NCBI GenBank assembly: GCA_963782795.1
Contig: CAWALB010000006.1
Span: 34,808 to 98,807 of the forward strand
Direction of reading: 5' to 3'
Source of the DNA: an uncultured Actinomycetes bacterium
Lineage (GTDB): Bacteria; Actinomycetota; Thermoleophilia; Solirubrobacterales; 70-9
Length of the DNA: 64,000 nucleotides
Shown here: positions 1-64,000 of the stretch, in pieces
Numbering within the stretch: the first letter of the stretch is position 1
Layout: each line of letters starts with the position of its first letter
The notes under the pieces: model-generated
The model's database searches: none
What the model was told of the DNA's origin: nothing
The model's input: the letters and a program-made list of their open reading frames with translations, nothing else
Translations under genes and position numbers: made by a program

Positions 1-88
1 GAAGGAGACCACCACGCTCGTACCTCCGGGCCAAAGCCGAAGGTCGCCGCGTCGGCGCCGCCGGCGGCGGCGGATCATTGCCGCGGGT

Positions 89-1441
89 GTGGTGCTTGCC
101 GGAGCCGCGGCGATCGTGGTGCTGTCCGCCGTCGGCGGGAGTGGTCAAGAACGCACTCGCCCCCCGCTTCAGCTCCTGCGTGGCCCGCCGGCCAAGGTCG
201 AGGCGCGGCTACATCCGATCGCCAGGACGATCGCAGCGCGGGTGGAGAAGATTCGCGGCCTCGAGTTCCGGAATCGGCCACGGGTGGTTGTGATGGGCGA
301 CGGTCGCCTCGCGAGGGTCGGCCGGCAAATCGGCCGCACCGAGCGACGCCGCGCTCGCCTGCACCCGTCGCGCCTTCACGCGGACCGGCGCCTCGAGCGA
401 GCGAGCGTGGAGCTCGACCAGCTCGCCCGGCTCCTGCCCCCTGAAGCCGCGCTCGGGCCGGACACGCAGACCTCCGGGCTTGATCGCATCGGCGGCGCGT
501 TCGACTTTCCACGCAATCGCATCATCATCGTTCCCACGGCCATTCAGACGCGCATCCAGCTGAACTACACGCTTGCGCATGAGCTGACCCACGCGCTGGA
601 GAGCCAGCACTTCAACCTCCATCTGGGGACCCTCACGCGCCCCGGCGAGGCGTCCGCGGTTCATCGCGCGGTGATCGAGGGAACCGCGACGCTCGTTCAG
701 GACCGCTACCAGCATCGGTATCTCGGCGACGACATGCCGATCGCCCAGCGGATCGAGGGCGCGCGAAGCCTGATCGCCACCAACCCGGGCGCCTATGCCG
801 TCAACGCCGAGGGGATCTTCGACTATGTCGACGGCGCTCTGTTCGTGCACAACCTCTACCAGCGAACCGGCGACTGGCGGCTCGTTGATCGTGCACTCCG
901 AACGCCGCCACGCCAGAGCCGGGAGATCCTGCATGCCGATAGTTGGCCAGGCGCGAGCGGCGTCCAACCCATCAGGCTCGGCCTGGCGAGCGTGCTTCGG
1001 CATCACTGGCGCTGGGTCGGCGGTGGGCCCGCCGGGGAGGAGCAGGCGCTGGTCATCCTCCTTGCGGGTGACCTCGGTAACGAAGCGCAGATGGGAGCCT
1101 CGGGCTGGGTGGGCGGACGGTTTGCCGTGTGGACGCCACGTTCAGCCCAGCCCGACTGCGCCCCCGACTGCGTCTTGAACAACGTGGGGGTCGTCGCGTT
1201 CCGCTGGCACAGCCGGGATGACGTCTCGCAGTTCAACCTCGCGGCGCCGGCGTACGCGCTGCTGGGCCTCTTCGCCCAGCAGCTGACGCATCGCATGTGG
1301 AAGTTGAACGACGGCTACCTCGCGCTCGGAGCGGCTCCTCGAGCATCAGCCCTGGCGTTCGCCCCCCGCCGGCGTCTTGCCGATTCGCTGTCGAGGCGCT
1401 CGGCGCGGCGCGCATCGTCATATGATGTTCGTCGTGGCTGA
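89..1441 (+). CDS. membrane-anchored HExxH zinc-metalloprotease-like protein
   Basis: 450-aa ORF with an N-terminal hydrophobic segment (AAAIVVLSAVGG) and an HExxH motif (LAHELTHALE). The frame stays open back to position 2, and an R-rich stretch (RRRRRRRRII) precedes the TM segment, so the true start may lie upstream of GTG-89. Confidence 0.55.
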   Translation: MVLAGAAAIVVLSAVGGSGQERTRPPLQLLRGPPAKVEARLHPIARTIAARVEKIRGLEFRNRPRVVVMGDGRLARVGRQIGRTERRRARLHPSRLHADRRLERASVELDQLARLLPPEAALGPDTQTSGLDRIGGAFDFPRNRIIIVPTAIQTRIQLNYTLAHELTHALESQHFNLHLGTLTRPGEASAVHRAVIEGTATLVQDRYQHRYLGDDMPIAQRIEGARSLIATNPGAYAVNAEGIFDYVDGALFVHNLYQRTGDWRLVDRALRTPPRQSREILHADSWPGASGVQPIRLGLASVLRHHWRWVGGGPAGEEQALVILLAGDLGNEAQMGASGWVGGRFAVWTPRSAQPDCAPDCVLNNVGVVAFRWHSRDDVSQFNLAAPAYALLGLFAQQLTHRMWKLNDGYLALGAAPRASALAFAPRRRLADSLSRRSARRASSYDVRRG

Positions 1442-1514
1442 GAGGATGGACCTCAGGTCCGCCACGGGAGAGGATGGGGCAGAGAGCGTGAACTTCACCG
1501 GAGGCGATTAGCCC

Positions 1515-2543
1515 TTGGAGGCGAGTGAACTTCGGGAGCGACCAGCCGGCACCGCCGTAGGCGGATCTGCGGAGCTGATCGAGTTCGACCCCACTGCGAT
1601 CGCCGCTCGCAGTCCCTGGCAGCTCTTCTGGCGGCGGTTCAAGGAGGACAAGCTGGCGCTGGCCTCGCTCGTCTTCCTTGTCTTCGTGGTCCTGGTGGCG
1701 ATCTTCGCGCCGCTGGTCGTGAGCCTCGCGGGAGCACCTGGTCCGGATACCCCTGATCAGAACGCGCTGGATCCCGTCTTTGCGACGCCGACGGGCCCAT
1801 CCAGCGCTCACTACTTCGGCGTCGATCAAATCGGCCGTGATGTCTTCAGCCGGGTGATTTACGGAGCACGGATCTCCCTGATCGTCGCCTTTACGGCGAC
1901 GTTCATCGCAACGGCACTCGGGGTCGTCGCGGGTCTCCTCGCGGGCTACTTCAGGGGTGTGATCGACACCATCGTCTCCCGGACCGTTGACGTGCTGTTG
2001 GCGATCCCCTACCTGATGCTGGCAATTGGGCTCGCGTCGGCCTGTTCGATCGCCATCGGCAGCGGCCAGGGGAGCACCAGCAATCCCGGTTGCCTCGGCG
2101 GCCTGATCAAGCCAGGCCTGACCGTGGTCATCTTCGTGATCGCCGTAACGAGTTGGACCTACATCGCCCGGATCATCCGCGGACAGGTCTTCTCGCTGCG
2201 CGAGAAGGAGTTCGTGGAGGCCGCCCGGTCCCAGGGCGCTTCACACACCCGGATCATCTTCAAGGAGATCCTTCCCAACCTGACCGCCCCGATCGTCGTC
2301 TATGCCTCGATCCTGGTGCCGCAGGTGATCCTGTACGAGGCAGCCCTTTCCTATCTCGGGGTCGGCGTGCAACCGCCCACGGCGAGCTGGGGACAGATGA
2401 TCTCCGACGCCACGCCCACCTTCAGCACCGCCTGGTGGTACATGCTCTTCCCGGGCCTCGCCCTCCTCTTCACGGTGCTCGCCTTCAACCTCGTGGGCGA
2501 CGCCATGCAGGACGCCCTCAACCCGAAGGCTAAGAAAACGTGA
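1515..2543 (+). CDS. peptide-type ABC transporter permease (DppC/OppC-like)
   Basis: 342-aa multi-TM ORF with a typical C-terminus (LFPGLALLFTVLAFNLVGDAMQDALNP). First gene of an importer operon. TTG start. Confidence 0.85.
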   Translation: MEASELRERPAGTAVGGSAELIEFDPTAIAARSPWQLFWRRFKEDKLALASLVFLVFVVLVAIFAPLVVSLAGAPGPDTPDQNALDPVFATPTGPSSAHYFGVDQIGRDVFSRVIYGARISLIVAFTATFIATALGVVAGLLAGYFRGVIDTIVSRTVDVLLAIPYLMLAIGLASACSIAIGSGQGSTSNPGCLGGLIKPGLTVVIFVIAVTSWTYIARIIRGQVFSLREKEFVEAARSQGASHTRIIFKEILPNLTAPIVVYASILVPQVILYEAALSYLGVGVQPPTASWGQMISDATPTFSTAWWYMLFPGLALLFTVLAFNLVGDAMQDALNPKAKKT

Positions 2544-2590
2544 TCAAGTAAGGAACAGTGGCCATTCATCCAAACCGAAAGGATCACAAG

Positions 2591-4483
2591 ATGCAACTCA
2601 GGCGGCTCAGGCTGCTCTTGCCGGTTGCAGTCCTCGTCGTTCTCGCCGGCGTACTTTCGTCGTGTGGCAGCAGCGGCAGCAGCACCAGCAGCAGCTCAGG
2701 CGCCACCTCCGCGATCCCCTCGCAGTTTCAGGCGCCGACCGCGGCGCCGAGCGACGCAAAGTCCGGGGGGCATCTCACGGTGCTTGCGGAAGGCGACATC
2801 GACTACATGGACCCCGGCGCCGCGTACTACCAGTTCACCTACCAGATGGACCAGGCCACGCAGAGGACTCTGATGGGCTGGAAGCCCGCGGACACGCAGC
2901 CGACGCCGGACCTGGCCGATGGCGCGCCGGATGTGTCATCCGACGGCAAGACCGTCACGTTCCACCTGAGGAGCGGGGTGAAGTTCAGCCCACCGGTAAA
3001 CCGCGAGGTGACGTCCAAGGACGTCAAGTACGCGGTTGAGCGGAGCATCATGCCGGGTGTCGCGAACGGCTACACCGCGACGTACCTCGGAGCGCTCGAG
3101 GGCCTCAAGCAGGCGCAGGCCGCGGTGAAGAAGGACCCGACGGTCGCTCCGAATATCAGCGGCATCCAGACGCCTGACGATCACACCATCGTCTTCCAGC
3201 TCACCCAGCCTCAGTCGGCGGTCGTGATCCAGATTCTGTCCCTGCCGGTATCAACGCCGGTTCCCGAGGAGTACGCAAAGAAGATGGACGCGCAGACTCC
3301 ATCCTCTTACGGGCAGAACGTGGTGTTCACGGGTCCGTACATGGTCCAGAACGACTGCGTCAACACGGCCGGCAAGGTCGTGAACCCGAACTGCACGGGC
3401 AAGCTCACGGGCTACACGCCGGGCAAGGAGATCGTTCTGGTTCGAAACCCGAACTGGGACTCGAATACCGATTACCGGCCAGCGTATGTCGACGGGATAA
3501 CAATCCAGGAGGGATTCTCGGATCCGACCCAGGCGTCGGAGAAGATCCTCTCCGGCTCTGATCAGCTCAGCGGCGACTTCGTGCCGTCGAAGAGCATCAT
3601 CCAGCAGGTCGCGAGCGGCAGCAAGTACAACACCGATCAGCTGTCGGCATCGCCTTCGGGCAGTAACCGGTACATCGCGCTGAACACGTCGGAGCCGCCG
3701 TTCAACAACGTCAACGTGCGTAGGGCGGTCGTGGCCGGCACGGATCGCACGGCGCTGCGGAACACCCGCGGCGGCGAGCTGGTCGGCGCCGTGGCCACGC
3801 ACTTCATTCCTCCCGGAATCCCCGGGTTCGAGGAAGCGGGTGGCTACGGGACCCCGAAGGACCCGAGCACCGGAAAGCCGCTCGACTTCCTCGCGAGTCC
3901 GAATGGGGACATGAAGGTGGCGGAGAAGTACATGAAGAAGGCCGGCTTCTCGAGCGGCAAGTGCGAGGGCTCGGCGTGCGACATCACCATGGTTGCCGAC
4001 AACGTCCCGCCGGGGTCGGACACGGCCACGGTCATGAAGGACCAGCTCGAGAAGCTGGGCTTCAACGTCAACCTGCAGGAGGTCGAGCACACCGCCATGT
4101 ACACGCGGTTCTGCTCAGTCGTGAAGTCCGAGCCGAACGTCTGTCCGAACGTCGGCTGGATCAAGGACTTCAACGATGGGCAGGGGATTCTCCAGATCCC
4201 GTTCTCCGGGTCGACCATCACGGCCAGCCCGGGGAACAACTCCAACTGGTCGCAGTTGAACGACCCGACCATCAACCAGGCGATCGACAAGGGCGTCAAC
4301 ACCCCGGCCGACCAGCGCGCCGCGTACTGGGGGAAGCTGGACGACCAGATCTCGGCCCTGGCACCCGCCATTCCGTGGGACTGGGACAACGAGACGTTTG
4401 TCCGGTCCAACGACGTGGCTGGCGTCGTCAACCTGTTCGCCGCCGAGTGGGATCTCTCGTTCAGCTCGGTAACGGGCAGCTAG
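2591..4483 (+). CDS. ABC transporter substrate-binding lipoprotein (family 5, peptide/nickel type)
   Basis: Signal peptide plus lipobox (LAGVLSSCGSSGS). Length and composition fit family-5 SBPs. ATG 2591 preferred over GTG 2558. Confidence 0.85.
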   Translation: MQLRRLRLLLPVAVLVVLAGVLSSCGSSGSSTSSSSGATSAIPSQFQAPTAAPSDAKSGGHLTVLAEGDIDYMDPGAAYYQFTYQMDQATQRTLMGWKPADTQPTPDLADGAPDVSSDGKTVTFHLRSGVKFSPPVNREVTSKDVKYAVERSIMPGVANGYTATYLGALEGLKQAQAAVKKDPTVAPNISGIQTPDDHTIVFQLTQPQSAVVIQILSLPVSTPVPEEYAKKMDAQTPSSYGQNVVFTGPYMVQNDCVNTAGKVVNPNCTGKLTGYTPGKEIVLVRNPNWDSNTDYRPAYVDGITIQEGFSDPTQASEKILSGSDQLSGDFVPSKSIIQQVASGSKYNTDQLSASPSGSNRYIALNTSEPPFNNVNVRRAVVAGTDRTALRNTRGGELVGAVATHFIPPGIPGFEEAGGYGTPKDPSTGKPLDFLASPNGDMKVAEKYMKKAGFSSGKCEGSACDITMVADNVPPGSDTATVMKDQLEKLGFNVNLQEVEHTAMYTRFCSVVKSEPNVCPNVGWIKDFNDGQGILQIPFSGSTITASPGNNSNWSQLNDPTINQAIDKGVNTPADQRAAYWGKLDDQISALAPAIPWDWDNETFVRSNDVAGVVNLFAAEWDLSFSSVTGS

Positions 4484-4529
4484 CGGAGGATGGCCTGAGC
4501 AGAGAAGTCATCTGACCACATCGACAGAA

Positions 4530-4559
4530 GGCCCCGCCGCCCAAGGTGGCGGCGGGGCC
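4530..4559 (+). terminator. perfect 12-bp GC stem-loop after the SBP gene (intra-operon attenuator or mRNA stabiliser)
   Basis: GGCCCCGCCGCC-CAAGGT-GGCGGCGGGGCC, 46 nt after the SBP stop and 30 nt before the next permease. No U-tract follows. Confidence 0.4.
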
Positions 4560-4589
4560 TGATTCTCCAACGACCAGAACGACAATCGA

Positions 4590-5630
4590 ATGCTTCGCTA
4601 CATAGTTCGCCGCGTGCTCTGGGGCATCGCGATGCTCTTCATCGTCAGCGCGGTGGTCTTCATGATCTTCAACGTCTTTCCCTCGGCGGATCCGGCGAAG
4701 CTCCGAGCCGGCCGTAACGCCTCACCGGACACCATCCAGGCGATCCGCAAGGAGCTCGACTTGAACGAGCCCATCTACGTTCAATACAAGAACTTCATGT
4801 TCGGCCAGGATTCGTATGTCCACCTCCAGACCAGCTTCCCCTTCGTCGACGTCTACCTGCACGGCGACGCAAACGGTGGAGTCTTCACTCCTCAGTTCAG
4901 CCTCGGCCAGAGCTACTACTCGCAGGAGCCGGTGAAGACGATCATCTTCGACCGGCTCCCCGCCACCGCTCTGTTGGTGGCGGGGGCTGTGGTCTTCTGG
5001 CTCCTGATGGGGATCCCGATCGGGATCATCTCGGCGATCAAGCGAAGATCGCTCCTCGACCGCACGACTATGGTGACCTCGCTGGCGTTCATCTCGGCGC
5101 CGGTCTTCTGGCTCGGACTGGTGGCGCTGTATCTGTTCGCGCAGGACGTCGGGCTAATTCACATCTTCCCCGGCATCGGCAGCTACCTGTCTGCCACCAC
5201 CTTCTTGGAGAAATGCTGGTCGCTGTTCCTCCCCTGGCTCGTGCTTGCGGCCGCGAGCGCCGCGATCTACGCCCGCTATCTGCGGTCGAGCATGATCGAC
5301 GTGATGTCCGAGGACTACATCCGCACGGCCCGGGCGAAGGGGGTGTCGGAGGGGAGCGTGATCATGCGCCACGGGGTCCGCAGCGCGATCACGCCGATCG
5401 TCACCCTCCTCGGCCTCGACATCGGGCTGCTCCTGGCTGGAAACGCCATTCTCACGGAGTCCGTCTTCAACATTCCCGGCATCGGGAGGCAGATCGTGAC
5501 GTCGATCAGGACGTCCGACCTGCCCGTGATCCAGGGAATCGTCCTCTTCGGCGCGTTCTTCATCATCACATGCAACCTGATCGTGGACATCGCCTACGCG
5601 TACCTCGACCCGCGGGTTCGGTACGAGTGA
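4590..5630 (+). CDS. peptide-type ABC transporter permease (DppB/OppB-like)
   Basis: 346-aa ORF starting MLRYIVRRVLWGIAMLF and ending [10 protein letters not shown], the classic DppB/OppB termini. Confidence 0.9.
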   Translation: MLRYIVRRVLWGIAMLFIVSAVVFMIFNVFPSADPAKLRAGRNASPDTIQAIRKELDLNEPIYVQYKNFMFGQDSYVHLQTSFPFVDVYLHGDANGGVFTPQFSLGQSYYSQEPVKTIIFDRLPATALLVAGAVVFWLLMGIPIGIISAIKRRSLLDRTTMVTSLAFISAPVFWLGLVALYLFAQDVGLIHIFPGIGSYLSATTFLEKCWSLFLPWLVLAAASAAIYARYLRSSMIDVMSEDYIRTARAKGVSEGSVIMRHGVRSAITPIVTLLGLDIGLLLAGNAILTESVFNIPGIGRQIVTSIRTSDLPVIQGIVLFGAFFIITCNLIVDIAYAYLDPRVRYE

Positions 5631-6655
5631 GTCTTCTTGAGATTCAGGACCTGAAGGTCGACTTCCATACCGAGGACGGGGTGGTCAAGGCGGTCGACGG
5701 GGCTTCGTTCTCCGTGGAGAAGGGCGAGACGCTCGGGATCGTGGGGGAGTCCGGCTGCGGCAAGAGCGTCGCGAACATGACCATCCTGGGGCTCACCCGC
5801 TCCCCCAACACCGAAATCGAGGGGCGGATCCTCCTCGAGGGCGAGGACCTCATCCAGGCCTCGCCCGATGAGATGCAAGCCGTACGCGGACAGGACATCG
5901 CGATGATCTTCCAGGACCCGCTCACGTCCCTGCACCCCTTCTACAAGATCGGGAAGCAGCTGGTCGAGGCGGTCCAGGCGCACCAGGACGTGTCGAAGAA
6001 GGAGGCGCGGGACCGCGCCGCCGAGCTGCTCGGCCTGGTCGGGATTCCCGACGCCAGTAACCGACTCGACGACTACCCGCACGAGTTCTCCGGCGGCATG
6101 CGACAGCGGGCGATGATCGCGATGGCGCTTGTCAACGACCCCCACATCCTGATCGCCGACGAGCCGACCACGGCCCTGGACGTGACCATCCAGGCGCAGA
6201 TCCTCCACCTGATCCAGGAGCTTCAGGAGCGCCTCGGCATGGCCGTGATCCTGATCACGCACGATCTGGGCGTCGTCGCGGACACCGCCGACTACATCAA
6301 CGTGATGTACGCGGGACGCATCGTCGAGGCCGGGACGCTGGACGAGATCTTCTACGACCCGCAGCATCCTTATACGTGGGGGCTGCTCGGGTCAGTGGCG
6401 CGGCCCGACCGGCCGCGCACCGAGCGTCTCTCCCAGATCCAGGGTCAGCCGCCGTCGCTCCTGGCGACCCCCCAGGGATGCCACTTCCGCCCACGCTGCC
6501 CGCATGAGTTCGACAAGTGCAAGCAGACGCCGCCTCTCGATCCGCGAAGCGGTACGCCGGGGCACCTGGACCGCTGCTGGCTGTCGCCGGAGCAGAAGCG
6601 GACGCTCAGGGTGATCCACGGCGACCAGATTGGGCTCGAGGTTCCGGCGGCGTGA
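5627..6655 (+). CDS. ABC transporter ATP-binding protein (OppD/DppD-like)
   Basis: GTG overlaps the permease stop (GTGA). Walker A GESGCGKS, signature FSGGMRQR, Walker [13 protein letters not shown] and an oligopeptide C-terminal Cys motif (CHFRPRCP). The upstream part of track ORF 5213..6655 overlaps the permease and was trimmed. Confidence 0.9.
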
Positions 6656-7731
6656 ACGGCGAGACGGAGGCCAGGGACGGCGCCGGCGCTCACGCCGAAC
6701 CCGGCCTGCTGGAGGTCCACGACCTCGTCAAGCACTTCCCGATCAAGACCGGTGTGATCTTCGACCACGAAATTGGTCGCGTGCGCGCCGTGGACGGCGT
6801 CAGCCTCACGGTCCAGGAAGGCGAGACACTCGGCCTCGTCGGCGAGTCAGGCTCGGGTAAATCGACGCTCGGCCGCACAATCCTGCAGTTGATCCCGCCG
6901 ACCTCCGGCTCGGTGCGCTTCGACGGAGAGGAGATCGTCGGCCGGCGGGGACGCGCGATGCAGTCCGTGCGCCGCGAGATGCAGATGATCTTTCAGGATC
7001 CGTACGCGTCCCTCAATCCTCGCCAGAGGGTGGGGCAGATCGTCGGCACGCCCCTCAAGATCCATGGGCTCGCCTCGGGTGATTCCCTGAAGCGCCAGGT
7101 CAATGAGCTTCTCGAGACGGTCGGCCTCGGCCCGGAGCACTACAACCGCTTCCCCCACGAGTTCTCCGGCGGCCAGCGGCAGCGGATCGGCATCGCCCGG
7201 GCGCTCGCGCTGCGGCCGAAGCTGATCATTGCCGACGAGCCGGTATCGGCCCTGGACGTCTCGATTCAGGCGCAGATCATCAACCTGCTCGAGGACCTTC
7301 AGAACGAGTTCAAGCTCACCTACCTCTTCATAGCGCACGACCTCGGCGTGATCCGACACGTCTCCGACCGGATCGCCGTCATGTATCTCGGCAAGATCGT
7401 GGAGCTGGGGCCCGCCGAGAAGGTCTACGCGAGCCCAATCCATCCGTACACGCTGTCGCTGCTGTCGGCGCTCCCGATCCCGGACCCGCGCGCGAACGCG
7501 ATGCGTGACCAAATCGTGCTCGAAGGCGACATTCCCAGCCCGGCGAATCCCCCGTCCGGTTGCCGGTTCCACACCCGCTGCCCCTACGCGACCGAGATCT
7601 GCTCCACCGAGGAGCCCAAGCTGGTCGACTACGGCGACGGGCACTTGGCAGCATGCCATCACCCGCTGCATCGCGAGCACCCCGGGGCAGTGGCCGCGGC
7701 TCTGCCCGGCCTGCAGGCCGAGACCGCCTGA
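6652..7731 (+). CDS. ABC transporter ATP-binding protein (OppF/DppF-like)
   Basis: GTGA overlap with the preceding stop. Walker [10 protein letters not shown], signature FSGGQRQR, Walker [13 protein letters not shown] and CRFHTRCP. Confidence 0.9.
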
Positions 7732-7764
7732 GTTCCGGGCGAGGCGCGAAGGCCCAAGGGCCGG

Positions 7765-7914
7765 ATGTCACTGACGCTCCTGATCGTCCTCGTTTTCACT
7801 GCGGCGCTCATGCTGGCCGAGGGCAGGTACGTCGCCGCGATCGTGCTCGCCGTGATCGCGCTGCCGGTGCTGGTCACGGCGGCCCGGCGCATGCGCCGCG
7901 ACCAGGGGCAGTAG
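7765..7914 (+). CDS. possible 49-aa two-TM micro-protein
   Basis: ATG..TAG ORF found by eye (MSLTLLIVLVFTAALMLAEGRYVAAIVLAVIALPVLVTAARRMRRDQGQ). Below the track length cutoff, weak SD. Confidence 0.3.
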   Translation: MSLTLLIVLVFTAALMLAEGRYVAAIVLAVIALPVLVTAARRMRRDQGQ

Positions 7915-8081
7915 CGCACTGGCGCGATCTCGCGGGCTGATATAGGCTGCCGATCGACGGGTGGCCGTGCACGCGGCAGCGGCCCGGCACCCCGGGAGAG
8001 AGGACTGTTGTCAAGGGATGAATTCGTGGGGTGGATGACCGTCGTCGACGGCGGTGCTGGGCCCTGCGGGGGAGGTGCTGG

Positions 8082-9647
8082 ATGAGTCACGTGCGACGGA
8101 TGGGAATCGCTGCGGCGCTCATTGCCGTGCTGGCGGCGGCGGTCGCCGGCTGCGGATCGAGTGGGGGCAGCAGTGGAGTGATCATCCGTGGGACGACCGA
8201 CCAGCCGGTTTCCTATGACCCGGCCGGCGCCTACGACCTGCCGTCGTACGACGTCATCTACGCGATCTACCAGAACCTGATGACCATCCCTCCGGGCCAG
8301 TCGACGCCCGTTCCCGAGGCGGCTCAGAAGTGCGAGTACACGGACAGCAACAACCAGACGTACGAGTGCACGCTCAAGCCCGACCTCAAGTTCTCCGACG
8401 GCACCCCGCTGACGTCCAAGGACGTCGTCTTCTCCTTCGAGCGCAACGTGAAGATCGCCGACCCGAACGGCGGCTCCTCGCTCCTCGCGAACATGAAGAG
8501 CGTCGAGGCCAAGGGCCCGGACACGGTGATCTTCCACCTGAAGGCGCCCGACGCGACCTGGCCCTTCATCCTCACGACGGGATCCGCGGCGATCGTCCCG
8601 GACAGCTATCCGGCCGACAAGCTGCAGAGCTCCAACAACGTGATCGGCTCCGGCCGCTACGCGCTCCAGAGCTATGACCCGAGCACCCAGACGGTCCTGA
8701 CCAAGAGCGACAGCTACACCGGCAGCGACCCGGCCAAGAACGACAAGGTCATCATCCAGTACTACAAGACCTCGTCCGACCTGGCGCTCGCCCTGAAGCA
8801 GGGGGAGGTCAACATCGCCTACCGGAGCCTCAGCCCGACCGATCTCAACTCGCTCAAGGGCCAGGACGGCATCCAGATCGTCTCCGGTAACGGCATCGAG
8901 ATCCGCTACCTGGTGTTCAACGAGGACCTTCAGCCCGGCGCCACCGCGGCGCAGAAGCTGGCTATCCGCCAGGCCGTCGCCTACACAGTCGATCGCCAGG
9001 CGATCGCGAGCAAGGTCTATGACGGAACGGTCACGCCGCTCTACTCGATGGTCCCTCAGGGCCTGAAGTACGCGACGGAGCCCTTCAAGACGATGTACGG
9101 GGCGAGCCCGGACGTCGTGAAGGCCAAGCAGACCCTCCAGCAGGCTGGCATAAAGACGCCCGTACCGCTGGAGATCTGGTACACGCCATCGCACTATGGG
9201 CCGGTCTCAGCAGACGAGTACGCCGAGATCAAGAGCCAGCTCGACGACAGCGGCCTCTTCGACGTGACGCTGAAGTCGACCGAGTGGAACCAGTACTCGA
9301 CCGCGGCGTTCACGGACAAGTACCCGATCTACCAGCTCGGCTGGTTCCCGGACTATCCGGACGCGGACGACTACACGGCTTCCTTCTACTCGAAGGACAG
9401 CTTCCTGAACGACCACTACTCGAACACGACGATGCAGAAGCTGCTCGGGCAGGAGAAGGCCACGACGAACGATGCCAAGCGGGCGAAGGAGTTCTCTCAG
9501 ATCCAGGACCAGGGCGCCAAGGACGTGCCCACGATCCCGATCTGGCAGGGCAAGCAGGTGGCCGCCGCCCAGGACGACATCCACGGAATCGAACTGACCT
9601 TCGACCCATCGTTCATCTTCCGCTACTGGCTGATCTCGAAGGGCTGA
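8082..9647 (+). CDS. ABC transporter substrate-binding lipoprotein (family 5)
   Basis: GGAGG SD precedes ATG 8082. Signal plus lipobox (LAAAVAGCGSSGG). SBP-5-like body. Confidence 0.85.
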   Translation: MSHVRRMGIAAALIAVLAAAVAGCGSSGGSSGVIIRGTTDQPVSYDPAGAYDLPSYDVIYAIYQNLMTIPPGQSTPVPEAAQKCEYTDSNNQTYECTLKPDLKFSDGTPLTSKDVVFSFERNVKIADPNGGSSLLANMKSVEAKGPDTVIFHLKAPDATWPFILTTGSAAIVPDSYPADKLQSSNNVIGSGRYALQSYDPSTQTVLTKSDSYTGSDPAKNDKVIIQYYKTSSDLALALKQGEVNIAYRSLSPTDLNSLKGQDGIQIVSGNGIEIRYLVFNEDLQPGATAAQKLAIRQAVAYTVDRQAIASKVYDGTVTPLYSMVPQGLKYATEPFKTMYGASPDVVKAKQTLQQAGIKTPVPLEIWYTPSHYGPVSADEYAEIKSQLDDSGLFDVTLKSTEWNQYSTAAFTDKYPIYQLGWFPDYPDADDYTASFYSKDSFLNDHYSNTTMQKLLGQEKATTNDAKRAKEFSQIQDQGAKDVPTIPIWQGKQVAAAQDDIHGIELTFDPSFIFRYWLISKG

Positions 9648-9673
9648 CCCGCAGCAACATCGGGCTTGCCGCC

Positions 9674-9699
9674 CACGCCTCCTCCCCAGAGGAGGCGTG
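9674..9699 (+). terminator. 11-bp stem-loop after the second SBP gene
   Basis: CACGCCTCCTC-CCCA-GAGGAGGCGTG, 27 nt after the SBP stop. Same position as the hairpin in operon 1. Confidence 0.35.
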
Positions 9700-9733
9700 C
9701 GGCGCGCTGCCCCCGGGTAGGTGAACGGCGGGG

Positions 9734-10768
9734 ATGACCCGCACTCACGAGAACTCCCTCCGCACCTACCTCCTCACGAGGATCGCGCTGGCGGTGCCGA
9801 CGGTCCTGATCCTGCTGACGATGGTGTTCCTGCTGATGCGGGTGGCCCCGGGCAACCCGATCCAGGCCGCGCTCGGAGGCCACGTCCCCCAGGCGCAGAT
9901 CCAGGCTCGGGAGCATCGCGCGGGCTACGACCGCCCGATCCTGACCCAGTACGTGGAATACCTGAAGGACGCGTTCACCCTGAACCTCGGGGACTCGCTC
10001 ACCGATCACACCCCGGTCACCACGATCATCACCAACAACGGCGCGGCCACGCTCGAGCTCACGATCGCCGCCTTCTTCGTGGCGGTGGTGGTGGGAGTGT
10101 CGATCGGCTTGGTGGCCGGGCGATGGCGTGACACGCCGTGGGATCTGGGCGGCCGCATGTTCGGGATCGTCATCTACGCGGCGCCGGTGTTCTTCCTGGG
10201 CTTCCTCGCCCAGCTCGTGTTCGCGGATCTCCTGGGCTGGTTACCCGTCTCCGGGAGAGCGAGCCCGGAGGTCACCGCCACGCTCTCGCAGCACACCCAC
10301 CTGTTCCTGATCGACACCCTCATCGACGGCGACCTCAACGCCTTCTGGGACTGCTTCCTGCACCTGATCCTCCCGGCCGTGACCCTCGGCCTGGTGACCA
10401 GCGGCGTCCTGATCAGGCTCGTCCGGGTGAACCTGATGCAGACCATGAAGGGCGACTACGTGGAGGCCGCCCGCGCGAGGGGCGTGGGCGAGCGGCGCGT
10501 GGTGATCCATCACGCCTTCCGCAACGCCCTCGTGCCGGTGATCACCGTCGCCGGCCTGCAGCTCGCGCTGCTGCTCGGCGGAGCGATCCTCACCGAGGAG
10601 ACCTTCAACTGGCCCGGCATCGGCTTCCAGCTCGTGCGCTACCTGAATGAGCGCGACTACATCGCGGTGCAGGGGATCATCACCGTGTTCGCACTCGCGG
10701 TCGTCGCCGTGTCGGTTCTCATCGATCTTGTCAACGCGTTCATCGACCCGAGGGTGAGGTACTCGTGA
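9734..10768 (+). CDS. peptide-type ABC transporter permease (DppB-like)
   Basis: 344-aa multi-TM ORF ending [10 protein letters not shown]. Confidence 0.9.
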   Translation: MTRTHENSLRTYLLTRIALAVPTVLILLTMVFLLMRVAPGNPIQAALGGHVPQAQIQAREHRAGYDRPILTQYVEYLKDAFTLNLGDSLTDHTPVTTIITNNGAATLELTIAAFFVAVVVGVSIGLVAGRWRDTPWDLGGRMFGIVIYAAPVFFLGFLAQLVFADLLGWLPVSGRASPEVTATLSQHTHLFLIDTLIDGDLNAFWDCFLHLILPAVTLGLVTSGVLIRLVRVNLMQTMKGDYVEAARARGVGERRVVIHHAFRNALVPVITVAGLQLALLLGGAILTEETFNWPGIGFQLVRYLNERDYIAVQGIITVFALAVVAVSVLIDLVNAFIDPRVRYS

Positions 10769-11768
10769 GCTCAATCGGCGAGATCCCCGGCAGCGCCGCC
10801 CCGCAATCGCCCGAGGCTGAGATCAAGTCCGAGCGCGCGGCCGGCATCCGGCGCCTGATCGGGCAGATCAGGAGTGCCCGCGGCGTCCCCAAGTGGATCC
10901 TCTACAGCGGCATCGGAATCGTCCTGTTCTTCCTGATCCTGGCGATCTTCGCTCCCGTGATCGCGCCCTACGGCTTCGCCCAATCCTCCGCGGGCGGGGT
11001 CGACTTCCCAAAGCAGGCACCGCCGTCCGGGTCCCACCTCTTCGGCACCACGGTGCAGTCGACGGACGTGCTCTCACGGGTGATCTGGGGGGCGCGCACG
11101 GAGATCGAGGTCGTCATCTTGGCGGTCTTCTTCTCGCTCACCATCGGCGTGCCGCTCGGCCTTCTCTCCGGGTACGTCGGCGGCAAGCTCGACCGCGGCC
11201 TGGTCCTGGTGATGGACGCCCTGTTCGCCTTCCCCTACCTGCTGCTCGCGATCGTGATCGCGTTCCTGCTCTCGGACAAGCTGGGCCAGGGGATCATCAC
11301 CGCGGCGGTGGCAATCACGATCGTCTACATACCGCAGTACTTCCGGGTGGTTCGAAACCACGTGATCAGCGTTCGGGAGGAGCCATACGTCGAGGCGGCG
11401 AGGGCGCTGGGTGCCAAACGCAGGACGATCATCGGGCGCTACGTCTTTTTCAACGTGATCCAGAACGTCCCGGTCGTCGCGACCCTGAACGCCGCGGACG
11501 CGATCCTCACGCTCGCGGCGCTTGGCTTCCTTGGCTACGGCATCCAGCCGACGCAGGCGGCCGAGTGGGGCTACGACGTGCAGCGGGCGATCTCCGACGC
11601 CGGTGACGGCATCTGGTGGACCGGGCTCTTCCCGGGCCTCGCCATCGTGCTCCTAGTGACCGGCTTTACGCTGGTCGGCGAGGGGCTCAACGACATCCTC
11701 AACCCGTTGATCCGCTACCGCCGCGTGCGCAAGCCCGAGATTCCCGATGCCTCGCCGGAGGCCGAGAA

Positions 11769-11772
<4 letters not shown>
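10765..11772 (+). CDS. peptide-type ABC transporter permease (DppC-like)
   Basis: GTGA overlap with the upstream stop. 335-aa multi-TM ORF ending [11 protein letters not shown]... Confidence 0.9.
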
Positions 11773-12793
<1,021 letters not shown>

Positions 12794-12794
<1 letters not shown>

Positions 12795-14194
12795 TGGAGG
12801 CGGCGACCAGCAGCACGCCCGGCGTGGTGCCCAAGCCGGGAGACGAGACGCTCCTCGAGGTCACGGACCTGAGAACGCAGTTCGCGCTCCGCGGCAGCTT
12901 CGCGCAGCGGGTCCGGGGCCGCGGGGCCGGCTCGGTCAAGGCCGTGGACGGCGTGAGCTTCTCGCTCCGGCGCGGCGAGGTGCTCGGCGTCGTCGGCGAG
13001 TCGGGCTCAGGGAAGACGACGCTCGGGCGAACCCTGCTCGGGCTGGCCGCAGCGACCGGCGGCTCGATCAAGCTGAGGGGCGAGGAGATCACGGGCCTCA
13101 GCGAGGCCGCGTTCCGCCCGCTGCGGCGGAGGCTCCAGATCGTCTTCCAGGACCCGCACGCGTCGCTCAACCCGGCGATGACGATCGGCGATTCGGTCGG
13201 TCATCCGCTGCGAATCCACGGGATCGCCCGCGACCGCGAGCAGGTGCGAGCGCGCGTGGTCGAGGCACTCGAGCGAGTCGGACTTCACCCCGCCGAGCAG
13301 TACATGAGCAAGTACCCGACCGACCTCTCGGGCGGGCAGAAGCAGCGGGCCGTCCTGGCGCGGGCGATCATCCTCGGCCCCGACATCCTGATCGCGGACG
13401 AGCCGGTCTCCATGCTCGACATGAGCGTGCGGGCGAAGATCCTCGAGCTGATGATCGACCTCAAGCGGGAGCTCGATCTCACCTACGTCTACATCACCCA
13501 CGACCTCGCCACGGCGAAGTTCTTCTGCGACCGCATCGCGATCATGTACCTGGGGAAGATCGTCGAGATCGGCCCGGCCGCCGAGATCTACGACGACCCG
13601 AAGCATCCCTACACGGTCGCGCTGCTCCGCGCGATCCCCGAGCCCGACCCCACTCGCCCCGCCCGGCGAGACCTGCCTCGCGGCGAGGTGCCCGACGCTG
13701 TAACCCCCCCGCTCGGGTGTTCCTTCCACCCACGCTGCCCGCGCGCGTTCGAGGTGTGCGGCTGGGAGAGCCGCGATCTGCGGACCCTGCTCGAGGCGCG
13801 GTGGACGCGGATGCCCGAGCCGGAGTACCGCGCTGAACGGGAGGTGATCGGGAGCCTCGACGCGCTGGACGTCCCGGAGACGAGCGCGCGGATCGAGCCC
13901 TCCTCGGGCCATACCGCCGCAGAGGTGGCCGAGATCATCGGGCGCCTGCGGGCGGATGCCCCCGACGATCCGTTCTGGCGGGGCGTCGCGGCGATCGACG
14001 TCGAGTCCTCCGGGGTCGCGATCCGGTTCCGTGACGGCCTGGAACCTCGGGACGTGGCGCAGGGCCGATCTCGTCTTCAGTGTCACCTATATGACCCCGA
14101 GGCGCTGGACGCGGCGGAGGCTGCGCGCGCGAGCGTCCCCGATACACAACGATCGAACGATCGTCCGTCCCCCGATCGGGGGACGCAGGACTAG
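12794..14194 (+). CDS. ABC transporter ATP-binding protein (OppF-like) with a ~145-aa C-terminal extension
   Basis: ATG shares one nt with the upstream TGA. GESGSGKTT, LSGGQKQR, ILIADEPVSMLD and CSFHPRCP, then a long extra tail. Confidence 0.85.
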
Positions 14195-14335
14195 CCAATC
14201 GTGGGGTTGACCGGCACCCCAAACGCGGATATAAGGCTAGGTACAAGGCAAACGGGATGGGTATCGCCTCAGCGAGGGCGCTCGCGGCGATGGAAGGTGC
14301 CGCGCTCCCACTCCCCCACCAGATCGGGAGATCAA

Positions 14336-15961
14336 ATGGAGTTCAAGAGTCTTTCCTCGAGCCCCGCAGGGCGCCGCCGGCTGATCGGCTGTGCGTCTCT
14401 CGCGGCAGCAGCGCTTGCCGTGGCCGTCGCGCCGGGCATCGCATCGGCGCACTCGACGTTCGGCCACATCAAGAGCGCAGCGAGCGTCCGTAAGGCCGAT
14501 ATCGCCAATCGCGGGACCGTGGGTACGGCCGCCAGGCACGCCATGCAGCAGGGCTACCTGGTCCCGAATCAGTCCCGGTACGAGCGCCAGAAGGCACGCG
14601 CCGCGCGCCAGGCATCCGCCAAAGATGCTCTCACCACGCCGGTTGACGGCGCCCTCGCGCCAGCGATGACCCGCGCCTGGGCCGGGATCAACGACACCAA
14701 CTCCGCCCCGCCGGATGAGACGAGCGCTGTGGGCACGAGCCGGTACATCGAGCTCGTGAACAGCAGGTTCGCCGCCTACAACAAGACGTCCAACGCCCCG
14801 GTGGGCACCGGGACGCTCAACAGCCTCGTTGGGGCCGCGGCCACCGACAGCGTGTTCGACCCTCAGATCATGTGGGACCCGACCACGAAGCGGTTCTACT
14901 ACGCGGCGGACGACGTCGTCAACAAGACGAACAACAAGATCGCGTTCGGGTTCTCGAAGACGGCGACTCCGACCACGGCGGCCGACTGGTGCAAGTACTC
15001 CGTCGGCGCCGGCGCCACGTTCCCCGATTTCCCGAAGCTCGGCGACAGCCAGTTCTTCCTGATGATCGGGACGAACCTGTTCAACGGCAGCAATTTCGCG
15101 GGTTCGAACGTGCTCGCGGCCTCGAAGCCAAAGGCCGGTGACACGTGTGCCACCTACGGCAACACCGCGAAGCTGGACAACAAGGGGATCTCGGGCGGCT
15201 TCACGCCGAGCCCGGCGACCGAGGTCGACAACAACGCGACCGGCTGGTCGGTCGCCATCCCGCTCAGCACGCCGGGTAACAAGCTCCTGCTCTACAAGGT
15301 CACCAAGAGCAGTACCGGCGCACCCGTGATCGGCACCACTCCGACCTCGGTACCGGTGTCGAGCTTCGCGGTCCCGCCGCCGGCACCTCAGAAGGGGACG
15401 ACGTTCAGGATCGACACCTCGGACACCCGCAATACCCAGGTCCAGGCCGCGATCGACCCGGGTCACGGGAACAAGTTCGCCATCTGGACCCAGCACACCG
15501 TCAAGGGCGGAGCCGGCGCCCAGGTTCGCTGGTACGAGATCGCCCCGGCGACCCACTCGCTGGTTCAGCACGGGACTGTGACCAGCGCGTCGCTGTACGA
15601 GTTCAACGGGGCGGTCGCACCGAACCGCCAGGTCAACGGAGCCACGAAGAGCGGTGGGAACGCGATGTTGATGAATTTCAACACGACGTCGAAGACGACG
15701 TTCCCCTCGATCAAGATGGTCTCGAAGGTCGGGAGCGGCGCGCAATCGGGTCAGGTGGCCGTTCGCACCGGCGTCAAGCCGCTGACCGGATTCGACTGCA
15801 CCGCACCGGCGCCCAACCCGTGCCGGTGGGGCGACTACGCAGCGGCGACGCCGGACCCGTCGACCAAGAACCGGATCTGGAACGTGAGCCAGTACGGCGC
15901 CGGTGCAGCGACATCGACCGCCGCGACGTCCAGGACCTGGAACTTCATCGCCACGCCGTAG
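14336..15961 (+). CDS. secreted hypothetical protein (possibly beta-propeller/sialidase-fold-like)
   Basis: GGGAG SD precedes ATG 14336. Signal peptide (RRRLIGCASLAAAALAVAVAPGIASA). Coherent 541-aa protein with a CRWGDYAAATPDP motif. No family recognised with confidence. Confidence 0.6.
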   Translation: MEFKSLSSSPAGRRRLIGCASLAAAALAVAVAPGIASAHSTFGHIKSAASVRKADIANRGTVGTAARHAMQQGYLVPNQSRYERQKARAARQASAKDALTTPVDGALAPAMTRAWAGINDTNSAPPDETSAVGTSRYIELVNSRFAAYNKTSNAPVGTGTLNSLVGAAATDSVFDPQIMWDPTTKRFYYAADDVVNKTNNKIAFGFSKTATPTTAADWCKYSVGAGATFPDFPKLGDSQFFLMIGTNLFNGSNFAGSNVLAASKPKAGDTCATYGNTAKLDNKGISGGFTPSPATEVDNNATGWSVAIPLSTPGNKLLLYKVTKSSTGAPVIGTTPTSVPVSSFAVPPPAPQKGTTFRIDTSDTRNTQVQAAIDPGHGNKFAIWTQHTVKGGAGAQVRWYEIAPATHSLVQHGTVTSASLYEFNGAVAPNRQVNGATKSGGNAMLMNFNTTSKTTFPSIKMVSKVGSGAQSGQVAVRTGVKPLTGFDCTAPAPNPCRWGDYAAATPDPSTKNRIWNVSQYGAGAATSTAATSRTWNFIATP

Positions 15962-16003
15962 GCGAGCGAGTACCAGGACGCTTCGCGAGAGGTCCCGTTC
16001 CGC

Positions 16004-16216
16004 TCAGGCGGGGCGGGGCCTCTTCGCGTTGCAGTCGTCGCGCTCACCGCCCCTCCGAGTCCCGGCTCTTCCGTGCAGTGACCGGGCCCGGTCCTTGGAC
16101 GCAGCTCCCTCTGGCTCTCCGAGCGGCTTGCCGCACGACGAGCAGTGATCGAGGTCCTCCCAGCCCTCCATCGTGAAGTTCTCAGCCCCACAATGAGGAC
16201 AGTGCGTCAGCGACAT
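16004..16216 (-). CDS. small zinc-ribbon protein
   Basis: Strong SD (GGAGGAGG) 6 nt before the ATG. CPHCG...CSSCG double CxxC in the first 30 aa. The C-terminal half looks disordered. Confidence 0.45.
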   Translation of the reverse strand: MSLTHCPHCGAENFTMEGWEDLDHCSSCGKPLGEPEGAASKDRARSLHGRAGTRRGGERDDCNAKRPRPA

Positions 16217-16470
16217 GCCGTGCCTCCTCCGGAGGCGATCATTCGCCCTCCTCCGAGAGGTTCCCTCCTCCTCGCGTTCGCTAACAGATCACGGCGACCA
16301 CGCTCCCACTCCGGCCGTCGTTCGTTAACGATTGCACACATCGCACTACGGCGCAACCGAGAGTGCGCCGGTTAGGACAACGCGCTCGCAACGCACACTG
16401 GCCCGAGTACCTCCGCTGGCTTTACGAGTCGTTCACCGGGCCTCGCGCTGATGCGACAGACTGCCGGATC

Positions 16471-17997
16471 ATGAACCTCCCCCCCGACCACTCATCGAAG
16501 CTCACCCGAGGCGAGCTGTCGGACCCAGCCGAGGCGGAGCGGCTGGCGGCCGAGCACCCGGACGCCCACATGCGCCGCCGCGACTTCCTCGCACGGACCG
16601 CGGCGCTCGCCGGTTCGGCGGGACTGGCGACGCTCCTGCCGGCGGACACCCTCGTCGCGGCGGCGGCGAGCCGCCAGTCGAAGGGACTGCCCAGCCCCCG
16701 GAACATGCCGATCGACACCGTGGTCGTGCTGATGATGGAGAACCGCTCCTTCGACCACTACTTCGGCTGGTATCCGCACGCGGACGGGAAGAACACGGGT
16801 CTCTCGTACAAGGACGAAGAGGACAAGCGCGTCCCTACCCACCACCTCGGGCATAACTACCAGGGCTGCGGGTTCCGCGACCCGGACCACTCGTGGGACG
16901 GCGGGCGCTTCCAGTACCACCACGGCCACATGAGCGGCTTCGTGAAGGGGAACAAGCACGGAACCGGGAGCGACTCCTTCGCGGCCGGCTACTACCTCGA
17001 GAAGGACATTCCCTTCATCCCATACGCCGCCAAGGCGTACACGCTTTATGACCGCTGGTTCTGCTCGATCATGGACTCGACCTACCCGAACCGCCACTAC
17101 CAGTGGAGCGCCCAGGATGGCGGCACGCAGGGCAACGCTCTGCCGCCGTCGACCCCCCAGCCGGGGTACACATGGGAAACGATCTTCGACCGGGCCCTGG
17201 CGCACGGACTGACCGCCAAGTACTACGCGTCGGACCTGCCCTTCGCGGCGCTCTACGGCCAGCGTGGAGTCTCGTGGACGCACAAGGTGCAGGAGTTCTA
17301 CGCGGACGCCCAGGCCGGTCGCCTCCCCAACATCGCCTTCGTCGACCCGGCCTTCCTCGGCGAGGACCAGGGCACGTCGGGCGACGAGCATCCGCACGGC
17401 GACGTGCGGGTGGGGCAGGCGTTCATGTCCGACGTCGTGCACGCGTTCATCGAGTCGCCCCAGTACCGGCGGGGAGTGCTGTTCATCGACTACGACGAGT
17501 GGGGAGGGTTCTTCGAGCATGTCCGGCCGAGGCTCGTTCCGGACGGCCGCGAGGACCACAAGCATCTGTACAACGACTGGGGATTCACCGGATTCCGGAT
17601 CCCGGGCGTCGCCGTCTCGCCCTTCAGCCGGAAGGGCGGCGTGAACCACATGCAGGTCACGCACGAGTCGATCCTCAAGCTGATCTCGTATCGGTTCGGC
17701 CTCGGTTTCCTCAACCGCCGCCACCGGTACGCCTCCAACATCGCGCGCAGCCTCGACTTCGACCATCCGCGCTACGAGCCACCTGACCTTCCGGACGCGG
17801 CGACCGTCGTCGCGAAGCCCTGCCTGCCGGCCGCCGGGGCGCAGACCGAGCGCCCCAAGCCTCACGACATGGAGAAGCTCCAGAGCTCCGGCATACTCGA
17901 TCGACTGGGGTACAAGGTCGAACCCGCGACGATCCACACCACCTTCCGCAACCCCGACAGCGTCCACCGCGCCCTCCGCGCCTCGAAACCCGGCTGA
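16471..17997 (+). CDS. Tat-exported phosphoesterase (phospholipase C / acid phosphatase family)
   Basis: Twin-arginine signal (MRRRDFLARTAALAGSAGLATLL) and the phosphoesterase signature (VVVLMMENRSFDHYFGW). Confidence 0.8.
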   Translation: MNLPPDHSSKLTRGELSDPAEAERLAAEHPDAHMRRRDFLARTAALAGSAGLATLLPADTLVAAAASRQSKGLPSPRNMPIDTVVVLMMENRSFDHYFGWYPHADGKNTGLSYKDEEDKRVPTHHLGHNYQGCGFRDPDHSWDGGRFQYHHGHMSGFVKGNKHGTGSDSFAAGYYLEKDIPFIPYAAKAYTLYDRWFCSIMDSTYPNRHYQWSAQDGGTQGNALPPSTPQPGYTWETIFDRALAHGLTAKYYASDLPFAALYGQRGVSWTHKVQEFYADAQAGRLPNIAFVDPAFLGEDQGTSGDEHPHGDVRVGQAFMSDVVHAFIESPQYRRGVLFIDYDEWGGFFEHVRPRLVPDGREDHKHLYNDWGFTGFRIPGVAVSPFSRKGGVNHMQVTHESILKLISYRFGLGFLNRRHRYASNIARSLDFDHPRYEPPDLPDAATVVAKPCLPAAGAQTERPKPHDMEKLQSSGILDRLGYKVEPATIHTTFRNPDSVHRALRASKPG

Positions 17998-18019
17998 GAC
18001 AGCCGCGGCGCAGGTCGGG

Positions 18020-18544
18020 CTAAGCCGCGTCCTCCTCGGGCTGGTCCGCTACCTGCGACCAGGCCTCATACCCTCCGCTTCGCTCCCAGATCGAGGTCAG
18101 GCTGCCCTCGAGCTCCCGGCGCTCTTCCGGGTCGAGGCCTTGGAGCAGCTCCTCCTCCACCCCGTCCATCACCTCGGAGACCTTTTCGACGACCGCAATC
18201 CCCTTCTTCGAGACCTCGACCAGGTGGCGGCGGCGATCCTCGGGGTCGCGGCGCCTGGTCGCGTAGCCGCGCTCCTCGAGCTCGTTGAGGATGGTGACCA
18301 GGTTGGTGGGGTCGAGGTGAAGCTGGCCGCAGAGCGACTGCTGGGTCACCTGGCCGCGATCGCGAAGCTCGATCAGCGCGGCGACGTGCCGCGGACGGAC
18401 CCCGTACGGCTCGAGCGCCTGCGTAAACCGGTGCATGGTGATCCGCCCGAGCTTGATCATCAGCAGCATCGGCCATTGCTTGGCGATCCCCGGAGGAGCG
18501 CTCTGTTCGATCTGCTTGGACACGAACAGTAAGTTACCAGCCAC
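18020..18544 (-). CDS. MarR family transcriptional regulator
   Basis: Winged-HTH pattern (LGRITMHRFTQALEPYGVRPRHVAALIELRDRGQVTQQSL...RRDPEDRRRHLVEVSKKG). Divergent from the MFS gene. Confidence 0.8.
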   Translation of the reverse strand: MAGNLLFVSKQIEQSAPPGIAKQWPMLLMIKLGRITMHRFTQALEPYGVRPRHVAALIELRDRGQVTQQSLCGQLHLDPTNLVTILNELEERGYATRRRDPEDRRRHLVEVSKKGIAVVEKVSEVMDGVEEELLQGLDPEERRELEGSLTSIWERSGGYEAWSQVADQPEEDAA

Positions 18545-18550
18545 TAACCC

Positions 18551-18564
18551 TTGGTGTCAACCAA
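18551..18564. promoter_or_regulatory. short inverted repeat in the MarR/MFS divergent intergenic region (candidate operator)
   Basis: TTGGT-GTCA-ACCAA lies between the two divergent starts. Confidence 0.25.
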
Positions 18565-18587
18565 TGATTTGCTAAGGTCACTCGATC

Positions 18588-20036
18588 TTGCCGCGAGCCG
18601 CGACGCCAAGCACCCGGATGATCCTCGCCGTTCTGTCCCTCGGAGGGATCTCCTACGCGCTCCTGCAATCGCTGGTCGTCCCCGCGCTGCCGGAGATCCA
18701 GGCCTCCCTCCACACCTCGGAGAGCGCCGTCGCCTGGGTGCTCACCGCGTTCCTGCTGAGCGCGTCGGTCTTCACTCCGATCATCGGCCGGCTCGGCGAC
18801 ATGTACGGCAAGGAGCGCCTGCTCTTGATCGTCCTCGTGGCGCTCGCGGTTGGAACGCTCATCTCCGCGGTGGCCACCTCCCTATGGCTGATGCTCCTCG
18901 GCCGCGTCATCCAGGGCGCCGGCGGCGGGATCTTCCCGCTCGCCTTCTCGATCATCCGCGACGAGTTCCCCAACCGGCGGGTGCCGGGCGCGATCGGCCT
19001 GGTCTCGTCCCTGCTCGGCATCGGCGGCGGCGCGGGCGTCGTCTTCGCCGGCATCGTCACCCAGAACCTCTCCTACCACTGGCTCTTCTGGTTCCCGCTC
19101 GTGATGATCTCGGCCACGGCGTTCCTCACCTGGCGGTACATCCCCGAGTCGCCGGTCAAGACGCCGGGCCACATCAACTACCGGGCGGCCGCGCTCATGA
19201 CGCTCGGCATCTCGGCCGTCCTGCTCGCGATCACCGAGACCAGCACCTGGGGCTGGGGCTCGCCGAAGACGCTCGGGCTGCTGGCCGTCGGCACGCTCGT
19301 GATCCTCGCCTGGATTCGCGCCGAGCTCCGCTCCCGCGAGCCGCTCGTCGACATGCGGATGATGGCGATCCGCGGCGTCTGGACGACCAACACGGTCGCG
19401 TTCCTGATCGGGGTCGGCATGTACTCCTCGTTCATCCTCCTGCCGGAGTTCGTCCAGGAGCCGACCAGCACCGGCTACGGCTTCGGCGCCTCCGTAACCG
19501 TCGCCGGGCTGTTCCTGCTGCCTGCGACGATCGCGATCGTCATCGTCGGCCAGATGGCGGGGATCCTCGAGCGCCGCATCGGCTCGCGGGGGTCGCTGAT
19601 CGGCGGCACCCTGTTCAGCCTCGCCTGCTACGCGCTTCTCGTCACCAACTCGGGCTCCGAGTTGGACATCTACATCGCCGCGGGCCTGCTCGGCATCGGC
19701 ATCGGCCTCTCGTTCTCCGCGATGGCGAACCTCATCGTCCAGAACGTAGGGCAGGACCAGACGGGCGTCGCCACGGGCATGAACGCCGTCACACGGACGC
19801 TCGGCGGCGCCTTCGGCGGTCAGCTCGCGGCAACGCTCCTCGCGAACAACCTCGGAGCCGGCGGCGACCCGACGTCGACCGGCTTCACGCTGGCGTTCCT
19901 GATGTGCCTGATCGCGCTCGTCGCCGCACTGGGATTCGCGCTCTTGGTGCCGCGCCGCAGCGCCAACGACCTCGCCGAGGACGCGGGGCCACTCGCGTCC
20001 CGGTCGGCACGCGAGCCCGAGCGCTCTGCGGCGTGA
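18588..20036 (+). CDS. MFS drug-efflux transporter (EmrB/QacA-like, DHA2-size)
   Basis: 482 aa, many TM segments, GRLGDMYGKERL motif. Paired with a MarR gene. Confidence 0.85.
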   Translation: MPRAATPSTRMILAVLSLGGISYALLQSLVVPALPEIQASLHTSESAVAWVLTAFLLSASVFTPIIGRLGDMYGKERLLLIVLVALAVGTLISAVATSLWLMLLGRVIQGAGGGIFPLAFSIIRDEFPNRRVPGAIGLVSSLLGIGGGAGVVFAGIVTQNLSYHWLFWFPLVMISATAFLTWRYIPESPVKTPGHINYRAAALMTLGISAVLLAITETSTWGWGSPKTLGLLAVGTLVILAWIRAELRSREPLVDMRMMAIRGVWTTNTVAFLIGVGMYSSFILLPEFVQEPTSTGYGFGASVTVAGLFLLPATIAIVIVGQMAGILERRIGSRGSLIGGTLFSLACYALLVTNSGSELDIYIAAGLLGIGIGLSFSAMANLIVQNVGQDQTGVATGMNAVTRTLGGAFGGQLAATLLANNLGAGGDPTSTGFTLAFLMCLIALVAALGFALLVPRRSANDLAEDAGPLASRSAREPERSAA

Positions 20037-20042
20037 AAGCGC

Positions 20043-20330
20043 CTAGCTGGCGCTCCGCTCGATCTTGACCTCGCACTTGTCGATCGACGCCCGGGTGCCG
20101 GGGGTCTCGGAGGCGTCCATCTGCTGGAACACGGCGTCCGCATCAAGCATCTGCTGCTCGGTCTCGAAGAACGCGACGAAGACCGCCGTTCCCTGGTCCG
20201 AGTCGTAGAACAGCTTCATCGCGCTCGAATCCACTCCGGGCGGGGGGCCGTCGGACTCATCCACGCGACTGACCACCGCGTCGATCTGCTCGGGGGTGAC
20301 GTCCGTGAACCTGACCACACGTGCATGCAT
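20043..20330 (-). CDS. small hypothetical protein (95 aa)
   Basis: Protein-like ORF (MHARVVRFTDVTPEQIDAVV...). No family assigned. Confidence 0.5.
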   Translation of the reverse strand: MHARVVRFTDVTPEQIDAVVSRVDESDGPPPGVDSSAMKLFYDSDQGTAVFVAFFETEQQMLDADAVFQQMDASETPGTRASIDKCEVKIERSAS

Positions 20331-20409
20331 AGAAACTCTCCTCGGTAGCTTGAGCCGATCCTAACCCGGCCCAGCCGTGCGCGATGTCAAAAAGATGAGA
20401 GCGCAGGCC

Positions 20410-21750
20410 CTACCGCGTCAGGGTCAGCACCTTGGTGCCGGTTCCGGCGCGATTGTCGTCGCCGCTCCACTGGGCCACGACGAAGAGCTCCTTCTTCTTC
20501 TTGACCTTGAACTTCGCCGTGAACTTGCCGTTGGAGGCCGCGGTCAGCGTGTCGTTCCTCCAGTTCGTATCCGCGGACTTGCGGCTCGAGACGACAATCT
20601 GCTCGCCGCCCTCCGGAGGCGACAGCTTGCCGATTACCTTCACCTTCTTGTTCGCCTTCGACGACTTCTTCTTCGCCACGTCGAGAGTCAGCTTGGACGC
20701 ATCGCCCGCCTGACCGCCGGTGGTCGTCGCGAAGAAGCCCGCGTCAGCCGTGAATGGAGAGATCGCGAAGCCGGTCGCGTGCTCGTCCTGAACCTCGACC
20801 GAGTCCGGCGCGATCAGCTGCGGTTGCCACGTCTTGCCGCCGTCCTTCGTCCGGAACACGTAACCGGCACTCTGGCTCCCGAAGCGGTCGACGGAGACGT
20901 AGCCGGAGCTCGCCGATGAGAAGCTGATCCCGGTGCCCGCGTCGGTCCCGAGGGCCTTCACGACCTTCCACTTCTCACCGCCGTTCGATGTCTTGAACAG
21001 CTCCCCGGTGTCGGTGAGCGCATATCCCTTGCTCGCGCCCACGAAGTCCACGTCGCTCAGCTCCTGTTTCTTTGGGCCCTTCACCTTCTTCCACGTCTTG
21101 CCCTTGTCCCTCGACACCGCGATCTGCTTTCGCCCGAACGCGATGAGGGCCCCGCTCGCAACCTCGATGTCGTCGAGAGGCTTGCCCTTGACGGCCGTCG
21201 ACTTCACCGTCTTGAACGAGTTGCCGCCGTTGGTGGAGATCCGAATCCCCTTGGGCCCGACGAGCAGGATCCTGTTGGCGTCCAGGGCGAGTAGGGCGTG
21301 CGGGTTCGCCGACGCTCCGGTGTCGAGGTTCGACCAGCTCGAGCCGCCGTTCACGGTCTTGAACACACCTCCCGCTGTGTCGAGCGCGAAGCCCGTGCTC
21401 TGACTCGGGAAGGAGGCATCGCGAATGTCCGCCGGCGTGGTCACGCCAACTGTGAACCAATTCGCCCCTCCATCGACGGTTCGAGCGAGGATCCCGTTGT
21501 TTCCTCCCGCCTCGGCGAGCTGGGAGTTCGTCGCGCGCAGGTTCTGGAACCCGCTGCCCGTGATCCTCCCGCCGACGGGCGCCCACGTGGAGCCCGCGTT
21601 GTTGGAGACGACCGTCGCGCCGGCCTCTCCGACCGCGACGGCCCTTGACCCCGACACGAACCCCGCGCCAAAGATCTTCTGGGTCGATGGGCTGACCGAG
21701 CTGCCGTGGACGCCGCCGTCGCTCGTGCGCACCAGCTGCCCGCCACCCAA
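20410..21750 (-). CDS. BNR/Ycf48-like beta-propeller repeat protein, C-terminal continuation
   Basis: Repeated SxDGGxTW-type units (TSDGG, VDGGANW, NGGSSW, NGGNSF, DKGKTW, NGGEKW, DGGKTW) and a K-rich Ig-like tail. No signal peptide or SD. Same frame as 21838..22710, separated by one TGA. Confidence 0.6.
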   Translation of the reverse strand: MGGGQLVRTSDGGVHGSSVSPSTQKIFGAGFVSGSRAVAVGEAGATVVSNNAGSTWAPVGGRITGSGFQNLRATNSQLAEAGGNNGILARTVDGGANWFTVGVTTPADIRDASFPSQSTGFALDTAGGVFKTVNGGSSWSNLDTGASANPHALLALDANRILLVGPKGIRISTNGGNSFKTVKSTAVKGKPLDDIEVASGALIAFGRKQIAVSRDKGKTWKKVKGPKKQELSDVDFVGASKGYALTDTGELFKTSNGGEKWKVVKALGTDAGTGISFSSASSGYVSVDRFGSQSAGYVFRTKDGGKTWQPQLIAPDSVEVQDEHATGFAISPFTADAGFFATTTGGQAGDASKLTLDVAKKKSSKANKKVKVIGKLSPPEGGEQIVVSSRKSADTNWRNDTLTAASNGKFTAKFKVKKKKELFVVAQWSGDDNRAGTGTKVLTLTR

Positions 21751-21837
21751 CTCGGTGATCAGGCACTTGGCGCCGCCCGCGCAGCCGATCGATACCAGGG
21801 CCGGTGCTCCGGCAACTCCCGCAAGGTGTCTCGGGCT

Positions 21838-22710
21838 TCATGTCGCGCCCGAGTTGGCGCTCTTCAGGAGCGTCTTTCCGGCGCCGACCGCGTATCCCGC
21901 GCCGCCGTTGAACTCGAGCCCGTTCAGGCCGTTGGGGGCTCCTTTGGTTTTCGGGGCGCTCGCCACGTCGGTCCACGAGTTGCCGCCGTCGGTCGTCTGG
22001 AAGATCTTCCCGTCGCCGCCCCCACTGGTCGTCACCACACCCGTCTCGGCGCCGGTGAAGAAGATGTCGGTCGGAGAGCGCGAGCCGCCGGCCGAGTCAG
22101 TTCCCGGGATCGACGTCTTGCGGGAGAACGTGGCTCCGCCGTCGTCGGTGCGCAGGATGCTCCCGTCCTGTGTCATCAGGTAGCCCACCGAGGGGCTCGG
22201 AAAGGCAAACGAGGCGATCGGACTGGGACAGCTCTGATCGCTCCCGGTCCATGGCAGCCGGGTGAAGGTCTTCCCGCCGTCGTCGGAGCGGCGCAGCGCG
22301 CAGTCGCCCCCGATCACCACCGTGTTGGAATCGATCACGCGCACGGTGACCAGCGGAGCGGTGATGCCCGTCGGCAGCCCCTCCCAGGTCGCGCCGCCGT
22401 CGTCGGTCCGCAGCAGCGTGCCGAAGTCCCCGGCCGCGTACCCGCGGGATCCGACGAAGTCGATCCCGTGAAGCGAGTTGCCCTGCGGCTGGGGGTCGCC
22501 CCAGAACCACCCGGAGTGGCCGACGGACACGCCCGCCCCGGCCAGCACCCCCCGCGCTCCCGGACCGCTCGCGGCCCCGGCCTCGGTCGTCCCGAGGAGA
22601 ACGCTCGCGATCGCGGCGGTGACGAGCACCACCGCTGCAACGAACGGCGTCCGTGCACGCTGATGGCCCAGCCCCTTCGTGGCCGGCCCCGTCTCGCTCA
22701 TCGGCCTCAT
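21838..22710 (-). CDS. secreted BNR/Ycf48-like beta-propeller repeat protein, N-terminal part
   Basis: Signal/TM segment (VAAVVLVTAAIASVLLG) and repeats (TDDGGATW, SDDGGKTF, TDDGGATF, TDGGNSW). Ends at an in-frame TGA. Confidence 0.6.
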   Translation of the reverse strand: MRPMSETGPATKGLGHQRARTPFVAAVVLVTAAIASVLLGTTEAGAASGPGARGVLAGAGVSVGHSGWFWGDPQPQGNSLHGIDFVGSRGYAAGDFGTLLRTDDGGATWEGLPTGITAPLVTVRVIDSNTVVIGGDCALRRSDDGGKTFTRLPWTGSDQSCPSPIASFAFPSPSVGYLMTQDGSILRTDDGGATFSRKTSIPGTDSAGGSRSPTDIFFTGAETGVVTTSGGGDGKIFQTTDGGNSWTDVASAPKTKGAPNGLNGLEFNGGAGYAVGAGKTLLKSANSGAT

Positions 22711-22820
22711 CTTGTCTCCCCGTCTTATTAGCGCTGCGCCCTGCTGAGTCGGTCAGCACCATGTGTAGGAGAACAGACCGCGGCCCCGGAAGTAGCGGTG
22801 GGGCGTCAGATTCCGGACAC

Positions 22821-23636
22821 TTACTCGCTCGCAACGTCGCGGCGCAGGAAGATGAGGCCCGCGGCAACGAGGGCCGGCACCGCGTAGAGCGCGCAGATCC
22901 ACACCGCTCGCACGATCGGCGCCCAGTCGACCGGGGTCCGCAGGAGCCCCTGCCAGGCGTTGAACTGCGTGCTGAGCAGGTACGGGTGCAGGGCCGAGAG
23001 CCCCGGGAGGATGTCGACGAGCTGCAGGAGGAGCGAGAACATCAGCGTGCCGACGATGGCCGCCCCACTGTTCCGGAGGGCGGTCGACAGCAGCAGCGCG
23101 ATCGAGGCGATCGCGAGGATCGGAAGCAGATAGACGAGCATGCTTGCCCCGACCAGGGCGAGCCCGTGCGGCGCGGAGACCTCCGTTCCCGAGAGGCTCG
23201 TGATCGGGTTGAAGCCCGAGGCGAGGATTCCGGCGACGAGCGCGACGCCGCCGGTGATCGCGATCGCGGCGATCGCGTAGCTGGCGGCTGCCAGGGCCTT
23301 AGCCGCGAAGATCTGATGGCGCTCGGCGGAGCGCGTGAGGATCGCCTTGAGCGTGTCGTGGCGGTCCTCGGCCGCGACGATGTCGCCGGCGACCAGCGCG
23401 GTGATCAGCGGGAACATCCAGATCGAGCCGAACAGCAGCAGCACCAGCGGGATCGCGAGCCCTGTGTCGTGGACGTAGCGGCCGAACACGACGTCCCGGG
23501 GCTCGCCGCCCTGGGTAACAAGCGCGATGACGAAGATGAGCGGGATGACGGCCGCCGCGCCGAGGCCCAGGTAGGTGCGCTTCTGAGCGCGGAGCTTCCT
23601 CAGCTCCCACCGGTAGATGGCGAGGACGCTGGGCAT
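22821..23636 (-). CDS. ABC-2 type exporter permease
   Basis: Starts MPSVLAIYRWELRKLRAQKRTY, six hydrophobic segments. The ATG shares one nt with the ATPase stop. Coordinate derived by codon count from the track ORF end. Confidence 0.8.
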   Translation of the reverse strand: MPSVLAIYRWELRKLRAQKRTYLGLGAAAVIPLIFVIALVTQGGEPRDVVFGRYVHDTGLAIPLVLLLFGSIWMFPLITALVAGDIVAAEDRHDTLKAILTRSAERHQIFAAKALAAASYAIAAIAITGGVALVAGILASGFNPITSLSGTEVSAPHGLALVGASMLVYLLPILAIASIALLLSTALRNSGAAIVGTLMFSLLLQLVDILPGLSALHPYLLSTQFNAWQGLLRTPVDWAPIVRAVWICALYAVPALVAAGLIFLRRDVASE

Positions 23637-24625
23637 CAGGCGGCCACCGCCGTTTCGGCGGGCTCGGCGGCGTCGGGCGCCGGCGAGGCCCCGTCCTCGG
23701 TGAGGCGGAAGAAGAGCTCCTCCAGGGTCGCGTGCTTGGGGCTCAGCTCGAGGACCGCGATGCCCGCCTCGGCGAGACCGAGCGAGAAGTCGCCGACGCT
23801 CCGCTCGTCGGCGGCCTTGAAGGAGAGCCCCCCGGACTGGTCGGCCTCGATGGCTCGGACGTTCGGCTGCCGGGACAGGATCTCCCGCGCGCGGTCGTCG
23901 TCGGTCGTCCGGACCAGGTAGCTGAGGCCGGCCGTCTGTCTGAGCTCCGCGAGCGAGCCCTCGTAGGCGATCCGGCCCCGGCGGACGATCGCGACGCGGT
24001 TGCACAGCTCGTCGACCTCGGTCAGGAGATGACTGGAGAGCAACACGGTGATGCCCCGCACCGACAGCTCGCGGACGAGCTCCCGCATGTCGCGCATCCC
24101 GGCCGGGTCGAGCCCCGTCGTGGGCTCGTCGAGGATCAGCAGGCGCGGGCTGCGCAGCAGCGCCGCGGCGATCCCCAGGCGCTGGCGCATGCCGTGGGAG
24201 TAGCCCCGCACCCTGTCCTTGGCGCGGTCAAGGAGGCCGACCGTCTCGAGGACCTCGTCGATGCGGGTCGCCGACCCCGTGGCCGGCCCGTCGAGCGCGG
24301 CGAAGAGCTCGAGGTTCCTGCGGCCGCTGAAGTAGGGGTAGAAGGACGGGGCCTCGACGAAGCCGGCGACGCCCTCGAGGGCCGCGACGCTCACCTGCGG
24401 GTCGCGCCCGAACAGCCGCACGGACCCGGCGGTCGGGCGAATCAGGCCAAGCATCATCCGCAGCGACGTCGTCTTGCCGGCCCCGTTCGGGCCCAGGTAG
24501 CCGAATACGTCCCCCGGCTCGATCGTCAGGTCGACTCCGTCGACGGCCACGATCTCGCCGTAGCGCTTCGCGAGGCCGCGAACCTCTATCGGCGGCGCGC
24601 CACCCGCCGCCCGGCCCTCGGGCAC
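23636..24625 (-). CDS. ABC exporter ATP-binding protein
   Basis: Walker A GPNGAGKTT, signature YSHGMRQRL, Walker B LLILDEPTTGLD. GTG start. Confidence 0.9.
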   Translation of the reverse strand: MPEGRAAGGAPPIEVRGLAKRYGEIVAVDGVDLTIEPGDVFGYLGPNGAGKTTSLRMMLGLIRPTAGSVRLFGRDPQVSVAALEGVAGFVEAPSFYPYFSGRRNLELFAALDGPATGSATRIDEVLETVGLLDRAKDRVRGYSHGMRQRLGIAAALLRSPRLLILDEPTTGLDPAGMRDMRELVRELSVRGITVLLSSHLLTEVDELCNRVAIVRRGRIAYEGSLAELRQTAGLSYLVRTTDDDRAREILSRQPNVRAIEADQSGGLSFKAADERSVGDFSLGLAEAGIAVLELSPKHATLEELFFRLTEDGASPAPDAAEPAETAVAA

Positions 24626-24628
24626 CGG

Positions 24629-25318
24629 CTAGAGACCCCGTGCGGCTGCCTCGGCGACGCCGCGGGGGACGGAGCCGGCGACCACGTACTCCACACCGTC
24701 GCGCTTGAAGTGGAGCACGGTGCCCAGCGGGGTCTGAAGCTCGTCGGCGGACACGCCTCCCAGGGAGACCTTCGGCAGGGTGAGCTCGCCGGAGCGAGCG
24801 GAGGCCAGCCCCGCTTGCGAATTGCCGTGGGACGCCGGGTACTCCACGACGGCCACGCCGTCCAGTCCGCGGCCGTAGGTGACGAGGGCGCCGTTCGACT
24901 TCTCGCCGCGGATCAGGCGCACCCCCTGCCGCGGCATGCCCGCGAGCGTGTCGGGCGCTCGCATCCGGAAGTTGAGCTTGGAAGCAACCGCCGACGATCC
25001 CGTGACCTGGGCCCGGGCTGGCTGGTGCGCGGAGGAGTGACTCCGGCTGAGGGTGCCGAGGGTGTCGACCTTCGTTCCGGGTGCTGGAGCGACGTCGAAG
25101 ACCGAGCTGGAGACTGACCCGAAGGAGATGTCCGTGACCTTGAGCTCGAGCACGGGCGAGCTCGACCCGTGCGCGTAGACCGCCGCCTCCAGAGGCGTGC
25201 CGTGGACGGCGTCCCAGGCGAGCGCGGCACCGTCGAGGAGGCCGCCGTGGCTCTTGGGCGAGACCCGCACCCTGTACGCCGGCCGGCCGGCGACATCCGT
25301 GGGCATGGCTCCGCTCAC
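24629..25318 (-). CDS. LolA-fold/DUF4367-like protein, C-terminal portion
   Basis: Begins VSGAMPTDVAGRPAYRVRVSPK, a motif normally internal to actinobacterial LolA-like proteins. No signal peptide of its own. Confidence 0.5.
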   Translation of the reverse strand: MSGAMPTDVAGRPAYRVRVSPKSHGGLLDGAALAWDAVHGTPLEAAVYAHGSSSPVLELKVTDISFGSVSSSVFDVAPAPGTKVDTLGTLSRSHSSAHQPARAQVTGSSAVASKLNFRMRAPDTLAGMPRQGVRLIRGEKSNGALVTYGRGLDGVAVVEYPASHGNSQAGLASARSGELTLPKVSLGGVSADELQTPLGTVLHFKRDGVEYVVAGSVPRGVAEAAARGL

Positions 25319-25328
25319 GTTGAGGTGC

Positions 25329-25829
25329 CTACTGAGCGTTCGCCAGCGCCCGGCGAATCCGGGTGACCGAGGGCGGACCCTCCGATCGGGCGCCTCCGGC
25401 GGGCTTGCCCGTCTCGCGCGGCAGCGTGCCTCGGTACGCCCTGCTGCTGTCGCCGCTGTAGACGAGGAAGCGCCGGCCGTTGACGACGATCTCGCTGTCG
25501 CCGCGAGCGGAGTCCGACTGGAGCTCGAGCCGCAGGTCGCCGCCGGGGGTGGCCCACAGCCGCCCCGAGCCTCCAGTCAGTAGCGGATCGGAACCCTGAA
25601 CGCTGTCGGAGGTGAGGAGGTGGTTGGTGAACTCGATCCGGGCCGAGATCCCCGCCACCCGTGGAGCGGCTAGGGCGTCATGGACGGCATTGGGCAGAGG
25701 CTTGGCGGGAGGCGTCGGACCGCCGCCGGAGGCAGCCAGGGCAATCGCGGCCGTCGCGATGCCGACGACCACGACTCCGGCGCAGAGGGCCAGGAGCCTG
25801 CGAGTTGAGATGCGACGCAGATAGCTCAT
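25329..25829 (-). CDS. membrane-anchored LolA-like protein, N-terminal portion
   Basis: MSYLRRISTRRLLALCAGVVVVGIATAAIALA anchor, then a LolA-like half domain (GRLWATPGGDLRLELQS...VVNGRRFLVY). Confidence 0.5.
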   Translation of the reverse strand: MSYLRRISTRRLLALCAGVVVVGIATAAIALAASGGGPTPPAKPLPNAVHDALAAPRVAGISARIEFTNHLLTSDSVQGSDPLLTGGSGRLWATPGGDLRLELQSDSARGDSEIVVNGRRFLVYSGDSSRAYRGTLPRETGKPAGGARSEGPPSVTRIRRALANAQ

Positions 25830-25910
25830 CCAGGTGCCCGCTTCCACCAAACAGGCTACGCCCTTCGATCAACCGGCCCTAGGAGCCCGGCATGCCGCGC
25901 GGAACGGAGC

Positions 25911-26474
25911 TCAGAGCGCGCCCTTGTGGCGCTTGACGTGCGACTGGGTCTTCTCCCAGCCCATGCCCTGCGCCCAGCCCGGACCGGCGCCCTTGGTGTC
26001 CGCGGTGTCGAACCGCAGGCCCGCGATCGTCATGAAGGCGTGGCTCGGGTTGGCGTAGACCGTGATCCACGCGCCCTTCCTGGCCTTGCCCCATGTCTTC
26101 AGGCCGCTCGGCGGCTTGGCGTGCTTGATCAGGTGCCCGCCGTGGAGGGCGTAGCTGACGGAGCTGGAGCAGTCGTAGCAGGGGGACTGCCAGCTCGAGT
26201 AGCCGCCACCGCTGCAGTAGCCCTTGCCCTTGGCGATGTCGTTGGCGGCCGCGATGACCTGCTTCACGCGGCGCGGCGCCGACTTCGGGGCGACCGCCTT
26301 GCCGTGGACGAGCTTGGCCTTATGGCCCTTGACCGTCGGCGACGGGTCGGTCGTTCCGGTGCCACCGCTGTTTGCCATGGCGGACGGGCTCGCGAGGACG
26401 AACGCGCCGATGCACGCAGCGGACACGGCGGCCGCTACTCGTGGGCGTCGGATGCGAAAACGGTTGGGGAGCAT
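25911..26474 (-). CDS. secreted NlpC/P60-like (C40) putative cell-wall hydrolase
   Basis: AAGGAGA SD 7 nt before the ATG. Signal peptide (RPRVAAAVSAACIGAFVLASPSAMA). YDCSSSVSYAL nucleophile-like motif and a downstream HAFMTIAG. The track ORF extends upstream across the riboswitch and was trimmed. Confidence 0.55.
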   Translation of the reverse strand: MLPNRFRIRRPRVAAAVSAACIGAFVLASPSAMANSGGTGTTDPSPTVKGHKAKLVHGKAVAPKSAPRRVKQVIAAANDIAKGKGYCSGGGYSSWQSPCYDCSSSVSYALHGGHLIKHAKPPSGLKTWGKARKGAWITVYANPSHAFMTIAGLRFDTADTKGAGPGWAQGMGWEKTQSHVKRHKGAL

Positions 26475-26489
26475 GAATCGGTCTCCTTC

Positions 26490-26615
26490 GTCGGCCTGCG
26501 GGGTTAGCTGACGGGCTGGCGCTAAAGGAGCCTGCGCCCCCGCCCGAGTCGGGCGAGTTAGCCCCGGAAGTGGATCCCCCGCTCCTCGCCGCTGGTGGCG
26601 AGGACTCGGCTTGTT
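26490..26615 (-). promoter_or_regulatory. c-di-AMP riboswitch (ydaO/yuaA class), copy 2
   Basis: The minus strand reads GCCGAGUCC-hairpin-AGCGGGGGAUCC...GGGGGCGCAGG...AGCCCGUCAGCUAACCCCGCAGGCC, then GAC, GAAGGAGA and 7 nt to the AUG. It matches the remembered B. subtilis ydaO blocks (GCGGGGGACCCA; CCCGUCAGCUAACCUCGUAAGC) and copy 1 at 35236..35376. Confidence 0.7.
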
Positions 26616-26928
26616 CCAGTGCTCGAGCGAGCAGGGTAGCGAACGTGCTCGTCGGAGGTTGCGGTTGCCACGCCGGCCATTACAGGCCTCATACCGGTTT
26701 CGGCCCCTACTAGCGAACAGGGCTCTCCGACGCTTGTCCTGTCGGAGGGGCCACGCCCCCAGAGCAATCACTCAGGAGAGCCAAATGTCTCGCATCGAGT
26801 TCTCAGGCACGCGAAGCCAGTACCACCGAACGACCTAACGATGCGAGGCGTTCACCACATGCTCTAGTGCATCATCGCGGCGGCGGGGCCAGCCCTCGCC
26901 GCGGCGATGTTGGTTCCACGCAGACCCG

Positions 26929-27051
26929 CTACGGGACCGCCTTCCAGAGCTCCGTGCCGTGGGTTGGGTCGGTGGCCGAGAAGAAGAGAGTTCCGCCAAC
27001 GTTCGTGAGGGATAGCGGGTTCCCATCCCCGCCCGGGTTGATGTCCTGGAC
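26929..27051 (-). pseudogene. orphan single unit of an ELWxxDG-type repeat protein (gene remnant)
   Basis: ...VQDINPGGDGNPLSLTNVGGTLFFSATDPTHGTELWKAVP* is one repeat unit with no credible start or partner repeats. Confidence 0.3.
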
Positions 27052-27256
27052 GAGACGGCGGATGCAGTGACGGCCATGCGCGTTCGGCGTGTACTTCCCT
27101 GTCCCTGGGTCGGTGGCATCCGTATCCCTTGGTTGGAGTCGAGTGCGTGATCCGCTTCTAGCCGGCACCGCCGGCGGCGCGAGCGCGAGGCTATCCGGGC
27201 ATTCGTCCGCCGTCAACCGCCGGGACCGCACTCAGCGCAGCCGCGTCGCGGCGGGA

Positions 27257-27727
27257 CTAAGCGCCCAGCATCCCACCCGAGAGCCGGTCCAGATCGCCAC
27301 CGAGCAGGTGCGCGGCGCCGGCGAGACGTAGGCGCTCTGGGGACGTGAGGCGGGAAATCAATCCCTCGAGTGCGGCCTGCCGTTTCTCTTCCAGCAAGTG
27401 AAGGAGACGACGGCCGCGGAGCGTGATCACAAACGCCCGCTCGGGTCCCCGCCCGCCGCCGGCACGGGCGGCCAGGCCGCGACTACGAAGCCGCTCAGAT
27501 GCCTGCCCACTTTGCCCGACGCTGGTCTGCGTCAGCTGCGCGATTTCATCAAGAGTCGCGGCCGCGCCCAACTCCCCGAGTGCGATCAGCAGTCGCATCT
27601 CGAGCAGCGATAGTTGCGCCACCCCCGACTGACCAAGGTCGACGCGGGCGATCGTTCGCATCATCTCCTCCAGGAAGGCGAGCAGCTGCCGTGCCGTCGT
27701 GCGTCCGTCCTGCGCCTCGTTGGTCAT
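27257..27727 (-). CDS. MarR-like transcriptional regulator
   Basis: 156 aa with a wHTH pattern (LSLLEMRLLIALGELGAAATLDEIAQLTQTSVGQSGQASERLRSRGL). Confidence 0.7.
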   Translation of the reverse strand: MTNEAQDGRTTARQLLAFLEEMMRTIARVDLGQSGVAQLSLLEMRLLIALGELGAAATLDEIAQLTQTSVGQSGQASERLRSRGLAARAGGGRGPERAFVITLRGRRLLHLLEEKRQAALEGLISRLTSPERLRLAGAAHLLGGDLDRLSGGMLGA

Positions 27728-27860
27728 CGGGCCTCCTTAGCCGCGCTCGTTGACGCCTCCAAGAAGATCACTGCAACTCAAGGAGGACATAAACAAAGGC
27801 TGAGAGATCGCCGAGTGCCTCGATGGACGTAAACCGCCCATAACGGGGTCGATCACGACG

Positions 27861-28748
27861 TCAGTGACCCGTGATCCCTCCCACCAGCACTCCTGAGCCA
27901 AGGTGGGCGCCAAGCACGGGCCCCACCTGCGTGCAAAAGAGCGGCTCTGTCCCGAAGATGGCCTGCCCGCGGGCCACGAGATGCTCGGCGTCCTCGGGCG
28001 CCTGAGCGTGCTGCACCACCCAATCCTTGGCACCGCGATCATGTAGTTCGCGCAGGTAGTCCTCCATCCGCTCCAGCGCCCGCCGCCGCGTCCGCACGCG
28101 GCCCACCGGTGCGATCTCACTACCAAAGGTCAGGATCGGCTTGACCTTCAGCGCCGACCCGAGCATCGCCTGTGCTGCTCCGATCCGACCGCCGCGGCGC
28201 AGGTACTCGAGGGTGTCGAGGCAAAACCAGATCTCGAGCCGCTCACGAGCCTGGCGCACCGCGTCCGCGACGACCGTGAGCTCGGCTCCTTGCTCTGCCG
28301 CCCGCGCCGCCGTCAACACGAGGCACCCGAGCCCGCCGGCACCGGTTTGGCCGTCGACAACTTCGACGCGCCCCGGATATCCACTCTCCGCCATGATCCG
28401 CGCGGCCTCCGACGCGCTCTCGAACGTTCCCGACAAGCCACTGGCCAGGTGGACTGAGACGACATCGCGGCCGGCGCTGACTAGCGGTTCAAAGCAGGCG
28501 CGAAAGTCACCGACGGACGGCTGTGAGGTCGTGGGAAGCGACGTGGAGTCGCGCAGCCGCGCGTAGAAGGCGTCGAGGTCGACGTAGGACTGCTCGGGGC
28601 GCAGGTCACCATCCCAGCCGACATACAGGTTGACCTGACGAATTCCCCGTCGGTCGACCAACTCCCACGGCAGGTACGGCGTGCTGTCGGTGACCACGGC
28701 AACGCCCGTGTTTGTGTCCGGCGTTCGGAGGCTACGGGATTCGCTCAC
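27861..28748 (-). CDS. DegV family (fatty-acid-binding) protein
   Basis: VAVVTDSTPYLP N-terminal signature and DegV-like body. The track ORF N-terminus (to 28865) is a translated tRNA, so I trimmed it to GTG 28748. The start is approximate. Confidence 0.8.
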   Translation of the reverse strand: MSESRSLRTPDTNTGVAVVTDSTPYLPWELVDRRGIRQVNLYVGWDGDLRPEQSYVDLDAFYARLRDSTSLPTTSQPSVGDFRACFEPLVSAGRDVVSVHLASGLSGTFESASEAARIMAESGYPGRVEVVDGQTGAGGLGCLVLTAARAAEQGAELTVVADAVRQARERLEIWFCLDTLEYLRRGGRIGAAQAMLGSALKVKPILTFGSEIAPVGRVRTRRRALERMEDYLRELHDRGAKDWVVQHAQAPEDAEHLVARGQAIFGTEPLFCTQVGPVLGAHLGSGVLVGGITGH

Positions 28749-28780
28749 CCGACAATGCTCGCTGATATCGGACGCCTTAG

Positions 28781-28871
28781 CGGAGGGGGAGGGATTCGAA
28801 CCCTCGATGGACGAGAAAACGCCCATAACGGTTTTCGAGACCGCCGCATTCAACCACTCTGCCACCCCTCC
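28781..28871 (-). tRNA. tRNA-Ser (anticodon CGA)
   Basis: GGAGGGG acceptor stem, anticodon stem-loop GCGGU-CUCGAAA-ACCGU, long variable arm, GGGTTCGAATCCC T-arm, discriminator G. CCA is not encoded. Confidence 0.9.
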
Positions 28872-28931
28872 GGATGGCAGAGCGTAGGCTAACGAGCAGC
28901 CTGAGTATGGTCGTGAGCTTCGTGCTCGGGG

Positions 28932-29078
28932 CTAGGCGCGGCCTGCGCCTCGTGCTCCTGCGAGCCGGGGCCAAAGCAGCAGCACCAGGCCGATCAGGAT
29001 GCAGACGATTCCGAGCGCGTAGTTCACGAGGATCGCCAAAACGATCCCGATGACTATCAGTAGTAGCGCTAGTGGCAT
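28932..29078 (-). CDS. possible 48-aa hydrophobic micro-protein
   Basis: ATG..TAG ORF read by eye (MPLALLLIVIGIVLAILVNYALGIVCILIGLVLLLWPRLAGARGAGRA), downstream of the YtoQ string. Confidence 0.25.
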   Translation of the reverse strand: MPLALLLIVIGIVLAILVNYALGIVCILIGLVLLLWPRLAGARGAGRA

Positions 29079-29123
29079 GGCCCTCTGGTACCCCGGCGGG
29101 ACGAGCCGGAAACTCCGCGTCTC

Positions 29124-29297
29124 CTAGAAGCGGAAGTCGACGCCGAAGAGGAGCAGCGGCCAGAGGAGCACAGCGAGCACCATCTCCGCGACCAGCTTGG
29201 CGCTGCCCAGGCTCGCGAAGTAGTGGTGATTCGACGCGACGATGACGCCGATCGCGACGTAGATGATCGAGAAGATGCTGGGGAACCGCACCCTCAC
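29124..29297 (-). CDS. possible 57-aa two-TM micro-protein
   Basis: Its GTG overlaps the YtoQ stop (GTGTGA). VRVRFPSIFSIIYVAIGVIVASNHHYFASLGSAKLVAEMVLAVLLWPLLLFGVDFRF. Confidence 0.35.
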   Translation of the reverse strand: MRVRFPSIFSIIYVAIGVIVASNHHYFASLGSAKLVAEMVLAVLLWPLLLFGVDFRF

Positions 29298-29770
29298 ACC
29301 TCGATCGCGTAGCGAAGGATCTCGACGACCTGCTCCGGCGACTCGGCGACCGCCATGGCCGCCCGATCGACCTCCTTGAGCGCGTGGGTGAGCTCGGCGT
29401 CGTGGAGCGTGACGATCGGCTTGCCGAGCGCGGCGGCATATCCAGCCTCGAAGGCAGCGTTCCACTGGCGGTACTTGTCGCCGAAGCGCACGACCACCAC
29501 GTCGGCGCGCCGCAGCAGCGTCTGCGTCCGCACCGCATTGACCCCCGCGCCCTTGTGGTCGCGCCAGAACTGCTCGTCCTCCTCGCCGAGGATGCTCGCC
29601 CCGACGTCGTCGGAGGCCGAGTGGTCGGTGACCGGCGCGAGCAGCTGGACCGGCAGGCCGGCATCGCGCACTCCCGCCGCGATGCGCTCGCGCCAGTCGG
29701 AGTGAATCTCCCCCGAGAGATAGACGTTCCAGGTCCCGTCGCCGCTCGTCACTCGCGGATCATTGCGCAT
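29294..29770 (-). CDS. YtoQ family protein (nucleoside 2-deoxyribosyltransferase-like fold)
   Basis: WNVYLSGEIHSDWRERI signature. ATG 29770 preferred; an alternative ATG is at 29797. Confidence 0.75.
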   Translation of the reverse strand: MRNDPRVTSGDGTWNVYLSGEIHSDWRERIAAGVRDAGLPVQLLAPVTDHSASDDVGASILGEEDEQFWRDHKGAGVNAVRTQTLLRRADVVVVRFGDKYRQWNAAFEAGYAAALGKPIVTLHDAELTHALKEVDRAAMAVAESPEQVVEILRYAIEV

Positions 29771-29811
29771 GAGTCCGGGCCTTATACCGGTGCGCATAGA
29801 ATCGCGGCACG

Positions 29812-31173
29812 GTGGGCAAGCCCGTCAAGTACCTGCTTCCGGAGAGCGACATCCCCACGCACTGGGTGAACCTGCTGCCCGACCTGCCGGGCACGCCGTC
29901 GCCGCCGCTTCACCCGGGCACCAAGGAGCCGCTCGGCCCGGAGGACCTCGCGCCGATCTTCCCGATGGGCCTGATCCAGCAGGAGGTCTCGACGGAGCCG
30001 GACATCGAGATTCCCGAGGAGGTTCGCGAGGTCTACAAGCTGTGGCGGCCCACGCCGCTATACCGCGCGCTTCGCCTGGAGCGGGAGCTCGACACTCCCG
30101 CGCACGTCTACTACAAGTACGAGGGGGTCTCCCCCGCCGGCTCGCACAAGCCGAACACGGCGGTCGCGCAGGCCTACTACAACAAGCAGGAGGGGGTCCG
30201 CAGGCTCGCCACCGAGACCGGCGCCGGCCAGTGGGGCTCGGCGCTCGCACTCGCCTGCCGGCTGTTCGACCTGGAGTGCGAGGTGTTCATGGTGGGCATC
30301 AGCTACGACCAGAAGCCCTATCGCCGGGCGATGATCGAGACCTGGGGGGCCACCGTCCACCGCAGCCCCTCCGACCTCACGGACGCCGGACGGGCCCAGG
30401 CCGAGCAGGAGACCGGGAGCCTCGGGATCGCGATCTCCGAGGCCGTGGAGACCGCGGCAAAGGCCGAGGACACCAACTACTCGCTCGGCTCGGTCCTGAA
30501 TCACGTACTGCTCCATCAGACGGTGATCGGCACCGAGGCGATCGACCAGCTCGAGCAGGCGGGCGAGTACCCGGACGTCGTGATCGGCTGCGTCGGCGGC
30601 GGGTCGAACTTCGCGGGCCTTGCGTACCCGCTGATCCGCAAGCACCTGCGCGAGGGAGGCGACACGCGCTTCGTCGCCGCCGAGCCTGCCGCGTGCCCGA
30701 CGCTGACCCGCGGCGCCTACCGCTACGACTTCGGGGACACGGTCGGCCTCACGCCACTGCTCCCGATGTACACGCTCGGGCACGACTTCGTGCCCCCGCC
30801 AGTCCACTCCGGCGGCCTTCGCTACCACGGCGACGCGCCGAGCGTGTCCGCCCTGGTCAAGGAGGGCGTGGTCGAGGCCAGGGCCGTCCCCCAGACGTCG
30901 GCCTTCGACGCGGCGGTCCGATTCGCCCAGGTGGAGGGCATCATCCCCGCCCCCGAGGCGGCCCACGCGCTGCGCGTCGTTTTCGACGAGGCGCAGAAGG
31001 CGAAGCAGGCGGGCGAGGAGCGCGTGATCCTCGTGAACCTCTCCGGACACGGCCATTTCGACATGGCTGCCTACGACGCCTACCACTCCGGAGAGCTCGA
31101 GGATCTCGAGTTCTCCGAGGCGGAGATGGAGGAGGCGCTGGCCCGCCTTCCCGACGCTCCGGCGCTCGCCTGA
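29812..31173 (+). CDS. TrpB-like PLP-dependent enzyme (tryptophan synthase beta, TrpB2 type)
   Basis: 453 aa with the [22 protein letters not shown]-terminus typical of TrpB2. Also [12 protein letters not shown] and [11 protein letters not shown]. Confidence 0.9.
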
Positions 31174-31205
31174 GCGGGTTTTCGGGCGCTATCGTCACCT
31201 CGCCC

Positions 31206-31294
31206 GGAGAGGTGACCGAGCGGCTTAAGGTGCGCGACTGGAAATCGCGTGGGCGGGTCAAACCGCCTCGTGGGTTCGAATCCCACCCTCTCCG
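31206..31294 (+). tRNA. tRNA-Ser (anticodon GGA)
   Basis: GGAGAGG acceptor stem, anticodon stem-loop CGCGA-CUGGAAA-UCGCG, long variable arm, GGGTTCGAATCCC T-arm, discriminator G. Confidence 0.9.
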
Positions 31295-31314
31295 CTAGCC
31301 CCTGATGGCCGGGG

Positions 31315-32820
31315 GTGCCGGGGTACGATCGCGTCGTGGCGAGGGCGGAACCAGGTCCGGCGGAACCCGCCTTCGTGGTCGTGAACACGGTCGGTCCGCA
31401 GATGACCTCGGCCGTCGCGAGCGCGGTCCGCGAAGCGGCGACGGCCTACGGGCTTTCGGCTGATGGGGCCAACGAGCTCAGGGAGGCATGCGAAGCACTG
31501 CTTCTCCGCATCGCCCGGAGCCCCGACGACCCGGAGGCCGGCCATTTCGAGGTCACGGTCAGCCACCGTCCGGGCCGGGTCGTGGTCCAGATCGACGACC
31601 ACGGAGTGCCGTACGAGCTGGCCGACGACGCGGCAAGCGACCCGCAGGCGGCTATCCACGTGCCGGCACAGCTGCTCGACTTCATGCACGAACGGGTCGA
31701 TCGGATGGATTACCTCTACCGGGGGCGCGAGGGCAACCGCATCGAGTTGACGAAGCGGATCGCCCGAGGCGAGACGAGCAGTGAGGAGCCGGTCCACCCG
31801 CAGGACATCGATCCCGACCAGCCCGTGGAGGTGCGGCCGATGGTCGCGGCCGACTCGATCCCCTTCGTTCGCAACGTCTACCGATCGTTCGGCTACACGT
31901 ATTCGGGCGAATGGGCGTACCACGCCGAGGCGGTCACTCAGCAGCTCGAGTCGGGAATCCTGAACGCATGGGTCGCGGCGACTGCTGACGGGGCGGTCGT
32001 CGGACACGCCGCCATCGAGCGCGACCCTCCCGGCGCAAGGCTCGGTGAGGGTGGGGCGGCCGTCGTCGATCCCGCGTTTCGCCACCACGGCATCTCGGTC
32101 AAGCTCGGGCTCGCGGCACTCGAGTGGACCCAGCAGCAGGAGCTGGTCGGCCTCTTTGCGTACGCGACCACCCGTCACGCCCAGAGCCAGAAGACGTGCC
32201 TCGATCTGGGCGGCAGCGAGCTCGGGCTGCTCTTGGGATACATCCCGGCGCGGGTGAGGTATCGAAGCGTCGGCGAGGCCGACGAGAGCAGCGGGGTGCT
32301 GGTCATGTACCTCGGGCTCCGCCCGGACCCCGACCACGAGGTCCACGCCCCGCCGCAGCATCGCGAGATGCTGCGGCGCATCTACGAGGGCTGCAAGCTG
32401 AACGGCAACTTCGTGGACGGCGAAAGTCCCGATCCGAGTGGACCGACTCGAGTGGACGTCGCGGTCGAGGCCGAGCGCACACTCGCCCGGCTCGATGTGA
32501 CTCGAATCGGCTCAGACCTCACCAAGGCGATGCGCCTTCAGCTGGAGCGGCTCGAGCGCGCCGCCATCACAACCGCCTACATCGATCTCCCGCTCTCGCG
32601 GCCCGAGACTCCATCCGCATGCGACGAACTCGAGCGGCTCGGCTTCTTCTTCGCCGGCGTGTTCCCTTCCGCGGAGGACACGGGCTGGCGGCTGCGGCTG
32701 CAGCACCTCGACGCCCACACGGAGGTCCAGCGCGACGACATCGAGGTCGCGTCAGAGTTAGCCGCCGACCTCCGCGACTACGTGTTGGCGCGTGCTGCCG
32801 CAGGGGAGAAAGGAGCCTGA
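31315..32820 (+). CDS. RsbW-like HATPase domain fused to a GNAT N-acetyltransferase
   Basis: The N-terminal ~140 aa resemble anti-sigma kinases (FVVVNTVGPQMTSAVASAVREAA...EACEALLLRI...VVVQIDDHGVPY). The central GNAT core is VGHAAIERD...AAVVDPAFRHHGISVKLG. GTG start, 21 nt after the tRNA. Confidence 0.65.
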   Translation: MPGYDRVVARAEPGPAEPAFVVVNTVGPQMTSAVASAVREAATAYGLSADGANELREACEALLLRIARSPDDPEAGHFEVTVSHRPGRVVVQIDDHGVPYELADDAASDPQAAIHVPAQLLDFMHERVDRMDYLYRGREGNRIELTKRIARGETSSEEPVHPQDIDPDQPVEVRPMVAADSIPFVRNVYRSFGYTYSGEWAYHAEAVTQQLESGILNAWVAATADGAVVGHAAIERDPPGARLGEGGAAVVDPAFRHHGISVKLGLAALEWTQQQELVGLFAYATTRHAQSQKTCLDLGGSELGLLLGYIPARVRYRSVGEADESSGVLVMYLGLRPDPDHEVHAPPQHREMLRRIYEGCKLNGNFVDGESPDPSGPTRVDVAVEAERTLARLDVTRIGSDLTKAMRLQLERLERAAITTAYIDLPLSRPETPSACDELERLGFFFAGVFPSAEDTGWRLRLQHLDAHTEVQRDDIEVASELAADLRDYVLARAAAGEKGA

Positions 32821-32822
32821 AC

Positions 32823-33179
32823 ATGACGGCGCTGCTCGTAGCAGCCGGTGGAGCACTCGGCGTACTGTCGCGATACGGAATCTCGCGCTTGACCCTCCAT
32901 TCGGAGGCCCTGATCTGGTCGACGGTGGGGATCAACATCGTCGGATCGTTCCTCCTCGGCCTGCTGGTTGCGGAGCACTGGTTCTCGCGCGACCTGCGAG
33001 AGGCCATCGGCGTCGGGTTCCTAGGTGGGTTCACGACGTTCTCGACCTTCTCCGTACAGGTGGTGCTCGACACGGACGCCGGCGAGCCGGGCAAGGCGCT
33101 CGTTTACGTGGTCGTGTCCGTGATCGGAGGGATCGCCGCGGCGGCCGCCGGCTACACGCTCGGCCGGCGCCTCGCATAG
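32823..33179 (+). CDS. crcB: fluoride ion channel CrcB
   Basis: 118 aa, GGALGVLSRY and GFLGGFTTFSTFS motifs. ATG is 2 nt after the upstream stop. Confidence 0.9.
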   Translation: MTALLVAAGGALGVLSRYGISRLTLHSEALIWSTVGINIVGSFLLGLLVAEHWFSRDLREAIGVGFLGGFTTFSTFSVQVVLDTDAGEPGKALVYVVVSVIGGIAAAAAGYTLGRRLA

Positions 33180-33190
33180 GACCGAGCGCT

Positions 33191-35131
33191 CTAGCCCCGG
33201 AGCTTCACCGTCATCACCGAGTGCGCCGGGACCTTCAGCTTCATCGTGCGGCCGTTGACCCACCGCTTGCTGGTCCGGATCGAAACGCGGCCCGGGTGGT
33301 GATAGCTGTTGTACGAGAGGTAGCTCGGCCCCACCAGTTCCTTGACGACCGCCGAGTGCATCGGCTTGCCCCGGACCGCGATCGTGGCCGGCACTCGCCA
33401 GCTACGCGACTTGTTCACGATAGTCACGTAGAGCGCTCCGTTGGGCGCCTTGGTGGCGAGCGCGCTCAGCATCTTCAGGTCCTTGCCCGTGTAGATGTGG
33501 CGTGACGGATTTCTATGGACGGCGGTGCGGACGACCTCGTCGCCCGCGGTGGGGGTCAGGAGGCGGAAGGCGCGGGCCGTGGCGGTCATGATGTACCTGG
33601 GCCTGGGCCCGATCAGGGCCTGCTCGGGCGGGCCGAGGGATGTGGCTCCGTGGGGGGCGTTCTTGTTGCGGTAGTACATGAGAGCCTGCTTGGCCGCGAG
33701 CGGGACGCCCAACTCCATCCATCGCTGCAACTCGAGCGCGCTGTAGACCGCCTGATCCATCGAGCCGAGGTAGTTCTTCGTCGGGCCCAGGCGATGGCCA
33801 AACGACATGCCCCACTCGGAGACGACGATGCCGACCGACTTGCCGTTGCTGCCGGCGTGGCGCTTGATCGCGTGCCGGAGCGCGATCACCTCGTTCGCGC
33901 GCTTGCCCGCGATCGCCATGATGCCGTCGTGGAACTGCTTCACCCCGTGAGGGTGCTTGTGCGGCATATGGCTGTAGAGGTGCTTGACGACGAAGTCGTA
34001 GGGATGCTTGGTGCCCATCATCGAGAGGAAGTGCCCGTTCCAGAAGCAGCTTCCGACCTGGATCGTGGGATCGGCGGCCTTCATCGCGCGGTAGTAGTCG
34101 ACGAAGCCGTCGTGGGGTCCTGACGTGTAGCTCACCCGCACCACGCTGCCCTCCGTCGGGATCTTGCCGTGCACGCCGTCGCCGAACGCGATCTTCCCGG
34201 TCGCCGGGTCGAGCGCATACACCTTGTCGTTCGCGGACGCTTGGGAGAGGTCATCGACCCGCTGCCAGCCGTCATCGTCGACGGTGACCTGGAAAGGCTT
34301 GTCCGGTCGCACCGGTGGGTAGATGACTTGGAATCGTTGACCGGCCGACCCGTCGCTCACGGCGGCCGATCCCTGATGATCCGACGGCGTACCGACTCGC
34401 TGGTCCTTGAATTTCGTGGAGCCGCCGAATACGTACTTCTTGGTCCGCTTGGCGAGCGAGCCGCCGCCCATCCAGTGGGACTGGCCCGGCTCGTAGAGCT
34501 CGTTGCCGATCTCCCAGTTCTGGACGTGGTAAGGCTCCGGGTGCCCGTTCGCGGCGCGCACGCTCGCCCACGCCACTCCGCCGTTCGGATTTGTCCCCAC
34601 GGGAGCGTTCATGTACTCCACCCAGTCGGCAGCCTCCTGCGCGGTTCCGGTGGCGAAGTTCGCGAGCATCATCGCCTGAAGGCCCTGAGTGCTGACGAAG
34701 GAGCCGAACTCGTCCGGTCCGAAGCCGTTTGCCAGCGGCTCGCCCGTGTGCCCGTGCACGTTGAACCCGCGCTGCGAGAGTGGGCCGATGGCCCGCTTCC
34801 AGTGATAGGTGTTGGCGACCGAGCCCCCCGGGAAGCGCATCGCGGTGAAGCCGGCAGCCGAGAAGCGGTGTTCGAAGCGCGGGTACACGTTGTCGATCGA
34901 GGGGTCCCACATGCCGAACCCGTCGTACGGATAGCGGTGGTTCACGCCGAACAGCCCGGGGTGAACCGTCCGCAGGCCGTCACCGGGATGGACCAAGATC
35001 TGAGCCCTCTGCCCGCCGGCTGACGACGCCGGCGAGATCGCGAAGGCACAAAGCGCGACGAGCAGCGCTCCGAGGGCGGCGATCGACCGCCGTCCCGCGA
35101 TCGTCCTCTGTGCGGCGTCCTTACCCTGCAT
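33191..35131 (-). CDS. secreted clan GH-A glycoside hydrolase (alpha-L-arabinofuranosidase-like)
   Basis: Signal peptide (IAALGALLVALCAFAISPASSA). MRFPGGSVANTYHWKRAIGP and NWEIGNELY motifs. The exact GH family is not determinable by eye. Confidence 0.7.
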   Translation of the reverse strand: MQGKDAAQRTIAGRRSIAALGALLVALCAFAISPASSAGGQRAQILVHPGDGLRTVHPGLFGVNHRYPYDGFGMWDPSIDNVYPRFEHRFSAAGFTAMRFPGGSVANTYHWKRAIGPLSQRGFNVHGHTGEPLANGFGPDEFGSFVSTQGLQAMMLANFATGTAQEAADWVEYMNAPVGTNPNGGVAWASVRAANGHPEPYHVQNWEIGNELYEPGQSHWMGGGSLAKRTKKYVFGGSTKFKDQRVGTPSDHQGSAAVSDGSAGQRFQVIYPPVRPDKPFQVTVDDDGWQRVDDLSQASANDKVYALDPATGKIAFGDGVHGKIPTEGSVVRVSYTSGPHDGFVDYYRAMKAADPTIQVGSCFWNGHFLSMMGTKHPYDFVVKHLYSHMPHKHPHGVKQFHDGIMAIAGKRANEVIALRHAIKRHAGSNGKSVGIVVSEWGMSFGHRLGPTKNYLGSMDQAVYSALELQRWMELGVPLAAKQALMYYRNKNAPHGATSLGPPEQALIGPRPRYIMTATARAFRLLTPTAGDEVVRTAVHRNPSRHIYTGKDLKMLSALATKAPNGALYVTIVNKSRSWRVPATIAVRGKPMHSAVVKELVGPSYLSYNSYHHPGRVSIRTSKRWVNGRTMKLKVPAHSVMTVKLRG

Positions 35132-35235
35132 GCCCGAGCATGGGCGACCCTACAACCTCACCCGCCCCGGCGCGAACGTGTCGAAAGGCACGATGCATGA
35201 CGTCAGCGCGACTGGTTAGGGTGCCCGGCGAAGAG

Positions 35236-35376
35236 AACACTGCCGAATCCCTTCGTCCCAGACGGAGGGAGCGGGGGAACCGAAGGGGGCCCGATAAGGG
35301 TCCGGGGGCGAATCGGAACTGACTCCGTAGCGCCGCTCTTTCAGCGCGAGCCCGACAGCTAACCCCGTAGGCCTGA
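35236..35376 (+). promoter_or_regulatory. c-di-AMP riboswitch (ydaO/yuaA class), copy 1
   Basis: GCCGAAUCC-hairpin-AGCGGGGGAACC...GGGGGCGAAUCGG...AGCCCGACAGCUAACCCCGUAGGCC, then UGA, GAAGGAGA (35377..35384) and 8 nt to AUG 35393. Block-by-block alignable with copy 2. Confidence 0.75.
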
Positions 35377-35392
35377 GAAGGAGAGGTTCTCG

Positions 35393-35539
35393 ATGACAGA
35401 GCGAATGCTCAGTCTGTTCGAGCCACGCGGGGTCGGTCGAAGCGCTGAGATCGCCGGCTGGGTAGCCGGCGGCCTCGTGGGATCGATCGTCGCTGTCGCG
35501 GCGCTGCTCGTACTGCTGGGCGCTCACATCGGGGCGTAG
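35393..35539 (+). CDS. 48-aa single-pass membrane micro-protein downstream of the c-di-AMP riboswitch
   Basis: MTERMLSLFEPRGVGRSAEIAGWVAGGLVGSIVAVAALLVLLGAHIGA. Consensus SD at the same spacing as in copy 2. Below the track cutoff, translated by hand. Confidence 0.5.
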   Translation: MTERMLSLFEPRGVGRSAEIAGWVAGGLVGSIVAVAALLVLLGAHIGA

Positions 35540-35541
35540 TC

Positions 35542-35565
35542 GTCGCGGCCCACCAGGGCCGCGAC
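35542..35565 (+). terminator. 9-bp GC hairpin directly after the micro-protein stop
   Basis: GTCGCGGCC-CACCAG-GGCCGCGAC begins 3 nt after the TAG. No U-tract follows. Confidence 0.35.
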
Positions 35566-35742
35566 CCGCGACCCCGCTCTCGCCGCGTGTCCCCCCTCGC
35601 GGCGATCGAGGGCCAGGGACGGCCCCTGTCTGAAAGGCGGCGACCTTGTCGCCGCAGCAGCATGCAAGGCGGCGTAGCCGCCGCAAGTGATTCTGGGAGG
35701 AGCGAGCCGTCGCAATTGCTCGGGTGGCGGTAGGAATAGGTA

Positions 35743-37119
35743 ATGGACCTCCCCCGCTCGAACGATCCCGGGCTCCTCGACCCGGCCGGCGTCGCGCTCC
35801 TGGTCGACCTCTACGAGCTCACGATGTCGGCCGGCTATCTCGCGCGGGGGCTGAACCACGAGGCGGTGTTCGAGCTCTTCCCTCGCCGTTTGCCGCTGCG
35901 GCGAGACTGGCTCCTGGCCGCCGGGCTCGGGCCGACGCTGGAGCTCCTTCGCGCGCTCCGCTACGGCGAGGAGGAGCTTGCGTATCTGCGCTCGCTCGGG
36001 CCGTTCGACGAGGAGTTCCTGGACTATCTCGCCGGCTTCCGGTTCACCGGTGACGTCGAGGCGATTCCGGAGGGAACGGTGACGTTCGCCAACGAGCCGC
36101 TCCTTCGCGTCACGGCGCCTCTGATCGAGGCCCAGCTGATCGAGACGGTCCTGCTCAACCAGATCAACTTCCAGACCATGATCGCCACCAAAGCGGCCCG
36201 CATCGTCCTCGCCGCGGGCGGGGGCGAACCGGGCAAGGGAGATCGCGTCCTCGACTTCTCCCCGCGCCGCGACCACGGCGTTGACGCCGCGATGAAGGTG
36301 GCGCGATCCGCGGCCGTCGCCGGGTGCGGCGGCACCTCGAACGTGGCGGCCGCGATGCGCTACGGGTTGCGGCCGGTCGGGACGATGGCTCACTCCTACG
36401 TGCTCGCCTTCGACAGCGAGGAGGAGGCATTCCGCTCCTTCATCCGGAGCTTCCCCAGGGGGCCGGTGCTGCTGGTCGATACCTACGACACCCTCCAGGG
36501 GGTACGCAACGCGATCGCCGCCTCACGTGACGCGGGCGTCGGGCTCGCGGGAATCCGGCTCGACTCGGGCGACCTGCTCACCCTCTCCCGGGCCGCGCGC
36601 GAGCTGCTGGACGAGGCCGGAATGAAGGGCACCAGCATCGCCGCGAGCGGAGACCTGCACGAGGGGCGGATAGGCGACCTGGTTGCGGCGCGCGCCCCGA
36701 TCGATCTCTGGGGGGTGGGCACGGACCTCGGCACCAGCCGCGACTCTCCGGTGGTGAACGGCGTCTACAAGCTCGTCGCAACCCGGCGCGACGGCGAGTG
36801 GCACGGCGTGTGGAAGCGGTCGGCCGACAAGGCCACCGTGCCCGGCACCAAGCAGGTCTTCAGGGCCTCGTCAGGTAGAACGATCACCGGCGACGTCATC
36901 GGCGCCGACGACGAGGACCTGGAAGGCGAGCCGCTGCTGCGCCCCGCAATGCGCGGCGGCGAGGCCATCGGCTCCGAGTCGCTGGAGCAGATCCGCGAGC
37001 GCGCGGCGGCCCAGCTCGCGTCCCTTCCGGAGGAGCTGCGGCGGCCGGGGGGCGATGGGGCCGCCGCGTACCCGGTGCGCTACTCGGACCGGCTCAGGGC
37101 GGCCATACGGCCGGCCTAG
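35743..37119 (+). CDS. pncB: nicotinate phosphoribosyltransferase
   Basis: 458 aa, LVDLYELTMSAGY N-terminal motif, NAPRTase-like body. Confidence 0.9.
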   Translation: MDLPRSNDPGLLDPAGVALLVDLYELTMSAGYLARGLNHEAVFELFPRRLPLRRDWLLAAGLGPTLELLRALRYGEEELAYLRSLGPFDEEFLDYLAGFRFTGDVEAIPEGTVTFANEPLLRVTAPLIEAQLIETVLLNQINFQTMIATKAARIVLAAGGGEPGKGDRVLDFSPRRDHGVDAAMKVARSAAVAGCGGTSNVAAAMRYGLRPVGTMAHSYVLAFDSEEEAFRSFIRSFPRGPVLLVDTYDTLQGVRNAIAASRDAGVGLAGIRLDSGDLLTLSRAARELLDEAGMKGTSIAASGDLHEGRIGDLVAARAPIDLWGVGTDLGTSRDSPVVNGVYKLVATRRDGEWHGVWKRSADKATVPGTKQVFRASSGRTITGDVIGADDEDLEGEPLLRPAMRGGEAIGSESLEQIRERAAAQLASLPEELRRPGGDGAAAYPVRYSDRLRAAIRPA

Positions 37120-37607
37120 CGCCGGGCTTCGAAAAAGGACTCGAGCAGGGACGCCGACTCGGCCGCCAACAGGCCGCCGTCCACGCGCGGGCGGTGGTTG
37201 AGGCGAGCCTCTCCGAGCACGTCCAGCACGCTGCCCGCCGCGCCCGCCTTCGGGTCGGCCGTGCCGTAGACGACGCGCGGGACCCGGGCCAGGACGATCG
37301 CGCCGGCGCACATCGCGCACGGCTCGAGGGTCACGTACAGCGTGGTCTCCGGTAGGCGCCAGCCGCCGAGCAGCTCGGCGGCCGCCCGGAGCGCCAGGAC
37401 CTCGGCGTGGGCGGTGGGATCCAACCGCAGCTCGCGCTCGTTGCCGGCGGACGCGAGCACGTCGCCGTCCCTGGCGACCAGCGCCCCGATGGGCACGTCG
37501 CCGTGGGTGGTGGCCCGCTCCGCCTCGTCCAGCGCGAGGCGCATCAGGCCTGTATCGGCGCTAGTAAATCCGTCCTCGTCCAGCATGTGAACAGCAGTAT
37601 TGGGCAA
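37116..37607 (-). CDS. tadA: tRNA adenosine(34) deaminase
   Basis: HAEVLALRAA and PCAMCAGAIVLARVPRVVYG zinc-deaminase motifs, 163 aa. Confidence 0.85.
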   Translation of the reverse strand: MPNTAVHMLDEDGFTSADTGLMRLALDEAERATTHGDVPIGALVARDGDVLASAGNERELRLDPTAHAEVLALRAAAELLGGWRLPETTLYVTLEPCAMCAGAIVLARVPRVVYGTADPKAGAAGSVLDVLGEARLNHRPRVDGGLLAAESASLLESFFEARR

Positions 37608-37644
37608 CTCTCACCCCTGAGCCGTGTTACAAGCTATCCACACC

Positions 37645-39021
37645 ATGATCACGTCTTCGGTCCTGCCCTCGAGGAGGGCACGCGGGGCAGGCACCGCTCT
37701 CCTACTTGCGTTCCTGGCTTTTGCATGCGGCCTGCTCGCCGCCGGGGCCACGCCTACCCGCGCAGCCGCCGCACCGCACTCGGTCGCCTCCGACGAGGTG
37801 CTCGTCCACTACCGCGGGGAGACCGGTGAGCAGCGGGTGAGCGTCCCGGCCGGCCAGTCCGTCTCGGCGACCCTCTCCGGCCTCCGGAGTAACCCGGCGG
37901 TGGGCTATGCGCGTCCCGACCACCTGGTGCACGCCGCCAGGTTCTGGCCGGACGACCCAGGACCGGGCGGGCGAGGGCATTGGTATCGGGACCAGTGGAA
38001 CTTTCTCACGCCCACCCGCGTGGTCGGCGGGATCGGAGTGCCCGGCGGATGGCAACGCCTGATCGCGGACGGCCATCCCGGCGCCAAGGGCGTCACCGTC
38101 GCCGTCCTCGACACGGGCGTCGCGTACCGGAACATGGGCAAGCGCTTCCGCCGCGATCCCGACCTGCCACCCACGAAGCACTTCGTCCACCCGAAGGACT
38201 TCGTCGACGGCGACAGCCTGCCGCTCGATCGCGAGGGCCACGGTACGCACGTCGCGAGCACGATCGCGCAGGCAACCGACAACGGCCTCGGCCTCACCGG
38301 CATCGCCTACGGCGCGAAGGTCATGCCGATCCGCGTGCTCGACCGCCACGAGGTCGGCAAGGGAAGCGACGTCGCCAAGGGGATCGGGTTCGCGACCGCG
38401 CACGGGGCCGACGTGATCAATCTCAGCCTGGACTTCGAGCCCGACGTCAAGCACTGCGATCAGATCGTCAGCGTGTGCCACGCGATCCAGCACGCGATCC
38501 ACAAGGGCGTGACGGTGGTCGCGGCCGCAGGGAACGACGACATGTCGCGCGTCTTCTATCCGGCCGCCGCACGGGGCGTGATCGCGGTCGGCGGCTCGAC
38601 CTACCGCGGATGCGACGCGGACTACTCGAACTACGGCACCGGCCTGGACCTGGTGGCGCCGGGAGGCGGAGTGGACAAGGCGCCTGAGGTGACCGCCGAC
38701 CTCCGCTGCCGGCCGAACGCGCAGGGGTACGAGATCCGCCAATACAGCCTCCTCCCGAAAGCCGCGAAGCGCGGCGACTTCGGGAAGTTCGGGATCACCG
38801 GCCTCGAGGGCACCTCGATGTCCGCCGCCCACGTGAGCGGGGTTGCGGCGACCGTGATCGCCTCGCGCGTCTGCGGCAAGCATCCGTCCCCCAGACGGGT
38901 CGCCCGCCGGCTCAAGGGCACCGCCGTCGACCGCGGCGCCCCGGGCCGGGACGACGTCTACGGCGACGGGCTGCTCGACGCCTCGCGGGCGATCAGCCCG
39001 CGCACGCCCTGCGGCAGCTGA
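37645..39021 (+). CDS. secreted S8 family (subtilisin-like) serine peptidase
   Basis: Catalytic triad contexts VAVLDTGV, GHGTHVAS and GTSMSAAHVSGVAA, plus a signal peptide. ATG 37645 or GTG 37624. Confidence 0.85.
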   Translation: MITSSVLPSRRARGAGTALLLAFLAFACGLLAAGATPTRAAAAPHSVASDEVLVHYRGETGEQRVSVPAGQSVSATLSGLRSNPAVGYARPDHLVHAARFWPDDPGPGGRGHWYRDQWNFLTPTRVVGGIGVPGGWQRLIADGHPGAKGVTVAVLDTGVAYRNMGKRFRRDPDLPPTKHFVHPKDFVDGDSLPLDREGHGTHVASTIAQATDNGLGLTGIAYGAKVMPIRVLDRHEVGKGSDVAKGIGFATAHGADVINLSLDFEPDVKHCDQIVSVCHAIQHAIHKGVTVVAAAGNDDMSRVFYPAAARGVIAVGGSTYRGCDADYSNYGTGLDLVAPGGGVDKAPEVTADLRCRPNAQGYEIRQYSLLPKAAKRGDFGKFGITGLEGTSMSAAHVSGVAATVIASRVCGKHPSPRRVARRLKGTAVDRGAPGRDDVYGDGLLDASRAISPRTPCGS

Positions 39022-39025
39022 GCGT

Positions 39026-39505
39026 CTAGGTCGTGCGGACGATGTACACGCCGCAAGGGGCGTGGTGGGAGACCTTGTTCGGCACACTGCCGAGCAGGAA
39101 CCGCTTGGCCCCCGTCATCCCCTTGTTCCCGACCACGATGAGGTCGGCGTTGCTCTCCTCCGCAACGTCGAGGATCGCGTCGGCCGGGTCGCCCTCGCGC
39201 GGGTAGGGCTCCGCGTCGACGCCGTCCTGCTGGGCCTGGCCCACAGCCGAGTCGAGGATCACGTTCACGTCCTCACGCGGCCCGGCGGCGTGGGCGACGT
39301 CACCCGGCAGCTCCGCCGCCTCCTCGCGCACCCTGGTCTGAGGGACGGGCTCGAACGCCGCCACGATGGCGAGCTTGCCACCAGAGAGCTTCGCCAGCCC
39401 GATCGCCTGGCGGACCGCCTCGCCGGCGGTGTCTGAGCCGTCGGTTCCAACCACTATGCGATCGAACAAGCCATCCCCCTTCGTGTCGCGTGGATTGCGG
39501 GGCAT
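39026..39505 (-). CDS. universal stress protein (UspA family)
   Basis: IVVGTDGSDTA...LIVVGNKGMTGAKRFLLGSVPNKVSHHAPCGVYIV. Confidence 0.85.
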   Translation of the reverse strand: MPRNPRDTKGDGLFDRIVVGTDGSDTAGEAVRQAIGLAKLSGGKLAIVAAFEPVPQTRVREEAAELPGDVAHAAGPREDVNVILDSAVGQAQQDGVDAEPYPREGDPADAILDVAEESNADLIVVGNKGMTGAKRFLLGSVPNKVSHHAPCGVYIVRTT

Positions 39506-39641
39506 CCTACCCCGTCCCCATGCGGGTTTTCGCCGGTCAGAGTAGGTGAACGAGGGCGATCACGATCGACGCCACCAGGCAGATGACGAGGATGGTCATC
39601 GCGACGATCCAGCTGCGCGGCACGCGCAATAGGGTACGGGC

Positions 39642-40631
39642 GTGGCCACCGTGGAGACCGTGACCGGGACGATCGACGCCGAGGAGCTCGGCACCACCCT
39701 CATCCACGAGCACCTGATCTTCCGCGACGAGGCGGTGCTGGCCGAGTGGCCGCACGCGGGCACGGTCAAGGAGTCCGAGCCGCCGGTCATCGTCGACGAC
39801 GACGGCGCCTACCACGCGGCGGTCGAGGCCGCGAGCGCGGCAGTCGAGCGGGGCGTCAAGACCATCGGGGAGCCGACGGCGATGTTCGGCGGCCGGGACG
39901 TGCGGTTCTCGCGCCGCGTCGCCGAGGAGACGGGCCTCCAGGTCGTCCCTTGCACCGGGATCTACACCTACGACTACCTGCCGCCGTACTTCATGTTCCG
40001 GGACGAGGACGCGATGGCGGACCTGTTCGTCCACGACATCGAGAAGGGGATCCAGGGCACGGACATCAAGGCCGCCTTCCTGAAGTGCGCCGCCGACGAG
40101 CCCGGTGTCACGCCCAACGTCGAGAAGGTGCACCGGGCCATCGCGCGAGCGAGCGTCCGCACGGGCACCCCGATCATGGCCCATTCGCGCCCGGCCTCGG
40201 AGACCGGCCCGCACCAGGTCGATGTCTTCGAGGAGGAGGGCGTCGACCTTTCGAAGGTCCAGATCGCCCACACGGGCGACACAGCCGACCTCGACTACAT
40301 CGAGCGGCTGCTCGACAGGGGCGTCTACATCGGGATGGACCGCTACGGGCTGGAGATCTTCCTGCCCATGGAGCAGCGCAACGCGACCGTCACGGCGCTG
40401 CTGGAGCGCGGCTACGCCGATCGCATGTTCCTGTCACAGGACTTCTGCGCAACGCTTGACTGGTATCCGCCCGAGGTTGGGAAGCAGCTGATGGAGTCGG
40501 GCGCGGCGAAGGACTGGAGCATGACGCTGGTGCACGATCAGGTGATCCCGACTCTGCGCGAGGCGGGGATGACCGACGAGCAGCTCCAGACGATGATGGT
40601 CGCAAACCCGCAGCGCTGGCTGACCTCCTAG
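39642..40631 (+). CDS. phosphotriesterase-related (amidohydrolase) protein
   Basis: GTTLIHEHL metal-binding motif, 329 aa. GTG start. Confidence 0.85.
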   Translation: MATVETVTGTIDAEELGTTLIHEHLIFRDEAVLAEWPHAGTVKESEPPVIVDDDGAYHAAVEAASAAVERGVKTIGEPTAMFGGRDVRFSRRVAEETGLQVVPCTGIYTYDYLPPYFMFRDEDAMADLFVHDIEKGIQGTDIKAAFLKCAADEPGVTPNVEKVHRAIARASVRTGTPIMAHSRPASETGPHQVDVFEEEGVDLSKVQIAHTGDTADLDYIERLLDRGVYIGMDRYGLEIFLPMEQRNATVTALLERGYADRMFLSQDFCATLDWYPPEVGKQLMESGAAKDWSMTLVHDQVIPTLREAGMTDEQLQTMMVANPQRWLTS

Positions 40632-42045
40632 GCCCAAGGTCGATCACCAGCGGACGCCCGACGTTCCCCTGGTCGTCCACCGCGCGGATCGCCAGATAGC
40701 GCTCGGCGCCGGCGGGGATCGTGTAGGTCTGCGACACGCCAGCCGCCTTTGGGCCCGGGGCGTTGGGCAGCGACCGAGCGCTGCCGAAGCTCGTGGGGTC
40801 GATCGGCTTGGTCGAGGTGACGACCTGGTAGCGCTTGACCGTTCCGCAGAGCAGGTCGTCGCCGGGCGCCTTGAACGTGAGGCGCGCCCCGGTGCGCCTG
40901 GCGCCGAACGGCACGCCCGGCAGGATCGCGTCGCGCCCGTAGTCCCCCGAGTTCGCGTTGTCGTGATGGAAGCGCGGCCATGCCGACGGCGAGCAGACGG
41001 GAGCTGCGGTGCTATAGGCGTTGACGTAACCCGATCGGGTCTCCCCGATCACGACCTTGTGCGCCGAGGAATCGGTGTCCCGGGTGCCGAGCGAGCCGAT
41101 CGTCGGGTTCGTGATCGTCCAGTCGCCGGTGAGCTTGGGCCAGTCCTGAAGCTCGGCGCCGGTGTCGCTGAACGCGTTCAGGTCCATGCTCGCGGTCCCC
41201 TCGACGATCTCCTGCCCCGGGCGGCCGTCGAGATCCGCGACCGAGGGGCCGGTCAGGAACTGCAGGTCGTTGACCGGCTGCGGGAAGTTCGGGCGCAGCT
41301 GGCCGCCGCCGGTGACGCTCCAGGCGGCGAGGAAGTCCTGCCCGGTCGGCTGGTAGTCGGGGAAGGCGACATCGAGCGCCCGGCCGAGCCCCGCCGCCGG
41401 AGCCACAAAGGAGAGTCCCGTCCCGTCGATGTTCGCGAACGCGGGCGAACCGACCGCCGGGACGAGCGGGTGATCCGGCTGGGTCCCGTAGCCGTCGGTC
41501 TGGAGCGGGATGTCGGCGCCTCCGGTCCGCCCGTAGCAGGACTGGCCGTTCGGGTTGAAGACGTACGCGAGGCCGTTGTTGGACATCGCGCCGACCTTCG
41601 GGCCGCCGCCGCTGCCGCAGCTGACGTTCCCGATCACCGGGTAGCCGGTGATGCCCTCCCCGACCACGGGCAGGAGCTCGGCGTCGACGATTGCCGGCTT
41701 CGCGGGCCAGCCTGGCAGGAACGGCCCGCCCGCGTGGTTGTCACCGTCGGCCTGGATCGCGTAGACGCGCGAGTTCGCCGGCTTGAGGGGGACGTCCGGG
41801 AGGTTGTTGCAGATCGCTCCGCCCCCCTCCGCGGCGCACTCCCCCTTGAACGCGTCGACGCCCTGGCCGATCTGATCGAGGAGGTTGAAGGACGAGCCGT
41901 TGGCTGGCGCGGCGTTCCCGGCGCTCGTGCTCGGCAGCCCGTGGGGCATCGACGACGCCGGGTGCCCGGAGCGCCCGAACCCGCCCGTCCCCACCTGGCA
42001 CGCGTACGCGGCGAACCGCTTCCAGATCGGGCTCGCCGACGACAT
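40390..42045 (-). CDS. FG-GAP/propeller-like extracellular-type protein with an Ig/FN3-like C-terminal domain; both ends anomalous
   Basis: Coherent core (WPRFHHDNANSGDYGRD; RYLAIRAVDDQGNVGRP). No signal peptide; an in-frame stop sits 2 codons upstream of the ATG. The last ~80 aa are low-complexity and antisense to the phosphotriesterase gene. Confidence 0.5.
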   Translation of the reverse strand: MSSASPIWKRFAAYACQVGTGGFGRSGHPASSMPHGLPSTSAGNAAPANGSSFNLLDQIGQGVDAFKGECAAEGGGAICNNLPDVPLKPANSRVYAIQADGDNHAGGPFLPGWPAKPAIVDAELLPVVGEGITGYPVIGNVSCGSGGGPKVGAMSNNGLAYVFNPNGQSCYGRTGGADIPLQTDGYGTQPDHPLVPAVGSPAFANIDGTGLSFVAPAAGLGRALDVAFPDYQPTGQDFLAAWSVTGGGQLRPNFPQPVNDLQFLTGPSVADLDGRPGQEIVEGTASMDLNAFSDTGAELQDWPKLTGDWTITNPTIGSLGTRDTDSSAHKVVIGETRSGYVNAYSTAAPVCSPSAWPRFHHDNANSGDYGRDAILPGVPFGARRTGARLTFKAPGDDLLCGTVKRYQVVTSTKPIDPTSFGSARSLPNAPGPKAAGVSQTYTIPAGAERYLAIRAVDDQGNVGRPLVIDLGPRRSASAAGLRPSSSGAARRSSPPRAESGSPDRAPASCSSPSPRPTPSAASQPRADTSQALRRSPVTGTCDRRSRAPAAP

Positions 42046-42634
42046 GATCGGCTACGAGGAGCCGGCGTGGTCCTTCTCGAGCCTCCCCGGCGCGTTCACG
42101 TACTACGGCGCCCCGGACCACGGCGGCCCGGCGACCTGCACCGACGACCTCGACGACAAGGACAGCAAGGGCCACCAGCACAAGCTCGAAACCGAGGGCG
42201 CTGGGCCGACCGCCTCGAACCTCGTCGCGAGCAACCTGACCAAGCTGGTCGAGCGGGACCCGGACCCGGTGGCACAGGTCCTGCAGGGCCGTTACGTGTA
42301 TCGCGACGGAAGCCTCTCGCGCCGGCCGGAGCGCGCCGCGCCCGACGGCGGCACGCAGGACGCCGTCGGCGTCTGGCTGGCGGACCCCGGCAGCGACCGG
42401 CTGTCTAGCGGCTCCGGAAGGATCGTCGCGCTCCCGGGCATCCGGTCGTTCGGGGACCGGAAGGTGGACGCGAGCGGCCGGTTCATGGACTACGACGGGC
42501 GCTTCCAGGGGAGCCCCGACATCACCACCCGCGGGATGCTCACCGGCCGCCGCACCAACCCGGACCGGCGCTACTACCTGAAGGTCTACCCCGCGCTGAC
42601 GGCCGCGCCGCTGGGTCCCGCCGAAGGCGGCTGA
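41885..42634 (+). CDS. hypothetical protein, N-terminus undefined
   Basis: Protein-like from about DDMIGYEEPAWSFSSLPGAFTYYGAPDHGG to the stop. The 5' 160 nt overlap the divergent ORF in the frame that shares wobble positions. An internal ATG lies at 42044. Confidence 0.4.
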   Translation: MKDEPLAGAAFPALVLGSPWGIDDAGCPERPNPPVPTWHAYAANRFQIGLADDMIGYEEPAWSFSSLPGAFTYYGAPDHGGPATCTDDLDDKDSKGHQHKLETEGAGPTASNLVASNLTKLVERDPDPVAQVLQGRYVYRDGSLSRRPERAAPDGGTQDAVGVWLADPGSDRLSSGSGRIVALPGIRSFGDRKVDASGRFMDYDGRFQGSPDITTRGMLTGRRTNPDRRYYLKVYPALTAAPLGPAEGG

Positions 42635-42635
42635 G

Positions 42636-44765
42636 CTAGCTCCGCGACACCGCGAGCATCGCGACGTCGTCGGGGATCGTCTCCGGGCTGAAGCGCTCCG
42701 CGAGCGAACGCAGGCAAGCCTCGGCATCGGCTGGGCCTTGCGCGAGGGCCTCGGCGAGGTTCTCGAGCTCCTCGTCGAAGTCGCGGTCGCTGCGCTCGAT
42801 CAGCCCGTCGGTGTACAGGAGCAGGAGGCTTCCCGGGGGGAAGTCCACGCGGTGGGTCCGGCAGTCCAGATCGTCGAAGACGCCGAGCGGCTGGGTTCCC
42901 TTGCCGGCCAGCTGCTCGACCGTTCCGTCGGGAAGCCGGAGCAGGGCGGGCGGGTGCCCCGCGCGCACGTAGTCCAGGTGGCCCGACTCGAGGTCCAGCT
43001 CCAGCTGCACGGCGGTCGCCATCTGCGGCTGCGCCGCCTCGCGCATCACTCGGTTCGTGCGCTGCACCACCTCGTCCGGCGCCTTCCCGTCGAGCACGAA
43101 CGCGCGGACGACCCCCGCCACGTGGCCCATGACTGCGGCGGCGTTCACGCCGCGCCCCGCGATGTCCCCGATCGTCATCGCCGCCCGATCGTGCCCGAGC
43201 GGGGTGACGTCGTACCAGTCACCTCCGACCTCCAGCCCCGGCGCGGCCGGGAGGTAGCGCGCCGCGAACTGCACCCCGCGCAACTCCGGGAGCGATTCGG
43301 GCAGCAGCGAGCGCTGGAGGGTGACCGCCGCGTCGTGCTCGTGGCGGAACAGCATCGCGTTGTCGACCGCCAGGCCGGCGCGCCGCGCAAGGTCCTCGGC
43401 CAGCTCGAGATCCGTCTGGTCGAAGAGGCGGTCCGGCGAGGACGACACGAAGGTGATCGCGCCCAGCACCCGGCCGCGCGCTCCGAGGGGGACGACCATG
43501 CCGGACACGAGGCCGATCTCGCGCATCACCTTCAGGTGCTCCTCGTCCTCGGCGGCCTCTACGAGCAGCTCGTCTGGGATCTCCTCGTAGAGCTCCGACT
43601 TGCCGGTCCGGATCACGTTCGGCGCGCCCGTCGGCGCATCGGGGTCGACGGGGTAGCGCTCGCGAAACTCGCTAGCCAGCCGCACCAGGTCGGGGTCGAC
43701 GTGGGCGGTTGCGACATTCCGCAGCCCCCCCTCGTCGTCCGCGAGATCGATGGCGCACCAATCGCCGAGCTCGCGGATCGCCAGGTTGGCGAGATTCTGC
43801 AAGGTGGTATCGGGGTCGAGAGAGCCGGACAGGAGCTCGCTCGCCGCCGCCAGGAAGGTGATTCGCTCCGCCGCGCGGCGCTGATCCTCGTAAACGCGAG
43901 CATGATCGAAGGTCTGGGCCGCGTGCTGCGCGGCTGTGAGCATGAAGGTCCGCTCCTCCTCGTCGAACTCGTGGGGCGTGCTGAAGCTCAGCGCGATGGC
44001 GCCGAACGGGCGGCCCTCGATCGCGAGCGGGATCACAGCAAGGGACGAGAACAGAATCTTTGCCTCGCTCAGGCCCGAGTACCGGTCGCGGAGCTGGCCG
44101 GCGGACTCGGTCCAGATCGGCTCGCCCGTCCGCACCGCGATGCTCATCGGAACGTCCGCGTCGAGCGGAAAGCACTGCCAGTCCTGGATTCCGGGGGCGG
44201 TGTAACCGACGCTCCCGGCAAGCTCGATGTCATCGCCGGCGTCATTGAGCAGCCCGACGGCGCCGGCGTCCGCGCAGAGGCCCGCAACCGACTGGTCGAG
44301 AAGCGCCCGCACGGCGCCCTGGCGCGTGATCTCGCTGGCGAACGCGGCGGTGAGCCTGTGAAGCCTGGCCGCGAAGTCCCTTGAACGGTGCTGCGCGCTG
44401 ATGTCCCTGGCGATGATCGAGGCTCCGACGATCGCGCCGGTCTCGTCGCGGAGGGGCGAGATGCTGAGGGAGACCCGGATCCGCCGGCCCGAGCGATGGA
44501 CGCGATCGCTCTCGTAGTGACTGACCTGTTCGCCGCCCAGCACCTGCTCGAGGATCCGCCACTCCTCACCGGAACGGTCCTCGGGGATGAGGATCGAGAT
44601 CTTCTGCCCGATCGCCTCCTCGGCGGTCCACCCGTACGTGCGCTCGGCGGCGGGGTTCCAGCTCGTGATCGTCCCCTCGGCGTCCTTGGTCAGGATCGCG
44701 TCGTCGGACGACTCGATGATCGACGCGAGCCGGATCTCAGTGAGGACCGGAGTGGGGCCGGTCAT
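42636..44765 (-). CDS. PAS-GAF-GAF-PP2C (SpoIIE/RsbU-type) serine phosphatase
   Basis: N-terminal PAS (SWNPAAERTYGWTAEEAIGQ), GAF regions and a C-terminal PP2C (GDWYDV...LLLYTDGLIE). ATGA overlap with the upstream gene. Confidence 0.85.
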   Translation of the reverse strand: MTGPTPVLTEIRLASIIESSDDAILTKDAEGTITSWNPAAERTYGWTAEEAIGQKISILIPEDRSGEEWRILEQVLGGEQVSHYESDRVHRSGRRIRVSLSISPLRDETGAIVGASIIARDISAQHRSRDFAARLHRLTAAFASEITRQGAVRALLDQSVAGLCADAGAVGLLNDAGDDIELAGSVGYTAPGIQDWQCFPLDADVPMSIAVRTGEPIWTESAGQLRDRYSGLSEAKILFSSLAVIPLAIEGRPFGAIALSFSTPHEFDEEERTFMLTAAQHAAQTFDHARVYEDQRRAAERITFLAAASELLSGSLDPDTTLQNLANLAIRELGDWCAIDLADDEGGLRNVATAHVDPDLVRLASEFRERYPVDPDAPTGAPNVIRTGKSELYEEIPDELLVEAAEDEEHLKVMREIGLVSGMVVPLGARGRVLGAITFVSSSPDRLFDQTDLELAEDLARRAGLAVDNAMLFRHEHDAAVTLQRSLLPESLPELRGVQFAARYLPAAPGLEVGGDWYDVTPLGHDRAAMTIGDIAGRGVNAAAVMGHVAGVVRAFVLDGKAPDEVVQRTNRVMREAAQPQMATAVQLELDLESGHLDYVRAGHPPALLRLPDGTVEQLAGKGTQPLGVFDDLDCRTHRVDFPPGSLLLLYTDGLIERSDRDFDEELENLAEALAQGPADAEACLRSLAERFSPETIPDDVAMLAVSRS

Positions 44766-45103
44766 GCGTCACTCTCCGCAACTCCGGTCCCGAAGCTCAT
44801 CGAGACGACGGTCCCCTTCTCGGATGAGGTGAATCGCACGTCGTCGCAGAGTTTGGTGATCAGCGGGATGCCTACCCTGAGCCCCGGGTTGCCGGGATTC
44901 GGCGTCATGCCGATGCCGTCATCTGCGACGGTGACCAACAGCCGGCCGCGCTTGTACCGGCCCGAAACCCGGATCTTTCCGGTCCTGCCGCCCCGGTAAC
45001 CGTGAATGACGGCGTTCCCGACCGCCTCGCTCACAGCGATCTTCACGTCGTCGACCTCCGCCCCGACGCGCTCAGCCAGCTTCGCCAGGGCGTTCCTGGC
45101 CAC
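44762..45103 (-). CDS. RsbW-like anti-sigma factor / serine kinase (HATPase)
   Basis: SEAVGNAVIHGY...LLVTVADDGIGM. Conserved-looking N-terminal residues continue upstream to an in-frame CTG at 45170..45172. Confidence 0.75.
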   Translation of the reverse strand: MARNALAKLAERVGAEVDDVKIAVSEAVGNAVIHGYRGGRTGKIRVSGRYKRGRLLVTVADDGIGMTPNPGNPGLRVGIPLITKLCDDVRFTSSEKGTVVSMSFGTGVAESDA

Positions 45104-45239
45104 AGCGACGTTTGTTGCGTCGCTGGACAGGTCCAGCTGGACCTGCTCTTCGTGGGGAACGGAAGTGGTCAGGCCACCAATCTAGTGACATGCGCCACGC
45201 GTCACGGAAGGTCCGCGTCCGCCCGCGGACGGATGTCGC

Positions 45240-46352
45240 TCAGCAGTTGGGCCGCGTGAAGATGTCGCTGCCGAACGATCGCAGCCCCGCCTGTCCCGCG
45301 TAGCCGAGGTAGGGGAGGTGGAAGTTCCGCTCCATGGAACGCAGCAGCGAATAGTGGTTGTACTTCTTCTTGCTGACCGTTCCGGGCTTGATGCAGGAGG
45401 AGACCATCACGGCGCCGACCCGGCCGCCTCCGGGGCCCGGGGTCAGGAACCCGGGCGTGTTCGGTGGCACGATGCTCGGTCCAGGCTGCTCGTTGCAGCA
45501 CCCGCTCGAGTCTCCCTCCGATCCCGTCGCCTCAGCCTCGTCGAAGGTCACGATCAAGAGGCCGCGGTGCTTATACGCCGAGGAGTGAAGGATCATCGGG
45601 ATCTGGCGGCGCAGCCAGCGGTTGACCGAGACGAGGCCGCCCGGCGCCCCGCTCGCGCAGGGAGCATCGTGGCCGTCGTTGCACAGGCCGGGCACGATGA
45701 ACGCGTAGTCGGGGGCGGTCCGCCAGCGCTTCAGGTCCTGGCGCAGGTGGGTGTAGTCGACGTCGTGCTGCCGGCACGTTCGCGTGAAGTCGATGAGCGA
45801 GTGGAAGTACACGAACGGGTTGTGGCGGGTCGCGTACTCATCCGTCGGCGTGGCGTTCTGCCACGGGTCGTGCTCTCCAATCGCAGGGTGACGGCACGGC
45901 GACTGCTGCCCCTTGGGGGCGTTGGCGTTCATGTCCTCCATGTAGCCCCGCCACTTGTAGCCCGAGCTGCCGAGCTGGCTGCCGATCGTCTGGACCCCGG
46001 CGGGGTAGACGCACCCGGTGCCGAACACCTGGCCGCCGGCCATCGAGGTGCCGGGCGTGATGTTGTTGAAAACCTGGCAGTCCGCCTGCGTCTGGATGTT
46101 CGGCGACTGCCCGCTCACCATCGCGACGTAGTTGCCCAGCGAGTTGTGCGCGATGCCGTAGTAGTTCGGCACGAAGGCGCCCTTCTTCTTCAGCGTCTGT
46201 GCGAGATAGGGGGCCTCGCTGTTGTGGCCGAACGTCGTCGAGGCGTTCTCGTTCTCGAGGACGACGATGAAGACGTGCTTGAAGTAGGGCACCTTGGCCG
46301 TTGCCTGCCCCACCCCGCCGGCGAGCGCCGCGACGGCGGTGAGCACCGCCAC
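45240..46352 (-). CDS. secreted phosphoesterase (acid phosphatase / phospholipase C family)
   Basis: HVFIVVLENENASTTFG signature. From GTG 46352 the signal peptide lacks a charged n-region. An in-frame CTG at 46398..46400 would restore it. Confidence 0.8.
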   Translation of the reverse strand: MAVLTAVAALAGGVGQATAKVPYFKHVFIVVLENENASTTFGHNSEAPYLAQTLKKKGAFVPNYYGIAHNSLGNYVAMVSGQSPNIQTQADCQVFNNITPGTSMAGGQVFGTGCVYPAGVQTIGSQLGSSGYKWRGYMEDMNANAPKGQQSPCRHPAIGEHDPWQNATPTDEYATRHNPFVYFHSLIDFTRTCRQHDVDYTHLRQDLKRWRTAPDYAFIVPGLCNDGHDAPCASGAPGGLVSVNRWLRRQIPMILHSSAYKHRGLLIVTFDEAEATGSEGDSSGCCNEQPGPSIVPPNTPGFLTPGPGGGRVGAVMVSSCIKPGTVSKKKYNHYSLLRSMERNFHLPYLGYAGQAGLRSFGSDIFTRPNC

Positions 46353-46396
46353 GAAGGCAGCGCGACGGATTCGGGCGCGCCCTGGCGCGCGGGAGG

Positions 46397-46834
46397 TCAG
46401 TTGGGCCCCCTCGGGCTGCGAACCGTCTCGCAGTTATAGACGCCGTCCTCGTTGCGGTCGACCTTCGCGAAGTCGTTGCCGTCGCCGCAGTCGATCTGGT
46501 CGGGCCGCCCGTCGCGGGCGTTGATCCGGTCGTTGCCGGGGCCGCCCATCAGCATGTCGAAGCCCTTGCCGCCGCCGATCACGTCGCCGCCCTTGCCGCC
46601 CTTGAGCAGGTCGTCCCCGCCGCGTCCCTTGATCTCGTCGCCGGCGCCACGACCCAGGATCTTGTCCCGCCGGTTGGTACCGACCAGCTTGTCGGGACGC
46701 GGGGTGCCCTTGATGACGTTGAAGGATGCCGCTGCCGGCGAGCTCGAATGGGCCAGGACGACCCCGCCGCCCACCAGCCCGATGCCCATGATGACCGCGA
46801 GCACCACGAGAATCCGCTGGCCCCGACGGGTCAT
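46397..46834 (-). CDS. membrane-anchored protein with hemolysin-type (RTX) calcium-binding repeats
   Basis: MTRRGQRILVVLAVIMGIGLVGGGVVL anchor, then GRGGDDLLKGGKGGDVIGGGKGFDMLMGGPGNDRINARDG. The upstream half of the track ORF is the antisense shadow of the PPIase gene and was trimmed. Confidence 0.6.
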   Translation of the reverse strand: MTRRGQRILVVLAVIMGIGLVGGGVVLAHSSSPAAASFNVIKGTPRPDKLVGTNRRDKILGRGAGDEIKGRGGDDLLKGGKGGDVIGGGKGFDMLMGGPGNDRINARDGRPDQIDCGDGNDFAKVDRNEDGVYNCETVRSPRGPN

Positions 46835-46918
46835 GCGCGGCAGCATAAGGCGCGAACCTAAGGCACGCGGCGTTCCGCGTGAACGATCTGTGAAGCTGGT
46901 CGCTAGAGTGGCGCCTTC

Positions 46919-47374
46919 GTGTCGCAGGCAACTCTCCACACGAGCGCCGGGCCGGTCACCGTCGAGCTCTTCGACGAGGACGCCCCGAAGACGGTGGAGA
47001 ACTTCCGCAAGCTCTCCGGGGACGGGTTCTACGACGGCCTGATCTTCCACCGCGTGATCCCCGACTTCATGATCCAGGGTGGCTGCCCGGAGGGCACGGG
47101 TACCGGCGGGCCGGGATACACGTTCGAGGACGAGTTCAACGACCACAAGATCGTCCGCGGTGCGCTGGCGATGGCGAACGCCGGGCCGAACACGAACGGC
47201 TCCCAGTTCTTCATCGTCACGACCGCCGAGGCCCCGTGGCTGGACGGCAAGCACACCGTCTTCGGCGAGGTGACGGACGGGATGGACGCCGTGGATGCGA
47301 TCGAGGCGACCCCCACGGGCGCCGGCGACCGCCCGGTCGAGCCTCAGGTCATCGAGCGCGTAGAGCTCTCCTAG
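46919..47374 (+). CDS. cyclophilin-type peptidyl-prolyl cis-trans isomerase
   Basis: [15 protein letters not shown] and [15 protein letters not shown] motifs, 151 aa. Confidence 0.9.
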
Positions 47375-47541
47375 CCGCCCGCCCCGGAGTGCAGCGAAGA
47401 CGACTTCGGGTGCTCACGCGCCAGCTGTGCCTTGACGCCGATCTCGTGCAGGTCAGCGGCAATCGCGCCCGGGCGATTCCATTTTCGCTCTCCAAATGCT
47501 ATCTTGAGTAAATCGGTCTACAAACTTTGAAAGGGCAGGTG

Positions 47542-47757
47542 ATGGCAGTGACTCCGATCTGGATGTTCGAGGGGGCCCAGGAGCTGGACCCCGTCGCAGA
47601 GCGGAATCTCGTGGAGCGGCGCTTCTCGGCCCTGGCGGCGGCAGTGCGAGCCCACGAGGCGCGGGTGCGGCGGCAGGTCACGGGGACACGCCCGTGCGAC
47701 CTCGTCCTTTACCGGCGGATGCGGCAGATCCTGGCCGAGGAAGGCGGGCTGTCGTGA
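47542..47757 (+). CDS. small hypothetical protein (71 aa)
   Basis: AT-richer promoter-like region upstream and an AGGGCAGGTG SD-like stretch before ATG 47542. No family recognised. Confidence 0.35.
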   Translation: MAVTPIWMFEGAQELDPVAERNLVERRFSALAAAVRAHEARVRRQVTGTRPCDLVLYRRMRQILAEEGGLS

Positions 47758-47921
47758 GCCACCTGCGCTGCCCCGACTGCGGAGTGACCGTCGCCGACCG
47801 CGATGGCCAGGACCCGACCAGGCCGTGCCCGCGTTGCCTCATGCGCACCGGCACGCGGGTGTGGATGGAGCCTCGCGTATTCATGCGGCCCGAGCCGCGC
47901 TTCCAGCTGCGCGGGCACTAG
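47754..47921 (+). CDS. small zinc-ribbon protein (55 aa)
   Basis: GTGA overlap with the upstream small ORF. CPDCG...CPRC pair. Confidence 0.35.
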   Translation: MSHLRCPDCGVTVADRDGQDPTRPCPRCLMRTGTRVWMEPRVFMRPEPRFQLRGH

Positions 47922-48688
47922 CCGGCGGTCCCGCCACTCTCCCCCTGCGACTCCGGCTCGCCGTCTCCGTCTGGGGCGTGCAGCGGAAGGCAGGCCTCGC
48001 AGAAGTCGGAGCCGAACGGGGTGAGGTGGATGCTGCGGCGCACGGTGCGCGAGGTGCGCCCCGCCTCGCGCATCGCCGCGACCGCCTCCGGCTGGGCCTC
48101 GAGCACCTGGTAGAGGTTGACGTCGCGCAGGGTTTCGCGCGAGAACCAGATCAGGCCCAGCCGGTTCAGGTTGTCGAGGTAGGCCGCCACCCGGTCGGGG
48201 TAACGGCAGCCGGCCTCGGCTCCGATCATGTTGAGCCCGGGCTCAACGAGCTCGGAAACGAGCGGCAGCCCGCGGCGAACGTCGACCGCCGGCTGCGGCC
48301 CGCGGGTCGCAAGCAGGCGAAGGATGCGCGCCTCGTCGGGAGCGAGGTTCTCGAGGATCCGCGCGTAGGCGGGGTGCAGCTCATCGGCCTGCCCGACGTC
48401 GGCCGACTGGGCGAGGAGCTCCGCCCCGCGCTCTCGCAGGGCCGCGCGAGTCGCCTCGGACTCGCCGGCCGGCGTTCGCGGCCGGTCGGTGGAGGGCCTT
48501 GGTCCCACCGGAGCCGCCGACTCGCGTTGCCCGATCGTGGCGCGCGCGATCCGGGAGCCCAGCCACAGCGACGCGCCCAGGCTGCGCTCGGCGGCGTTCA
48601 GCCACGCCGACGCAGCCAGGCGGGCGGCCGCGGGCAGCACGTCGAACGGCCCGTTGGAGTTGCGGTTGTTCCGCTCGCCGGGCGCCAT
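47918..48688 (-). CDS. DUF4393/Abi-alpha-like protein
   Basis: HPAYARILENLAPDEARILRLL and DNLNRLGLIWF resemble the Abi-alpha family (recognition from memory). The ATG shares one nt with the DUF445 stop. Confidence 0.5.
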   Translation of the reverse strand: MAPGERNNRNSNGPFDVLPAAARLAASAWLNAAERSLGASLWLGSRIARATIGQRESAAPVGPRPSTDRPRTPAGESEATRAALRERGAELLAQSADVGQADELHPAYARILENLAPDEARILRLLATRGPQPAVDVRRGLPLVSELVEPGLNMIGAEAGCRYPDRVAAYLDNLNRLGLIWFSRETLRDVNLYQVLEAQPEAVAAMREAGRTSRTVRRSIHLTPFGSDFCEACLPLHAPDGDGEPESQGESGGTAG

Positions 48689-50001
48689 CAGACTCCGAAG
48701 ATCGCCAGGTGAATCAGGCCGGCGCCGAAGCCAAGCACGGCCCCGTGTAGGTAGAGCAGCCACTCGTCCTCGCGGATCGCGGAGCGCAGGAGCTCGGAGA
48801 AGTCCGAGTAGGACATCTCCCGCATCCGATCGCTCAAGAGCTCCTCGATGCGCTCGCTCTGGCGGGCGCTGAACTCGGGGTCGGTCAACGGGGTCATCGT
48901 GTAGCGGGCCGCCTCGGTTGCCACGGACTCGCGAATCGTGTCGTACTCACGCGCCCCGACGGCGAGCCGGACGGCCTCGCGCGTCACCACCCCGCCCGCG
49001 GCGCGGTCGACCGCGGGGCGCAGAGAGGACTCGAGCATGGCGCGCGTGCGATCGGAGCTCGGCCCGTGCATGAGCTGCTCCCCGATGTTGCCGACGGTGA
49101 CGATGTCGTCCGCGATGATCCCCGCGTAGACGTCGGCCACCTCGCTCTGCCGGCGCAGGAAAAGGCCCTGGAGCAGGACCGGGCCAAGCCTCCGCGGCTC
49201 CACGGGCTCGAAGATCATGTAGATCGCGAGCAGGTTGGTCACCCAGCCGACGACCACGCCGCACACGGGCAGCACCCACCAGTGCGGGAACGCGAAGGTG
49301 ATCCCGACGACGGGGATCCCGAGCAGCAGCCCGAAGACGAAGCCGAGGTTGACGATCAGGCGCAGCTCCCGCTCGCCGACGTCGCGGAACACGCGGTTGG
49401 CCAGCTCCGGGTGCTCCTCCATCTGCCGGATGACCATCAGCTTCACATCCAGCAGCTGGTCGATGTTGTCGCCGATCTCCTTCGTGACCTCGCGGACGAC
49501 CTCGGGCAGCTGCTCCTGTACACGGGAGTGGACCGCCTCGCGGACGCGCGGCGGGAGGTCCTCCCACAGGCCGGGGTTCTCGCGACGCATGATCCGCTCG
49601 ACGACGTCGCGGACGTCGTCCCTCGAGGTGGCGACGATGTGCTCGGCGATCCGCTCGGGGTCCAGCTGGCGGTAGAACTCGGCGGGGCTGCCCAGCTTTG
49701 CGATCCCCTTGTCGACCGCGATCGAGCCCATCTTCGCGGCGCGCGAGGGAATGATCCCCTGCCACCCGACGGCTCCGTGCATGAAGCCCGGGATCTGCTG
49801 CACCCGCCGCGGCAGGAGGGTCACCGCCGAGCCCAGGCCGGGGAGCCGGAAGCCTGCAAACCGCACGGGATAGAAGAGCATCCAGACGCCGGTCCAGTTG
49901 ATGACGTAGCCGATCGCGCCCGTGAAGAGCGGGATCGTGATCGCCTTCACGAGGTCGCCGCCGTGGACGAGCGGCAGCGAGATTCCGGCCAGCACCTGCA
50001 T
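48688..50001 (-). CDS. DUF445 family membrane protein
   Basis: TGAIGYVINWTGVWMLFYPVRF and GWQGIIPSRAAKM motifs, with a C-terminal TM pair. Only the last 437 aa of the 808-aa track ORF are credible. Confidence 0.7.
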   Translation of the reverse strand: MQVLAGISLPLVHGGDLVKAITIPLFTGAIGYVINWTGVWMLFYPVRFAGFRLPGLGSAVTLLPRRVQQIPGFMHGAVGWQGIIPSRAAKMGSIAVDKGIAKLGSPAEFYRQLDPERIAEHIVATSRDDVRDVVERIMRRENPGLWEDLPPRVREAVHSRVQEQLPEVVREVTKEIGDNIDQLLDVKLMVIRQMEEHPELANRVFRDVGERELRLIVNLGFVFGLLLGIPVVGITFAFPHWWVLPVCGVVVGWVTNLLAIYMIFEPVEPRRLGPVLLQGLFLRRQSEVADVYAGIIADDIVTVGNIGEQLMHGPSSDRTRAMLESSLRPAVDRAAGGVVTREAVRLAVGAREYDTIRESVATEAARYTMTPLTDPEFSARQSERIEELLSDRMREMSYSDFSELLRSAIREDEWLLYLHGAVLGFGAGLIHLAIFGV

Positions 50002-50076
50002 GTGCGAGCCCAAACTAGCTGGGGGCGCGCGACGTTGCCGCAGTTGGCCCCCTGCGCCGTACCATGGCCGCGGGGC

Positions 50077-51135
50077 ATGAAGCTGGTCATCCAGATCCCG
50101 TGCCTGGACGAGGAGGAGACCCTTCCCCAGGTCCTGCGTGAGCTGCCCCGCCGGCTCACGGGCTTCGACGAGGTCGAATGGCTCGTGATCGACGACGGCT
50201 CGACCGATCGGACCGTCGAGATGGCGCGGGCGAACGGCGTCGACCACATCGTCCGGCTCACCAACAACAAGGGCCTCGCAGCCGCGTTCCAGGCGGGCAT
50301 CGACGCCTCCCTCAAGCTCGGGGCGGACGTGATCGTCAACACGGACGCCGACCACCAGTACCAGGCGGGGGACATCCCACGGCTCGTGGGGCCGATCCTC
50401 GAAGGTCGCGCCGACATGGTCGTCGGCGACCGCCAGGTGAAGGACGTCGAGCACTTCTCGGCGTCGAAGAAGCTCCTGCAGCGCCTCGGAAGCTGGGTCG
50501 TACGCCGTGCTTCGGGCACGACCATCCCCGACACGACGTCCGGGTTTCGCGCCTACAACCGGGAGGCGGCGCTCCAGCTCGTGGTCGTCTCCAACTACAC
50601 GTACACGCTCGAGAGCCTGATCCAGGCGGGCAAGACGCTTGTCGCGCTCGACCACGTGCCGATCTCGAGTAACCCGAAGACGCGCGACTCGCGGCTGGTC
50701 GACTCCACCGCCCGCTACGTGCGCCGGAACGCACTCGCGGTCTTCAGGGCATACGTCCTGTACGAGCCGCTCCGCGTGTTCACGGTCGTCGCGATCCTCT
50801 TCGCGCTCGCCGCGCTCGCCGCCTTCGGCCCATTCCTGACCGACGCGATCCTGAACGGGGACACGACCGGTCACATCCAGTCGCTGATCCTCGGCGCCAT
50901 CCTCGCGCTGACGGCGGTCCAGATGTTCGGGTTGGGGATCGTCGGCGACGCCCTCGCGGGACAGCGCGTGATCGCGCAGCGGACCTATGAGCGCGTCCGG
51001 AGACTCGAGCTCGAGGCCGGGATCGAGCCGTCCCACTACGAGCCGGGCGCCGAGTCCATCGCCGCCAAGGCCGAGGGCCTCCACGCGGAGGCCGGGGGCG
51101 CCGGGGAGCGCCATCGCAGCGAGGTCGGAGTCTGA
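50077..51135 (+). CDS. family 2 glycosyltransferase (polyprenyl-phosphate sugar synthase-like, C-terminal TM helices)
   Basis: MKLVIQIPCLDEEETL...WLVIDDGSTDRT...VNTDADHQY, with two C-terminal TM helices. Confidence 0.85.
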   Translation: MKLVIQIPCLDEEETLPQVLRELPRRLTGFDEVEWLVIDDGSTDRTVEMARANGVDHIVRLTNNKGLAAAFQAGIDASLKLGADVIVNTDADHQYQAGDIPRLVGPILEGRADMVVGDRQVKDVEHFSASKKLLQRLGSWVVRRASGTTIPDTTSGFRAYNREAALQLVVVSNYTYTLESLIQAGKTLVALDHVPISSNPKTRDSRLVDSTARYVRRNALAVFRAYVLYEPLRVFTVVAILFALAALAAFGPFLTDAILNGDTTGHIQSLILGAILALTAVQMFGLGIVGDALAGQRVIAQRTYERVRRLELEAGIEPSHYEPGAESIAAKAEGLHAEAGGAGERHRSEVGV

Positions 51136-51251
51136 GCTCCACCGCCGCGGCGCCGGCCCAGGCCGGCGGCAACGTCTACGACAAGTACGGGACCGCCAAT
51201 CCGATCGAACGGCGGCTCGTCGCGGGCTTCATCGCGCAGCTGCTCGAGCTG

Positions 51252-51755
51252 GTGGATCGGACGGGCGCGGTCGAGGCGCACGAGGTCGGCTGCGGCGAGG
51301 GCGAGCTGACCCGGCGCCTCGCGGCGCGCGGCCTGCGGGTCCGCGGCACGGATGTGTCGGCGGAGGTGATCGCGGAGGCGCGAGCGCGGGCCGAGGCGGG
51401 CGGGGTCGGCGCGGAGTTCCGCGTCGCGCCGGTGGAGGAGCTGGAGCCCGCCCAGGACGCCGCCGAGCTGATCGTCTGCTGCGAGGTCATCGAGCACCTG
51501 CCCGATCCGGAGGGGGCGCTTTCGGTCGTGGCCTCGCTCGCGTCGCCGTGGGCGATCGTCAGCGTCCCGCGCGAGCCACTCTGGCGCGGCCTCAACATGG
51601 CACGCCTCAAGTACCTGGGCTCGTTCGGCAACACGCCGGGGCACCTCAACCACTGGTCGCGCCGCTCTTTCGTCCGTTTCCTGGAGACGACGTTCGACGT
51701 CGTCGAGGTGCGCGCTCCCCTGCCCTGGACGATGGCCCTGTGCCGGACCCGCTGA
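51252..51755 (+). CDS. class I SAM-dependent methyltransferase (probably starts at CTG 51132)
   Basis: EVGCGEGELT motif I lies only 11 aa after the first canonical start. The conserved-looking N-terminus (NVYDKYGTANPIERRLVAGFIAQLL) is in frame upstream, back to a CTG that overlaps the GT2 stop. Confidence 0.75.
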   Translation: MDRTGAVEAHEVGCGEGELTRRLAARGLRVRGTDVSAEVIAEARARAEAGGVGAEFRVAPVEELEPAQDAAELIVCCEVIEHLPDPEGALSVVASLASPWAIVSVPREPLWRGLNMARLKYLGSFGNTPGHLNHWSRRSFVRFLETTFDVVEVRAPLPWTMALCRTR

Positions 51756-51777
51756 GCCCTCCTACACTTTCGCGACC

Positions 51778-53502
51778 GTGAGTCGCGTACGCCGGATGGC
51801 AGAGCCGGTGCGCGCCCGGCCAGGCCTCGCCGCGATCGCCTGCCTCGGGATCGCGTGGGGGTTCGTCATGCACTCGATGGGCTGGGCGCAGCTGGCCCAC
51901 TTCGCACAGGTGCGAGCGCTGGCCGACGGCCAGGCGAACATCGATCGCTGGCACTGGCAGACGAAGGACAAGGCCTGGACCGACGGCCACTTCTATTCCG
52001 TGAAGGCGCCGGGGCTCCCGCTGCTCACCCTTCCCGAGTACATGGCCCTCAACGCCGCCGGCGCCTGGTCGGTGTCGAAAGACGCGGCCGACACCGCAAG
52101 CCACGCCGCGCACCCGCGGTGGACACCGGCGGGGCGCTCCTACCCGCAGGTCGTGAACTACGGCTTCGACCCGCACCGGGCGATGCACGTCGAGACCCAG
52201 GTCGAGGACGAGACGCCGATGGTGTGGGCGCTCACGCTGCTCGGCGCCGTGATCCCGGCGATCTTCCTGCTGCTCCTGCTGCGCTGGGCCGGCGACCGCA
52301 TCCAGCCCGGATACGGGACGGCGGCGGCCGTCACGCTCGGGCTCGGCACGATCCTGATGACGTTCGCCGCCGAGTACTTCTCACACGTGGCGTCGGCCGC
52401 CCTGGGGTTCGCCGCCTTCGCGATCCTGTTTCGCGAGCGCGAGGGGCCTCCTCGTCTCCTGCTGGTCGCGGCCGCCGGGTTGGTCGCGGGCCTTGCGGTG
52501 ACGTTCGAGTACCCGCTCGGCCTGCTCGGCGTCATCCTGTTCATCTACGCGCTCTCCCGCCCGGCCCCTCGCCTGCCGCGCGCGCTTCTCTACGGCGCCG
52601 CGGCGGTGCTCGGGGCCATACCGGCGCTCGCCTTCAACTGGTGGGCGCTCGGGTCTCCGCTCGACTTCGCGTACTCCTCGGCGGTGGCGATCCAGGGCCT
52701 GAGCGGCCACGCGGTCCTCGGCCTGAACGACCCGGGCTTCTTCGGCATCGGAGTACCGCGACCGTCGGGCGCCCTCGACCTGCTGGTTGCGAGCCGCGGG
52801 ATCCTGACCCTCACGCCGGTCCTGGCCGTCGCCCTGGTCGGGGCGGTGCTGATGCGCCAGACAGAGCGGCGGGCCGAGGCGAACGTCGTCCTCGCGGTCG
52901 CCGCGGTGTTCTTCATCTACAACTCGGGGTACTGGCTGCCCTTCGGCGGCGGCACACCCGGACCGCGCTTCCTGATTCCGGCGATGCCGTTCCTGGCGCT
53001 CGGCTGGGCCGTCTCCTACAAGCGGCTCCCGGCGCTGACTCTGTCGATGGCGATCCCGTCCCTCCTCCTCATGCTCGTCGGGTCGATGACCTTCCCCCTC
53101 ATCGGTCAGAACGGCACCAGCACCTGGGCGGGTGAGCTCGGCAACGGGATCCTCGAGCACACGCTGCTAACCGTCGTCGGCGTCGGCAACGGCTGGCTGG
53201 CCGCGGCCCCGGTGGTCGCGGCCATCGCGACCGCGATCGTCCTCACCGCTCGAGCCACACCGCGGGTGCGGTTGAGCGACGCGCGGCTCGCCGCCGGAGC
53301 TCTCGCCGCGTGGGTCTTGATCTTCGTGTTCGGACCGACGATCGCGGGCGACCCGGTGACGCCGCTTCACGACGGCACCGCCGCGCTCACGCTCGCCGCC
53401 GGCGCCGCGGTGATCTCGGCGGCGACGCTCGCCGTGCTGCGCTACCGCGAGCGGCGCGACGAGCGATCCGCGGGGCGGTTCGCCCCCGAGCCGACGGGCT
53501 GA
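51778..53502 (+). CDS. polytopic GT-C-fold-like membrane glycosyltransferase candidate
   Basis: 574 aa, more than 10 TM segments, DGHFYSVKAPGLPLL loop motif. The family call is tentative. Confidence 0.6.
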   Translation: MSRVRRMAEPVRARPGLAAIACLGIAWGFVMHSMGWAQLAHFAQVRALADGQANIDRWHWQTKDKAWTDGHFYSVKAPGLPLLTLPEYMALNAAGAWSVSKDAADTASHAAHPRWTPAGRSYPQVVNYGFDPHRAMHVETQVEDETPMVWALTLLGAVIPAIFLLLLLRWAGDRIQPGYGTAAAVTLGLGTILMTFAAEYFSHVASAALGFAAFAILFREREGPPRLLLVAAAGLVAGLAVTFEYPLGLLGVILFIYALSRPAPRLPRALLYGAAAVLGAIPALAFNWWALGSPLDFAYSSAVAIQGLSGHAVLGLNDPGFFGIGVPRPSGALDLLVASRGILTLTPVLAVALVGAVLMRQTERRAEANVVLAVAAVFFIYNSGYWLPFGGGTPGPRFLIPAMPFLALGWAVSYKRLPALTLSMAIPSLLLMLVGSMTFPLIGQNGTSTWAGELGNGILEHTLLTVVGVGNGWLAAAPVVAAIATAIVLTARATPRVRLSDARLAAGALAAWVLIFVFGPTIAGDPVTPLHDGTAALTLAAGAAVISAATLAVLRYRERRDERSAGRFAPEPTG

Positions 53503-55184
53503 ATCTCGTAGACCAGGAGATCGCCGTCGCGGCTGCGGGTGAGCGGAAGCCCGCGGATCGGCTTCCGGCCGGCGTCCTGCCACGGCGTTCCCCCGGTCCG
53601 GTTCGTGTGCAGGACCACCGACTTGACGCCGAGGCGCTGGAGCAGCTCCACCCCTCGCGGATCGGGGAAGCCCTCCTCCTTGCGGATGACGCGGCGCGTG
53701 TACTGCGGGTTGAGGCTCGAGCGGCCGTTGACGATCTTCGGATAGCCGTCGGTGGACCACAGGACGTAGCGCCGGTTGTCGGTCGCTCGCTTGGCCGGCA
53801 GGTGGAGCTGCGGCGCCGGCACGGACGCGGTCGACGGCGGCACCGCCGGGACCTTCGGCTGCGCCTGGTTGTCGAACGGGTCGAACGGGAGCCCCCTCCC
53901 CTCCACGAGCACCAGGAACACGGCAACGGCCGCGATCGCCGCCCCGCCGCGCCACGCCGCCACGCCCCGCAGCGGCCGCCAGGCCCTGAGTCGCTCTATC
54001 CCAGCGCCGGCAAGCAGCGCGAGGCCCAGTGCGGTGAACGTGTCGAGGCGCCCCGGGACCCGGATCGCGTTCCAGCCCGGTAAGACCTCGTAGATCCATC
54101 GGTACGGCCACAGGAACGTTGCCTCTGACCGGAATCCCATCGCCAGGATCGCCACCGCGAGAACGGCGATCCCGAGGCCGCGCCGCAGCCAGCGCGGGAA
54201 CGATCTCGAGCCAAGCCCGGCGATCGCGAGGATCAGGATCACGACGCCGGGGAACAGCGTCTCCTCCTGGACGTTGGAGAGGGTGTCCCGAACCGGTCCC
54301 GTCGCCGCCCCCCAGACGAAGTTCTCCTCGGGCGCCACGAGGTATGCCCAAGGCGGCGACGCGAACGCCTCCACCTCCGCCGGCGTGCGTTTCGCGCCCG
54401 GATGCGCGTTGGCGACGTGCTCGTACGGCCGGCTCAGGCCGAAGCCGGTGCCGACGAAGATGACCGCGCCGGCGACCGTCGCGATCGCCAGCCCGCGGTT
54501 GATCCTTGGCTTCCCGCGCCGCCACCACACGATCGCGGCGACGATCCAGAGGGCGACGAGGAGGTAGGCGAACGGGAGGCCGAGCGTGAATCCGAAGAGG
54601 AGCTGCCACGTGGCGACGATCCAGCCCGCCACGACCCAGCCCGGTCGCCGGCGCCGGTAGCCCCGCAGCGCGAGCGCTAGCGCGAGCGGGATGCCCCCGC
54701 TCGAGATCACCTGCATGTGGCCGTCCTGCTCCAGTCGGAACGGCGCAAAGGCGAAGGCCGCGCCGGCCACCACGGCACCGACGCGGCCGAGCCCGAGCTC
54801 GCGAGCGAGCAGGTAGGCCCCCACGAACGCGAGCGCGTACGCGAACAGGAACATCAGGTCGTACCGGAAGACGGCGGCGTGCGGCCCCGCGCCGATCAGC
54901 CCGGCGGGGGCATAGCCGATCAACGCGTCGGAGAACGCGAGGGAGTCGCCGAACGGCCAGAACTGGTTCGCGTCGAAGAAGTGGAGCGGTTGATGGGCGA
55001 GCGCGTGGCCGTCCCAGGCCATCTGGTACGCCTGCGCGAGCGGGTCGCCGAGGTCCTTGGGGATGTCGTGGCCCAGGTTGAGGATCAGCGGCCAGTGCAT
55101 GATCAGCGCGACCAGGCAGGCGCCCACGACGACGATGGCGAGCTCGCGGATTGTGACCTCGGGGGCCCTTCGCATCCGCGGCAT
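53442..55184 (-). CDS. polytopic GT-C-fold-like membrane protein
   Basis: 580 aa, HWPLILNLGHDIPKDLGDPLAQAYQMAW N-terminal loop, many TM segments. The 3' end overlaps the convergent gene by 61 nt. Confidence 0.6.
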   Translation of the reverse strand: MPRMRRAPEVTIRELAIVVVGACLVALIMHWPLILNLGHDIPKDLGDPLAQAYQMAWDGHALAHQPLHFFDANQFWPFGDSLAFSDALIGYAPAGLIGAGPHAAVFRYDLMFLFAYALAFVGAYLLARELGLGRVGAVVAGAAFAFAPFRLEQDGHMQVISSGGIPLALALALRGYRRRRPGWVVAGWIVATWQLLFGFTLGLPFAYLLVALWIVAAIVWWRRGKPRINRGLAIATVAGAVIFVGTGFGLSRPYEHVANAHPGAKRTPAEVEAFASPPWAYLVAPEENFVWGAATGPVRDTLSNVQEETLFPGVVILILAIAGLGSRSFPRWLRRGLGIAVLAVAILAMGFRSEATFLWPYRWIYEVLPGWNAIRVPGRLDTFTALGLALLAGAGIERLRAWRPLRGVAAWRGGAAIAAVAVFLVLVEGRGLPFDPFDNQAQPKVPAVPPSTASVPAPQLHLPAKRATDNRRYVLWSTDGYPKIVNGRSSLNPQYTRRVIRKEEGFPDPRGVELLQRLGVKSVVLHTNRTGGTPWQDAGRKPIRGLPLTRSRDGDLLVYEIQPVGSGANRPADRSSRRSR

Positions 55185-55208
55185 GCTAGGAGCTAACCTG
55201 CCCGTGCC

Positions 55209-55460
55209 ATGAGGATCCTGGGGAGGCTCGCTGTCCCTCTATGGCTCGGCGCGATCGGGTTGATCGTCATCTACGCGTTCTTCGTGACCCTGGCCAACGT
55301 CTCTCCAGGACAGGTCGCCGGCGTCACGATCGTCATCGCCGGCTTGGCGATCCTGTTCGTGATCCGGAGCATCCGGGTGGCGAGCGAGCTCGCCGACCGG
55401 GGTGGAAATCCGGCCCTTCGCCGCGCCCGGAACCGCGCCCGCGAGCGCCGCGGCTTCTAG
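55209..55460 (+). CDS. small two-TM membrane protein (83 aa)
   Basis: MRILGRLAVPLWLGAIGLIVIYAFF...VTIVIAGLAILFVI, with a basic C-terminal tail. Confidence 0.5.
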   Translation: MRILGRLAVPLWLGAIGLIVIYAFFVTLANVSPGQVAGVTIVIAGLAILFVIRSIRVASELADRGGNPALRRARNRARERRGF

Positions 55461-56170
55461 GCGTCGGCTGGCACGCGCTCGGGGACCTCGGCGGAGCTGC
55501 CGTTCCCGTTCGCGTGGCCGTTTCCGTTCCTGTCTCCGTTTCCGTTGCTCGCCGGCAGGGGAAGCGGGACCGGGTGGCGTACAGCGCTCTCGACGATCGC
55601 CCGCGCCAGCACCTGGCCGTCGCGCCCGTCGCTCTCCGCCGTGCCGTCCGGCTCCTGCTCGGGCCCGATCTGGAGCAGATCGTCGACCAGCATCAGTCCG
55701 GTCTCGGAGTCGTACCGGGAGAACACGACGCGCGCTGCCAGCTGCCCCGCCCCTTCGTTCAGGCGCAACGCGGGCCTGATCCCGAGGATCGCCATGATGC
55801 GGGCCCTCATGGCGAGCCGGCGCATCGCGCGGCTGACCCAGTTGCCGCTCAGATCGGCGCCCGCCCAGATCAGGCAGACGTCGCGACGCCGGTGTGTGAC
55901 GCTCTTCCCGGCCCGGGACCCGACCACGCGCCTCGCGTAAGGACGCAGGCGCTGGCGGTGGGCGTAGCCGGAGCGGTCGTTCCAGTCGCGGAGAAAGGCC
56001 GCGATCACGATGCACGCGCAGCGGGGCCGGTCCGAGAACTTCTCCTCCGCCATCAGCGAGGCGAGCTCCATGAGGCAGACGCCGTCGCCAGGCGAGCGGT
56101 GCGCGCCGGGGTCCAGCCGCACCGAGTCGAGGTTGACCTCGACTTCTCCCGTGTTCCACCACCACGACAT
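55457..56170 (-). CDS. hypothetical protein with an N/G-rich tail
   Basis: 237 aa, GVCLMELASLMAEEKFSDRPRCAC motif, C-terminal NGNGDRNGNGHANGNG low complexity. Confidence 0.55.
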   Translation of the reverse strand: MSWWWNTGEVEVNLDSVRLDPGAHRSPGDGVCLMELASLMAEEKFSDRPRCACIVIAAFLRDWNDRSGYAHRQRLRPYARRVVGSRAGKSVTHRRRDVCLIWAGADLSGNWVSRAMRRLAMRARIMAILGIRPALRLNEGAGQLAARVVFSRYDSETGLMLVDDLLQIGPEQEPDGTAESDGRDGQVLARAIVESAVRHPVPLPLPASNGNGDRNGNGHANGNGSSAEVPERVPADA

Positions 56171-56337
56171 GGCGTGATGACAATCGTATGCCGAATCCGG
56201 CCGGCAGGGCGTAAGACTCTGGAAACCTCGAAGCTCGCGCGCGGTGGCAGGATCGCCCTCTTCGAGTGCCCTCAGTGGGGTAGGTTGGCCCAGCCGAGGG
56301 AGAGGCAGGAGTTAATGCGATCGACGAGTCCCCCGCA

Positions 56338-57794
56338 ATGACCACGGAAGGTGCGGAGCCACTCGGCGAGGCGCTCGACCGCGCCGACATGACGCCCCTT
56401 CACCGGCGCATCTGGCTGCTCGCGGCACTCGGGGTGATGCTCGACGGCTTCGACTTCTTCATCATCGGTGTCGCCAACCCGCTGATCGTTCATCAGTACG
56501 ACTTGAGCAACGCGATGAAGGGGCTTGTCTCCGCCGCCGCGATCATCGGCGCCATCTTCGGGGCGGCACTGCTCGGACCGCTGGCGGATCGCATCGGCCG
56601 GCGGCGGATCTTCAAGTACGACCTGCTGATGTTCGCCGCCTTCTCGGTGGCCTGCATCTTCGCCTGGAGCGTCTGGGCGCGCTGATCGCGTTCCGGTTCG
56701 CACTCGGCCTCGCGATCGGGCTCGACTATCCGGTCGCCGCGAGCTATCTGGCCGAGGTGCTGCCGACCAAGGCGCGCGGCCGCTGGCTCGTCGGGGCGTT
56801 CAGCCTGCAGGCGGCGGGGATCCTCCTCGGCGCGGTGGTAGGCGTGATCGTCCTGTTGATTCTGCCCGAGGTGAGCTCGTGGCGGATCATGCTCGGCTTC
56901 GGCGTCGTCCCGGCGCTCGTGATCATCTGGTTGCGCCGCAGCGTTCCCGAGAGCCCGCGGTGGCTGGCGCAGAACGACCGCGAGGAGGAGGCCACCGCAG
57001 TGACGCAGTCGCTCGTGGGGCACCCCGTCGTCGTCACCGACGCCGACCGGCGCAAGGGCCCCGTGGTGCCCGAGGGCTTCAAGGCGCTCTTCCAGCCCGC
57101 ATTGTTCAAGCGCGGAATGATCAGGCGGACCATCTTCACCTCGGTGCCGTGGTTCCTTATGGACATCGCCACCTACGGCGTCGGGATCTTCACCCCCACC
57201 CTGCTGGCGGCTCTCGCACTGGCGGGCCCGAACGCCACCTTCCTCTCCGACGACATCGCGTCGACCAAGGGCACGGCGGCGCTCGACATCTTCCTCGTCT
57301 TCGGATTCCTGGCGGCGATCTACCTCGTCGAGCGGTGGGGGCGGATCCCACTCCAGCTCACGGGCTTCGCGATGATGACGGTCGGCCTCTGCATACTCGG
57401 CTATGCCGACGCCCTGCCCGGCGGTGGGGACTCCCACCTGGGACTGGTGTTCCTCGGCTTCATCTTCTTCAACTTCTTCATGAACGCCGGGCCGAACGCG
57501 ACGACGTACGCGTTACCGGCGGAGGTGTTCCCATGCGAGCTCAAGGCCGCGGGCCACGGCTTCGCCGCGGGAATGGCCAAGTTCGGGGCCGCGCTCGGGG
57601 TGTTCCTCTTCCCGATCCTCCAGGGCGACATCGGCACGAGCGTTCTGCTGTTCATCGTCGCGGGCATCTGCCTGGTCGGGTTGACGATCACCTACGCGCT
57701 GCGGATTGAGCCCAAGGGCCGCTCGCTCGACGACGTGTCGGGTCGCCAGGCCCCGGTCCGACTGGACCCCGAGCCGCACCCCGTCCCGCCGTAG
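56338..57794 (+). pseudogene. MFS sugar-porter-like transporter interrupted by a frameshift
   Basis: ORF 56338..56685 ends ...FAWSVWAR*. The other frame continues from 56682 as LIAFRFALGLAIGLDYPVAASYLAEVLPTKARGR into ORF 56757..57794. Together they make a complete 12-TM-type MFS protein. Confidence 0.7.
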
Positions 57795-57868
57795 GCGGCG
57801 AGCCGGGCCGGCCGCCACCGCCGGCGGTTCGAGGCTGGGTAGGGCGGCAACCTCGGCCGAAATCGCCA

Positions 57869-57915
57869 GGTCAAGTGAATCTGCATCCGGAAAGCGGATG
57901 TGGATCAACTTGACC
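57869..57915. terminator. nested stem-loop in a convergent intergenic region
   Basis: GGTCAAGT...ACTTGACC is the outer 8-bp stem. It encloses CATCCG-GAAAG-CGGATG. The element lies between the MFS and P450 3' ends. Confidence 0.35.
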
Positions 57916-57975
57916 CGCGATCCCGGCCGATGACGCTGCCCTACTTGCCCTACGGCGTCTGCGTGACCGCGGCCG

Positions 57976-59364
57976 TCAGGAGACGGAAGCGCCCGCGGCG
58001 GCGGCTGGCTCGGCCGGCGCCGGCGCCGGCGCACGGACCGGATCGCGCTCCCGGAGCACCGTCGGCGCCCCGAGCTTCGGGCTCAGCGTGATGCTGCGCC
58101 GCCGGGTCAGCTCGGCTCCGTTCGGAGCGGGCTCGATCGAGTAGGCGGTGAGCGCGGCGCGCAGGACGATCTTCATCTCGAGCGTCGCGAAGCTCGCGCC
58201 AATGCAGCGGCGACGGCCGCCGCCGAACGGGATCCAGGTGAAGGTGCCCGGCTGGGTGTCGAGGAAGCGCTCCGGCTTGAAGGCGTAGGGATCGGGATAG
58301 ATGTCCGGGTCGTGATGCACGAGGTAGGCGTTCGCGATCAGGCAGGGCCCCGGCTGGTATTGCCAACCTCCGATCTCCACCGGCTTCACCACCAACCTCG
58401 GCTCCGCGTTCGGAAGCACCGGGCGGCGGCGCAGCGTCTCCTGGATCGTGGCGGTCAGGTACGCGTCGCCGTCGTCCGAGTCGATCTCGCTTACGAGGCG
58501 GTCGAGCACCGCCGGCTCGCGGGCCAGCCGCTCGAACACCCACGCCAGCTCGGACGCGGTCGTCTCGTGGCCGGCGACGAGCAGCGTCATCAGCTCGTCG
58601 CGAAGCTCGGTGTTGGTCATCGGCGAGCCGTCCTCGTGGCGGGCCGAAAGCAGCAGGGCCAGGATGTCGTCGCGCTCCTCGTCGGCGTCCCGGCGCTCGT
58701 CGATTAGCTCGTAGAGCAGCTGGTCGGCTCGGTCGCGCATCCGCGCGAAGCGGACCCACGGCCCGCGGCCAAAGTAGCCGCGCTGCAGCTGGGGGATGAT
58801 CGAGGCGGGCTTGGAGCTGAAGTCGAGGATCGCCGTGAGCAGCTCGCGGAGCTCGTTCAGGCGGCGGCCGGGGTCAAGGCCGAAGACGGCCCTCAGGATG
58901 ATCTCCATCGTCAGCCCCTGGAAGAGCGGATGAAGCTGGGCGGTCCGGTCCCGGGGCCAGCCGGCGATCTCGCGCTCGGCGACCTCCGCCATCAGGCCGG
59001 ACAAGCGCTGCATCTTCTCGCCGTGAAAGGCCGGGGTCATCAGCTTCCGCTGCTCCAGATGCTCCCCTTCATCGAGGAGGATGAGCGACTTCTTGCCGAC
59101 GACGGGCTCGAGGATGCCGGCGCCCTCGCCGGGGTGCAGCACATCGGGCGGCGCCGCGAACAGCTCCTTCAGCTGATCCGGCTCGGTGAGGATCACGAAT
59201 GGCGGGGCCGCCAGCAGGCGGATCGTGAACCGCTTCCCGTAGCGGGCTCGCGCGCGCTCCATGAACGCGACCGGCCGCGCCCACCAGCCCATCGTCTGCA
59301 GCGCGACGGGGTATCGCGGGCCGGGGGAAGCTGGGAACGCTGCGTCATCTCCTCCTGCGGGCAC
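57976..59364 (-). CDS. cytochrome P450
   Basis: Heme-binding loop FGGGRRRCIGASFA, I-helix LLVAGHETTA, ETLRRRP (ExxR). Confidence 0.9.
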   Translation of the reverse strand: MPAGGDDAAFPASPGPRYPVALQTMGWWARPVAFMERARARYGKRFTIRLLAAPPFVILTEPDQLKELFAAPPDVLHPGEGAGILEPVVGKKSLILLDEGEHLEQRKLMTPAFHGEKMQRLSGLMAEVAEREIAGWPRDRTAQLHPLFQGLTMEIILRAVFGLDPGRRLNELRELLTAILDFSSKPASIIPQLQRGYFGRGPWVRFARMRDRADQLLYELIDERRDADEERDDILALLLSARHEDGSPMTNTELRDELMTLLVAGHETTASELAWVFERLAREPAVLDRLVSEIDSDDGDAYLTATIQETLRRRPVLPNAEPRLVVKPVEIGGWQYQPGPCLIANAYLVHHDPDIYPDPYAFKPERFLDTQPGTFTWIPFGGGRRRCIGASFATLEMKIVLRAALTAYSIEPAPNGAELTRRRSITLSPKLGAPTVLRERDPVRAPAPAPAEPAAAAGASVS

Positions 59365-59421
59365 GGTACTGATGGCACCGCGCCCCCAGATGTGACATCG
59401 CGCACACAGGCAACGGCGCCA

Positions 59422-61071
59422 TCAGATCCGCGTCGTCTCGGTGCCGAGCTCGGTCGCGATCGCGACGTCGACCGCGGAGTAGTCGATCGGCAGCGCGATC
59501 AGAGACGGGACGTCGAGGTCGAGCGCCTCCCGCAGCCGCGCCCGGTAGTCGTCGATCGACTCGCAGCGCCAGGCCGGCATGCCGAACGACTGGGCGAGTT
59601 GGACGAAGTCGGGGTTCTGGAAGTCCGTCCCGAAGTGGCGGCCGAAGCGCTTCTCCTGCTTCCAGACGATCGACCCGTACTGGCGGTTCTCCCAGACGAC
59701 GTTCACGAATGCGGTCTTCAGGCGCGTCGCGGTCTCGAGCTCCTGGCAGTTCATGAGGAACCCGCCGTCGCCTGACACCGCCACCACCTTGCGGCTCGGG
59801 TGCACCAGCTTGGCGGCGATCGCCGCCGGCACCGCGAACCCCATCCCGGCCAGTCCGTTGGCGATCAGCACCGTGTTGGGCTCGAAGCTCGGGAAGGCGC
59901 GACCGATCCAGAGCTTGTGCAGCCCGACGTCCGACACCAGGATGTCCTCGCGGCCGATCGCCTCCCGGATCTCGAGCAGCGCGCGTGGCGGCAGCGCGGG
60001 AAAGGAGTCGGCGGTCGATGCCGCGTCGAGGATGCCCGCGACCGCGTGACGCAGCCGCGGGGACCCGCCCGGGGATGGCATGTCCCGGCACTCCTGCGCG
60101 AGGCGCAGGAGGATCGCGTAGACGTCGCCGACCAGCTCGACCTCGGGCATGAAGTTCTCGTCGATCTCCGCGGGGAGCGAGTCGATGCAGACCACGCGCT
60201 TGTCGCTGTTCGGGTTCCACAGCGCGGGCGAGTGCTCTACCAGGTCGTAGCCCACGGTGATCACCACGTCCGCGTCGTCGAAGCCCGCCATCGAGAAGTC
60301 CCCGGCCTGAAGGCCCACGGCACCAAGAGCCAGGTCCGAGTCGGACTCGATCAGGCCCTTCCCCATGAACGTCACCGCGACCGGGATCCCCGTGGCGCGG
60401 GCGAACTCGCGCAGAGCCGGGGCTGCGCCGGCGCGGACGACGCCGTTGCCGGCGAGGCAAACGGCGTTCTCGGCGCCGTTGATCATCCCGGCGGCCTCCA
60501 TCAGGACCCGGGCGGGGGGCTCGGACGGCGGGACCGGGTGTCGCGGGAGGGGACGCGCGTCGTCGGGGACCTCGGACGCCATCACGTCCTCCGGGAGCTC
60601 GATGTGGGTCGAGCCCGGCTTCTCCGACTCGGCGACCTTGAACGCCTTGCGGACGACCTCGGCGACGATCTCGGGATCCGAGAGCCGTGCGTTCCACTTG
60701 GTGATCGGGCGCATCATCTCGGCGACGTCGATGTGCTGGTGGGACTCCTTGTGCTGGCGCTCGAGATCCGCCTGTCCGGTGAGCGCCACCAGCGGCGCGC
60801 GGTCGAGGAACGCGTCGGCGACGGCGGTGACCAGGTTGGTGGCCCCCGGCCCGAGCGTCCCGAGGCAGACGCCCGCCCTACCCGTCAGGCGGCCGTAGAC
60901 GTCCGCGATGTAGGCGCCCCCCTGCTCGTGGCGAACCGGAACGAACTCGATCGCCGAGTCCGCCAGCGCCTCGTTCAGGTCAAGGGTCTCCTCGCCGGGG
61001 ATGCCGAAGACGTGCTCGACGCCCTCGGCCTCGAGGCACTCGACGAGCAGGTTCGCGGCAGTCCTGGGCAA
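59422..61071 (-). CDS. thiamine-pyrophosphate enzyme, acetolactate synthase large-subunit-like
   Basis: MPRTAANLLVECLEAEGVEHVFGIPGEETLDL N-terminus and the GDGGFLMN TPP-binding motif. Confidence 0.85.
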   Translation of the reverse strand: MPRTAANLLVECLEAEGVEHVFGIPGEETLDLNEALADSAIEFVPVRHEQGGAYIADVYGRLTGRAGVCLGTLGPGATNLVTAVADAFLDRAPLVALTGQADLERQHKESHQHIDVAEMMRPITKWNARLSDPEIVAEVVRKAFKVAESEKPGSTHIELPEDVMASEVPDDARPLPRHPVPPSEPPARVLMEAAGMINGAENAVCLAGNGVVRAGAAPALREFARATGIPVAVTFMGKGLIESDSDLALGAVGLQAGDFSMAGFDDADVVITVGYDLVEHSPALWNPNSDKRVVCIDSLPAEIDENFMPEVELVGDVYAILLRLAQECRDMPSPGGSPRLRHAVAGILDAASTADSFPALPPRALLEIREAIGREDILVSDVGLHKLWIGRAFPSFEPNTVLIANGLAGMGFAVPAAIAAKLVHPSRKVVAVSGDGGFLMNCQELETATRLKTAFVNVVWENRQYGSIVWKQEKRFGRHFGTDFQNPDFVQLAQSFGMPAWRCESIDDYRARLREALDLDVPSLIALPIDYSAVDVAIATELGTETTRI

Positions 61072-61164
61072 TGGTCCGCAGTGAGGAGCTTCAGCTCCGA
61101 AACTGGCTGGTGCGGTTCATTGGTTCCAAGCCTAGGGACTTGCGGCCCCTGCCACACTAGGCAT

Positions 61165-61437
61165 ATGGCGACCTGCACTCACCTCGATCAGATCCAGGTG
61201 GAGGTGCCCGAGGAGTTCGCCGGCTGCGAGGATTGCCTGCGCATCGGCGGCCACTGGGTTCACCTCCGCGTCTGCCGCACGTGTGGCCATGTGGGCTGCT
61301 GCGACTCGTCCCCCAACCAGCACGCGTCGAAGCACGCTGCTGAGGAGGACCACCCCATCGTCACCTCGCTCGAGCCGGGCGAGGACTGGTCCTGGTGCTA
61401 CGTGGACGAAGTCGCTTTCGTCGTCGAGCAGGGCTAG
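61165..61437 (+). CDS. UBP-type zinc-finger protein
   Basis: 90 aa, CTH...CEDC...LRVCRTCGHVGCCDSSPNQHASKH pattern. Confidence 0.8.
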   Translation: MATCTHLDQIQVEVPEEFAGCEDCLRIGGHWVHLRVCRTCGHVGCCDSSPNQHASKHAAEEDHPIVTSLEPGEDWSWCYVDEVAFVVEQG

Positions 61438-61934
61438 CAGCCCGAGCCGCCGAAACCGCCGCGCTCGCAGGTGTGCGCGGTCAGCCGCACCAGCAGATCG
61501 TGGAACTCGCGCCTCTCTGCAGCGCTGAGCGGCGCGAGCACGTCGGCCTCCGCGCGCTGGGTCGCCTCGCGGGCCAGGGTCACGGCGCGAAGCCCGCGGG
61601 CGGTCAGCTGCACCCGGTGCCGGCGCCGGTCCCTGGGGTCGGGTGCCCGGGTCAGCAGCCGCCGGCGCTCGAGCTCGTCGAGCAGGCCCACGATGTTGGA
61701 GGGCTGGATGCGAAGCGCCAGCGCCAGGTCCCGCTGGGACGCGGGGCCCTGTGCCTCGAGGTGATGAAGGACCGCGAACTCCGTCCACCGCAGGCCGCTG
61801 TCGGCGAGGCTGCGACTCAGGCGCCAGGCCGAGGCCCGAGCGAGCCGGAGGAGCAGTAGGCCGCAGCCCGAGCCCAGGGTCGCGTCCCCGATGTCGGGCG
61901 CTGACGGGGCGGATGTGGGCGAGACCGGATTCAC
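61434..61934 (-). CDS. MarR family transcriptional regulator
   Basis: FAVLHHLEAQGPASQRDLALALRIQPSNIVGLLDELERRRLLTRAPDPRDRRRHRVQLT. Confidence 0.8.
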   Translation of the reverse strand: MNPVSPTSAPSAPDIGDATLGSGCGLLLLRLARASAWRLSRSLADSGLRWTEFAVLHHLEAQGPASQRDLALALRIQPSNIVGLLDELERRRLLTRAPDPRDRRRHRVQLTARGLRAVTLAREATQRAEADVLAPLSAAERREFHDLLVRLTAHTCERGGFGGSGC

Positions 61935-61943
61935 GTCACAGAT

Positions 61944-61953
61944 AGTTATAACT
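61944..61953. promoter_or_regulatory. perfect 10-bp palindrome in the AT-rich MarR/lon divergent region (candidate operator)
   Basis: AGTTATAACT. TTATAA-N18-TATACT promoter-like hexamers overlap it. Confidence 0.3.
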
Positions 61954-62008
61954 CATAATCGTTGCTGGCTATACTCGTTCCTTGAGCTTAGAGAACAGGA
62001 GCCCAACA

Positions 62009-64000
62009 ATGGAAAACCTTCCCCTGATCCCAATCGAGGACTCTGTCGTCTTCCCCGGGATGACCGTCACGCTGGCGCTCGACGTCGGCGATGCGGAGCG
62101 CGTGTTCCTTGTCCCGCGTCACGGCGAGGACTTCGGCTCCGTCGGCACCGTCGCCCAGGTCGCCGACCGCATGAAGATCCCGGGCGGCATCGAGGCAATC
62201 GCCTTCGAGGGGCTCTACCGCGGCGTCGCCGGGGCTGCCGCCACGGGGACGGGCGGGCGACTTCGCGTCGACGTGACCGAGCACCACGACGACTCCCCCA
62301 CCGATGAGCGCACCCGCGAGCTCGAGCGGGAGTACCGCGCCGTGGTCGACGAGATCCTGGAGGTCAGGGAGGCCGATCCGCGGATCCAGGCCTTCCTGCG
62401 CTCGATCGCCGAGCCAGGACAGCTCGCCGACACCGCCGGCTACTCGCCCGATTTGAACTTCGATCAGAAGCGCGAGCTGCTGGAGACGCTGGACGTCACG
62501 GGCCGGCTCGAGAAGGCCGTAGCCGCCCAGCGCGAGCGGCTCGCCGAGCTTCAGGTCCGCAAGCGCATTCGCGACGACGTGGAGTCAGGCGCTCAGGAGC
62601 AGCAGCGGGAGTACTTCCTGCGCAAGCAGATGGAGTCGATCCGCAAGGAGCTCGGCGAAGACGAGACATCGGTGGTCGACGACTTCCGCAAGAAGATCGA
62701 CGACGCCGGCATGCCCGACGCGGTACGTGAGCAGGCCGAGCGCGAGCTTGACCGCTTCGAGCGAATGGGTGAGGGCGGCGGCGAGGGCTCCATGATCCGC
62801 ACCTACCTCGACTGGCTCCTATCAGTGCCCTGGGGCGAGCGCTCCGAGGAGCGCCTGGACCCCGCGCACGCACGTGAGGTCCTGGACGCGGACCACGCCG
62901 GCCTCGAGGACGTCAAGGACCGGATCACCGAATACATCGCCGTCCGGAAGCTCCGGCGCGACCGCGAGATCTCCGACGAGCGGGGATCGGGCGCGATCCT
63001 GACCCTGATCGGGCCGCCCGGCACCGGCAAGACCTCGATCGGCGAGTCGATCGCCCGTGCGACCGGGCGCGAGTTCGTCCGCATGTCGCTCGGCGGCGTT
63101 CGCGACGAGGCTGAGATCCGCGGCCACCGCCGCACCTATATCGGCGCCCTGCCGGGCCGCCTGGTCCGCGCGCTTCGCGACGCCGGGACGATGAACCCGG
63201 TGATCATGCTGGACGAGGTCGACAAGGTCGGCGCCGACTGGCGCGGCGACCCGTCGGCCGCGCTGCTCGAGGTCCTCGACCCCGCGCAGAACCACAGCTT
63301 CCGCGACCACTACCTGGACGTCGAGCTCGACCTGTCCGGGGTGTTGTTCATCGCCACGGCGAACATCGCCGAGACGATCCCGGCCCCCCTGCTCGACCGC
63401 ATGGAGGTCGTGAGGTTCGACGGTTACACGACCGACGAGAAGGTCGCCATCGCCAGGGGCTACCTGTGGCCGCGGCAGCGCGAGCGCAACGGGCTGCGTC
63501 CCGATGAGGTCGAGATGGACGTCGAGGCGATCCGCACCGTGATCACCGAGTACACCCGCGAGGCGGGCGTCCGGAACCTCGAGCGCGAGCTCGGCAAGGC
63601 ACTGCGGAAGATCGCGACCCGGATCGCGTCCGGGGAGGCGACCGCACCCGTTCAGGTCGACGTCCCCGCGATCCGCGACGCGCTCGGAAGGCAACGGTTC
63701 TTCCAGGAGGCCGCCGAGCGAACGGCCGTGCCGGGAGTCGCCACGGGTCTCTCCGTCACCAACGCCGGTGGCGACGTCCTCTTCATCGAGGCGACCGCCA
63801 TGCCCGGCAAGGACGACCTGGTCCTGACCGGCCAGCTCGGCGACGTCATGAAGGAGTCGGCGCGGATCGCGCTGTCCTTCGTGCGCAGCCGCGCCGAGGA
63901 GTTGGGCATCGACGAGGGCGCGTTTGCCGACCGCCAGTTCCACGTACACGTCCCCGCCGGGGCGATCCCGAAGGACGGCCCCAGCGCCGGGATCACCATG
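62009..64000 (+). CDS. lon: ATP-dependent Lon protease (3' end beyond the window)
   Basis: Hand-translated from ATG 62009 (not in the ORF track, no stop in the window). LON N-domain (PLIPIEDSVVFPGM), Walker A GPPGTGKTS, Walker B VIMLDEVDK, catalytic Ser context PKDGPSAGITM at the window edge. Confidence 0.9.
   Translation, partial: MENLPLIPIEDSVVFPGMTVTLALDVGDAERVFLVPRHGEDFGSVGTVAQVADRMKIPGGIEAIAFEGLYRGVAGAAATGTGGRLRVDVTEHHDDSPTDERTRELEREYRAVVDEILEVREADPRIQAFLRSIAEPGQLADTAGYSPDLNFDQKRELLETLDVTGRLEKAVAAQRERLAELQVRKRIRDDVESGAQEQQREYFLRKQMESIRKELGEDETSVVDDFRKKIDDAGMPDAVREQAERELDRFERMGEGGGEGSMIRTYLDWLLSVPWGERSEERLDPAHAREVLDADHAGLEDVKDRITEYIAVRKLRRDREISDERGSGAILTLIGPPGTGKTSIGESIARATGREFVRMSLGGVRDEAEIRGHRRTYIGALPGRLVRALRDAGTMNPVIMLDEVDKVGADWRGDPSAALLEVLDPAQNHSFRDHYLDVELDLSGVLFIATANIAETIPAPLLDRMEVVRFDGYTTDEKVAIARGYLWPRQRERNGLRPDEVEMDVEAIRTVITEYTREAGVRNLERELGKALRKIATRIASGEATAPVQVDVPAIRDALGRQRFFQEAAERTAVPGVATGLSVTNAGGDVLFIEATAMPGKDDLVLTGQLGDVMKESARIALSFVRSRAEELGIDEGAFADRQFHVHVPAGAIPKDGPSAGITM

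What the first reader, a model, noticed from the sequence alone, without database searches (positions are those of the whole stretch)
35236..35565. c-di-AMP (ydaO-class) riboswitch that appears to control only a 48-aa membrane micro-protein
The leader carries the ydaO/yuaA blocks: GCCGAAUCC-hairpin-AGCGGGGGAACC, GGGGGCGAAUCGG and AGCCCGACAGCUAACCCCGUAGGCC. Three nt later comes a consensus SD (GAAGGAGA), then 8 nt and an ATG opening MTERMLSLFEPRGVGRSAEIAGWVAGGLVGSIVAVAALLVLLGAHIGA, a single TM helix. A 9-bp GC hairpin starts 3 nt after the stop, and the next gene (pncB) lies about 200 nt further on. Described targets of this riboswitch class are K+/osmolyte transporters and cell-wall hydrolases. 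I do not know of a stand-alone micro-protein as a described target, so this may be an unrecognised c-di-AMP-responsive membrane effector.
Basis: partly seen in the sequence, partly recalled or inferred. Interest (0 to 1): 0.7.

Follow-up and report, generated by a model that had tools for sequence, protein, structure and literature searches.

The report
c-di-AMP riboswitch driving a membrane micro-protein
A genuine c-di-AMP-sensing RNA switch in a soil actinobacterium (Solirubrobacterales) sits directly in front of a conserved 48-residue single-helix membrane protein of unknown function, and this pairing recurs in many related genomes, which points to a type of c-di-AMP target I could not find described.

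Summary
Rfam RF00379 matches window 35231-35388 (+) at 82.4 bits (threshold 38), full length. The purine tract GAAGGAG (35377-35383) is both the Shine-Dalgarno sequence and the 3' strand of the aptamer's pseudoknot. The ATG follows at 35393, so there is no room for a terminator. This predicts a translational OFF switch.

The 48-aa ORF (35393-35539) is a real gene:
- at least 139 distinct homologues exist, all 46-50 aa;
- pN is below pS, and GC by codon position looks like that of real genes;
- it has an invariant glycine-zipper transmembrane helix and a conserved N-terminal RLLxLxEP motif;
- it matches no Pfam, NCBIfam or PDB entry.

RF00379 lies directly upstream in 19 of 20 loci found through the peptide.

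In six distinct distant relatives a convergent TMEM175-type K+ channel gene abuts the stop codon, so there the micro-ORF is the only gene of the unit. pncB carries its own conserved start-proximal element.

A riboswitch-side metagenome scan found 11 more members and a second, similar 42-44-aa type.

Translation, ligand response and function are untested. This is a new target type for a known riboswitch class. Interest 0.6.

The parts
35217..35222 (+). -10-like promoter hexamer TAGGGT (TAGNNT), about 8 nt upstream of the aptamer 5' end
   Evidence: A TAGNNT hexamer stands at the same distance from the aptamer start in all 17 loci inspected. The promoter role is inferred from the actinobacterial TANNNT consensus, which is my own knowledge. 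The sigma-70 scan found nothing.
35231..35388 (+). c-di-AMP riboswitch aptamer (RF00379, ydaO/yuaA class), full length
   Evidence: 82.4 bits against a gathering score of 38, E 1.2e-17, model 1-134 of 134. Orthologous hits of 73-86 bits occur in 18 related loci.
35336..35342 (+). Pseudoknot 5' strand: hairpin loop CUCUUUC
   Evidence: It pairs with 35377-35383. All 115 cells are paired across 17 sequences, against 58-84% when the partner is slid. One pair shows a compensatory change, in the window's second riboswitch. The equivalent ACUCCUUC/GAAGGAG segments are present in the crystallised construct 4QLM (sequence quoted in PMC5393176).
35377..35384 (+). Shine-Dalgarno GAAGGAGA, which is also the pseudoknot 3' strand (GAAGGAG); 8 nt before the ATG
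   Evidence: Read directly. The tract is GAAAGAG in most relatives and keeps 7 of 7 pairs.
35393..35539 (+). Micro-protein gene, 48 aa: MTERMLSLFEPRGVGRSAEIAGWVAGGLVGSIVAVAALLVLLGAHIGA
   Evidence: ORF. 12 close homologues, all 48 aa. 142 clusters of 46-50 aa. NG86 dN/dS against the window is 0.16-0.72. GC by codon position is 0.77/0.52/0.75, like pncB at 0.73/0.50/0.91. The start position is kept while the codon varies among ATG, GTG and TTG. No Pfam or NCBIfam family at E<=0.1, only chance-level matches (E>=0.55) at E<=10, and nothing below E 0.13 in the PDB.
35450..35524 (+). Codons for the transmembrane helix (residues about 20-44) with the stripe G22-x3-G26-x3-G30-x3-A34-x3-L38
   Evidence: G30 and A34 are invariant; G26, W23 and L38 are nearly invariant in 139 sequences. 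Hydropathy maximum 2.62. AlphaFold helix 16-47, pLDDT 95-98.
35542..35565 (+). 10-bp GC hairpin beginning at the third base after the stop codon; candidate terminator or 3' stabiliser without a U-tract
   Evidence: -23.1 kcal/mol, z -5.3, 0 of 200 shuffles. A hairpin at this place occurs in most close relatives, with different stem sequences and weaker z of -0.5 to -4.2. No terminator-like site by the T-run rule.
35568..35630 (+). Conserved GC-rich block with two hairpins (CGCCGCG...CGCGGCG at 35582-35605; GGGCC-AGGGAC-GGCCC at 35610-35625); function unknown
   Evidence: Nearly invariant in 12 relatives. No covariation. No Rfam match at E<=10 apart from noise.
35731..35737 (+). TAGGAAT inside the conserved GGTAGGAATAGG, 12 nt before the pncB ATG: pncB's own promoter -10 (leaderless mRNA) or its SD
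   Evidence: Conserved 12-15 nt before the pncB start in all loci where pncB directly follows the micro-ORF. In four of the five TMEM175-carrying loci inspected (L022, L028, L070, L090), and also in L040, which has no TMEM175 hit, CATAGCCTT (or CATAGGCTT) stands at the same distance instead.
35743..37119 (+). pncB (nicotinate phosphoribosyltransferase), the next gene; probably a separate unit
   Evidence: NF006696, 538 bits against a cut-off of 503. Pfam NAPRTase_N, 7.7e-33.
26478..26621 (-). Second c-di-AMP riboswitch of the window (context only), in front of a 187-aa secreted protein
   Evidence: RF00379, 58.1 bits. The downstream ORF has a signal-peptide-like N-terminus and a YDCSSS motif. 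No Pfam hit.

Best explanation
A promoter with a TAGGGT -10 element starts a short mRNA whose 5' end is a complete c-di-AMP (ydaO-class) aptamer. The aptamer's pseudoknot is formed between the hairpin loop CUCUUUC and the tract GAAGGAG. That tract is also the ribosome-binding site of the gene that begins 9 nt later. When c-di-AMP is bound the pseudoknotted fold is locked, the Shine-Dalgarno sequence is hidden and translation is off. When c-di-AMP is low (in other bacteria, under K+ limitation) the tract is free and the 48-aa protein is made.

The product is a tail-anchored single-pass membrane protein. It has about 20 cytoplasmic residues carrying a conserved RLLxLxEP motif. Its transmembrane helix has a conserved face that is a glycine zipper (GxxxGxxxGxxxA). 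This face is a helix-packing surface, so the protein most likely works by oligomerising or by docking onto a larger membrane protein involved in K+/osmotic or envelope homeostasis. The micro-ORF is the dedicated output of the switch, and pncB downstream is a separate unit.

Shown: aptamer membership, pseudoknot/SD overlap, gene conservation, stand-alone arrangement in relatives. Inferred: OFF logic, translation, membrane topology, partner and physiology.
For: Aptamer: RF00379 at 82.4 bits, full length.

Pseudoknot equals SD: 7 pairs, 100% paired in 17 sequences against 58-84% for slid controls, with one compensatory change. The same helix is in the crystallised construct (PMC5393176).

No room for a terminator, and none found, between the aptamer end (35388) and the ATG (35393).

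Precedent: the C. glutamicum nlpC c-di-AMP riboswitch lacks a terminator, acts on translation of the first gene only, and was proposed to hide GGAG in a pseudoknot (PMC9960051).

Real gene: 142 clusters of 46-50 aa. 7 clusters at 50% identity among 1.84 billion representatives. pN 0.22 against pS 0.39 on average. Gene-like GC by codon position. Invariant G30 and A34 and near-invariant R4, L5, P11, W23, G26, L38, L41. Confident helix.

Linkage: RF00379 upstream in 19 of 20 peptide-first loci.

Stand-alone: a convergent TMEM175 gene lies 0-43 nt after the stop in L022-24, L027, L028, L029, L070 and L090. pncB is absent in L027.

pncB has its own conserved start-proximal element in both arrangements.

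Recurrence: a riboswitch-side scan gave 11 further family members and 9 members of a second 42-44-aa type with the same [W/Y]xxGxxxGxxxA register. The 20 of these loci (plus L072) that were scanned all have full RF00379 hits. The second type is under purifying selection (pN 0.14, pS 0.41). It is often followed by a convergent gene 2-38 nt after its stop.

Low c-di-AMP under K+ limitation de-represses riboswitch targets (PMC6488665).
Against: There are no expression, ribosome-profiling, proteomic or ligand-binding data, and all sequences come from uncultured MAGs and metagenomes.

The pseudoknot helix barely varies, so covariation support is thin (48 of 500 shuffles reach the observed values).

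dN/dS reaches 0.6-0.7 in some pairs.

In this window pncB follows on the same strand. The hairpin has no U-tract and is weak in several relatives.

pncB is the next same-strand gene in nearly all family members, so some read-through control of pncB cannot be excluded.

One relative (L029) keeps the ORF but has lost a recognisable aptamer.

The fraction of about one quarter micro-proteins comes from a pattern derived from this very leader, so it is biased.

The link between the two micro-protein types is weak (hhalign probability 59%).

No partner protein is identified.
Confidence: 0.7

Rival explanations
1. The riboswitch heads a two-gene operon. The micro-ORF and pncB are co-transcribed, and c-di-AMP thereby also tunes NAD salvage. 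The micro-protein would be an accessory or a by-product.
For: The two genes share a strand and are 203 nt apart in the window, 48-264 nt in relatives that lack TMEM175. The hairpin lacks a U-tract and is weak in several relatives. pncB is the conserved same-strand neighbour in almost all family members.
Against: In six distinct relatives a roughly 700-nt convergent gene separates the two, and in L027 pncB is absent. pncB has a conserved TAG-containing element 12-15 nt before its start in both arrangements, as expected for its own promoter or a leaderless mRNA. The expression platform is translational, which in C. glutamicum affected only the first gene (PMC9960051). The divergent 49-aa members and the 42-44-aa type have no pncB nearby.
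Confidence: 0.13
2. The main output is RNA, not protein. Transcription from the riboswitch promoter runs antisense into the convergent TMEM175 K+ channel gene and silences it when c-di-AMP is low. The window's lineage has lost the channel gene and keeps a remnant.
For: The stop codons of the micro-ORF and TMEM175 overlap in a CTAG palindrome or lie within 43 nt of each other, so the 3' ends must overlap. TMEM175 is a K+ channel family, and c-di-AMP governs K+ homeostasis (PMC6488665). Riboswitch-controlled antisense RNAs are known in Listeria and Clostridium (my own knowledge).
Against: The amino-acid sequence, length and start position are conserved, which an antisense-only role does not need. 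The module persists with an intact ORF in many lineages without TMEM175, this window included. The platform acts on the SD, not on elongation. The second micro-protein type faces unrelated convergent genes that look like GH76 glycoside hydrolases (my reading of the DDNGWWG motif).
Confidence: 0.08
3. The micro-protein is a self-acting pore former or toxin (holin-like or type-I-toxin-like). It permeabilises or depolarises the membrane when c-di-AMP falls, rather than regulating a partner protein.
For: It is small, single-pass and tail-anchored. Glycine-zipper helices are typical of pore-forming peptides (my own knowledge). Expression is tightly gated at the SD. Other targets of the same riboswitch class in actinobacteria are wall hydrolases (PMC8079986, PMC10117811), with which a holin-like function would fit.
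Against: No antitoxin RNA or partner gene is seen. The conserved cytoplasmic RLLxLxEP motif suggests a specific protein contact. The hydrolase-like targets seen here carry signal peptides and need no holin. No match to the Pfam, NCBIfam or PDB sequence libraries; the phage (PHROGs) and defence (PADLOC) libraries were not searched.
Confidence: 0.07
4. The ORF is not a functional protein. It is either a chance ORF in GC-rich DNA or a leader peptide whose translation alone matters for regulation.
For: High-GC DNA gives long chance ORFs; overlapping ORFs of 84 and 156 aa on the other strand show this. There is no proteomic evidence.
Against: 139 distinct sequences keep 46-50 codons and show position-specific conservation with an i+4 stripe. 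pN is below pS in two families. GC by codon position is gene-like. The ORF persists where the aptamer has decayed (L029).
Confidence: 0.03

Closest known systems
Corynebacterium glutamicum nlpC c-di-AMP riboswitch (PMC9960051)
   Same: Same RF00379 class in an actinobacterium. There is no terminator after the aptamer. Control was shown to be at translation of the first gene only. The authors proposed that a CUCC element hides the GGAG of the ribosome-binding site in a pseudoknot.
   Different: Its target is an NlpC/P60 wall peptidase that heads a seven-gene operon. Here the target is a 48-aa membrane protein that stands alone. Nothing has been tested experimentally here.
Bacillus thuringiensis kdpFABC c-di-AMP riboswitch (PMC6488665)
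   Same: The first ORF behind a c-di-AMP riboswitch encodes a small accessory single-pass membrane protein (KdpF). It is expressed when c-di-AMP falls under K+ limitation.
   Different: KdpF is co-transcribed with its partner pump genes kdpABC. Control is by an intrinsic terminator 143 nt before kdpF. Here no transporter genes follow, the platform is translational, and the protein matches no Pfam family at E<=0.1.
Bacillus subtilis ydaO/kimA and yuaA/ktrA leaders, and Streptomyces rpfA leader (type members of RF00379; PMC9960051, PMC10117811)
   Same: Same aptamer family and same OFF logic on c-di-AMP binding.
   Different: They act through premature transcription termination. Their targets are K+ transporters or secreted wall hydrolases.
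Small membrane-protein regulators of transporters such as KdpF, AcrZ, MgtS, MgtR and SgrT (my own knowledge)
   Same: These are 30-50-aa single-helix proteins that are made under a specific stress signal and act by binding a larger membrane protein. This is what I propose the micro-protein works like.
   Different: There is no sequence relationship, no partner is identified here, and those proteins are controlled by transcription factors or sRNAs rather than being the sole output of a riboswitch.
Transmembrane glycine-zipper / GxxxG packing motifs (my own knowledge; only chance-level profile matches to syndecan-2 and APP helices, E 0.26-0.65)
   Same: A stripe of small residues at i, i+4, i+8 and i+12 on one helix face.
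   Different: This is a motif resemblance only, not homology. It does not distinguish between homo-oligomer, partner binding and pore.

Membership tests
RF00379 c-di-AMP riboswitch (ydaO/yuaA) | Covariance-model score at or above the curated gathering score, over the whole model | tested here: met
   82.4 bits against 38, model positions 1-134 of 134, E 1.2e-17.
RF00379 c-di-AMP riboswitch (ydaO/yuaA) | Pseudoknot between a hairpin loop and the 3' tail of the aptamer | tested here: met
   CUCUUUC (35336-35342) pairs with GAAGGAG (35377-35383). 7 pairs are 100% paired in 17 sequences, with one compensatory change. The equivalent segments are in the 4QLM construct (PMC5393176).
RF00379 c-di-AMP riboswitch (ydaO/yuaA) | Location in the 5' leader of a gene on the same strand | tested here: met
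   The aptamer model ends 4 nt before the ATG of the micro-ORF. A conserved TAGNNT hexamer stands about 8 nt before the aptamer start.
RF00379 c-di-AMP riboswitch (ydaO/yuaA) | Selective binding of c-di-AMP (two ligands) | not testable with these tools
   This needs in-line probing, ITC or a structure.
Translational OFF-type expression platform (as in C. glutamicum nlpC) | No intrinsic terminator between aptamer and start codon | tested here: met
   No terminator-like site in 35000-35900. Only 4 nt separate the model end from the ATG.
Translational OFF-type expression platform (as in C. glutamicum nlpC) | The ribosome-binding site is part of a ligand-stabilised helix | tested here: met
   The SD GAAGGAG is the 3' strand of the pseudoknot. 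That ligand binding stabilises this helix is taken from the crystal structures and was not tested here.
Translational OFF-type expression platform (as in C. glutamicum nlpC) | Reporter translation, but not mRNA level, falls when c-di-AMP rises | not testable with these tools
   This needs reporter fusions in strains with altered c-di-AMP.
Bona fide small protein-coding gene | Frame, length and start position conserved across diverged relatives, with purifying selection | tested here: met
   139 distinct sequences of 46-50 aa down to about 40% identity. Mean pN 0.22 against pS 0.39. Gene-like GC by codon position. ATG, GTG and TTG interchange at the same position.
Bona fide small protein-coding gene | Direct evidence of translation | not testable with these tools
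   No Ribo-seq or proteomics is available for these uncultured organisms.
KdpF (small subunit of the Kdp K+ pump) | Sequence match to the family, and kdpABC genes immediately downstream | tested here: not met
   No Pfam or NCBIfam family at E<=0.1, and only chance-level matches at E<=10. The downstream genes are pncB or TMEM175, never kdpA.
Operon partner of pncB | pncB directly downstream on the same strand in all relatives, with no intervening unit or promoter | tested here: not met
   A convergent TMEM175 gene intervenes in six distinct relatives, and pncB is absent in L027. A conserved start-proximal element precedes pncB.
Accessory subunit of a TMEM175-type K+ channel (hypothesis) | Consistent co-occurrence with a TMEM175 gene | tested here: inconclusive
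   It is adjacent in six distinct relatives. It is absent from the window's 64 kb and from the loci of the close clade. Whole genomes were not available, so presence elsewhere is unknown. The whole region is syntenic, so adjacency may simply be inherited.

The most novel reading that the evidence does not exclude
Glycine-zipper micro-proteins of 42-50 aa form a dedicated, RNA-gated output of c-di-AMP signalling in soil Thermoleophilia. They are made only when c-di-AMP falls. They then close or open a K+ pathway, either by docking onto the TMEM175-type K+ channel that is encoded tail-to-tail with them in many genomes or by forming a pore themselves. In those genomes the same transcript may also silence the channel gene by antisense overlap. 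This would give bacterial TMEM175 channels their first physiological regulator and would add a new effector class to the c-di-AMP network.
Probability: 0.1. Interest if true: 0.8.

Novelty: new variant of a known kind. Interest (0 to 1): 0.6.

Why it matters
c-di-AMP is an essential second messenger, and its known outputs are transporters, their regulators and wall hydrolases. In actinobacteria the riboswitch targets are described as almost all cell-wall related (PMC9960051, PMC8079986).

A conserved family of single-helix membrane proteins that are the sole gene behind this riboswitch would be a new kind of output. It would also be a clean example of a riboswitch devoted to a micro-protein, and a ready-made functional clue for a class of small proteins that annotation pipelines leave as 'hypothetical' or miss altogether.

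The leader is also a compact natural case in which the aptamer's own pseudoknot strand is the ribosome-binding site. This makes the proposed translational mechanism for c-di-AMP riboswitches directly testable.

The repeated tail-to-tail pairing with a TMEM175 K+ channel gene offers a concrete and cheap hypothesis about the unknown role of these channels in bacteria.

Tried and rejected
1. Family assignment of the peptide. Pfam and NCBIfam at E<=0.1 gave nothing. Pfam at E<=10 gave only noise (DUF4006 at E 1.7, syndecan at E 0.55). A PDB profile search gave only chance matches at E>=0.13.

2. Known RNA in the spacer between the micro-ORF and pncB. An Rfam scan at E<=10 gave only noise, and RNAalifold found no covariation. 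I had suspected an NAD+ riboswitch, and nothing supports that.

3. TMEM175 in the window. tblastn found nothing, including in the 203-nt spacer.

4. MFE folding of the whole leader is uninformative, because the key helix is a pseudoknot.

I used a DNA pattern from the riboswitch side instead.

I repeated it with A6.

7. The primary papers were not held: Nelson 2013, Block 2010, Ren & Patel 2014. Their gene-association tables could therefore not be checked for small ORFs. This is the main gap in the novelty claim.

8. In one search the L051 entry used wrong-strand coordinates and is disregarded.

9. I rejected the idea that L009 is the window's source. It is only 88-95% identical at the DNA level.

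10. The sigma-70 consensus scan found no promoter. The TAGNNT element was found by alignment instead.
Full report
**1. What is in the sequence**

The window is 68.6% G+C. Rfam's covariance model for the c-di-AMP riboswitch (RF00379) matches 35231-35388 on the + strand. The score is 82.4 bits against a gathering score of 38, the E-value is 1.2e-17, and all 134 model positions are covered.

GGCC ends at 35373. GAAGGAGA occupies 35377-35384. Eight bases later the ATG at 35393 opens a 48-codon ORF that ends at 35539.

A 10-bp G+C hairpin (35542-35565, loop ACCA) begins at the third base after the stop. It folds at -23.1 kcal/mol, and none of 200 dinucleotide shuffles is as stable (z = -5.3). No T-run follows it.

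The next gene starts at 35743 and is nicotinate phosphoribosyltransferase (NCBIfam NF006696, 538 bits against a cut-off of 503). The gene upstream (33191-35131) is divergent and resembles an arabinofuranosidase-type glycosidase.

The aptamer starts about 5 nt earlier than stated, and the hairpin has 10 pairs.

A second RF00379 hit lies at 26478-26621 on the - strand (58.1 bits). It precedes a 187-aa secreted protein, which is the usual kind of actinobacterial target.

**2. Where the window comes from**

The peptide recurs in MAGs labelled Solirubrobacterales or 'uncultured Actinomycetes' and in many soil metagenomes. The closest genome locus (L009) encodes an identical peptide but is only 88-95% identical in DNA. 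It is a near relative, not the source.

**3. Is the small ORF a gene?**

- A first search found 12 homologues, all exactly 48 aa, at 73-94% identity.
- A profile search of 1.84 billion cluster representatives found 7 clusters at the 50% level, all 46-48 aa.
- A second profile search found 142 clusters at the 90% level, all 46-50 aa, down to about 40% identity.
- Among 139 distinct sequences, L6, G30 and A34 are invariant. R4, L5, P11, W23, G26, L38 and L41 are nearly so.
- The conserved positions form two modules. One is an N-terminal R-L-L-x-L-x-[E/D]-P. The other is a stripe G22-G26-G30-A34-L38 at i+4 spacing on one face of the hydrophobic helix.
- Nei-Gojobori estimates give dN/dS of 0.16-0.72 against the window, with mean pN 0.22 and pS 0.39 over all pairs.
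- G+C by codon position (0.77/0.52/0.75) has the shape seen in pncB (0.73/0.50/0.91).
- The start position is fixed while the codon changes among ATG, GTG and TTG.
- AlphaFold2 with a 38-sequence alignment gives helix 2-8, a loop, and helix 16-47. Mean pLDDT is 82.7, and 95-98 in the membrane core. Hydropathy peaks at 2.62.
- There is no match in Pfam, NCBIfam or the PDB beyond chance, and sources call it 'hypothetical protein'.

I conclude that this is a real, conserved, uncharacterised single-pass membrane protein. Translation itself is not shown.

**4. Is it tied to the riboswitch?**

Starting from the peptide, I scanned 20 loci with Rfam. Nineteen have a full-length RF00379 hit of 73-86 bits that ends 4-5 nt before the start codon. 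The exception, L029, keeps the ORF, but the 5' half of its aptamer has decayed and gives no hit even at E<=1.

I then started from the riboswitch. I searched metagenome contigs for the 3' aptamer plus pseudoknot pattern CAGCTAACCCCGNNGGCNNGAGAARGAG. This returned more than 120 places, of which 80 were fetched. I took the first ORF after the pattern, without any gene caller.
- 11 belong to this family.
- 9 belong to a second type of 42-44 aa (MSTLIDHLATDRIRGGRLVLAYSIGAVFGIALALVALLAAGTG).
- One further 49-aa ORF has the same build.
- Most of the remainder are secreted proteins with signal peptides.

Twenty of these 21 micro-protein loci (all but L103) were scanned with Rfam, and all 20 carry full RF00379 hits.

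The second type is under purifying selection (pN 0.14, pS 0.41). It aligns to the first with the same register, W23/Y22, G26/G25, G30/G29, A34/A33. The support for this link is weak (hhalign probability 59%, E 9.5e-5). Two 49-aa sequences, L030 and L068, are intermediate.

The search pattern was derived from this leader, so 'about a quarter' is not an estimate for the whole riboswitch class. It does show that the pairing is recurrent and not a local accident.

**5. Does the switch control only the micro-protein?**

In the window's clade the order is: glycosidase (divergent), riboswitch and micro-ORF, pncB, tadA-like deaminase (convergent), S8 peptidase, Usp.

In more distant members (L022-24, L027, L028, L029, L070, L090) a gene of the TMEM175 K+ channel family (PF06736, E 5.6e-26) lies on the opposite strand. 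It is 0-43 nt from the micro-ORF's stop. In L022 the two stop codons share the palindrome CTAG. pncB lies beyond this gene, or is absent in L027. In those genomes the micro-ORF is the only gene the leader can serve.

Five of the nine loci of the second type likewise have a convergent gene 2-38 nt after the stop. That gene looks like a GH76 glycoside hydrolase; this is my reading of its DDNGWWG motif, not a tool result.

Where pncB directly follows, a conserved GGTAGGAATAGG stands 12-15 nt before its start codon. In four of the five TMEM175-carrying loci inspected (L022, L028, L070, L090), and also in L040, which has no TMEM175 hit, CATAGCCTT or CATAGGCTT (a TAGNNT hexamer) stands at the same distance instead. 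The same TAGNNT hexamer stands about 8 nt before the aptamer start in all leaders. This fits pncB having its own promoter and a leaderless or near-leaderless mRNA. That is an inference from the actinobacterial TANNNT consensus.

The hairpin after the stop recurs in the close clade with different stem sequences, but its strength varies (z -0.5 to -5.3). So 'only the micro-protein' is well supported across the family and probable, but unproven, for this window.

**6. How it most likely works**

The model hit runs to within 4 nt of the ATG, and no terminator-like site exists. Control by premature termination, as in Bacillus, therefore has no platform here.

The hairpin loop CUCUUUC (35336-35342) is complementary to GAAGGAG (35377-35383), giving six Watson-Crick pairs and one G-U pair. 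In relatives the tract is GAAAGAG with seven Watson-Crick pairs. The window's second riboswitch has CUCCUU paired with AAGGAG, which is a compensatory change. All 115 cells are paired, against 58-84% when the partner is slid. The helix hardly varies, so the shuffle control is not impressive (48 of 500).

The crystallised ydaO construct carries the equivalent ACUCCUUC and GAAGGAG segments. Its pseudoknot is described as stable and rich in base pairs (PMC5393176).

The ribosome-binding site is thus a structural strand of the ligand-bound fold. c-di-AMP binding should hide it and switch translation off.

This is what was found for the C. glutamicum nlpC leader. It has no terminator, mRNA levels are unchanged, only the first cistron is affected, and the authors proposed a CUCC/GGAG pseudoknot (PMC9960051). 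All characterised members are OFF switches (PMC9960051, PMC10117811). c-di-AMP falls under K+ limitation (PMC6488665). The protein is therefore predicted to be made when c-di-AMP is low.

**7. What the protein may do**

This part is inference. The C-terminal tail after the helix is only 4-6 residues, so the roughly 20 N-terminal residues should face the cytoplasm. A conserved stripe of small residues is a helix-packing surface, and a conserved cytoplasmic motif suggests a specific contact.

I therefore favour a small regulatory or accessory subunit that binds a larger membrane protein. This would resemble the way KdpF, AcrZ or MgtS work (my own knowledge).

The only candidate partner suggested by the data is the TMEM175-type K+ channel. 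Against this, the whole region is syntenic, and no TMEM175 gene is found in the window's 64 kb or in the fetched loci of its clade. I give that specific idea about 0.1.

A self-acting pore or toxin, an antisense effect on TMEM175 in relatives, and partial read-through into pncB remain open at low probability.

**8. Comparison with what is known, and novelty**

The RNA is an ordinary member of RF00379, and its platform resembles the nlpC case. What I could not find described is the target.

Reviews and genome studies list K+ and amino-acid transporters, osmoprotection genes and wall hydrolases. For actinobacteria they say 'almost all' targets are wall related (PMC7266159, PMC9960051, PMC8079986, PMC10117811). 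Four full-text searches for small proteins or small ORFs together with this riboswitch found nothing relevant, and one for TMEM175 with c-di-AMP found nothing either.

The nearest precedent is kdpF as the first gene of the riboswitch-controlled kdpFABC operon in B. thuringiensis (PMC6488665). There the small protein travels with its pump and control is by termination.

The original gene-association tables (Nelson 2013, Block 2010) were not available to me, so an earlier passing mention cannot be excluded.

I rate this a new variant of a known kind, with interest 0.6. It is a solid and testable lead for the c-di-AMP and small-protein fields. It is limited by the lack of any experimental data and by its occurrence, so far, only in uncultured Solirubrobacterales-like bacteria.

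Noticed in passing
window 26478-26621 (-) and the ORF downstream of it (start near 26470, ending at 25911): A second c-di-AMP riboswitch (58.1 bits) precedes a 187-aa protein with a signal-peptide-like N-terminus and a YDCSSS motif reminiscent of NlpC/P60 peptidases. The protein has no Pfam hit even at E<=10. The riboswitch's pseudoknot strands (CUCCUU/AAGGAG) differ from the first riboswitch in a compensatory way.
   Followed up: partly
window about 32790-32825 (junction before crcB, which ends at 33179), compared with L009 3309-3412 and L012 3137-3198: The relatives L009 and L012 carry a fluoride riboswitch (RF01734, about 50 bits) in front of crcB. In the window about 104 nt including that riboswitch are missing. 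The upstream gene now ends 2 nt before the crcB ATG, and no RF01734 match appears even at E<=1.
   Followed up: yes
window 35568-35630: A roughly 65-nt G+C-rich block with two hairpins lies between the micro-ORF hairpin and pncB. It is almost invariant in 12 relatives, and part of it (CGCCGCGCG...CGCGCGG) also precedes pncB in L088 and L025. It has no Rfam match and no covariation. It could be a terminator pair, an operator for pncB or an unknown RNA.
   Followed up: partly
window 35729-35740, and the equivalent positions in L001-L098: GGTAGGAATAGG is conserved 12-15 nt before the pncB start codon. In TMEM175-carrying relatives it is replaced by CATAGCCTT at the same distance. This suggests leaderless pncB mRNAs with a TAG-type -10 element.
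   Followed up: partly
window 35178-35191: The imperfect palindrome GTGTCGAAAGGCAC lies about 26-39 nt upstream of the leader's -10-like hexamer. It is conserved in the close clade as GTGNCGAAAGNCAC. It may be a transcription-factor site in the divergent promoter region.
   Followed up: no
L031, L037, L043, L061, L091, L094, L097, L099, L109 (first ORF after the riboswitch): A second micro-protein type of 42-44 aa (MSTLIDHLATDRIRGGRLVLAYSIGAVFGIALALVALLAAGTG) lies directly behind full RF00379 aptamers. It is under purifying selection and is often followed by a convergent gene that looks like a GH76 glycoside hydrolase (my reading of its DDNGWWG motif).
   Followed up: partly
L047, L052, L053, L055 (first ORF after the riboswitch): A conserved protein of 104-109 aa (MSQQAEARSWWADVEHLRD...) without an obvious signal peptide also follows this riboswitch type. 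Its function is unknown.
   Followed up: no
L029 4830-5000: One relative keeps the 46-aa ORF and the SD tract, but the 5' half of the aptamer is degenerate and gives no RF00379 hit even at E<=1. This could be a decayed riboswitch or long-read assembly error.
   Followed up: partly
L022 5144-5147, and L027, L028, L029, L070, L090 downstream of the micro-ORF: A bacterial TMEM175-family K+ channel gene converges on the micro-ORF. In L022 the two stop codons overlap in a CTAG palindrome. The 3' ends of the two transcripts must overlap.
   Followed up: partly
L001 739-906, L003 1303-1449 and 1494-1661, L025 63-426, L029 2634-2999: Two other conserved small hydrophobic ORFs lie next to a nucleoside deoxyribosyltransferase-like gene in relatives. 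One is 46-48 aa (MPLALLLIIIGIVLAILVNYALG...) and the other is 55-58 aa (MRFPSIFTIIYVAIGVIVASNHHYF...). They are unrelated to the micro-protein studied here.
   Followed up: no
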